Shown here: one piece after another, positions 1-37,187 of the stretch
Position numbering within the stretch: the first letter of the stretch is position 1
How the letters are laid out: each line of letters starts with the position of its first letter
Source: a bacterium
Lineage (GTDB): Bacteria > Zhuqueibacterota > Zhuqueibacteria > Oceanimicrobiales > Oceanimicrobiaceae
NCBI GenBank assembly: GCA_037446635.1
Contig: JBBIIG010000035.1
Span: 5,297 to 42,483, forward strand
Length of the DNA stretch: 37,187 bases
Direction of reading: 5' to 3'
Notes under the pieces: generated by a model
Seen by the model: the letters and a program-made list of their open reading frames with translations, nothing else
The model's database searches: none
Told to the model about the DNA's origin: nothing
Translations under genes and position numbers: made by a program

Positions 1-102
1 ATCTCAAGAGTTTCGCCACCAAAGAGGATCTCAAGAGTTTCGCCACCAAAGAGGACATTAAAGACGTTAAAGACGATCTCAAGAATTTCGCTACTAACGA
101 TG
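1..102 (+). repeat. 27-bp coding tandem repeat
   Basis: ATCTCAAGAGTTTCGCCACCAAAGAGG exact at 1-27 and 28-54; degenerate copy at 76-102; the array may continue beyond the window start. Confidence 0.9.
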
Positions 103-344
103 CCCTCGAAAAAGTCAGTAGGGAATTAGTTAATATTAGACAAGAGATGGCTACCAAAGCCGAACTAAACGAAGTTAAAGAGACCGTTCAACAAATTTTA
201 GTGATTGTCGATGGCATGGCAAAAACACTGGAAGATTTTCGAACCGAAAAAGTTGCAATCGAGCATACTTTTTTACGCCATGAGCATCGACTCGACGACC
301 ACGAAACCCGCATTAAGGCCTTGGAAGAAAAGGAACCACTTTAA
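3..344 (+). CDS. 5'-truncated coiled-coil protein with (D)LKSFATKE / ATKEDL-type repeats
   Basis: The frame of ORF 147..344 is open back to position 3: LKSFATKEDLKSFATKEDIKDVKDDLKNFATNDALEKVSRELVNIRQEMATKAELNEVKE...RLDDHETRIKALEEKEPL*. Stop overlaps the convergent MATE stop (TTAA 341-344). Confidence 0.75.
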   Translation, partial: LKSFATKEDLKSFATKEDIKDVKDDLKNFATNDALEKVSRELVNIRQEMATKAELNEVKETVQQILVIVDGMAKTLEDFRTEKVAIEHTFLRHEHRLDDHETRIKALEEKEPL

Positions 345-1759
345 AAATCTCTGGAACGCTCTTCACCCTCCACTACCGTTCGCGTTGCCAACACGGCACT
401 GGATCTCCCAGGTCCTAAATTTTTAGTCAGCCAATGAAAGCGCCAGTTGTGTAAAAGCGCCGCGGCTGTTAACCCAAAGATCAACCCTATCCACAATCCC
501 TCCGCGCCCCAACGATACCACACCCCGAGCACATAGCCAGTGGGCAGGCCGACGAGCCAATACGCCACCACATTGACCAGCGTCGGCACGCGCGTGTCTT
601 TCAACCCCCGCAGCGCGCCGAGACCCCCCACTTGCAGTCCGTCGGAAATTTGGAAAATGGCGGCATAGAACAGCAGTTTGATCGCGAGTTCCTGCACTGC
701 AACATCTTTGGTGTAAACCTTCACGATGAGTTCCGGTAGAGTCAACATGATGAGCGCCGTCGCGGCCATCACCAGACCGCACAACGTCACGCCAATGAAT
801 CCGATTTCGCGGGCTTGGTGGAGATCGTTTTTCCCCACCGCGAATCCCACGCGCGCGGTGGTGGCTAATGACAACCCCAGCGGCACCATAAACGTGAGCG
901 ATGCAAAATTGATAGTGATTTGATGCGCGGCCACGGCGTTCACCCCCATCGAGCCGATGATCAACGCGGCAATGGCGAACATCGACACCTCGATGCAAAT
1001 GTTGACGCCATTAGGCAGGCCGATGTGCAAAATTTCTTTTTGCAAATTCCAAATCGGCCTGCGGAAATTCTCGGCAATCTTGAACTCAGCGCGGTTGGCT
1101 TTGCGAAAAGTGAACATCGCCATGAGGCCTCCCATGAGCCACCACACGATGGCGCTGGACACGCCCGTGCCCACCGCGCCCAATTGCGGGAATCCCCAGT
1201 AGCCGTACATGAAGGCATAGTTTCCAATAATATTGGCGACAAACGCGATGAGGGCAATATACATGCTCGGCTTGGTGACCGTTAATCCCTCGTTGAAATA
1301 ACGCAGCGCGAAGTAAGCGTACGCGCCGGGTAATCCCCAAGAAATCGCCTTCAAATAGCCAACGGTGATTGGAATGATTTCCGGCTGAATGTTGAAAACG
1401 ATCAGCGGCGTTTCGGAGTAACGCACCAAAAACCAGAACGGCAGCGCCAGTATCTGGCTCAGCCAAAAAATTTGCCAGAGATAGCCGCCGATCTGAGCTC
1501 GTTTGCCAGCGCCCATTAACTGGGCGACAATCGGGTTGATGACCATCAGCGTGCCGAACACCAGCACCATGATGGGGCTGAGGATGCTGGCGCCCACGGC
1601 AATGGCGGCCAACGCTTGGGCGTTGAGCTGGCCGGCCATGACGGCGTCCACAAATCCCATGGACATTTGCAGCAGTTGCGCCGCCACCAGCGGCGCGCCG
1701 ATGCGGATGGTTTTGCGGCTCTCGTAATAAAATTTTTCTAATATCGTTGACACGGACAT
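341..1759 (-). CDS. norM: MATE family efflux transporter, NorM-like
   Basis: 472 aa, about 12 hydrophobic segments; MGFVDAVMAG, VAAHQITINFASLTFMVPLGLSLATTARVG and FQISDGLQ...GALRGLKDT motifs typical of NorM-type MATEs. Confidence 0.88.
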   Translation of the reverse strand: MSVSTILEKFYYESRKTIRIGAPLVAAQLLQMSMGFVDAVMAGQLNAQALAAIAVGASILSPIMVLVFGTLMVINPIVAQLMGAGKRAQIGGYLWQIFWLSQILALPFWFLVRYSETPLIVFNIQPEIIPITVGYLKAISWGLPGAYAYFALRYFNEGLTVTKPSMYIALIAFVANIIGNYAFMYGYWGFPQLGAVGTGVSSAIVWWLMGGLMAMFTFRKANRAEFKIAENFRRPIWNLQKEILHIGLPNGVNICIEVSMFAIAALIIGSMGVNAVAAHQITINFASLTFMVPLGLSLATTARVGFAVGKNDLHQAREIGFIGVTLCGLVMAATALIMLTLPELIVKVYTKDVAVQELAIKLLFYAAIFQISDGLQVGGLGALRGLKDTRVPTLVNVVAYWLVGLPTGYVLGVWYRWGAEGLWIGLIFGLTAAALLHNWRFHWLTKNLGPGRSSAVLATRTVVEGEERSRDF

Positions 1760-1800
1760 TTTCAGTTGAATTCAACGTAGGGGCGTATGGCCATACGGCC

Positions 1801-3264
1801 CTACGCTTTCCGCTGCTTCCAGCGGCCGCGGCGGAAAACCAGCACGCCCAGCACGCCCACCAGCGACTCCGCCAACGTAATCGCCAGGAAGACGCCGCTC
1901 TCCGCGAACCCCAATTGCATGGCAAGCAGCCAAGCCAGCGGAATTTCAAACAGCCAGAAGCAGAAGAGATTGATGATGGTGGGCGTGGTGGTATCGCCGG
2001 CGCCGTTGAACGCTTGCACCATCACCATGCCGTAGGCGTAAAACAGGTAGCCGTAACTGAGGTAGCGCAGACAGATCACGCCCACTCTGATCACTTCGGC
2101 GTCGCTGGTGAAGAGGCCAATCAAGAATTCAGGTATCGCTAAAAAGATAACAGCGATTCCGCCTAAAAACAACATGTTGATAAAAGCGGAGAGCCACACC
2201 GAGCGTTCGGCGCGTTCCGGTTTGTTGGCGCCTAAATTTTGTCCCACCAGAGTGGCGGCGGCGTTGCTCATTCCCCACGACGGCAGGATGGAAAAGATCA
2301 CCACGCGAATGGCGATGGTGTAGCCCGCCAGCGCTGCGCTGCCAAAATTGGCCACGATGCGGTAGAGGCCGATCCAACTGGATGTGGCGATGATGGATTG
2401 GCCAATCCCGCCCAGCGACAGTTGCAGAAGTCGCAAAATGGTTTTGGGCTGCAGCTTCAGATGGTGACGGCTGAATTGGATGCGACCTTTGCCGCGATAA
2501 AGCTGCAGCAACTGGTAAAGCACGCCCGTGCCGCGGCCAATGTTGGTGGCCACGGCCGCGCCGGTTACACCTAATTCCGGGAATGGTCCCCAGCCGAAAA
2601 TCAGGCAGGGGTCGAGAATGATGTTGATGCCATTGGCCAGCCACAGCACCCGCATGGAGATGGCGGCGTCGCCGGCGGCGCGAAACACCGCGTTGATGAT
2701 GAACAGCAGCATGATCACCAGGTTGCCGCCGATGAGCGTCGCGGTGTAGCCCGCGCCTATTTCAACAACGCGGCGCGAGGCGCCCATCAATCTGAGCAGC
2801 TCGGGCGCAAAAAGAATCGCCGCGGCCGAAAATGGTCTTGAGATCAATACGCCCACGATGATAGCCTGCAAGGCCGTGTTTCGCGCCTCAGCGACATTTT
2901 TTTCGCCGATGCGCCGCGCTACCATGGCCGTGGTGGCCATGCTGAAGCCAAACGCGATGGCATAGATGATGGTGAGCATCGATTCGGTCAGCCCCACTGT
3001 GGCCACGGCATCCGCGCCCAATTTCGAGACAAAGAAAATATCCACCACCGCGAAGACGGATTCCATCACCATTTCGAGGATCATCGGTACGGAAAGCAAA
3101 AAGATCGCGCGCCCGATGGCGCCCTCGGTGAAGTCCTGCTCGCTGCCGGCAATGGCTTCTCGAAGATCCTTCCGGAATTGGCGAAAGCGATTGACGGGTT
3201 GCGGTGTTAAAGGAATCGCTATTTCCGTCAATTCGTTATTGAGTGCAGTCATTGTCATTCTCAC
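1801..3264 (-). CDS. MATE family efflux transporter
   Basis: [38 protein letters not shown] and [10 protein letters not shown] motifs; the start may be ATG 3258 or 3252. Confidence 0.9.
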
Positions 3265-3417
3265 GAATTTAGATTAATGAAACTTATACGAAAGACCCCA
3301 AAAAGGTCACAAAACAGAACAATAAAAAATGAAGATGAATTGCGTTGGAAGACGGAAGGATAATTCGCAGGAAATGCTTGAGAGCGAATGAAGGAGGTAA
3401 ATCTGTAGTACGTTCTC

Positions 3418-3505
3418 ACTCGATTCTTTTTCGCGAAGCGGAGCGCTTATCTGCTCGGGCAGGGTATCCGAGAAGCCGCGAGAGGCGGGCGCAATTGAAT
3501 CGAGT
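3418..3505 (-). promoter_or_regulatory. Candidate structured 5' leader RNA upstream of the MATE pair
   Basis: A 9-bp closing stem ACTCGATTC(3418-3426)/GAATCGAGT(3497-3505) encloses hairpins AAGCG/CGCTT, CTCGG/CCGAG and GCC/GGC. Confidence 0.3.
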
Positions 3506-3522
3506 TTCAGCAAATCCGCGAA

Positions 3523-3567
3523 TCATCTACTTCCGACCAAATCGACACTGACGAAAGTAGGTCGCAT
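3523..3567 (-). CDS. Putative 14-aa leader peptide MRPTFVSVDLVGSR
   Basis: Minus strand reads TAAGGAGAGAAAC-ATG (strong SD), TGA stop at 3523-3525; lies just downstream of a sigma70-like promoter. Confidence 0.4.
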   Translation of the reverse strand: MRPTFVSVDLVGSR

Positions 3568-3609
3568 GTTTCTCTCCTTAAAATTTTTGGTTCAAAAATA
3601 TGATTGGCT

Positions 3610-3637
3610 ATTTTAACAAAAAATTTCTCAAAAGCAA
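3610..3637 (-). promoter_or_regulatory. sigma70-like promoter for the leader/MATE transcript
   Basis: Minus strand TTGCTT-N16-TAAAAT with an extended -10 TG, in an AT-rich intergenic region. Confidence 0.45.
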
Positions 3638-3699
3638 CGAAAAATTTTCCATAGTAAAAGTATTTTTGATTTAGTGTAGTTCTCGAATCCAAATGGTAC

Positions 3700-4314
3700 T
3701 CAAGCGAGCGCCATCCAAGCTGCAAGTGCGGCCATCTTCTCATCCACGCGCCATGACCCACTCCAGGAGCGGCCAAAATCTAATACCGCGCGTTTTAATT
3801 CCTCCTCCGATCGCGATAAAACTTCCGCGGCCCTCGAGTAGCCGTTTCGTTCCACAACAACCAGACAGGACAACCCACAAGAACGGAGGGCGTCCTCAAG
3901 CATGGTCCTGAACAACTGCCCCTCAAGAGCATGTGCGCGTATGTGGGGATTCTTGATCAAAGTCGGATCGATTTGGCTACCAACAATCAGACCCGCGCCG
4001 CTGATATTGTAACCCGTTTCTTGATAGTTTTTGAACAGGCTCGTCACGGACTGCATAGTAACCCGCTGGACGATCCTCGTTCGCCGTTTTATTACGGAGC
4101 TATCCACTTCGAGCTTTCCAAATCCTGCATGATACGGCTGCCTTGATTCGGGAACGGAGGGATCGGATAGCTCGATGACGCGAACATCCAGCACTTTGGG
4201 CGACTGCACTGGACCAAGCAACAAAACGGTCGCGGCCCAACCCGATTTCACACGGAACCCAACGGCCGCCTTGGCCGATTTCGTTACGCGCGGCACTGTT
4301 TTACCTTTTAGCAA
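3700..4314 (-). CDS. Hypothetical protein
   Basis: 204-aa ORF abutting the upstream gene's stop; N-terminal AAVGFRVKSGWAATVLL; alternative start GTG 4296. Confidence 0.7.
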   Translation of the reverse strand: MLKGKTVPRVTKSAKAAVGFRVKSGWAATVLLLGPVQSPKVLDVRVIELSDPSVPESRQPYHAGFGKLEVDSSVIKRRTRIVQRVTMQSVTSLFKNYQETGYNISGAGLIVGSQIDPTLIKNPHIRAHALEGQLFRTMLEDALRSCGLSCLVVVERNGYSRAAEVLSRSEEELKRAVLDFGRSWSGSWRVDEKMAALAAWMALA

Positions 4315-5456
4315 GTAACCTTAATTTCCAACCCCCGGCGCGCCATTTCCGCGATATACCTTTCGGAATCAATCTCTCGTTCCAAACGAATGCTGCCAGC
4401 GGGCGCTTCGCCGTTGGCCAGCATGATGCCCACCATCGCGGCGCCGAAGCCGGTGGTGCGCTGCATGGCGGTGAAGCCGGTGGCGTCGTCGTAAAAATCC
4501 ATCAGCTCAAAAACCATTTTTTCGGATTCCCCTTCCACTACTACTTTTAAAACGACCACGTCTTTTGGATCACCGGATTCTAACTTTGGGCCCGCCGCCG
4601 CGTGGAACACCTTTCGTGGCACAACATATTTGCCGTCCACTTTCACCGGTTTCAAATCCAGCAAACCGAGATCGTAAATGGTTTTCATTTTCTCATAGTG
4701 CCCGGGATAGCGTACGGTCTTTTCAAAATATTCGTCAAGCTTTCCTTCGAAGGTCCACGGGCAGGTGGAGGTGCCGCCGTAGGTGGTGAAGGCCTCGCAC
4801 TTGCCGACGGGCGGGGGGAATTCGATCTGCTCCAACTCGGTGAAGGTCTCGGCGACGGTGAGCTTGCCGTCCCGCAAAATGTGCGCTTTGCCAAAATACT
4901 CGTTGGTGAGTCCTGCAATGTTGAAAAAAAGCCGGTAGCCCAGTGGCGGCTGAGGATTTTGCGGCAAGCCGCCGACGTAAATTTTTGCCCGCTTGGGATT
5001 CTTGAGTTGTCGAATGCCGTGGGCCGCCAGAATGTTGGCCATGCCCGGGGCCAGCCCGCAATCCGGCGCGATGGTCACGCCGGCTTTTTTCGCGGCGTTG
5101 TGGAGCTTGTGCTGCTGCCACACCACGTCGGTGTTGCCGCCGAGGTCGCAGAAGTGGCAGCCGGCCGCGATGGCAATGCGCGCAAGTGCAACGTTAAAAT
5201 AATACGGCACGGCGCTCAAACAGACGTCCGCGCTTTTCAAAAGCTGGCGCACTTGCCGTTCGCTCTTCACGTTGATTTTGACGTGGCGAACGATTTTGGA
5301 CTTCAGCAGCTTGTTGAGCCGGCCCGCGGCTTTTTTAGCGACGGCTTCGTTCACGTCCGCCAGCACAATTCGGCCGGCGTCGCCGAAGCGTGCAAAATCG
5401 TAAGCGGCGGCCGCGCCCTGCAGGCCGGCGCCGAGGATGACATAGTTTTTTGTCAT
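4308..5456 (-). CDS. Saccharopine dehydrogenase / lysine 6-dehydrogenase family oxidoreductase
   Basis: Rossmann ILGAGLQG, DLGGN, PDCGLAPG, YVGGLPQNP, KTVRYPGH and AMQRTTGF motifs. Start set at ATG 5456 because the longer ORF start runs through a repeat. Confidence 0.88.
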   Translation of the reverse strand: MTKNYVILGAGLQGAAAAYDFARFGDAGRIVLADVNEAVAKKAAGRLNKLLKSKIVRHVKINVKSERQVRQLLKSADVCLSAVPYYFNVALARIAIAAGCHFCDLGGNTDVVWQQHKLHNAAKKAGVTIAPDCGLAPGMANILAAHGIRQLKNPKRAKIYVGGLPQNPQPPLGYRLFFNIAGLTNEYFGKAHILRDGKLTVAETFTELEQIEFPPPVGKCEAFTTYGGTSTCPWTFEGKLDEYFEKTVRYPGHYEKMKTIYDLGLLDLKPVKVDGKYVVPRKVFHAAAGPKLESGDPKDVVVLKVVVEGESEKMVFELMDFYDDATGFTAMQRTTGFGAAMVGIMLANGEAPAGSIRLEREIDSERYIAEMARRGLEIKVTC

Positions 5457-5475
5457 TTTTGTTCTTCGTCCTTCT

Positions 5476-5577
5476 CTCACGCAAAGCCCGCTTAGGAGCG
5501 GCAAAGCAGTCATGTTGCTCAGGATCGCGAAGAAAAAATCTTCACACTATCTTTGCGTCTCTGCGTCTTTGCGTGAG
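5476..5577. repeat. REP-like inverted repeat, CTCACGCAAAG...CTTTGCGTGAG family
   Basis: 11-bp perfect terminal inverted repeat with internal CTTTGCGT/CTCTGCGT reiterations; related copies at 18435-18526 and 18634-18702. Confidence 0.7.
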
Positions 5578-5622
5578 TCTAGTTGGGTTGCCTGCCGGTA
5601 CATACTCAAAGTTTAACTAACG

Positions 5623-6486
5623 CTAATTTGACGTGCCGGTTTTATACAAATGAATCTGGCCGGCGTAGAGAGTGAGCCGCAGCCCCATACGCAAGATCAT
5701 ATAAAATTGCTGCGTGAAAAACAGCAAGGCTACAATTACCACGGCGGGGGCCGCCAGTAAATTGGCGACGGGATTGTAAATCGCCAGAATCGATCCGCCG
5801 ATCACAAACAGCAGCGCCGCGAACCCAAACGTGCGTTTGAAATTTTCGAACGCAAACCGGAAGCCGCGCCAGAGGGAGGTGCGCATATTGCGCTCATCCG
5901 TCAAAACCGTGTGGATGCGCGCGTAATCCAACACCATCCCAAAAAGCAGAAAGCTAACGAACCCCAAACCCAATTGCAGCCAGCGGCCCCAATACGTGAT
6001 GTACTGATACGGGTCGCTGCCAAAAAACAGCCGCTGCAGCGCCTTCGCCAGCAAAGGCAGGGCAAAGAAAACCGCCAGCAGGGGCAGACTCCAAATTGCC
6101 AATCGGATAAAGCGGCCAAAGAATCGCCCGCAGTTTCCCCAGAAAATTGGTGAGGAGTATTTTTCGTTGTGTGCGAAAATCGCCAACGCCCCGCCGGATA
6201 AAAAGAGCAGAAAGAGCCAATAAACCGCCGGCACGAAAAGAATCAATCCTCGCATCACGTCTAAAAAGGAATCTTTGTGGAGGAGCAGCTCGAACAAAAA
6301 ATCCATGTCGAGGCGGTCGGCAAGCTTGGCGCCCATCAAACGGTAACCCACGAACTCATCGATGATGGCGCGCAAGGGCAGAATGACGATCAGTCCTAAA
6401 ATCAAATTGGTGAGATAAAAAATTAAAATCAGTCGTTTGTTGGCGAACGTTTTTTGTATTGCAGATTTCAGGCTGGCAAGGATCAT
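5623..6486 (-). CDS. Multi-pass membrane protein downstream of an M1 peptidase
   Basis: About 6 hydrophobic segments; SD AAAGGA before ATG 6486. Confidence 0.8.
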   Translation of the reverse strand: MILASLKSAIQKTFANKRLILIFYLTNLILGLIVILPLRAIIDEFVGYRLMGAKLADRLDMDFLFELLLHKDSFLDVMRGLILFVPAVYWLFLLFLSGGALAIFAHNEKYSSPIFWGNCGRFFGRFIRLAIWSLPLLAVFFALPLLAKALQRLFFGSDPYQYITYWGRWLQLGLGFVSFLLFGMVLDYARIHTVLTDERNMRTSLWRGFRFAFENFKRTFGFAALLFVIGGSILAIYNPVANLLAAPAVVIVALLFFTQQFYMILRMGLRLTLYAGQIHLYKTGTSN

Positions 6487-6527
6487 ATTTTTCCTTTCAT
6501 TTACTTGCGGGCAAGACACATCGCCAA

Positions 6528-8606
6528 TCAAAGCACGTCCCTGAAAAGCGAATAGAAGTTTAGAACTTCCGGCTGCTCCATTAGAAACTGCATCCAGAAC
6601 AGCAGCCGCGCCGAAAGCTTGTTCACCCCCAGGCGCTGCTTTTTGACGGTCTTGCTGTTGTTGGTGAAGTTGATGTCCAGCAAAATTTTGTTGTCTGGAT
6701 CAACCGCTGCATAAACCAGTCGCGCCGGTTTGCGGTAGCGATATTTTTTCCATAACTCCTGCCCGTCCCAGTGTTCACGAATCGTGTCCCCATTCGCAAA
6801 CACCACTTCGATTTCCACCGGCATTTTGAAATCCCCCAGCCGGCGCACGGTCACCGTGCTTTCAAATTCTGCTTCCGTCGAACTCTTTGAGTCCGCATCT
6901 CCGCCGGCCGTCGTATCTTCATCGCTGTTCATCATGAAATCAAATCCGCGCGGAGATTTCACTTCCCGCGTCGAGCTCGCGGCAATGGTGTAGTCGATGT
7001 GAGCGTTGCTGTAAAACGCCGGCTCGATGAACCAACTCATGTCCTGCCCCGCAACTTCGTTGACGATGTCGAAGAAATCCTGCGACTTGGGATGCTTGAA
7101 GCGCCAGCGCACGAAGTAGGTGCGCATGATTTCGCCCATGGCTTGTTCGCCAAGATAGTTTTTCAGCGTTATGAGAATCAGCCCCGGCTTTGAATAGGAA
7201 TTGGTGGCGTAGCTGCCGGTGGAATAATACTCCCAGGCGCGGCGGATGGTGGGATCGCGATCGTAGCCGCTGATGTAGCGCGCGCGATGAAATTGTTGAG
7301 TGTTTAATTTGACGCCGAGAAGATCAATCATGTCGCCGGCCGGGCCGTAGAGGTCGTTCATAATTTCAATTTCACTAAACGTATTGATGCCTTCGTCCAG
7401 CCAGCTTTCCTCGAATTCGTTGGAGGCGAGCAGGTGGTACCAATAATTATGTCCGAACTCGTGAATGATGACCAGCTCCGGCAACCTCAGCCTCTCGGGC
7501 ATGCCGTAAACCGTGCCGGCGGTGATGAGGGTGGGATATTCCATGCCGGCGGAGCCCATGGCGCCACGCCGCGGATCCACCACCGTGAGATTGGGGAAGG
7601 GATAATCGCCATAAAAATGCTGGAAATATTCTATAGAAAGGATCGCCGCTTCCACATGACGGCGCCCCTGCTGCGCGTGGTCGGGCTGCATCAAAACCCG
7701 GATCTTTGTGTCGTGAGTCTGGCCTTTAAATTCTACAAATTCCGGGCTGGTAGTCCACGCAAAGTCATGCACGTCTTCGGCGTGATAAAAATGAGTGGCC
7801 GTGCCGTCGCCATTTTTCGTTACCGAAACTTCCACGCCGGTGGCGCCCACGATGTTTTTTTCGGGCACGGTGATCCAGACATTGTACACCCCGAAGTCCG
7901 CAAAGAATTCGGAATTGGCGTGGAACTGGTGGGTGTTCCATTTGCCGTCGATGTAAACCCCGACTTTTGGAAACCACTGGCCGATCATAAAATATTCTTC
8001 CTTCGCTCCGGTGCGGGCGAACGGCGGGGTAGGAAGCTGCGCCAGAAAATCGATATGCAGCGCGATGAACTCGCCGGGCGGCAGCGGTCGCGGCAGCGGA
8101 ATGCGGAACACGGTTTGGTCGTGCACGTTACTGTCGTCGGGTTGAATGAATTGCATCTGCTCAGTGACCTCCACGGCTTGGGCGAGCAACTCCGGCGCTT
8201 CGCTGGGATGAACATCTCGCAATCTGTGCAGCAAATCTTTGTCGTATACAACAGCGATCTTTTTGACCTCCGAAAAACCCCAGCCGCCTTTCTCAATATA
8301 GTGGCCGCGCAATTGGCCACCAGACTCTTTCATGAAGGTGGATTCGCTGTTGCGAAAGGCGTTGAGGTAGAGGTGAAACTGCAGCTCGGTGATGACATCG
8401 GAGCTTTGGTTGTGCCAAATGAGGACTTGCTTGCCGAAGAGTTTTCGCGTATCGGCCTCCAACCGCACATCGATGTTGTAATTGGCCATGCGCGGACTAA
8501 GTGGCGGGTCAAAGAGTACTGGGATGTTTTGCGAGAGTGCTGGTTGATAAAATAACGTCAGTAACACAATAACAAGTAGCGCGCGAAAGCCTTGTACTCC
8601 AATCAT
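6528..8606 (-). CDS. Exported M1 family zinc metallopeptidase
   Basis: Signal peptide; GMEYP motif; HEFGH-x18-E (LDEG) zinc motif; YSKP tyrosine; SD GGAGGAG. Confidence 0.92.
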   Translation of the reverse strand: MIGVQGFRALLVIVLLTLFYQPALSQNIPVLFDPPLSPRMANYNIDVRLEADTRKLFGKQVLIWHNQSSDVITELQFHLYLNAFRNSESTFMKESGGQLRGHYIEKGGWGFSEVKKIAVVYDKDLLHRLRDVHPSEAPELLAQAVEVTEQMQFIQPDDSNVHDQTVFRIPLPRPLPPGEFIALHIDFLAQLPTPPFARTGAKEEYFMIGQWFPKVGVYIDGKWNTHQFHANSEFFADFGVYNVWITVPEKNIVGATGVEVSVTKNGDGTATHFYHAEDVHDFAWTTSPEFVEFKGQTHDTKIRVLMQPDHAQQGRRHVEAAILSIEYFQHFYGDYPFPNLTVVDPRRGAMGSAGMEYPTLITAGTVYGMPERLRLPELVIIHEFGHNYWYHLLASNEFEESWLDEGINTFSEIEIMNDLYGPAGDMIDLLGVKLNTQQFHRARYISGYDRDPTIRRAWEYYSTGSYATNSYSKPGLILITLKNYLGEQAMGEIMRTYFVRWRFKHPKSQDFFDIVNEVAGQDMSWFIEPAFYSNAHIDYTIAASSTREVKSPRGFDFMMNSDEDTTAGGDADSKSSTEAEFESTVTVRRLGDFKMPVEIEVVFANGDTIREHWDGQELWKKYRYRKPARLVYAAVDPDNKILLDINFTNNSKTVKKQRLGVNKLSARLLFWMQFLMEQPEVLNFYSLFRDVL

Positions 8607-8653
8607 CTCCTCCTCCGAATGCGGTGTGATTTATTTCTCCTTTATAAATTTTA

Positions 8654-9205
8654 TCAACCATTTGCCTTTGCCAGCGCCACCAATTGATTCACCGTTTTCC
8701 AATTGCGGGTGGTTGCTTTTACCTGCAGTTTGCTTTCAAAAAAGGTATTGGAGAGTTTGCTGGTGCCGTAACCGTTTGGACAATACAAATAAACTTCCTT
8801 TCCCAGAATGATGAATTTGTCCGCGCTGTAATCAAGATCCTTTGTGAGTTTGATTCTATCGGCGCTCGGAGCTTCTTCGAGAAACGTCACGTGCAGCTTT
8901 TCAACGTCGATGTTTTTTTCTTTTAGCAGCGGATTGGCCGCGAGCACGTTCTTCATTTCATCAACCGTTCGGATGATCACCGGCACCTCGAAACCATATT
9001 TTTTGAAAATCGCTTCTTCGATTTTTTGCGCGAGCTGTTTGCCGGCGAGCGGCTTTCCAGTGTTGCAGATCACGTTGCCGCTTTGGATGTAGGTGGTCAC
9101 GTTTTTAAATCCCAGCCCTTCGTATAGGGCCTTCAAATCTGTCATCAGAATTTTCTTTTGCCCGCTGACGTTGATGCCGCGCAGAATTGAAATGTAAGTC
9201 GCCAA
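8654..9205 (-). CDS. DUF1697 family protein
   Basis: LRGINVSG, VTTYIQSGN and TTRNWKT motifs; TTG start. Confidence 0.88.
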   Translation of the reverse strand: MATYISILRGINVSGQKKILMTDLKALYEGLGFKNVTTYIQSGNVICNTGKPLAGKQLAQKIEEAIFKKYGFEVPVIIRTVDEMKNVLAANPLLKEKNIDVEKLHVTFLEEAPSADRIKLTKDLDYSADKFIILGKEVYLYCPNGYGTSKLSNTFFESKLQVKATTRNWKTVNQLVALAKANG

Positions 9206-9508
9206 TTTATGATGCCTGATTTTTCCGTTAATGTTAAGCGCAAGCGGCGCATTCTAAAAATGAGGAGAAGCGGAAGCAGTTTACAATTTGCAGAGACATT
9301 TGTCAAATAATTTTTGTGTTCGTGAAAAAATACTGGCATTTTTGATTTGAATCTCCTATCTTTGCTTTATCAAACAGGAATATGCCAGCCCTCCATAACT
9401 GCTGATAAAAGATCATCCCGCTTATTTCTGCCCCCGATTTTATCCGCGTTAATGTCTGACATGTTTCTTTTTGTTGCTGGGTTTACCAAAAAAAATTAGG
9501 AGAAAATC

Positions 9509-9937
9509 ATGTCACAAGCGAAATTAGGCGACACCGTTCGCGTCCACTATACCGGAAAACTGAATGACGGCAGTGTATTTGACACCTCATTTGACGGCGA
9601 GCCAATTGAATACAAAATCGGCGAAGGACGGCTCATCGCCGGCTTTGAGCAGGCGGTCATTGGAATGGAACCTGGTGAAACCAAGATCGCCGTGATTTCT
9701 GCGGATGATGCCTACGGGCAGTACCGCGAAGAGATGGTAATCGAAGTTGAACGAAACCAACTGCCATCGCATTTGAAGTTAGAGATTGGTCAGACGCTGC
9801 AAAGCGTCCAGCAGGACGGCCAGCTCATCCGGTTTCTGGTTACCGACTTAAACGAGGAGACCGTTACACTGGACGCCAACCACCCGCTCGCCGGCGAAGT
9901 GTTGACCTTTGATATCCAATTAGTTGAGATCGTTTAG
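9509..9937 (+). CDS. FKBP-type peptidyl-prolyl isomerase (short SlyD/FkpB type, no His-rich tail)
   Basis: VRVHYTGKLNDGSVFDTS, GFEQAVIGM and LDANHPLAG motifs; SD AGGAG. Confidence 0.93.
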   Translation: MSQAKLGDTVRVHYTGKLNDGSVFDTSFDGEPIEYKIGEGRLIAGFEQAVIGMEPGETKIAVISADDAYGQYREEMVIEVERNQLPSHLKLEIGQTLQSVQQDGQLIRFLVTDLNEETVTLDANHPLAGEVLTFDIQLVEIV

Positions 9938-9970
9938 TTTTAATAAATCACAAACGCAGAGGTTTAAATC

Positions 9971-10309
9971 ATGAACATCTATGTCGGCAACTTATCAATG
10001 GATGTAACGAAAACCGATCTTCAGCAAGCCTTTGAGGCGTTCGGTAATGTTTCGTCCGCAACCGTTATCCGAGATAAATTTAGCGGTGAATCCCGGGGAT
10101 TTGGGTTCGTGGAAATGCCGGATCAGGCGGAGGCGCAAGCGGCGCTGGCTGCTTTGAACGGCTCGGAGCTGATGGGGAAAAACATTGTGGTGAGCGAAGC
10201 TCGTCCCCGTTCCGAGGGACACCGGGGCGGCGGTGGCGGTGGACGGCACGGCGGCGGTGGCTATCGCGGCGGCAGTCGCGGAGACGGCGGCGGCCGACGA
10301 CGCTTCTAA
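9971..10309 (+). CDS. RRM RNA-binding protein with Gly/Arg-rich tail
   Basis: RNP2 IYVGNL, RNP1 RGFGFVEM, RGG-rich C-terminus. Confidence 0.95.
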   Translation: MNIYVGNLSMDVTKTDLQQAFEAFGNVSSATVIRDKFSGESRGFGFVEMPDQAEAQAALAALNGSELMGKNIVVSEARPRSEGHRGGGGGGRHGGGGYRGGSRGDGGGRRRF

Positions 10310-10346
10310 ATACAAACGGTTTTATATTCCCACACAGCCTTGATTG

Positions 10347-10392
10347 GCGACTCAACGAATTCACCCGCGAGATGGATTCGTTGAGTTGCTTT
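10347..10392 (+). terminator. Probable intrinsic terminator or stabilising hairpin after the RRM gene
   Basis: 17-bp stem GCGACTCAACGAATTCA / TGGATTCGTTGAGTTGC (2 G-U pairs) followed by only TTT. Confidence 0.55.
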
Positions 10393-10637
10393 CGTCCCGA
10401 TTAAGATGTCCATCACTATTTCTGCAAAATTCCCAAATTTTAACACCGAGATCACCGAAGCCCACCGAACCATGTCGAATTGGTTATAAAAGTTTATGGA
10501 ACCATACAAAACGTTTTGATTGAGTGACTACAAAAAAAATTCAACGTCCTTCGATGAGCTTTGGTGTTTTGTCAGTGTACTTCGGTGCTTAATTTCAAGT
10601 GTTTATTGGGGAGGGAAAAATCGCTGTCGAGTTTCAA

Positions 10638-11786
10638 ATGATCGCCAAAACCTTTTCCGGAATGGAAGAGGTGTTGGCCGCGGAGTTAAACGCGCTGGGC
10701 GCCCAAAATATTCAGGCCCAGAATCGGGCAGTGAGTTTTTGGGGCGATCAGACTCTGCTTTACCGCTGCAATTTGTGGCTGCGCACCGCTCTACGGGTGT
10801 TGAAACCCCTTCATCAATTTCACGCCGCGAACGAACATCAACTCTATCGCGGCGTTCAGGACATCGATTGGCGTTCGTATTTGGGTGTGAACGATACTCT
10901 TGCCGTCAACGCCGTCGTCCACTCGCCCCATCTCACCCACTCACAATATGTCGGGCTGAAAGTCAAAGACGCCATCGTCGATCAATTCCGCCAACACACG
11001 GGACGGCGGCCTTCGATTGAGCCGGCCAGCCCAACTCTGCGCGTGCACGTTCATATTGCAAACGACCAGTGCACGCTGGCGCTGGACAGCTCCGGGGAGT
11101 CGCTCCACAAGCGCGGCTACCGCTTGGACAAAAATGAGGCACCCCTCAATGAAGCCCTGGCGGCGGGATTGGTGCTGCTGACCGGCTGGAGCGGGCAGAG
11201 CAATTTCGTCGATCCCATGTGCGGCGCCGGCACCATCGTCATTGAAGCGGCTATGATCGCGCATAACATCGCGCCCGGCCTCAAGCGGAAATTCGGTTTT
11301 ATGACCTGGAAGGATTTCAATCCAGAAAACTGGGAGCGCGCTAAAAATCAAGCGTTGGCGGCGGTGCGTCGTTTCGAATATAAAATCGTCGGCGGGGATA
11401 TTTCTCAAACCGTTTTGCGCGCAGCCCGCAAAAACGCTCGTCAGGCCGGGGTAGAAGACAAAGTCGAATTTGTCGTCTCGGCGTTTGAGGAGTTTGTTCC
11501 TCCGGCGGGCGGCGGCGTACTGGTGATGAATCCCCCTTACGGCGAACGGATGAAGAAAGCCGCCATCGAGTCATTTTATAAAATGATTGGCGATGGCCTT
11601 AAACAGCGCTTCGCCGGCTACGAGGCCTGGATTTTCAGCGGCAACCCCGATGCCTTGAAACACCTCGGGCTGCGGCCGTCGCAAAAACACACTCTGTATC
11701 ATGGCGGCCTGGAGTGCAAGTTTCAGAAGTTCGCCATCTACGAAGGCAGCATCAAAAGCAAATACTCTCGCCTCAAGCAAAGTTGA
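10638..11786 (+). CDS. THUMP-domain class I SAM-dependent RNA methyltransferase (RlmL-like)
   Basis: NLWLRTALRVL, LDSSGESLHKRGYR, DPMCGAGT and NPPYG motifs; the start could be GTG 10599. Confidence 0.88.
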   Translation: MIAKTFSGMEEVLAAELNALGAQNIQAQNRAVSFWGDQTLLYRCNLWLRTALRVLKPLHQFHAANEHQLYRGVQDIDWRSYLGVNDTLAVNAVVHSPHLTHSQYVGLKVKDAIVDQFRQHTGRRPSIEPASPTLRVHVHIANDQCTLALDSSGESLHKRGYRLDKNEAPLNEALAAGLVLLTGWSGQSNFVDPMCGAGTIVIEAAMIAHNIAPGLKRKFGFMTWKDFNPENWERAKNQALAAVRRFEYKIVGGDISQTVLRAARKNARQAGVEDKVEFVVSAFEEFVPPAGGGVLVMNPPYGERMKKAAIESFYKMIGDGLKQRFAGYEAWIFSGNPDALKHLGLRPSQKHTLYHGGLECKFQKFAIYEGSIKSKYSRLKQS

Positions 11787-11816
11787 GTCCCCTCTATTTT
11801 CTCCTGCGAATTCATT

Positions 11817-11846
11817 CGTAGGGGTAATTCATGAATTACCCCTACG
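11817..11846. repeat. GTAG-type REP palindrome
   Basis: Perfect 30-bp palindrome CGTAGGGGTAATTCATGAATTACCCCTACG. Confidence 0.8.
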
Positions 11847-11851
11847 GGTGA

Positions 11852-11969
11852 TGTCATTGCGATTATCGACGAAGTCGTTCCTGAGAGCGAAGCTATCTCC
11901 TGGTTCTTCTTCCGGTGCAGACCAGTGCGCAAATTGTCATCGCCTGCCTGCTGCAGGCAATGACAATTT
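11852..11969. repeat. Degenerate TGTCATTGC...GCAATGACA inverted-repeat element
   Basis: 9-bp inverted repeat at 11852-11860 / 11957-11965; alternative 17-bp stem with 1 mismatch at 11931-11969. Confidence 0.55.
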
Positions 11970-12054
11970 CCTCCTTTCCGACAGCCCCTCTCAAAATTAT
12001 TTTGTAAGAATTGAAACTTAATGGGTGGTCGGAAGTATATACCACCTGATTATT

Positions 12055-12088
12055 TGACTCAAAAGTCAGAAAATGACCAGTTAGTCAT
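12055..12088. promoter_or_regulatory. Tandem TGAC-N6-GTCA palindromes, likely TetR operators
   Basis: TGACTCAAAAGTCA (12055-12068) and ATGACCAGTTAGTCAT (12073-12088) lie immediately upstream of tetR. Confidence 0.65.
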
Positions 12089-12108
12089 GTCTTCAAAGGA
12101 ATCTCAAT

Positions 12109-12735
12109 TTGGAATCGGAAGTCTCGCTGAGCCGCAAAGAGCGCGAGCGTCTCGCCCGCCAGGATGAAATCCTCAACGCCGCCCGCCAGGTTTTTTCCGA
12201 ACATGGTTTTAAAAACGCCACCCTGGACGAAATCGCCGAAGTGGCGGAATTCGGAAAAGGCACGCTGTACAACTACTTCAAGAGCAAAGAGGAACTGTTT
12301 GTTTCGATTATCCTACGCGGCATCCATCATTTCCAGCAATTTGTGGAAGAAGCGGTGAACGCCAAAACCTCGCCGCGCGAACGGGTCGAGGCCTATATTG
12401 ACGCTGCCTTCGAGTTTTTTAAAATGAACCGCCAGATTTTCAGCATCCTGGTTTTGGAGCGCTCAACTCTCGCGCGCAGCTTGAACGGCGATCTGTTCAA
12501 TCAGTTTTGTTCCGAGGAAGCCGGCCTGCTGGATTATTTGGCTCGTCTCATTGGCGACGGGGTTAAAAAGAAAGCGTTCAAAAAATTCGATCCCGCCAAG
12601 GCGGCGGAGGCGCTGTTCGGTCTAATTCACTCCATTTTTATCCACGCCGTGATGCAGCCCGACGCCTACGATTTGAACGGCAATATTGAAGTCATCAAAA
12701 AAATTTTTTTTGAAGGAATTGCAGCGAGTGCATAA
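12109..12735 (+). CDS. TetR/AcrR family transcriptional regulator
   Basis: HTH ILNAARQVFSEHGFKNATLDEIAEVAEFGKGTLYNYFKSKEELF; TTG start after AAAGGA. Confidence 0.95.
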   Translation: MESEVSLSRKERERLARQDEILNAARQVFSEHGFKNATLDEIAEVAEFGKGTLYNYFKSKEELFVSIILRGIHHFQQFVEEAVNAKTSPRERVEAYIDAAFEFFKMNRQIFSILVLERSTLARSLNGDLFNQFCSEEAGLLDYLARLIGDGVKKKAFKKFDPAKAAEALFGLIHSIFIHAVMQPDAYDLNGNIEVIKKIFFEGIAASA

Positions 12736-12744
12736 ACGATTGAG

Positions 12745-12781
12745 CGGCGTGAAAAACTTAAGTTTTTCACGCCGGCTTTTT
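12745..12781 (+). terminator. Perfect 30-bp palindrome plus T-tract between tetR and tolC (terminator or REP-like)
   Basis: CGGCGTGAAAAACTTAAGTTTTTCACGCCG followed by GCTTTTT. Confidence 0.45.
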
Positions 12782-12844
12782 CCAGAAAACGACTTGGTGG
12801 ATGCCGGACTTTTACAATAGTCTTGAACCAAAAAAAGAGGAGCC

Positions 12845-14185
12845 ATGAAAGTTAAGTTTGAATTTTTGATGGTGATTTTGCTTTTGGGTTTTGCGGCTTA
12901 CGGGCACGGCCAGGAAGTTGCTAAAAAACTTAATCTCGAAAGCGCCATCGATTTGGCGCTGCAGAACAACGAGCAGATTCTCATCTCGCGCAACGAGGTG
13001 CAATCCGCGCGCGCCCGCATTCGCGAGGCCTGGGCGGACGCCCTGCCGGAAATCAATTTCAACGGCGTTTACACGCGCAACTTCAAACGCCCGGTCATCT
13101 TTCTGCCCGGCTTCTTTTTCCCCGACGGCAGCCCCGACGAGCAGGTGCCGGTGACGGTTGGTGCGAAAAATACTTACAGCATGTTGTTTACGTTTGACCA
13201 GCCGCTGTATCAGGCTGGCAAGGTTTCCGCGGGAATCCGCGCCGCGCGTCTTTTCAATCGGTTTTCCACGGCGGGTTTTGACGCCGCGCGCACGGATCTC
13301 GCCCTCGCGGTGAAAAAGGCGTTTTACACAGTGCTGCTGAATCAGCAGTTGCTGGAGATCAACCGCCAATCGCTGGAGCAGAGTCTTGAGCATTTGGTGA
13401 ACACCCGCAAGCTTTTTCTGCAGGGGCAGGTTGCGGAGTTAGACACGCTGCGAGCTTGGGTGGATTACACCAATCTCCAGCCGCCGGTGATTTGGGCGGA
13501 GAACAATCTCAAAATGTCGGAGAATCAATTGAAAGAGCTGATCGGCTTGGAACTCGAAGATGAAATTGTTCTCGACGGCCAATTGGAATTTGGGCCTACC
13601 AACGGCATCACCTTCGAGGAATATTTGCAGCAGGCGCTGCAAAGTCGGCCGGAACTCCGGCAGCTCGAATTGCAAACCGGCATCTACAAAGAGAACATCG
13701 CCGTCACCCGCTCGGACCTGCTGCCGAAGCTTTCTTTTCGCGGCGTGTATCAGTACGACGCCCAGTCCGAGCGCTTTGATTTTGGACCGGGGCTGCAAAA
13801 CAGCATCAGCGCGGCGGTCATCCTGCAGGTGCCGATTTTCAATGGCTTCCGCAGTTACGCTAAAATTCAACAGGCAAAATTGGATTACGCCAATTCCAGA
13901 CTTCAGGTGGAGCGGTTCAAAGACCAATTAAAAATCGAAGTGGAATCCATTTTATTAAATCTGCAGGAAGCCGCCCGTAGGGTTTATGCTCAGAGTCAGG
14001 CTATTGCGCAGGCCGAGAAAGCGCTGCACATGTCCGAGCTGCAATATAATGAAGGCGTGGGCACGCAAATAGAACTGGGCGATGCGCGGCTGGCTTTGAA
14101 TGTGACAAAAACCAACTACATCCGTGCGGTGTACGATTACAAGATAGCGCTGGCTGAATTAGATAAAGCGATAGGGAGAGAGTAA
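12845..14185 (+). CDS. TolC family outer membrane efflux protein
   Basis: Signal peptide, LNLESAIDLALQNN, ALQSRPEL and LQVPIFNGF motifs; operon with MFP and RND. Confidence 0.92.
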   Translation: MKVKFEFLMVILLLGFAAYGHGQEVAKKLNLESAIDLALQNNEQILISRNEVQSARARIREAWADALPEINFNGVYTRNFKRPVIFLPGFFFPDGSPDEQVPVTVGAKNTYSMLFTFDQPLYQAGKVSAGIRAARLFNRFSTAGFDAARTDLALAVKKAFYTVLLNQQLLEINRQSLEQSLEHLVNTRKLFLQGQVAELDTLRAWVDYTNLQPPVIWAENNLKMSENQLKELIGLELEDEIVLDGQLEFGPTNGITFEEYLQQALQSRPELRQLELQTGIYKENIAVTRSDLLPKLSFRGVYQYDAQSERFDFGPGLQNSISAAVILQVPIFNGFRSYAKIQQAKLDYANSRLQVERFKDQLKIEVESILLNLQEAARRVYAQSQAIAQAEKALHMSELQYNEGVGTQIELGDARLALNVTKTNYIRAVYDYKIALAELDKAIGRE

Positions 14186-14186
14186 C

Positions 14187-15269
14187 ATGACCGCTAGAAA
14201 ATTAACTGCGTTTGCGCCAATTGTTTTGTTTGCGATTTTGCAACTCAATTGCGGCGAAGAAAGTCTCGGCGAAAATGGCGCCAACGGCGTTGCGGAAAAG
14301 GTCACCGATGTCAAAGTGATGACCATTGAACCGCGAAGCTTCGTTGATTACATCGAAGTGACCGGCTCGGTGATCGCGGATATCACCACGGTGGTTAGCG
14401 CCGAGGAGAGCGGGGTCATCGAACGTTTTCTCAAGGAAAAGGGCGACCGCGTGAGTAAAGAGGAGGTGGTCGTTAAATTAAACAACAAAGTGCTGAAGGC
14501 CAGTTACGATGAAGCCAAAGCCGCCTATTTGTTGAGCGAAGCCACGTTCAAACGGCAGGCGAATCTTTATAAAGATAACGTCATCTCCGAGCAGAAATAT
14601 TTGGAGGTGAAATACACCAACGAACGCAACGCGGCGATCTACGAGAATCTCAAAGCGCGTTTGGAAAAGACCGAGATCAAGAGTCCTATCCCCGGGTACA
14701 TCGACGAGCAGTACGCGGAAATCGGTGAATTTGTGCAGCCGGGAACGCCGCTGTTTCGGGTGGTGAAAACTGACGTCGTCAAAATCAGCGCCGGCGTGCC
14801 GGAAAAATTTGTGCCGCACGTTAAGTTCGGTTCGCAAGCCGATATCACCTTCGACATTTTGCCGGATGAAAACTTTGTGGGGAAGGTGACGTTTATCAGC
14901 CCCAGCATCAACAAAAGCAGCCGCACCTTTCCCATCGAGATTCAGTTGGACAATCGCGCCGGCCGGCTCAAACCGGAAATGTTTGCGCGGGTTAAGATCA
15001 AACGCGCCGAGTTAGAAAACGTCGCCGTGATTCCCCGCGACGCCATCATTGAAACCGAAAACGGTAAGTTCGCTTTTGTGGCCAATGGCAATTTGGCGCA
15101 TAAACGCATGGTGACCATTGGCGCCTCGTATGAAAATGAAGTTTGGGTCTCGGCAGGGCTGAAGCCCGGCGACCAGCTCATCATTGTGGGGCACCGCGAT
15201 TTGGTGGACGGCGAGCGCATTGCTGTCGCCGGCGGCGAAAGCGCGGCTGTGCCAACCGAGTCCAATTAA
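14187..15269 (+). CDS. RND efflux periplasmic adaptor (MFP)
   Basis: Lipoprotein-like N-terminus, IKSPIPG, GEFVQPGTPLF and LKPEMFA motifs. Confidence 0.93.
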   Translation: MTARKLTAFAPIVLFAILQLNCGEESLGENGANGVAEKVTDVKVMTIEPRSFVDYIEVTGSVIADITTVVSAEESGVIERFLKEKGDRVSKEEVVVKLNNKVLKASYDEAKAAYLLSEATFKRQANLYKDNVISEQKYLEVKYTNERNAAIYENLKARLEKTEIKSPIPGYIDEQYAEIGEFVQPGTPLFRVVKTDVVKISAGVPEKFVPHVKFGSQADITFDILPDENFVGKVTFISPSINKSSRTFPIEIQLDNRAGRLKPEMFARVKIKRAELENVAVIPRDAIIETENGKFAFVANGNLAHKRMVTIGASYENEVWVSAGLKPGDQLIIVGHRDLVDGERIAVAGGESAAVPTESN

Positions 15270-15287
15270 AATGTCGAAGGATAAACG

Positions 15288-18200
15288 ATGAGTCTCACCC
15301 ATTTTTCCCTGAAACATAAACCCTTTGTCTCCGTGTTGGTGATGGTTTTTGTGATTATGGGATTGGTTTCCTACATCACGTTGCCGCGGGAATCCGCGCC
15401 GGCCATCACCATTCCCATTGTTTTGGTTTCGACGCCCTACTTTGGGGTGGCGCCGTCGGACATCGAGACGCTGGTCACTCAGCCCATCGAGCGCAAGCTG
15501 AAAGAGATCGCCGATGTCAAAGAAATTCGCTCCACCTCCAGCGAGGGCATGTCCACTATCGAAGTGGAGTTCGAGGCGGACATCGACATCGATGTGGCGC
15601 TGCAGAAAGTGCGCGACAAAGTCGATCTCGCCAAAAGCGAGCTGCCGAAGGATGCGGAAGATCCCATCATCAACGAAATCAACCTTTCTGAATTTCCAAT
15701 CATGCTGGTGAATATTTCCGGCGATTACGATTTGGTGAAGCTCAAAGAAATCGCGGAAGATTTTGAAGACCAATTCGAAACCATCACCGGCATCCTCGAT
15801 GTGACCATCACCGGCGGTTTGGAGCGGGAAGTCAAAATCAACGTGGATTTGGAGAAACTAAAATACTACAACCTCGCGTTCAAAGACGTCATCGAAACCA
15901 TTCAAAACGAGAATCAAACCATTCCCGGCGGTTCCATCGAAGTGGGAAATTTGAATTATCTGGTGCGCGTCCCCGGAGAATTTGAAGACGTCGAGATCAT
16001 CCCGGAGTTGGTGGTAAAATCTTCTGGCCACACGCCCATTTACATGAAAGACATCGCCGACGTGGAGTACGGCTTCAAAGAGAAAACCAGTTTGGCGCGC
16101 GAGGGCGGGCGCAACTGCGTGACCCTGAGCGTGAAAAAGCGCTCCGGCTACAACCTCATTCAAATCGCCGATGAGATCAAAAAAATCATCGAAGCCGAAA
16201 AAGCCAAACTGCCGTCGGGCACGGTGGTTTCCATCACCGCCGATCGCTCCAAAGATATCCGCACCATGGTGGCCGATTTGGAAAACAACATCATCTCGGG
16301 TTTGTTTCTGGTGGTGGCCGTCCTGTTCGCTTTTTTGGGATTCCGCAATTCGGTGTTTGTAGCGGTGGCGATTCCACTGTCGATGCTGCTGTCGTTCATC
16401 ATCATTCAAGCGCTGGGTTATACCCTCAACATGATTGTGCTTTTCAGCCTGATTCTGGCGCTGGGAATGTTAGTGGACAACGCCATCGTTCTGGTGGAAA
16501 ACATCTATCGCCATCGCGAGGAAGGGTATTCACCCTTTCAGGCGGCGTTGAAAGGCGCGACCGAAATCGCCGCCCCCATTACCGCTTCCACCGTGACCAC
16601 ATTGGTGGCGTTTGCACCGATGATCTTCTGGCCGGGCATCATGGGCGAGTTCATGAAGTACCTGCCCATCACGTTGATCATCACCCTCTCCTGTTCGTTA
16701 TTCGTTGCCCTGGTAGTGAACCCGGTGCTGTGCGAGGTGTTCATGAAAGTGGGCAAAAAGAAACATGAACAAAAATTTTTTCGGAGATTGGTCGCGAATT
16801 ATGAGAAGGTTTTGCGCTTTGCATTGAATCACCGCGGCGCCGCGATCGCGGCCGCATTTGGTACGCTGATGATCATTTTCATCCTGTATGGTTTTTTTGG
16901 CCAAGGCGTGGAATTTTTCCCGAAAGTCGATCCTGCGCAGATCATGATTGAGGTCACCGCGCCCACCGGCACTCGCTTAGAGGAGTCCGATCGCATTGTG
17001 AATGAGATTGAAAGGCAGATGCCAAAGTTCCAGCAGGATGTCACCAGCTACGTCGCCAACGTGGGCACCGAGGGCAGCGGCGGATTTAGTTTTGGCGGCG
17101 GCAGCTCGCCGCACATCAGTTGGGTGACCATCGAATTTGTCGATCGCCAGGAACGCCATCAATCATCGAAGAAAACCATGCAGGAAATCCGCCACGACGT
17201 GGAACGTATTCCGGGAGCGCGCATCGAAGTGCAGGAGCCAGATGTGGGGCCGCCCACCGGACCGCCGGTTAACGTTGAAATTTCCGGCGACGATTTTAAA
17301 GTTCTGGGAGAGTTGGCGGCAGCGGTGCGGCGCGAGATTAAAAACATCCCCGGCCTCGTGGATTTGAAGGACGATTTTGACCAGGGGCGGCCGGAATTGA
17401 AAGTTCGCATCGATCGCAAGAAAGCCGCGATTTACGGCGTGAACACGGCAGATATTGCCGCCACGATTCGCACCGCCATTTACGGCACCGAAGCCTCCGA
17501 CTACCGCGTTGGCGAAGATGAGTACGACATCACCGTGCGTTTGAAAAAGAGCGCGCGCAATCGTTTGAACGTGCTGGAAAATCTCACGGTCTTTTACGAA
17601 GGCACGCACATCCCGCTGATCTCGTTGGTTGACTTCGAATACGCCGGCGGATTGACGGCCATCAAGCGCAAAGATTTGAAGCGCGTGGTCACCGTCTCCG
17701 CCAACGTCGAAGGCCGACTCGCCAACGACGTCTTGAAAGACGTCCAGGCGACGATTGCCGGCATGGCATTCCCGCCGGGTTACATGGTGCAGTACACCGG
17801 CGAAAACAAAGAACAGGAAGAAAGCCAGCAATTTTTGAGTCGTGCGTTTATGGTGGCGCTGTTTCTGATTTTTCTGGTTCTGGTTTATGAATTCAACTCC
17901 GCGGCCATTCCGTTCACCATCATGGTGTCGGTGATCCTTTCTTTGATTGGCGTGTTCTTCGGATTGATGGTGCTGCGCATGCCCTTTGGAATTCTTATGA
18001 CTGGCATCGGCGTCATCAGTCTCGCCGGTGTGGTGGTGAACAACGCCATCGTGTTGATCGATTACACCCAGCAGCTTCGCGAGCGCGGCCTGGCCAAAAT
18101 GGAGGCCATCATCGAAGCCGGCAAAACCCGTTTGCGGCCGGTGATGCTCACCGCCATCACCACCATCGTCGGCTTGATCCCCCTTTCCACCGGCCTCAAT

Positions 18201-18428
18201 TTTGACTTCTTCAAATTCCGTTTTGACATTGGCGGTGAAAGCTCGCAGTGGTGGGGGCCCATGGGCGTGGCGGTGATCTTCGGGTTGGCCGTGGCCACAT
18301 TTTTGACGCTGGTGATCGTGCCGGTGGTGTATTATATTCTTGACGGCTGGAGCGAGCGGGCGCGCACTAAATTTGCGCTGGAAGAGAACGGGAAGGAGAG
18401 AGCGCTGGCCGTCGCCGAATTGGAATAG
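15288..18428 (+). CDS. RND efflux permease (AcrB/AcrD/AcrF family)
   Basis: 1046 aa; GMLVDNAIVLVENI, GVVVNNAIVLID and RLRPVMLTAITT motifs. Confidence 0.96.
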   Translation: MSLTHFSLKHKPFVSVLVMVFVIMGLVSYITLPRESAPAITIPIVLVSTPYFGVAPSDIETLVTQPIERKLKEIADVKEIRSTSSEGMSTIEVEFEADIDIDVALQKVRDKVDLAKSELPKDAEDPIINEINLSEFPIMLVNISGDYDLVKLKEIAEDFEDQFETITGILDVTITGGLEREVKINVDLEKLKYYNLAFKDVIETIQNENQTIPGGSIEVGNLNYLVRVPGEFEDVEIIPELVVKSSGHTPIYMKDIADVEYGFKEKTSLAREGGRNCVTLSVKKRSGYNLIQIADEIKKIIEAEKAKLPSGTVVSITADRSKDIRTMVADLENNIISGLFLVVAVLFAFLGFRNSVFVAVAIPLSMLLSFIIIQALGYTLNMIVLFSLILALGMLVDNAIVLVENIYRHREEGYSPFQAALKGATEIAAPITASTVTTLVAFAPMIFWPGIMGEFMKYLPITLIITLSCSLFVALVVNPVLCEVFMKVGKKKHEQKFFRRLVANYEKVLRFALNHRGAAIAAAFGTLMIIFILYGFFGQGVEFFPKVDPAQIMIEVTAPTGTRLEESDRIVNEIERQMPKFQQDVTSYVANVGTEGSGGFSFGGGSSPHISWVTIEFVDRQERHQSSKKTMQEIRHDVERIPGARIEVQEPDVGPPTGPPVNVEISGDDFKVLGELAAAVRREIKNIPGLVDLKDDFDQGRPELKVRIDRKKAAIYGVNTADIAATIRTAIYGTEASDYRVGEDEYDITVRLKKSARNRLNVLENLTVFYEGTHIPLISLVDFEYAGGLTAIKRKDLKRVVTVSANVEGRLANDVLKDVQATIAGMAFPPGYMVQYTGENKEQEESQQFLSRAFMVALFLIFLVLVYEFNSAAIPFTIMVSVILSLIGVFFGLMVLRMPFGILMTGIGVISLAGVVVNNAIVLIDYTQQLRERGLAKMEAIIEAGKTRLRPVMLTAITTIVGLIPLSTGLNFDFFKFRFDIGGESSQWWGPMGVAVIFGLAVATFLTLVIVPVVYYILDGWSERARTKFALEENGKERALAVAELE

Positions 18429-18434
18429 AAAATC

Positions 18435-18702
18435 CGCAAGGAACGCAAGGCCGTCGCCAAGACCACTAAAAAATGTTAGATTTCCATTGCGTTCCTTTGC
18501 GTTTTCTTAGTGAACTTTGTGGTTAAGTTTGGGTTTGTACTTCCGACAAATCATTTGCTTGCAACTCTCGATTTTTTTACTTTCCCGCGTCAGAAATCCT
18601 GAAGCGGACCATCCGCAAAAATCAAATTAAGTGCACTCAAAGGCATGAAGCAGTACGCGATTTTCTTTACTCGATCTTCGCGGCTTCGCATCTTTGCGTG
18701 AG
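18435..18702. repeat. Two degenerate CGCAAAG/CTTTGCG-family inverted repeats
   Basis: CGCAAGGAACGCAA (18435) / TTGCGTTCCTTTGCG (18487); CACTCAAAGGCATGAAG (18634) / CTTCGCATCTTTGCGTGAG (ends 18702). Confidence 0.55.
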
Positions 18703-18727
18703 AGTTTTCATTTCAAAAGGAGGAACT

Positions 18728-20818
18728 ATGCGCAGAATTTTCGTTACCCTCGTTCTGATGTTCGCCCTTCCGCTATTCTCCCAAAACGGCAGCAAGCGCC
18801 CCTTTGCCATCGCCGATCTCTACAAAATCAAAAACATTGCTGAGCCGCAATTCTCGCCCGATGGCAGCAAGCTCGTGTTTGAAGTCACCGAATATGTTTT
18901 GGAAGAAGGAAAAAGTAATGCCGACATTTATTTGATGGATGCGAATGGTAGTAATTTGCGAAGGCTCACCAACGACCCGGCTGCCGATACCCGGCCCCGC
19001 TGGTCTCCCGATGGCAAATCGATTCTGTTTGTTTCCACGCGTGAAAATGGCGCGCCCGCCCGCGCGGGCAGGCAGGCGTGGCTGTTGCCGATGACCGGCG
19101 GCGAGGCGCGAATGCTCACCAACATCTCCACCGGCATCAGCAATCCGGATTGGGTGGATATTCAGCGCTTCGGATTCTCCAGCGAAGTTTTTCCGGAATG
19201 CGCGGACAACGACTCGTGCAATAAAGACATCGCCACCAAAATGGAACAGGGCCCAATTCAAGCGCATCTCGCCGACGCGCTACTTTTCCGTCACTGGAAT
19301 TTCTGGAAAGATGGCAAACGCACCCACACCTTTTTGTTTGATATCGAAAAAGCAACTCACCTGGATTTGACACCCGGCGATCACGACGCTCCGCCCTTCT
19401 CCCTCGGCGGCTCGCAGGGCTACGCTTTTTCTCCCGACGGCAAAGAGCTGTGCTTCGTGTCCAATCGCGATCCCAATGAATGGGAGACGACGAACAAAGA
19501 TTTGTTCCTCGTCTCCAGTACTGGCGGCGACGCAGTGAACATCACTGATGATAACGAGGCGTATGATGCCGATCCCGCTTACTCGCCCGATGGCCGTTAT
19601 ATCGCTTACATTATGCAGACAATTCCAACTTATGAGGCGGATCGCTTTCGTCTCGCCATTTACGACCGGCAAAGCAAACAGAAAACCGTGCTCACCGAGG
19701 CGTTCGACAACTGGGTGAACAGCTTCCAGTGGGCGCCGGATTCCCGCAGCATCTATTTCCTCGCCGACGTGCAGGGGCACGTGCCGCTGTACAACGTGGA
19801 CATCAAAACTCAAAAGATTCGGCAGGTGATCGATGCCAAAACCATCGATGCGTTTGATATTTCTCCCGATGGCAAATGGGTGGCGTTCGTGCGCCGCTCG
19901 GTCGGTGAGCCGAAAGAAATCTGGCGCTGCACCACCGAGGGCAAAAATCTCCAAAGGCTCACCACACTCAACAAACCAGTTGAAGACGAAGTAGATATAC
20001 GTCCCGCCGAAGAAATGTGGATCGCCTCGCCAACGGGCAAAAAGATTCACACGTTCATCGTCAAGCCGCACAATTTTGATCCCGCGAAAAAGTATCCGCT
20101 GATTTTGAACGTGCACGGCGGCCCGCAGTCACAGTGGGCGGACGCCTTCCGCGGCGATTGGCAAGTCTATCCCGGCGCGGGCTACATCGTGGCATTTCCG
20201 AATCCGCACGGCTCCACCGGCTACGGACAGGAGTTCACCGCGGCGATCTCGAAAGATTGGGGCGGGAAGGTTTACGAAGACGTGATGGCGGTGGCCGACT
20301 CGCTGGCGAAGCTGCCCTACGTCGATGCCGAGCGCATAGGCGCGATGGGCTGGTCGTACGGCGGCTACATGATGATGTGGCTCGAAGGCCACACCGACCG
20401 CTTCAAAGCCATCGCCGCGATGATGGGCGTGTACAATCTCACCTCGATGTGGGGCAGCACCGAGGAGTTGTGGTTCCCGCAGTGGGACTTGGGCGGCGCG
20501 CCGTGGGAGTCGGACTTGTACGAGAAATGGTCGCCGCACAAATTCGCGCCCAATTTCAAAACCCCGTGTTTGGTGATTGTGGGCGAGCACGACTATCGCG
20601 TGCCCTACACCCAGAGCCTCGAATTCTTCACCGCGCTGCAAAAAATGGGCGTACCTTCGCGGCTGATCGTTTTCAAAAATGACGGCCACTGGCCGAGTCA
20701 CGTGAAATCCATGCCGCTCTATTACAACGCCCACCTCGACTGGTTTCACAAATATTTGGGTGGCGACCCCGCGCCGTACGATGTGAAAAAGATGGCGCGC
20801 AATCAAGTGTTTGAATAA
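18728..20818 (+). CDS. Exported S9 family (prolyl oligopeptidase / acylaminoacyl peptidase) serine peptidase
   Basis: Signal peptide, xSPDG propeller repeats, VHGGP, catalytic GWSYGG, DYRV and GHW; SD AGGAGG before ATG 18728. Confidence 0.93.
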   Translation: MRRIFVTLVLMFALPLFSQNGSKRPFAIADLYKIKNIAEPQFSPDGSKLVFEVTEYVLEEGKSNADIYLMDANGSNLRRLTNDPAADTRPRWSPDGKSILFVSTRENGAPARAGRQAWLLPMTGGEARMLTNISTGISNPDWVDIQRFGFSSEVFPECADNDSCNKDIATKMEQGPIQAHLADALLFRHWNFWKDGKRTHTFLFDIEKATHLDLTPGDHDAPPFSLGGSQGYAFSPDGKELCFVSNRDPNEWETTNKDLFLVSSTGGDAVNITDDNEAYDADPAYSPDGRYIAYIMQTIPTYEADRFRLAIYDRQSKQKTVLTEAFDNWVNSFQWAPDSRSIYFLADVQGHVPLYNVDIKTQKIRQVIDAKTIDAFDISPDGKWVAFVRRSVGEPKEIWRCTTEGKNLQRLTTLNKPVEDEVDIRPAEEMWIASPTGKKIHTFIVKPHNFDPAKKYPLILNVHGGPQSQWADAFRGDWQVYPGAGYIVAFPNPHGSTGYGQEFTAAISKDWGGKVYEDVMAVADSLAKLPYVDAERIGAMGWSYGGYMMMWLEGHTDRFKAIAAMMGVYNLTSMWGSTEELWFPQWDLGGAPWESDLYEKWSPHKFAPNFKTPCLVIVGEHDYRVPYTQSLEFFTALQKMGVPSRLIVFKNDGHWPSHVKSMPLYYNAHLDWFHKYLGGDPAPYDVKKMARNQVFE
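19055..19072 (+). repeat. 18-bp mini-palindrome in frame in the S9 peptidase (encodes PARAGR)
   Basis: CCCGCCCGCGCGGGCAGG, 8 of 9 pairs complementary, codon-aligned. Confidence 0.6.
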
Positions 20819-21030
20819 TTTGGGACTGCGGAAGCTTGCTTACGCAGTGTTTTGGAGTGCCAAGCTTTCTTGCGCTGCCAAGGCTGAAGCAAGGCTTCAG
20901 CAATCCAAAGTTTTGGACTGCGCGAGCCCTGCTCGCGCCTTTGGTTTTGCACAAACTCGCTGCGCCGTGCAAAGCTGAAGCAGGCTTCAGCAGTCCAAAA
21001 TTTTTGGAGTGCACGAGCCACACTTGCGCC
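20819..21030. repeat. REP cluster upstream of RAYT (about 6 TTTGGA(C/G)TGC-hairpin REPs)
   Basis: One full doublet 20912-20999 with TTTGGACTGC...GCAGTCCAAA ends, plus partial copies. Confidence 0.85.
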
Positions 21031-21044
21031 GTAACTGAAGGAAG

Positions 21045-21593
21045 ATGACGATGATCGAAGACCCAAAACGCTGGCACCACCGGCCAGCGCATCTATTTGT
21101 GCCAAACACCATGTACATAGTCACCGCCTCTACTTTGCACAAGCTGCATCATTTCAGAGGTTCGGAGCGTCTACGACTTTTGCACGATGCGTTATTGGAG
21201 GTTACCGAAGCGTTCCAATGGATGCTGCAAGCATGGGCCGTGTTCTCCAACCACTATCATTTCATAGCGCAATCGCCCGCAGATGCTAAAACACTGAAGC
21301 CAATGATTCAGCGGCTGCACTCTCAGACTGCCCGCGAGGTTAATCGACTTGACGGCGTGACCGGTCGTCAAGTCTGGTTTCAATACTGGGATACCTGTCT
21401 GACATTTGAGAAAAGCTACTACGCCCGATTGAACTACGTGCATAACAATCCGGTTAAACACGGATTGGTGCCGGCGGCCGAGCAATATCCGTTTTGTTCT
21501 GCCGCGTGGTTCAAAAGTGAAGCCGAGCCCGGCTTTCGAAGAAAGGTGGAGTCGTTTCGCTACGATCGCGTTAACGTTCCGGACGACTTTTAA
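21045..21593 (+). mobile_element. REP-associated tyrosine transposase (RAYT, Y1 HUH, IS200-like)
   Basis: YIVT, HUH motif NHYH, VWFQ and catalytic-Tyr motif NYVHNNPVKHGLV...YPFCS; flanked on both sides by REP palindromes. Confidence 0.9.
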
Positions 21594-21594
21594 C

Positions 21595-21922
21595 TTTGGA
21601 GGGCGCGAGCCATGCTCGCGCCCAGCTGAAGCAAGGGCTTCAGCAATTTGGACTGCACGAGCCCTGCTTGCGCCTTTGGTTTTTGCACAAACTGGCTGCG
21701 CCGTGCAAGGCTGAAGCAAGGCTTCAGCAGTCCAAAATTTTTGGAGTGCACGAGCCCTGCTTGCGCCTTTGGTTTTTGCACAAACTGGCTGCGCCGTGCA
21801 AGGCTGAAGCAAGGCTTCAGCAGTCCAAAATTTTTGGACTGCACGAGCCCTGCTTGCGCCTTTGGTTTTTGCACAAACTCGCTGCGCCGTGCAGGGCTGA
21901 AGCAAGGCTTCAGCAGTCCAAA
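21595..21922. repeat. REP-doublet (REPIN/BIME-like) tandem array: one short doublet plus 3 x 93 bp
   Basis: Near-identical units start at 21647, 21740 and 21833; each has 10-bp inverted ends and hairpins GCACGAGC-CCT-GCTTGCGC and GCTGAAGC-AAG-GCTTCAGC. Confidence 0.92.
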
Positions 21923-21999
21923 GGTTGTCCAAAGGTTGGGGGAGCAGCTCACGGCTAGTTTAAATTATGCGCAAAGTAACCTTGGGGAGGAGAATTCAC

Positions 22000-22470
22000 A
22001 TGAAATCATTCTCTGCCACAATCTTCAAGCTCGGCATCAATCCCTGCGTAGATGTGCCGGAGAAAATTATGAACGAGCTGTTCAAAGCCAGCGGCAGAAC
22101 CAAAGGCCCCATTCCGGTGCGCGGTAAATTGAACGGCAAAGAGTTTACACAAACGGTGGTGCGCTATCAGGGCGCGTGGCGATTGTATCTCAACACCCAA
22201 ATGCGGCTGGATGCCGGCATCGACGTAGGAGACGAGGCGCAGGTCGAGCTGGAATTCGATCCCGAACCGCGAGTGGTTCCCATGCATCCAACACTCAGCC
22301 GGGCTTTGGCAAAAAACAGTGAGGCTAAAACGGCATTCGAAAAGCTCAGGCCGTCTCATCAAAAAGAAATTCTGCGGTATCTTAATTCTTTGAAAAGCAA
22401 GGAATCGGCGGCGCGCAACGTTGAGAAAGTTATTCGACAGTTGCTGGGTAAGGGTCGGAACGTTTTTTAG
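22000..22470 (+). CDS. DUF1905 + YdeI/OmpD-associated domain protein
   Basis: GPIPVRGKLNG...GDEAQVELEFD followed by AFEKLRPSHQKEILRYL; SD GGAGG before ATG 22000. Confidence 0.85.
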   Translation: MKSFSATIFKLGINPCVDVPEKIMNELFKASGRTKGPIPVRGKLNGKEFTQTVVRYQGAWRLYLNTQMRLDAGIDVGDEAQVELEFDPEPRVVPMHPTLSRALAKNSEAKTAFEKLRPSHQKEILRYLNSLKSKESAARNVEKVIRQLLGKGRNVF

Positions 22471-23491
22471 CGCCCCCATTAACGGGGTTCGGAGGGTGTT
22501 TTCCACGCCAAAAATATTTGAGGCGCTGTTTCAACGCTTCAAGAAATGACGGCGGCCGTTCCGTTAAAAATTCATAGATGATCTCCGCCATCTCCGTGGT
22601 GCGCAAGTAGCCGTAGGATTTATGATGATTGCGCACCCCCTCGAATTCGTAATCATTGTTGACGATAACGTCCTGGGGCCCAACGCCGCGCGAGTTCTTG
22701 GCGAAATCATCGGCGAGGTTATAATTGATGGCGATGTGATCGTTCAGATCGGATAAATTGTACCACGCCCGACGAATATTTTCCGGAGTCGGCGCCTTCT
22801 TTTCAACCCGAAAATCTTTTTTCAACTCAATCAAAATTTTTTTGATAATGGCCGCCAGTCCCAAGGGCGAACCCAGGGTAACCAACGAATGAATTTCGAC
22901 GTTCGGCGCTTCGTGCATCAAAACATCATACGCCACGATGGAGCCCATGGAATGGGCGATGAGCAAAATGTCGTCGCGTTTGTGCCGGCGCAGGGTTTGC
23001 GCCAGCGCGCGCCGAATCATCGTGCGCGCATGAAAAGCGCGGCGCCTGCCGCTCACATTGGTGTCGTGATAATAGAGATCGAGGTCGCGGAATTTGCTGC
23101 GGATGATGAGATCCGAGATGAAATCGACATTGATGAGCCGGTGTTCGGAGAGAAAAATTTTATCTAAAATTTTTTCCGTAAAATCCAATAACCTTTTGCG
23201 CAAACGGCTGGGGGCGGTTTTAGCGCTGCGGGGTTGGCCGGGCACATAGGGGTCTTCCACGTAAAGGGGATGGCTCTTGTTTTTGATTTGCAACTGCTGC
23301 GGCTGCGAGTAAAGAAGATGCGCCCAATAAACCAGCTCAAAATGAAATTTCAGATCCGGGCGGCCAATGCGGTTCAGCCCTTCTTGAATGGATTTTTCCC
23401 ACCAGGTTTTTAAAACCCGCTTGGGCGGTTTATTGCCCACGCCATGAATTCCGATGATGACCTGCTGTCGCTTTTTCCAAAATCGCCGCAT
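22430..23491 (-). CDS. Putative alpha/beta-hydrolase fold protein
   Basis: GIHGVG, nucleophile elbow AHSMG, LVTLGSP and C-terminal HKSYGYL. Confidence 0.75.
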   Translation of the reverse strand: MRRFWKKRQQVIIGIHGVGNKPPKRVLKTWWEKSIQEGLNRIGRPDLKFHFELVYWAHLLYSQPQQLQIKNKSHPLYVEDPYVPGQPRSAKTAPSRLRKRLLDFTEKILDKIFLSEHRLINVDFISDLIIRSKFRDLDLYYHDTNVSGRRRAFHARTMIRRALAQTLRRHKRDDILLIAHSMGSIVAYDVLMHEAPNVEIHSLVTLGSPLGLAAIIKKILIELKKDFRVEKKAPTPENIRRAWYNLSDLNDHIAINYNLADDFAKNSRGVGPQDVIVNNDYEFEGVRNHHKSYGYLRTTEMAEIIYEFLTERPPSFLEALKQRLKYFWRGKHPPNPVNGGAKKRSDPYPATVE

Positions 23492-23537
23492 AGTCGTTTG
23501 CGTTACAAGTAACTCAAAGCTCTGCTTTGAGAATTGG

Positions 23538-23555
23538 CCTGCCAGCGCAGGCGGG
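23538..23555 (-). repeat. Intergenic 18-bp copy of the CCCGCC...GGCAGG mini-palindrome
   Basis: Minus strand CCCGCCTGCGCTGGCAGG has the same 6-bp ends as the copies at 19055 and 30337. Confidence 0.55.
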
Positions 23556-23572
23556 CAAACCAGAGGTTTGCG

Positions 23573-25360
23573 TTACGTGCTACCAATGGGCAACTGGACG
23601 CTAAACGTCGAGCCGTGATGGAGCTGGCTTTTCACCAAAATGCTGCCGCCCAAACTGTGGACGATGCCGTAACTTACCGTCAACCCCAGGCCGACGCCGC
23701 TGGCTTTGGCTTTGGTGGTAAAGAACGCGTCGAAAATTTTGTCGAGATGCTGGGGCGCAATGCCGCAGCCGCTGTCGCGGAAATGAATCAAAAGATTTTG
23801 GCTTTGCTTTTGGGAAGAAATTTCGAGGCGGCCGCCGTTGGGCATGGCGTCCACGGCGTTGAGGATGAGGTTGAGAAATACCTGTTTGAGTTGATCCGGC
23901 GTGGCGCTGAGATCCACCACGTCGTTGCCCAACTCGCAGCGGACCGCAATGCCTCTTTCATCCAACATCTTCTCAGAGGTTTTGAGAATTTCGCGGATAA
24001 CCCGGCCGACGTCGATCTTTTGTTTCGAGCTCACTTGCGGCCGATAGAAATCCAGCATCTGGCGAATGAGCTTGCCCATGCGCAAAACTTCTTCGTACGC
24101 CAGGTCGATGAATTCGCGGCCTTTGTTGCTTTTGGCGATTTTGCGCTGCGCCGCCTCCAGGCAGCTTTGAATGTTGTGAATGGGATTGTTCAATTCGTGA
24201 GAAAGCTGGGCGGTGATTTTGCCGGTGGTCGCGAGCTTTTCAGAACGAACCAGCTCCGCTTGCGCCGCCTCCAATTTTCTGAGCGCCTCCTGCAATTCGA
24301 GGTTCTGCTGTTTGAGCTGCGCCATTTTCTGCTGTAGCGACTGGCGCATTTCATCGAACTTGTTGGCTAAATGCCCCAGCTCGTCGCGCGACCAAACCGC
24401 GATGGAATGATCGTAGTTACCGGCGGCGACCGCGTCCGTGGCGTGCACCAATTTTTTCACCGGCTGAATGACGCTTAATGAAATGAATCGGCTGATCAGC
24501 AGCGCCGCGAGAATGGCAGCCCCGCCGACAAGGATCATGGTATTTTGAATCGGCTGCATGATCGGCTTAAACGCCCGATCCACGGATTGCAGCAGAAGAT
24601 AATTGCCGTCCTTGCCGGCAAATTCAGATAAAAATTCTTCTTTGTTAATTTCCACTTTGAAGCGCCCGTCTTCACCAACTGGCGCGGGGATTAAATTTTC
24701 TCCACTCAAATTGGCGGAGCTGAATTGCGGATGCGTGGAAACCACCAGCCGGCGTTCGTGCAGAAAAACCACTTCGCAACCTACCAGTTGTTTCAGTCCG
24801 AAGAGATAAGCGCCATCGATGAGCTTGCCCAAAAGCACTCGGCCTAAAAAATAGACGCCGGTGATTTCATCCAACGCCAGAATGGGAACGGTCACCACTT
24901 GATAAAACTGCGAGTCTAAATTCAGCAGGCCAATTTCTCCCTCCGGTAGTTTTTCGTGAATCAAAAGCGAATCGGCGTGAAACTTCGACGCGGCCGGGTT
25001 ACCAAGACCCAATTGCGCGAGGATGTGATGATCTTCGCTAGTGATGATTAAAATATCGCTGCCGCCGGCTCCGAAAAATTCTTCGGCGACCCGCTGCACC
25101 GTGGTGGAGTCGCCGGTGTCCACCGCCGCTTTGAGATGCGGCGCCTGCGAGGTGACCTGCGCGCGCTCCAACAAAAGTTGCCATTCGCGTCCCTGCAGTT
25201 CGGTGAAAAGGCGGCGCGATTTGTCGAGCTCGCTGGAGACGCTGGCCAACACTTGCCGATGGACAACCTGATTGACGATAATCAGAGCCGCCAAGATCAC
25301 CGCCAAAATCATCACCGTGACCGGAATGACGACTTTGATTTTGAGGCTGACGCTGCGCAT
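23573..25360 (-). CDS. Membrane sensor histidine kinase (periplasmic sensor, HAMP, HisKA, HATPase)
   Basis: Two TM segments, HAMP RDELGHLA, H-box HELNNP, N-box NLILNAVDA, DSGCGI and GVGLGL. Confidence 0.94.
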   Translation of the reverse strand: MRSVSLKIKVVIPVTVMILAVILAALIIVNQVVHRQVLASVSSELDKSRRLFTELQGREWQLLLERAQVTSQAPHLKAAVDTGDSTTVQRVAEEFFGAGGSDILIITSEDHHILAQLGLGNPAASKFHADSLLIHEKLPEGEIGLLNLDSQFYQVVTVPILALDEITGVYFLGRVLLGKLIDGAYLFGLKQLVGCEVVFLHERRLVVSTHPQFSSANLSGENLIPAPVGEDGRFKVEINKEEFLSEFAGKDGNYLLLQSVDRAFKPIMQPIQNTMILVGGAAILAALLISRFISLSVIQPVKKLVHATDAVAAGNYDHSIAVWSRDELGHLANKFDEMRQSLQQKMAQLKQQNLELQEALRKLEAAQAELVRSEKLATTGKITAQLSHELNNPIHNIQSCLEAAQRKIAKSNKGREFIDLAYEEVLRMGKLIRQMLDFYRPQVSSKQKIDVGRVIREILKTSEKMLDERGIAVRCELGNDVVDLSATPDQLKQVFLNLILNAVDAMPNGGRLEISSQKQSQNLLIHFRDSGCGIAPQHLDKIFDAFFTTKAKASGVGLGLTVSYGIVHSLGGSILVKSQLHHGSTFSVQLPIGST

Positions 25361-25411
25361 TTCAACTTCAAATAGCTGGGGACGACTTTGCTTCGTTTCC
25401 TAAACGGAATC

Positions 25412-25562
25412 GTAATGATGGTAGAGGAGTAATGGTGTGCTGGATCGATGGATCATCAGTAATTGAATAATCTCCAATTTTTGCTCCAATACTCCAATAC
25501 TCCAATACTCCAATACTCCAATACTCCACTCCATTACTCCTCTGCTCGCTGCCATTACTCCA
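25412..25562. repeat. Octamer tandem repeat (CTCCAATA)x5 with degenerate inverted partner arm
   Basis: Five exact units at 25484-25523, then CCATTACTCC variants; the left arm contains GGAGTAATGG (reverse complement). Confidence 0.85.
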
Positions 25563-25614
25563 AAAATCCATTTACTCTCATTTAAAGCACTTTGGTATGC
25601 TCGGTTTTCACAGG

Positions 25615-26862
25615 TCAAAAGAACACCACCGCTTGCAGCGCAAAAAGATCGTCGGCTGGCTCGCGAGCGACTTCGCGGGTGCGGTTAAATTGGCCGGCTG
25701 CTTTAATCAACGCGTTGCGGTTGATGCGCCAACCCAGGCCCACTTCCCACTGCTGCATATTGTACTCCCACGATTCGGACGCCGCGCCGTCGGCGTCAAC
25801 ATCCTGCGGGTCGGCGACGTCGCTGAAATCGATCAGGCTGAAGCGCGCCGCCAGAAAAAAGCGGGTGAGAAACGTGTACTTGCCTTCTAAATAAAAAGCG
25901 CGGGCGTCGAGATTTTCAGCAATAAAGGGCGACTGCCAGCGATTCAAAATCAATTCCGAAAAAAACTGCACGTGGGCAATGCTGTAACTGAGATCGAAGC
26001 CCAACGTGGTTTGCCGGAAATCTTCTGCGCTTTTACTTAACGGCTGCAGTTGAGAAGTTACGGCGCTTTTGTCGAGATAGACGCCCCACGAAATGGACGA
26101 ACCCAAATCCAAACCGATCACCGGAGAAAAGCCGGCGCGGCCATGAATCTGCACACCGTTGCTGTTGTTGAGATCCGCGGGGTTGGAAAGCGCGCCGTTG
26201 GCGACGCCGGCGTAGTAACGAAATCGTCCCGCCACGCCAAACACCTGCGCGCCGGTGAGATAGACTTCCCGCGACAGAATGCGTAAGCCGCTGCCCGGCT
26301 GCGGAATGTGCCCGGAACGGATTTGCGGCGCACCCGAATCGGCGGTTGGTTCCGGGTGATATTCAACTGTGCCGCCGCGTCCGCGCGCCCGCAAAAGCTC
26401 GCCGTTGTTCGCCGGCAGATCGAACGCGCTCAACGCGGTGGTGAATTCATACATCAATGGAAACCCAATCAAGGGGTTTTCGGAAGCCCAGCGCCGTCCC
26501 AGAAAAGTGCCAAAGGGCGCCAGAAATTTTCCCACCTCAAAGTTAAGGTACTTCCAGCGCGGGGGACGGTAAATGGCCGAAAGCCCGTAATTCACGAACG
26601 TGATCCCCCGCACCGTTTGAATTTCTGCATATAGAGAAATGGACTCGTTGATCTCCGCTCCAAACAGCAGCACCCAATCGTTGTTAAACGAGCCGTCGCC
26701 GTCGTTGACCACCAGCGGCGATTCTCCGGATTCGCTGTTTTTGTAATTCAAAGCTAAGATCGAGCCGATTTCAATTTGGGGAGAAAGTTGCGCCTGCGCC
26801 GGCCGGCCATTGACTACCGTTAAGCAGAGAATGAGCAAGAAACATCTTCTCGCCATTGGCAT
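25615..26862 (-). CDS. Putative outer-membrane beta-barrel / porin-like protein
   Basis: Signal peptide, amphipathic beta-strands, GKFLAPFG motif, C-terminal Phe (ALQAVVFF); DxDxDG loop. Confidence 0.7.
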   Translation of the reverse strand: MPMARRCFLLILCLTVVNGRPAQAQLSPQIEIGSILALNYKNSESGESPLVVNDGDGSFNNDWVLLFGAEINESISLYAEIQTVRGITFVNYGLSAIYRPPRWKYLNFEVGKFLAPFGTFLGRRWASENPLIGFPLMYEFTTALSAFDLPANNGELLRARGRGGTVEYHPEPTADSGAPQIRSGHIPQPGSGLRILSREVYLTGAQVFGVAGRFRYYAGVANGALSNPADLNNSNGVQIHGRAGFSPVIGLDLGSSISWGVYLDKSAVTSQLQPLSKSAEDFRQTTLGFDLSYSIAHVQFFSELILNRWQSPFIAENLDARAFYLEGKYTFLTRFFLAARFSLIDFSDVADPQDVDADGAASESWEYNMQQWEVGLGWRINRNALIKAAGQFNRTREVAREPADDLFALQAVVFF

Positions 26863-26909
26863 GAGTCCTTTTAGGTTATTCTCAAAGTCGAATTAAACAC
26901 CGAGTTACT

Positions 26910-27704
26910 TTATGGAAACACAAAATCGACTTTTATGATGTCTGAATTTTTAACGACGACCGTGGCCGATTTTTCGGGCCAGCGGCCGTACCAGGCCTTC
27001 AAGGTGTACGTCCCCGGCGGCACATCTTTAATGACGAAATTTCCGTCATCATCGGTGGTTGCAAAAAAGGGATTTTCCAAAACCAGAATAAAGGCGCTCA
27101 TGTGAGTGTGAATATCGCAGTAGATTTTCACCACCCCCGGCTTATCGAAGGTGACGCTGCGGGACTGGCCTTTGGCGTAGCGCCCGAGATCAAAGCTTTT
27201 GGCCGGAGAATAGGAAAAGACATTGTGATAAACGTCGTCGCTGTTTAAAAACTTTACGGTGGCGCCAACCAGAATCGGCAGCACATGGGGAACGAAATTC
27301 TCGTGGGTTTGATCGAGCACCGCCAAGCCGCCGTCGCCGCGCTGCTTATTCCACGATAGGCCTTCGATGTAAACCACCACCGAGGGCTGCTGCTCACGCT
27401 CGTGGTGATCGTCCCGGCGGCGGTTTTCGTCGTAATGCTGGCTGCTTTTGGTGACATATTTTTGAATCAACGAGCGGCTGACGATTTTCGAGCTTTCCTC
27501 CGCCGGACGTTTGATGATGACTTTGCCGCGAATTTCGCCAGCAGAGACAGCAACTGCCCATGAAAGGCACATCATGGCAATCAACAAAAAACTCAAGACG
27601 CCAGAATTTTTATTCCGTAGTAAAAGCGCCGAATCCCGCTCAGCGAGGCTTGGTGGGACGCCATCAAAGTAATTCGGTTTACCGCAGTGGGTTTCGGTGT
27701 GCAA
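26910..27704 (-). CDS. Exported cupredoxin-like protein with carboxypeptidase-regulatory-like (prealbumin-fold) domain
   Basis: FVPHVL, FLNSDDVYHNVFS, YCDIHTHM (Cys-x2-His-x2-Met) and TDDDGNFVIKDVPPGTY motifs; start codon uncertain. Confidence 0.8.
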   Translation of the reverse strand: MHTETHCGKPNYFDGVPPSLAERDSALLLRNKNSGVLSFLLIAMMCLSWAVAVSAGEIRGKVIIKRPAEESSKIVSRSLIQKYVTKSSQHYDENRRRDDHHEREQQPSVVVYIEGLSWNKQRGDGGLAVLDQTHENFVPHVLPILVGATVKFLNSDDVYHNVFSYSPAKSFDLGRYAKGQSRSVTFDKPGVVKIYCDIHTHMSAFILVLENPFFATTDDDGNFVIKDVPPGTYTLKAWYGRWPEKSATVVVKNSDIIKVDFVFP

Positions 27705-27716
27705 TTTCGGATCCGG

Positions 27717-28052
27717 TTAAATATGAGCGAGAATTTGAGAAAGAATCTTTTTGCTTTTCTTAAGCTGATCTTCCGGCACAAACAGCAGCGTCTCGGCCCC
27801 GCCCATCGCCGTGCCTTGTACGCCGTAGGCCGAAGCCAGCGCATCGGTTTGTATCAAACACGGAATGCCATTTTTTTCTAACGCGCCCTTCACCATCTCC
27901 GCATAAACCGGGCCCGGCAGCGCATGCAGCGGCGCCCATTTCACTTCGGGGTGGAATTCCTCCGGCAGCTCGTCCACCAACTCCACCAGGCAATCCGCGC
28001 ACTGCTTGACGCCGGCGACAAATTCATATTTGCATTCGGGACAGAACGGCAT
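27717..28052 (-). CDS. DUF2007-like (PII-like) protein with N-terminal zinc ribbon
   Basis: CPEC...CADC, then EMVKGALEKNGIP and LFVPEDQLKKSKKIL; SD GGAGG. Confidence 0.8.
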   Translation of the reverse strand: MPFCPECKYEFVAGVKQCADCLVELVDELPEEFHPEVKWAPLHALPGPVYAEMVKGALEKNGIPCLIQTDALASAYGVQGTAMGGAETLLFVPEDQLKKSKKILSQILAHI

Positions 28053-28117
28053 TCCATACCTCCATCTTTTTAAAATGTATTTGTCGGGGAGAGAAATCCG
28101 GCAACGCGCCCATTCTG

Positions 28118-28735
28118 CTAAACAGATTTCAACTCGTTGAAGTAGTCGGTCAACTGCAGCTTATACTTCCCGAGACTGCCGGCGAGATAGTTCTTGCCCA
28201 TCCTATAAAGGATGACGCTCACACCAATTCCTGTTATCAGCGCCAGTAGAATTTGCCACCACGCCCGCGGCGATTCCGTTAAGAAAATTACTTCAGCAAT
28301 GATTATGCAAGTTACACACATCACCATGTAAACGATGAGATATACTTTCATGGTGGTACTCACTTTGCGGATCAAATGCCCCAGCGAGTCGCGAAGATTC
28401 TCCGTGACTTGCACCCCATGAACCTGTTGTGATGCGAAAGCAAGGATGCCGACAACGGCGCCAAGAATGAGAAAGATGAAACCGAGATATACCAGCCGTG
28501 CGATGGCAAAATTCGACGAGTGCAAAATATACGGCACGAAAATCGAATAAGCCGCCAACGCCAGAAAAATGGCAATGTACCAGGATATCTCCTTTTTGAG
28601 GCGTCGCAGAAAACGATCGCGAGTGTTCATAATTTGCGGTTGTAAGAGTTGCATAAGCTCCTCCTTCGAAAGTTGTTGAGCGGCGACCCAGGGATCGGAT
28701 TGCCAGAGCTGTTTGAGATCCTCGAGTTCCATCAT
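28118..28735 (-). CDS. Four-TM membrane protein, probable anti-sigma factor
   Basis: MELEDLKQLWQ N-terminus, 4 TM segments, ATGA overlap with the ECF sigma stop. Confidence 0.7.
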   Translation of the reverse strand: MMELEDLKQLWQSDPWVAAQQLSKEELMQLLQPQIMNTRDRFLRRLKKEISWYIAIFLALAAYSIFVPYILHSSNFAIARLVYLGFIFLILGAVVGILAFASQQVHGVQVTENLRDSLGHLIRKVSTTMKVYLIVYMVMCVTCIIIAEVIFLTESPRAWWQILLALITGIGVSVILYRMGKNYLAGSLGKYKLQLTDYFNELKSV

Positions 28736-29229
28736 TGCACCGTTTGAACGATTTTCTGCAGCTTGTGTTTGATGTGGTTGAGCTTGAATCCGACATTACT
28801 TTCCGAGAGACCGAGAATGTCGGATATTTCTTTGTAGCTCACACCATCAAGGTAAAGCATAATAATGGCCTTGTCAATCTGATTGAGTTGATTAATGGCG
28901 CGGTCCAAAAGCTCCCGCTGCTCTTTTTGAGCGAAGTCATCAATGGCGAAAAGCTCCTCTTCGACCTGATCAAAATTGACATGCTGAAAGCGGTTTCGTT
29001 TCCTCAGACGTGTAATGGCCGTGTTTAACGCGATACGATAGATAAACGTACTGAATTTCGCTCCACCACGAAATTGCGGATAGGATTTCCAGACCTGATA
29101 CAGAATTTCCTGAAACAAGTCTTTGCGCTCCTCCGAATCCGACTCATAAAGCGTGCAGACTCGATGCAAAATGTTCTGATGCTGGTTAACCAGCTCAAGA
29201 AATTTCGGATCGACTGGTTGTGATTTCAT
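28732..29229 (-). CDS. ECF RNA polymerase sigma factor
   Basis: Region 2 DLFQEILYQVWKS...FSTFIYRIALN; region 4 SYKEISDILGLSESNV. Confidence 0.95.
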   Translation of the reverse strand: MKSQPVDPKFLELVNQHQNILHRVCTLYESDSEERKDLFQEILYQVWKSYPQFRGGAKFSTFIYRIALNTAITRLRKRNRFQHVNFDQVEEELFAIDDFAQKEQRELLDRAINQLNQIDKAIIMLYLDGVSYKEISDILGLSESNVGFKLNHIKHKLQKIVQTVQ

Positions 29230-29318
29230 TAATCGAAATTCATGTTCTCAGTTTATTAGTCGCGGAGAAATCGAAAACCTTAGAGAGGAGCGAAAGTAAT
29301 TAATGATGTTCGTCTTCT

Positions 29319-29352
29319 CATTAATCCATTAATCCAAAACTCCATTACTCCA
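29319..29352. repeat. Four degenerate octamers of the CA(T/A)TACTC family
   Basis: CATTAATC CATTAATC CAAAACTC CATTACTC; same family as the 25484 array. Confidence 0.5.
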
Positions 29353-29382
29353 CCTTGCCAGACTTCAAAATTTATGAATTAT

Positions 29383-31089
29383 TCATAACGCTGGATCCAA
29401 ATAAACCCACCGCAGTTTCACATCCACATAAAACAAATCCTCGGCTACTTTGAAATCTTCCGGATTCATCTCCTTCAAATCGATGGTCTGCCATTCCGTC
29501 GTCGGTGTGATGAATTCGTATTTCTTGGATGCAGTGGTTACTTTGATGGGCATCCGAAAGTCTGCCATGTCGGCGTTCCACTTGTAACGCGCGGTGACCG
29601 ATTTTCCTTTTTTGCTGGTTTCCACCACGAGCTGCGGAATCTTAGTGTGGCGGAAATATTGGTCGAAAAAGTAAGTTAGATCCTTTTCGCTTTTTTCGTT
29701 GATGAAATTGAAAACGTCGTCCGCAGTGATGGTTTGATATTTGAACGTCTCCGCCAAACCGCGAATGATCGAAAACCACAGCGCGTCATCGTCGAGCACG
29801 CTGCGCAGGGTGTTCAACACCAACTGGCCTTTGTCGTACATGTCGCCGGAGCCGCGGCGATGAACGTTGTAGGTGCCGATGATGGGGCGGTCATTCTGCA
29901 CATTGGGTTTCTTGCCGTTGATGTATTTCAGCGACTCCTCGCGGCCCCAACGGCACTCGATGAACAGCGCCTCGGAGTATGCGCCGAAGCTTTCGTGGAT
30001 CCACATATCGGCAATGTCTTTGGAGGTGACGCTGTTGCCCCACCATTCGTGCGCGGTCTCGTGGATGATGATGAAATCGAATTTGAGTCCGACTTCCGCC
30101 CAGGTGCGGCCGCGATAGCCGCCGAGATAACGATTGCCGTACGCCACCGCGCTTTGATGCTCCATCCCCGTGTGCGGCGACTCCACCAATTTGTAGCCGT
30201 CGCGGGGAAACGGATATTTGCCAAAAAATTTCTCGAAGCACGCCATCATCGGCTGCACTTGTTTGAATTGCGATTTGGCTTTGGCGAGATTCTCCGGCAT
30301 CACATAATAGTCCAGCGACAAACTATCTCCGCCGCTCCCGCCTGCCAATCGGCGGGCAGGCACGTACCATTCGCGGAAATGGGCGTACTTGCCAATGTTG
30401 ATGGTGACGTTGTAATTGTTGATGGGATAACTCACGAACCAATCGAAGCGCGTCCAGCCGTCGGGCAAGACGGTGCGGCCCCGCAGCCGGCCGTTGGAAA
30501 TGTTTTCGAGGCCCGGCGGCACGGTGACGCTGATCATCATGCTGTCCGGCTCGTCGGCCTGGTGATCTTTGTTGGGCCACCAGAGACTGGCGCCGGTACC
30601 CTGACACGTAACCACCACCCAGGGGTTGCCAGCCTGGTCGCGCTCCCAGGAGAAGCCGCCCTGCCACGGCGGCCGCTGCGCAACGATGGGATTGCCGGAA
30701 TAATAAACCGTCACTGAGTGCTGGGAATCTTTGCGAAGGGTTTCGGGAAGCTGAATGAACACGGCGTTGAATTCCCGCGTGGAGGCCGCGGGCTTGTCGT
30801 CGTCCAGCACAATTTTTTCGACCGTCATGTTGTCGAACAAATCCACCTGCATTTTCTCGAAATCTTCGACCACTTTGAACACAATTCGGTTGGAGCCGCT
30901 CAGCGATTGCGTCGCCGGATCGATTCGCACGTCGAGATGATAATAGGTGATGTCGTAGCAGGTTCGCAGTGGGGTCAACATGCCGCGCAGGGAATCGGCG
31001 CGAGTGAAGGAGTTGGTTTGGCTGTGGGCGGTTGGAGAATAAATAAGTGCGAAAAACAAGCTGAGAAAAATCCAAAGATATCGAGACAT
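29383..31089 (-). CDS. Exported M1 family aminopeptidase
   Basis: Signal peptide, GMEHQS, HETAHEWW-ES zinc motif, MYDKG; SD AAAGGA before ATG 31089. Confidence 0.93.
   Translation of the reverse strand: MSRYLWIFLSLFFALIYSPTAHSQTNSFTRADSLRGMLTPLRTCYDITYYHLDVRIDPATQSLSGSNRIVFKVVEDFEKMQVDLFDNMTVEKIVLDDDKPAASTREFNAVFIQLPETLRKDSQHSVTVYYSGNPIVAQRPPWQGGFSWERDQAGNPWVVVTCQGTGASLWWPNKDHQADEPDSMMISVTVPPGLENISNGRLRGRTVLPDGWTRFDWFVSYPINNYNVTINIGKYAHFREWYVPARRLAGGSGGDSLSLDYYVMPENLAKAKSQFKQVQPMMACFEKFFGKYPFPRDGYKLVESPHTGMEHQSAVAYGNRYLGGYRGRTWAEVGLKFDFIIIHETAHEWWGNSVTSKDIADMWIHESFGAYSEALFIECRWGREESLKYINGKKPNVQNDRPIIGTYNVHRRGSGDMYDKGQLVLNTLRSVLDDDALWFSIIRGLAETFKYQTITADDVFNFINEKSEKDLTYFFDQYFRHTKIPQLVVETSKKGKSVTARYKWNADMADFRMPIKVTTASKKYEFITPTTEWQTIDLKEMNPEDFKVAEDLFYVDVKLRWVYLDPAL
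30337..30360 (+). repeat. 24-bp mini-palindrome in frame in the M1 peptidase (encodes PARRLAGG on the minus strand)
   Basis: CCCGCCTGCC-AATC-GGCGGGCAGG, codon-aligned. Confidence 0.6.
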
Positions 31090-31245
31090 GGTATTCCTTT
31101 CTGATTTGAGCGTAAGATTAACAAATTCCTGCAAAAGATCAAGCCCCCATTCCTCCGGCCCGAGGCGTTGGAATTGATACTGATATAAATTTTTTAATTC
31201 CGGGATCATTTTCCGGGAATGATTCTTTAGGTGGTTCTGTTTCAG

Positions 31246-31267
31246 TATTTTAGAAATTGCTAAAATA
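31246..31267. promoter_or_regulatory. ArsR/SmtB operator palindrome
   Basis: TATTTTAGAAA|TTGCTAAAATA (10 of 11 pairs), 17 bp before the arsR start. Confidence 0.7.
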
Positions 31268-31284
31268 TTTTACTGGAGATTCCT

Positions 31285-31689
31285 ATGAAAAAGATTCACG
31301 TCAATGGCAAGCTCTGTATCGGCCCAAATTTTTCTGCCGCCGAATTTGCCCTCATCAAACGCAATTTGGCGAACCAAAAAGGTTTGGAAACTTTGGCCGA
31401 GCTACTGGCCGTGGCCGGCAATAGCCAGCGCCTGAAAATTCTCTATCTTTTGCACGCGCACCACGAAATGTGCGTGTGCGATCTGGCCGAAGTGCTGGAA
31501 ATGAGCGAGTCCGCGGTTTCGCAGCATCTGCGCAAACTCAAAGACAAAAACCTCGTGAAAACCCGCCGCGCCGGCCAAACCATCTTTTATTCGCTAATGA
31601 AAAATATTTTTATCTCCAACTTGGAAGACATGTTTGTTATGGATGAGACCAAAGAACATCATGCTTTTCTCATAAATGAAAGGAAATAA
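31285..31689 (+). CDS. ArsR/SmtB family metalloregulator of the mer operon
   Basis: RLKILYLL, CVCDL metal motif, SAVSQHLRKL and RRAGQTIFYSL; extra N-terminal Cys. Confidence 0.93.
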   Translation: MKKIHVNGKLCIGPNFSAAEFALIKRNLANQKGLETLAELLAVAGNSQRLKILYLLHAHHEMCVCDLAEVLEMSESAVSQHLRKLKDKNLVKTRRAGQTIFYSLMKNIFISNLEDMFVMDETKEHHAFLINERK

Positions 31690-31692
31690 ATC

Positions 31693-32025
31693 ATGCAGAA
31701 AGCCACTTTATCATCTGTCGGAAGCATCGTAGCTGCAGTAACTGCTTCGCTGTGCTGCATCGGACCGGCGGTGTTGGCGATTCTCGGCGCGAGCAGCCTC
31801 GGCGCGTTTGCTGCTTTTGAAACATATCGCCCGTTCTTCATCGGCCTCACGGTGGTTTTGCTGGGGCTGGCTTTTTATCTCACTTACCGTAAACGGGAGG
31901 TGGTGTGTGAAGACGGCAGCTGTAAAATCGAGGCCGCTGGTAAATGGAATAAAATACTGCTATGGCTGGCGGCGTTGCTCGCTTTGATATTTTTGTTTTT
32001 TCCACAAATTTTAACCCTGCTCTAA
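31693..32025 (+). CDS. merT: Mercuric ion transporter MerT
   Basis: ASLCCIGP in TM1, YRPFFIG, loop CEDGSC, 3 TMs. Confidence 0.88.
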   Translation: MQKATLSSVGSIVAAVTASLCCIGPAVLAILGASSLGAFAAFETYRPFFIGLTVVLLGLAFYLTYRKREVVCEDGSCKIEAAGKWNKILLWLAALLALIFLFFPQILTLL

Positions 32026-32045
32026 TTTAATAAGGAGGTTTTGTT

Positions 32046-32378
32046 ATGTTCAAAAAAGTTGTGAGCATCGGGCTGGTTTTCTTTTTGGGGGCGGTTCTCC
32101 TTTTTTGCTGCGGTAAAAATAATTCCAACGAAACCCCAAAGGCGACGACTGTGAATATTCAAAAAGTGAAGTTAGACGTACAGGGGATGACCTGCACCGG
32201 CTGCGAATACGGGGTGGAAACCGCCCTGAAAAAAATTGCCGGCGTAACCAAAGCCGAAGCGGATTTTGTCAGCGGCTCCGCGGAGGTGGAATTTGATCCG
32301 CAACAGGTTACCGTGGACAAATTAGTAGAGGCAGTAAACAAAACCGGCTTCACCGCCAAAGCACCACAATTAAACTAA
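32046..32378 (+). CDS. merP: MerP-like heavy-metal-associated protein, probably a lipoprotein
   Basis: GMTCTGC HMA motif; signal peptide ending LLFCCG; directly follows merT. Confidence 0.75.
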   Translation: MFKKVVSIGLVFFLGAVLLFCCGKNNSNETPKATTVNIQKVKLDVQGMTCTGCEYGVETALKKIAGVTKAEADFVSGSAEVEFDPQQVTVDKLVEAVNKTGFTAKAPQLN

Positions 32379-32382
32379 GGAT

Positions 32383-32619
32383 ATGAAAAACATTGGGCCA
32401 TTACTTCTTGCGGCGATCATCGCGAGCATTTGTTGCGGCGGACACGTAATCATCGCTCTTTTGTCTACTCTCACCTTGAGTTGGTTTATGTCATGGCCGG
32501 GACTGGCTTTTGGCGTGATGCTTAGTTCCGTAGTTGCGGCCGTGGTATGGTACCGTAAACGCCAGACCAAAAATTGCCCATGCGACGCTGTACCAGACCA
32601 ATCAAATAATCAACCATGA
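32383..32619 (+). CDS. MerF-like two-TM mercury transport protein
   Basis: 78 aa; CC in TM1 (ASICC), second TM followed by RKRQTKNCPC, the same layout as MerF. Confidence 0.6.
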   Translation: MKNIGPLLLAAIIASICCGGHVIIALLSTLTLSWFMSWPGLAFGVMLSSVVAAVVWYRKRQTKNCPCDAVPDQSNNQP

Positions 32620-32690
32620 ATACCAAGGTAAGCACGATACGTCACTGTTGTTCTGAAGCCATCGACCCCTTCTGTTGCGGCGAACCGTAA
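32616..32690 (+). CDS. 24-aa Cys-rich peptide MNTKVSTIRHCCSEAIDPFCCGEP
   Basis: ATG overlaps the upstream TGA (ATGA 32616-32619); two CC pairs; TAA at 32688-32690. Confidence 0.5.
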   Translation: MNTKVSTIRHCCSEAIDPFCCGEP

Positions 32691-32794
32691 CGCGCTTGGT
32701 GGATTTCGTTTTTTTATTTCCTCGCCTGCCGCTTGTAAATGAGGTGAGGTTAGCTCAATTATCAACACTTCACTTTGACAGAAGGAGTTTAACC

Positions 32795-33286
32795 ATGATG
32801 AAAAAATTTATTTCATCCAGGGGAATTTTGTCTCTGATTGCCGCAATCTTGGTGGCTTTTTTTAGTGTGCTTTCCTATGCTCAAGAGAAGACAGGCATAC
32901 CAGAGCGGATTGACAAGGTATCTACCAAAGATTTTGACGCCACCTTTAAAGCCATCGAAAAAACCCTCAAGGCAAAAGGTTTTATGATTGTCGCAACCGT
33001 TGACCATCAAAATATGCTGACAATGGTTGGCATCAAAATCAAAGGTTCAAAGACCATCGAATTCGGTAAGCCGGATATGGGCAAGATGCTGTTACCCATG
33101 GCGCCGGAAGTTGGACTCGAGATGCCGGGTCGTTTTTACATTTGGGAGCGTGGCGACGGCAAAACCGTGGTCAGCTACTACCGACCGTCTGTGGGTTTCA
33201 GCAAGTATGGCAACGAGATGATCGCAAAGATGGGTGCTGATATGGACGGCATGTGGAGCATGATCGTGGACGAAGCCCTTAAGTAA
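32795..33286 (+). CDS. Exported DUF302 family protein, Met-rich
   Basis: Signal peptide; GFMIVATVDH, IEFGKP, VGLEMPGRFYIWE and SYYRP motifs; SD AAGGAG before ATG 32795. Confidence 0.85.
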   Translation: MMKKFISSRGILSLIAAILVAFFSVLSYAQEKTGIPERIDKVSTKDFDATFKAIEKTLKAKGFMIVATVDHQNMLTMVGIKIKGSKTIEFGKPDMGKMLLPMAPEVGLEMPGRFYIWERGDGKTVVSYYRPSVGFSKYGNEMIAKMGADMDGMWSMIVDEALK

Positions 33287-33303
33287 CCATTGCGCTCAAT
33301 GGT

Positions 33304-33370
33304 CTCATGGTGCATCTCTGATTTCAGGCGCATCTGATCATGATTTGGTGCATACGAGATGCACCCTGAG
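33304..33370. other. Long intergenic stem-loop
   Basis: CTCATGGTGCATCTC / GAGATGCACCCTGAG (14 of 15 pairs) with an inner GCATC/GGTGC stem. Confidence 0.5.
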
Positions 33371-33398
33371 CAACTTGCAAACCAGAGGAGAATGAGAG

Positions 33399-34205
33399 AT
33401 GCTTATTACCATAATAGACATTCTTTTTGTCCTCGCCGGGCTTGCAGGTATTACCGTGGGATTTCTCCGCCAAAAAAGCGTCCCTCCAATTTCCCCGGTA
33501 CCGGTAAGCTCGACAAAGGAGATAATTCTCACCGCTCTGGCATTGATTCCAGCAGCGGTGGGTCCAAACATTCTGGTGGTTGCTCTGACCCCAGGCATGC
33601 CAGCGATGCCGGCTCTTACGCAGTATCTGCTCCTGCCTTCCATCGCACTCTTAATTATAGTTTCAGAAGTTGCACACCGTTTGCGGCTCGAGCGGCTAAC
33701 CAATCGAATTTGGACCGGCGTCTGGGTGGGCGCCGTCTCAACCGCCGCCTTGGATGTGATTCGCCTTACCGGCTTTTCACTTGGTTGGATGCCGGGCAAC
33801 ATGCCAAGAATGTTTGGGGTGCTGATTCTGGACCGGATGGCATTAGGTCCATCCCACCTTTCTGACATTATCGGGGGACTGTATCACTATTGGGTTAGCG
33901 CCTGTTTTGGTTTGACCTATACCCTGCTAATCGGACGAACGCGATGGTGGGGAGGTCTCATTTGGGCCCTCATCATTGAAGTGGGAATGATGACTACCCC
34001 CCCGATGGTGGTTGCCATGGACACCGGATATTTTGGAGTGAAGTTCGGCTTTGGATTGCTGGGGGTGAGCTTGACTGCCCATATTGTTTATGGTCTCGTG
34101 CTCGGATGGTTACTTGAGCGCTACACAAGGCATCACGGGGGGATAGTACCACTGGTAAAAGAAACTTTGAAAGCTACTTACATTTTAAAAACAGCAAAGG
34201 AGTAA
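33399..34205 (+). CDS. Hypothetical multi-pass membrane protein with Met/His motifs
   Basis: About 7 TMs; WMPGNMPRMFG, YHYW, MMTTPPMVVAM and AHIVYG; SD GAGGAG; stop in frame with merA. Confidence 0.8.
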   Translation: MLITIIDILFVLAGLAGITVGFLRQKSVPPISPVPVSSTKEIILTALALIPAAVGPNILVVALTPGMPAMPALTQYLLLPSIALLIIVSEVAHRLRLERLTNRIWTGVWVGAVSTAALDVIRLTGFSLGWMPGNMPRMFGVLILDRMALGPSHLSDIIGGLYHYWVSACFGLTYTLLIGRTRWWGGLIWALIIEVGMMTTPPMVVAMDTGYFGVKFGFGLLGVSLTAHIVYGLVLGWLLERYTRHHGGIVPLVKETLKATYILKTAKE

Positions 34206-34217
34206 TATATTGACGGG

Positions 34218-35843
34218 ATGACCTGTTTGACCTGTGCTCGCCATGTCACGGAAGCCCTCGCAAAAACAAAAGGTGTGAAGGACGTGGAGATGGGCGATTG
34301 GCACGCTGGCCAGGCCCTCGTGTATGCCGAACCCACTGTGGACAATCAAGTCCTTATCAAAGCCGTGAAAAACGCCGGCTACCGAGCGACTATCTTAGAA
34401 CGACAGGGTTTGGAACGAGAACTGAAAACGCACCAAAGCGATGGCCATGAATTTGATCTCATGATCGTTGGCGGCGGCTCCGCGGCGTTTGCCGCCGCCA
34501 TCAAAGCCAGCGAGCTTGGGGCCAAAGTTGCGATTATTGAATCCGGCACCATTGGCGGCACCTGTGTCAATGTTGGCTGCGTGCCTTCCAAAACCTTGAT
34601 TCGGGCGGCGGAGCAGTGCTTTAAACGATCCTCGCACAATTTCAACGGCTCGACCGCCTGCGCTCCGCCGGAAGACTGGCCGCAAATCATTCAGATGAAA
34701 GATGAACTGGTGGCCGAACTGCGGCAGGAAAAATATATCAATGTCGCCAAAGCTTATCCTAACATTTCCATCCTTCAAGGGGAAGCCCAATTTCGAGATG
34801 GGCAGAGTCTGGCCATCGATGGTAGAACTTATACCCCGGGCAAAATCCTCATTGCTACCGGTTCCCATCCGTGGGCGCCACCGATTCGAGGCTTGCAGGA
34901 AAATGGCTTCCTCGATAGCACGGCAGCTTTGAGCCTTTCGACATTACCGAAAACCATGACCGTCATCGGGGCCGGCTCCATCGGCCTGGAACTGGCGCAA
35001 ATGTTTGCTCGCTTCGGCGTTAAAATAACTTTGTTGGAGGTTCTGCCGCGAATTGCTCCAGCGGAAGAGCCGGAAATTAGCGAAGCCTTGACTCAATACC
35101 TTCAGGAAGAAAAAATGGACGTCCATGCCGGGGTGGTGATTGAGCGGGTGGAAAAGAAAAAAGAGGGGTATCATCTGACGGTTGAGATCAATGGCAAGAC
35201 AGAACGGCTCAACTCTGAGCAATTGCTGGTGGCCACCGGCAGAAGGCCAAACACCTCCCGGCTCAATCTCTTGATCGCCGGAGTGGCGGTGGGTAAGCGT
35301 GGGGAAATTGTTGTCAATGAATATTTGCAGACCACCAATCCCAACGTTTATGCCGCGGGTGACGTCATTGGCGATCCCATGTTTGTTTACGTTACGGCCT
35401 ATGCCGGTGCCCTGGCCGCAGAAAATGCTCTCAACCAGGCTCGCAAAACGTATGACCTTTCGGCTCTTCCCCGGGTGACGTTCACGGACCCGCAGATCGC
35501 CAGCGTCGGCTTGACCGAAGCTCAGGCCCGCGAAAAAGGCTACCCGGTAAAGACCTCCATCATTTTTGCCAAAGACGTGCCGCGGGCGCTGGCCGCCCGG
35601 GATCCCCGCGGTCTGATTAAACTGGTGGTGGATGAGAAAGATGGCCGCCTTCTGGGCGCACATATTCTGGCGGCTGAAGCCGGTGATGTGATTCAGGAGG
35701 CCACACTGGCCATTCGCTTGGGTTTAACTTACAAAGACCTCGTTCAAACCTTCCATCCCTATTTGACCTGGGTGGAAGGAATTAAACTCGCGGCCATTAC
35801 CATCGAGAAAGATGTGCACCAGCTTTCCTGTTGTGCGGCGTAG
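34218..35843 (+). CDS. merA: Mercuric reductase MerA with N-terminally clipped NmerA domain
   Basis: MTCLTC, GGGSAA FAD motif, redox-active GGTCVNVGCVPSK, EKY and HPYLT tyrosines, C-terminal LSCCAA. Confidence 0.95.
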   Translation: MTCLTCARHVTEALAKTKGVKDVEMGDWHAGQALVYAEPTVDNQVLIKAVKNAGYRATILERQGLERELKTHQSDGHEFDLMIVGGGSAAFAAAIKASELGAKVAIIESGTIGGTCVNVGCVPSKTLIRAAEQCFKRSSHNFNGSTACAPPEDWPQIIQMKDELVAELRQEKYINVAKAYPNISILQGEAQFRDGQSLAIDGRTYTPGKILIATGSHPWAPPIRGLQENGFLDSTAALSLSTLPKTMTVIGAGSIGLELAQMFARFGVKITLLEVLPRIAPAEEPEISEALTQYLQEEKMDVHAGVVIERVEKKKEGYHLTVEINGKTERLNSEQLLVATGRRPNTSRLNLLIAGVAVGKRGEIVVNEYLQTTNPNVYAAGDVIGDPMFVYVTAYAGALAAENALNQARKTYDLSALPRVTFTDPQIASVGLTEAQAREKGYPVKTSIIFAKDVPRALAARDPRGLIKLVVDEKDGRLLGAHILAAEAGDVIQEATLAIRLGLTYKDLVQTFHPYLTWVEGIKLAAITIEKDVHQLSCCAA

Positions 35844-36018
35844 TTCTGCGATGCCTTCGACCCGCTGGCCGATAAGCTCACCTACAAATGGCAGGTCAAC
35901 CTGGGAGATTCCGGTCTATCGAAACCTGAAAGGCACGCAGCTCTCCCTAACGAACAGCGTGGGCGTGGACCTGCAGGTGGCGTTTAACTTTCGAGGGGTT
36001 CCAAAACTGACTCTATAA
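35844..36018 (+). pseudogene. Possible frameshifted 3' relic of an outer-membrane beta-barrel gene
   Basis: KLTYKWQVNL, then one extra G at about 35904, then EIPVYRNLKGTQLSLTNSVGVDLQVAFNF; two amphipathic strands; no start or SD. Confidence 0.35.
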
Positions 36019-36066
36019 ATTAAGAGTCTTCTTTTGAAATTCTTACTTAATACATAGGAGATTGTT

Positions 36067-36309
36067 ATGGCCTTTCCAAAAGTAATCATTTACACCCAGA
36101 CGGATTGACTGTTTTGCAACTACGCGAAAGAGTTTCTTTCGGAGAATCGGGTGCCTTATATCGAAAAGAATATTACCAAAGACGAAGCCGCTTTTAAAGA
36201 GCTGACCGAAGACTTGGGTATCATGTCTACCCCGGTTATAAAAATAAATGAGGAGATTATAACGGGTTTTAATCAAACAAAATTGCGCAAGCTGTTGGGA
36301 TTAAAATGA
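36067..36309 (+). CDS. Glutaredoxin/NrdH-like selenoprotein (UxxC), 80 aa
   Basis: SD AGGAG; MAFPKVIIYTQTD-U(TGA 36106-36108)-LFCNYAKEFLSENRVPYIEKNITKDEAAFKELTEDLGIMSTPVIKINEEIITGFNQTKLRKLLGLK*. The Grx fold (cis-Pro STP, GF) continues past the TGA. Confidence 0.85.
36125..36141 (+). promoter_or_regulatory. Candidate bacterial SECIS hairpin
   Basis: CGAAAGA-GTT-TCTTTCG; the apical loop starts with GU at position +24 after the UGA. Confidence 0.6.
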
Positions 36310-36352
36310 TCCCCTGGTTCGTTAATCATCGTGAGAATAACTGGAGAAAAAA

Positions 36353-37187
36353 ATGAACTATCTAAGCATACTTTTACTTTTTCTATTTTTGAATACGGCA
36401 TCTGGTCAAACCATCCCTGTTGGCAAAGGCCCGGATGCTCTTTTCTTAACGCCAAACGAACAGTATCTTTACGTCGCCAACGTCGAAGACACCTTCATCA
36501 GCGTCATCGATACTCGCACGGATAAGGTGGTGCAAACCATCGATGGCGTGGATTATCCCTGGGGCTTCACCCGCCTGGGCGAGACGAATTTAGTGGCGGT
36601 CAGCGGTTGGGACAAAGGCGTCGATGTCATTGATTTCACCACTCATAAAATTGTGCGATCCAAACGCTACGAGCACAATTTAGGCGGCATCACCTCGACC
36701 AAAGATGGGAAGACCCTGTTCGTGGTTGCTACGGATGCCAACAAAGTTCTGAAAATTGACGCCAGCACGCTGGAAATTTTGTCGGAGTACCAAACCGGCA
36801 GCGGCCCGGATGGGATTGGCATTTCCAAAGACCAGACCAAAATTTATGTCACGAACACCAAAGACGGCAGCATTTCCGTCATAAATCTGGCCACGAAAAA
36901 AGCCACTGTCATTAAAACCGGCGGCAAGCCGGAACTCATTCACGGCACGCCCGACCATTCTCTGCTCTTTATTAGCAATTTCAATGACAACAAAATCCAC
37001 ATCCTCGATACCCAAACCGACAAGATCATTCATGAAATCACCGGGCTGGATGGTCCGGAAGAAGCGGTGCTGTCCAAATCCGGGGAGACGCTGTTTGTGG
37101 TGAATTTCAATTCTGCAAAAGTGTTCCGTTACGATGCCAAGAGCTACAAGAAGCGGCCTGAGGAATTCGCCGTCGGCAGCAAGCCCA
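36353..37187 (+). CDS. Exported YVTN/YncE-type beta-propeller protein (3'-truncated by the window)
   Basis: SD GGAG; MNYLSILLLFLFLNTASG signal, then IPVGKGPD...YLYVAN...ISVID and GSGPDG...IYVTN...GSISVIN repeats; open to the window end. Confidence 0.9.
   Translation, partial: MNYLSILLLFLFLNTASGQTIPVGKGPDALFLTPNEQYLYVANVEDTFISVIDTRTDKVVQTIDGVDYPWGFTRLGETNLVAVSGWDKGVDVIDFTTHKIVRSKRYEHNLGGITSTKDGKTLFVVATDANKVLKIDASTLEILSEYQTGSGPDGIGISKDQTKIYVTNTKDGSISVINLATKKATVIKTGGKPELIHGTPDHSLLFISNFNDNKIHILDTQTDKIIHEITGLDGPEEAVLSKSGETLFVVNFNSAKVFRYDAKSYKKRPEEFAVGSKP

Follow-up and report, generated by a model that had tools for sequence, protein, structure and literature searches.

A predicted selenocysteine glutaredoxin gene inside an otherwise cysteine-based mer cluster of a Zhuqueibacterota genome

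Results

The window analysed here, a stretch of 37,187 nt from a Zhuqueibacterota genome (G000; contig JBBIIG010000035.1, hereafter C35), holds near its 3′ end a small glutaredoxin gene whose in-frame TGA is, judging from comparative sequence evidence, very likely read as selenocysteine (Sec). We regard it as almost certain that this gene encodes a real selenoprotein. Very likely it adds a new member, annotated wrongly so far, to a selenoprotein family already known, and the unusual part is its arrangement inside a mercury resistance (mer) cluster that is otherwise Cys-based.

A glutaredoxin gene with an in-frame TGA

The gene and the elements discussed with it are the following.

36067..36309, + strand: predicted Sec-glutaredoxin gene, 80 codons, glutaredoxin fold, U14-L-F-C17 motif and T55-P56 loop
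36056..36060, + strand: Shine-Dalgarno sequence AGGAG, 6 nt 5′ of the ATG, read in the sequence
36106..36108, + strand: in-frame TGA, predicted Sec codon (codon 14), aligned with the first Cys of CxxC
36125..36141, + strand: predicted bacterial SECIS, CGAAAGA-GTT-TCTTTCG, 7-bp stem, GUU loop, loop G at +24

An earlier note on this DNA had described a good Shine-Dalgarno sequence and ATG, a TGA at the first Cys position of a glutaredoxin with 66 intact codons behind it, and the absence of the gene from the ORF list. Each of these is found: AGGAG precedes the ATG at 36067, translation and alignment to 7C10 place codon 14 (context T-D-U-L-F-C) at that Cys with 66 sense codons running up to the closing TGA stop at 36307-36309, and ORF calling under table 11 returns only a 52-aa fragment with a GTG start (36151-36309).

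The read-through product scores above the cut-off of the Pfam Glutaredoxin family (PF00462, 50.8 vs 22.9 bits), with UxxC present, and misses every NCBIfam cut-off. The top and nearest NCBIfam model is YruB (TIGR02196, 78.2 bits vs 88.55); scores are 51.2 vs 85.75 for the NrdH model TIGR02194 and 47.7 vs 66 (NF041212), 35.7 vs 100 (NF041211) and 20.9 vs 72 (NF041114) for the UXX-star selenoprotein models. The best PDB match is 7C10, "Glutaredoxin" (E 1.2e-19, residues 5-79), which we take to be cGrx1 of Clostridium oremlandii, and U14 aligns with the first Cys of its CxxC. An AlphaFold single-sequence model has a thioredoxin-like order of elements at pLDDT 60 and was set aside as evidence.

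Probable reading of the TGA as selenocysteine

A lack of Sec machinery would, in the terms of the earlier note, have pointed to a nonsense pseudogene. The machinery is complete: selA, selB and selD score above cut-off and tRNA-Sec (selC) was found in G000, which is 97% complete, and selD carries one in-frame TGA of its own. A Cys-inserting or Trp reading of the TGA was also considered; tRNA-Sec is the only tRNA with a TCA anticodon found in the genome. Three more likely selenoproteins with G-containing hairpins were seen in G000, at C59:2374(-), presumably a SelW/Rdx-like CxxU protein, at C11:90418(-), which we take to be an AhpD-like CxxU protein, and at C91:10374(+), by our reading an ABC substrate-binding protein with LPVT-U-HLTC.

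Alignment of homologues, a check proposed along with the original claim, places TGA at the same column in many of them and Cys in others. Among the 12 close database relatives listed, which include the window's own fragment, P0002 has W at the TGA column and the rest begin 3′ of it, a pattern that the TGA accounts for in all 12; W also occurs there in two further cluster members. We infer that the W is a product of the genetic codes applied by gene callers. The closest relative at the DNA level (L041, 73% identical) has TGA in its DNA at the equivalent column. Compared with L041, the stretch 3′ of the TGA gives dN 0.18 and dS 1.49 (dN/dS about 0.12), by which measure it is under purifying selection.

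A SECIS-type hairpin that recurs in the TGA forms

The hairpin with a GU-starting loop at +24 that had been noticed by eye is found at 36125-36141. Published rules for the bacterial SECIS give a loop of 3-9 nt, a stem of 4-16 bp, G first in the loop and 16-37 nt from the UGA (PMC13188914, PMC9312934); the predicted element has a 3-nt loop, 7 bp and 23 nt from the UGA, and its energy when folded alone (-6.6 kcal/mol, z -1.24) falls short of the energy rule of -7.5 kcal/mol and is unremarkable by itself. A competing hairpin over the UGA is stronger, at about -10.5 kcal/mol.

The comparison among homologues is more telling. Under a fixed-position rule (G at the +24 loop position and at least 6 of 7 pairs) the hairpin is scored in 25 of 34 distinct TGA forms (counting the one in the window) vs one of 49 Cys forms, on a background of 730 of the 158,782 TGA triplets in the genome. 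A flexible rule at -4 kcal/mol accepts 33/34 TGA forms, 7/49 Cys forms and 24% of 1,500 random TGA triplets. In an independent Planctomycetota set the hairpin is present in 13/18 TGA forms vs 0/25 Cys forms; the homologues behind all these counts are related, so that the trials are non-independent, and the contrast is large. In five of eight pairs both partners change, and 0/500 shuffles reach the covariation score, which is equally high when the register is slid by -1 because some homologues use a 4-nt-loop register. By this comparison of homologues, the hairpin is more than a chance feature. Taken with the complete set of selA, selB, selC and selD, the TGA homologues and the purifying selection, its contrast between TGA and Cys forms gives strong support to the recoding originally proposed.

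Position in the mer cluster

The genes and elements around the glutaredoxin are listed below.

31285..31689, + strand: ArsR/SmtB-family regulator, first gene of the cluster (profile matches)
31693..32025, + strand: merT-family transporter (PF02411, 71.1 vs 32.9)
32046..32378, + strand: MerP-like HMA protein with CxxC (PF00403)
32383..32619, + strand: small membrane protein with a CC pair, weakly MerT-like (below cut-off)
32795..33286, + strand: DUF302 protein (Pfam match)
33399..34205, + strand: DUF6789 membrane protein (Pfam match)
34218..35843, + strand: merA, Cys-based (TIGR02053, 562.5 vs cut-off 454.45), with N-terminal CxxC, CVNVGC redox centre and C-terminal CC
35847..36018, + strand: deletion remnant, part of a PKD-domain lipoprotein gene joined to the 3′ end of a putative outer-membrane barrel gene
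36002..36036 (core 36009-36028), + strand: predicted terminator-like hairpin (consensus match; -9.5 kcal/mol, z -3.27, 2/200 shuffles)
36353..37187, + strand: YncE-like beta-propeller gene, cut by the contig end and running on in contig C14
348-3872 of C14 (L140 of G000): second half of the metal cluster, with merB, CsoR/RicR-like, tandem HMA, putative barrel and NHL-repeat-like genes

All genes from arsR through yncE lie on one strand. The 223 nt between merA and the glutaredoxin gene hold the deletion remnant and the terminator-like hairpin, and a 43-nt gap separates the glutaredoxin from yncE. The two halves of the remnant are 47% and 63% identical to genes of L113, and both source genes are whole in the mer cluster of a family relative (G014); the "outer-membrane barrel" label of the 3′ part is our own putative reading, as no library family matches. 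No consensus promoter was found directly 5′ of the glutaredoxin gene, which has the lowest GC of the cluster (0.39 vs 0.46-0.55). One MerR query against the genome gave no match at 1e-5, and ArsR heads the cluster. The mer proteins of the cluster (MerA, MerB, MerT, HMA) are all Cys forms, and Sec is predicted in the glutaredoxin only.

The yncE gene allows the cluster to be followed past the contig end. An intact homologue aligns through its residues 40-297 with the end of C35 and through residues 298-412 with the beginning of C14, at an overlap of 2 nt, and merB (NF009710, 208.7 vs cut-off 193) begins 10 nt after the yncE stop; downstream of it C14 encodes a CsoR/RicR-like repressor (below cut-off), a tandem HMA protein, a putative barrel and an NHL-repeat-like protein. 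Because yncE continues onto C14 and merB comes next, the glutaredoxin gene very probably lies between merA and merB, a junction made by gene continuity, with no bridging read. In sequencing run X3, from a related organism, one contig spans 35906-37187, showing 138 differences and 5 gaps that are all listed as lying outside the glutaredoxin frame; arsR to merA are covered there by other contigs of similar depth, and no single record joins merA to the glutaredoxin. Runs X1 and X2 appear to be duplicate deposits of a single data set.

Other features of the window may be recorded here. A stop lies five codons 5′ of the merA ATG (window 34198-34220), so that the N-terminal HMA domain has apparently lost its first strand and kept the CxxC; run X3 differs at this place. 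DUF302 and DUF6789 genes are paired in seven of nine relatives with DUF6789 (window 32795-34205; 8 loci examined: L113, L126, L134-L139) and adjoin merA in two. Short tandem repeats at about 21650-21870 and 25400-25520 are visible as repetitive ORF translations.

Distribution in the phylum and beyond

MerA occurs in 22 of 167 genomes of the phylum, and G000 has the only TGA glutaredoxin form among these 167. None of the 23 merA places outside G000, several of them on short contigs, carries this glutaredoxin; one has an unrelated Cys thioredoxin-domain gene and another a broken copy of it. As selA is present in all five merA-bearing family relatives, missing Sec does not explain the absence. 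Linkage to merA, the subject of another check proposed in the earlier note, comes out two ways: in the window it is physically tighter than had been stated, with the gene in the merA-merB interior, and it is not conserved across genomes. Going by these loci, the glutaredoxin is an optional accessory and not a conserved mer component.

Gene order in the mer clusters of the phylum is shuffled and decaying. The types of gene that neighbour the glutaredoxin (propeller, barrel) also adjoin merA in L113, L117, L128 and L129. The YncE-like propeller beside merA thereby recurs in the phylum; in two such loci it is accompanied by a putative barrel protein with GCC at its start, for which neither Pfam nor NCBIfam has a matching family. 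Propeller and barrel form an uncharacterised envelope module of these mer clusters. In L128 and L129 merA lacks the N-terminal HMA domain, and next to it come a gene with an adenylate/guanylate cyclase domain and then yncE.

Among loci from other sources, the 4.2-kb contig of L041 has no mer gene, no true merA was found near the metagenome glutaredoxins (70 loci), and mer-type neighbours within 3 kb were found at 0 of 39 metagenome Sec loci, 24 of them with short flanks. Candidates for "merA" beside Sec-glutaredoxins in L043, L044, L048 and L176 are flavoproteins 31-36% identical and without the C-terminal CC, and for that reason were not counted as MerA. In L043, L044 and L048 the U-L-F-C glutaredoxin follows this MerA-like flavoprotein disulfide reductase, possibly a dedicated reductase. 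Viral contigs gave 20 loci, of which the 18 scored are all Cys forms without mer neighbours; plasmids gave 10 distant matches. The sole locus from the genome-contig scan (L016) proved to be a chance 14-residue match inside a sulfatase-like gene.

A search of 401 Planctomycetota-centred genomes returned 52 places, 18 with TGA; our examination covered every place with TGA and 25 of the 34 others. Metal-module neighbours accompany 4/18 Sec forms vs 0/25 Cys forms (Fisher p 0.025, a value overstated by kinship). The best-scoring match, L161, combines a barrel, a double UxxU HMA protein, the Sec-glutaredoxin and YHS; L163 and L166 have a UxxU HMA protein, the Sec-glutaredoxin and a zinc-ribbon-like selenoprotein; L176 has CsoR-like, Sec-glutaredoxin, zinc ribbon, MerT-HMA and UxxU HMA genes. 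Part of the input to the neighbour models came from L161, L166 and L176; L163 is an independent find, and outside queries match L161 and L176 as well. MerA above cut-off is absent in all four genomes with such modules. These MerA-less, Sec-rich modules (L176 4300-6400, L166 1-1200, L163, L161 8400-11500) contain UxxU HMA-thioredoxin fusions and, right 3′ of the Sec-glutaredoxin, a small CxxU zinc-ribbon-like protein. In L162 and L165 we saw three-gene tandem glutaredoxin arrays with one Sec and two Cys forms.

On a tree built solely by a quick method, from 80 columns and with 44 of its 108 forks left open, the window's glutaredoxin groups with L041 and the database relatives (support 96-98) and L161 joins only a loose 15-row group. 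The metal-neighbour label needs 4 changes on this tree, so the metal-linked copies are not established as one lineage.

Possible function

We think it reasonably probable that the glutaredoxin is functionally part of the metal response. The favoured reading of its role, held tentatively and at a little under an even chance, is by analogy that of a thiol-repair oxidoreductase in mercury stress, acting from between merA and merB. SelB would bind the +24 hairpin and insert Sec at codon 14, as machinery and conservation suggest. On the analogy of cGrx1 and of Grx1/MerA in Synechocystis, the Sec14 selenolate would then attack protein disulfides or bacillithiol mixed disulfides, with the cysteine pairs in MerA, MerB and the HMA proteins as the nearest candidate targets, and Cys17 would resolve the intermediate by the established CxxC chemistry. 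The genome has trxB, bshA, bshC and ypdA, and gshB, the one glutathione-synthesis gene searched for, gave no match in this 97% complete assembly; given this gene content, re-reduction would likely come from TrxB/NADPH or from bacillithiol/YpdA. Reduction of Hg(II) itself would be left to the Cys-based MerA and would not need the Sec-glutaredoxin. Among the three roles that had been suggested (scavenger or shuttle, and repair of Hg-thiol adducts), thiol repair has precedent and a shuttle to MerA is the weakest.

Family chemistry, the donor genes and the Synechocystis and Thermus precedents lead us to favour thiol repair over its rivals. It has to reckon with the absence of the glutaredoxin at the 23 other merA loci, with 0/39 metagenome Sec loci being mer-linked and with the significant hairpin 30 nt 5′ of the ATG, which could uncouple the gene from merA. 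These same facts would suit a Sec-glutaredoxin with a general redox job, captured into a mobile metal or stress island, with its own expression downstream of that hairpin and no specific mercury link. That general role is plausible since the gene is the only glutaredoxin of its family in G000; most Sec homologues lack metal neighbours (14/18 and 39/39), the 4.2-kb contig of L041 is without a mer gene, the low GC sets the gene apart from its cluster, and gene order in such clusters is shuffled and decaying. Against it, the gene is interior to the cluster and not at its edge, one X3 contig spans it together with yncE with no gap in its frame, metal neighbours accompany only Sec and never Cys forms in the Planctomycetota sample, and no consensus promoter precedes it. 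We consider this general role rather unlikely, and next in order after thiol repair. Selenoproteins are usually regarded as mercury targets. The binding of Hg to selenium is very tight, so that mercury could poison a Sec enzyme just when it is needed, a point against the repair role; the Haft and Gwadz preprint raises a related design objection. The same very high affinity (Haft and Gwadz preprint) would serve a cytoplasmic Hg(II) sink or carrier that uses its Sec/Cys pair to pull Hg off protein or bacillithiol thiols, or off the product of MerB, and then keeps it or hands it on to MerA, a role that fits the position between merA and merB and the metal-binding selenoproteins (UxxU HMA, CxxU zinc-ribbon-like, MerT-HMA) that are its neighbours in Planctomycetota. 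Hand-over from a selenol to the MerA cysteines would, from that affinity, be uphill, and MerA keeps its own N-terminal CxxC and C-terminal CC. Sec14 and Cys17 are the only residues with a catalytic role, an ordinary oxidoreductase signature, and a fusion to a mer protein was seen neither among the 120 matches listed of 464 longer relatives (mostly Grx-PDZ fusions) nor among 33 longer or multi-stretch representatives. We consider a sink or carrier unlikely.

Last in this order, in which every functional step stays conditional, comes a nonsense pseudogene or a sequence error. The deletion remnant directly 5′ of the gene and the weak SECIS of the window's copy would fit such a reading, but the complete Sec machinery, the same-column TGA in many homologues, the dN/dS of about 0.12 downstream of the TGA and the conservation of the SECIS among Sec forms already make it very unlikely on comparative data.

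The strongest form of a mercury role would be a dedicated, hidden resistance component whose selenolate takes Hg(II) or bacillithiol adducts off protein thiols and so restores MerA and MerB, or which feeds Hg to MerA, recruited repeatedly into classical mer operons and into MerA-less Sec-rich modules. We hold this to be possible and on balance improbable. If true, it would be a selenoprotein working in mercury resistance, a kind of which no example turned up in a 2022 survey. A Sec-glutaredoxin in a mer cluster is in any case rare and optional. Here a lone small Sec enzyme would sit between an intact merA and an intact merB, both Cys-based; this setting makes a role of Sec in mercury resistance testable, and mer-operon surveys miss such TGA-containing genes.

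Comparison with known systems

UxxC glutaredoxins are, as the earlier note had stated, an established prokaryotic selenoprotein family in published lists (PMC13188914, PMC9312934), and a Sec-glutaredoxin is also listed in PMC1976440. The closest solved relative, 7C10, is a clostridial glutaredoxin. As described for cGrx1, a native selenoprotein with a U/C-P-X-C motif, the first residue of the family motif attacks and the second resolves, and the enzyme is proposed to reduce MsrA and to be reduced by glutathione (PMC7642778). The window's protein differs in its U-L-F-C motif without proline, in a genome without a gshB match and in its mer-cluster context. In size and fold it also resembles the NrdH and YruB-type proteins (TIGR02194, TIGR02196), a group reduced by thioredoxin reductase; unlike them it misses both cut-offs, has Sec at the nucleophile and has no ribonucleotide reductase gene among its annotated neighbours.

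The Synechocystis MerA-like enzyme was reportedly found to be controlled by Grx1 by Marteyn et al. in 2013. In that system MerA activity comes back once glutaredoxin has taken off a thiol adduct, as Grx1 reactivates the glutathionylated MerA-like enzyme (PMC4360819, PMC8261052), and in contrast to the window it is Cys-based and glutathione-based. In Thermus, Hg(II) depletes bacillithiol (PMC6445937).

With a broad-spectrum mer operon the cluster shares MerA, MerB, MerT and an HMA protein, all Cys-based; it differs in being headed by ArsR and not MerR and in adding DUF302, DUF6789, the YncE-like propeller, barrel genes and the Sec-glutaredoxin. A literature search that reached mainly open-access texts brought up no description of a merA/merB operon with a Sec-glutaredoxin. 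The broader statement of the earlier note, that no mer system with a selenoprotein had been described, needs narrowing because mercury-type selenoproteins are already in print: MerT-like, UxxU metal-binding, the MerB-like SaoL and HgcA/B proteins are listed (PMC13188914, PMC9312934). For resistance itself, Haft and Gwadz report having found no selenoprotein that takes part. The printed examples (MerT-like, the MerT/CopZ fusion NF045683, UxxU NF041115, SaoL/SaoT, HgcA/B) and the gene presented here have in common Sec in place of Cys within mercury-type modules; unlike in those, the mer proteins of the window are Cys forms and the predicted Sec is confined to the glutaredoxin, beside a MerA and a MerB that both score above cut-off.
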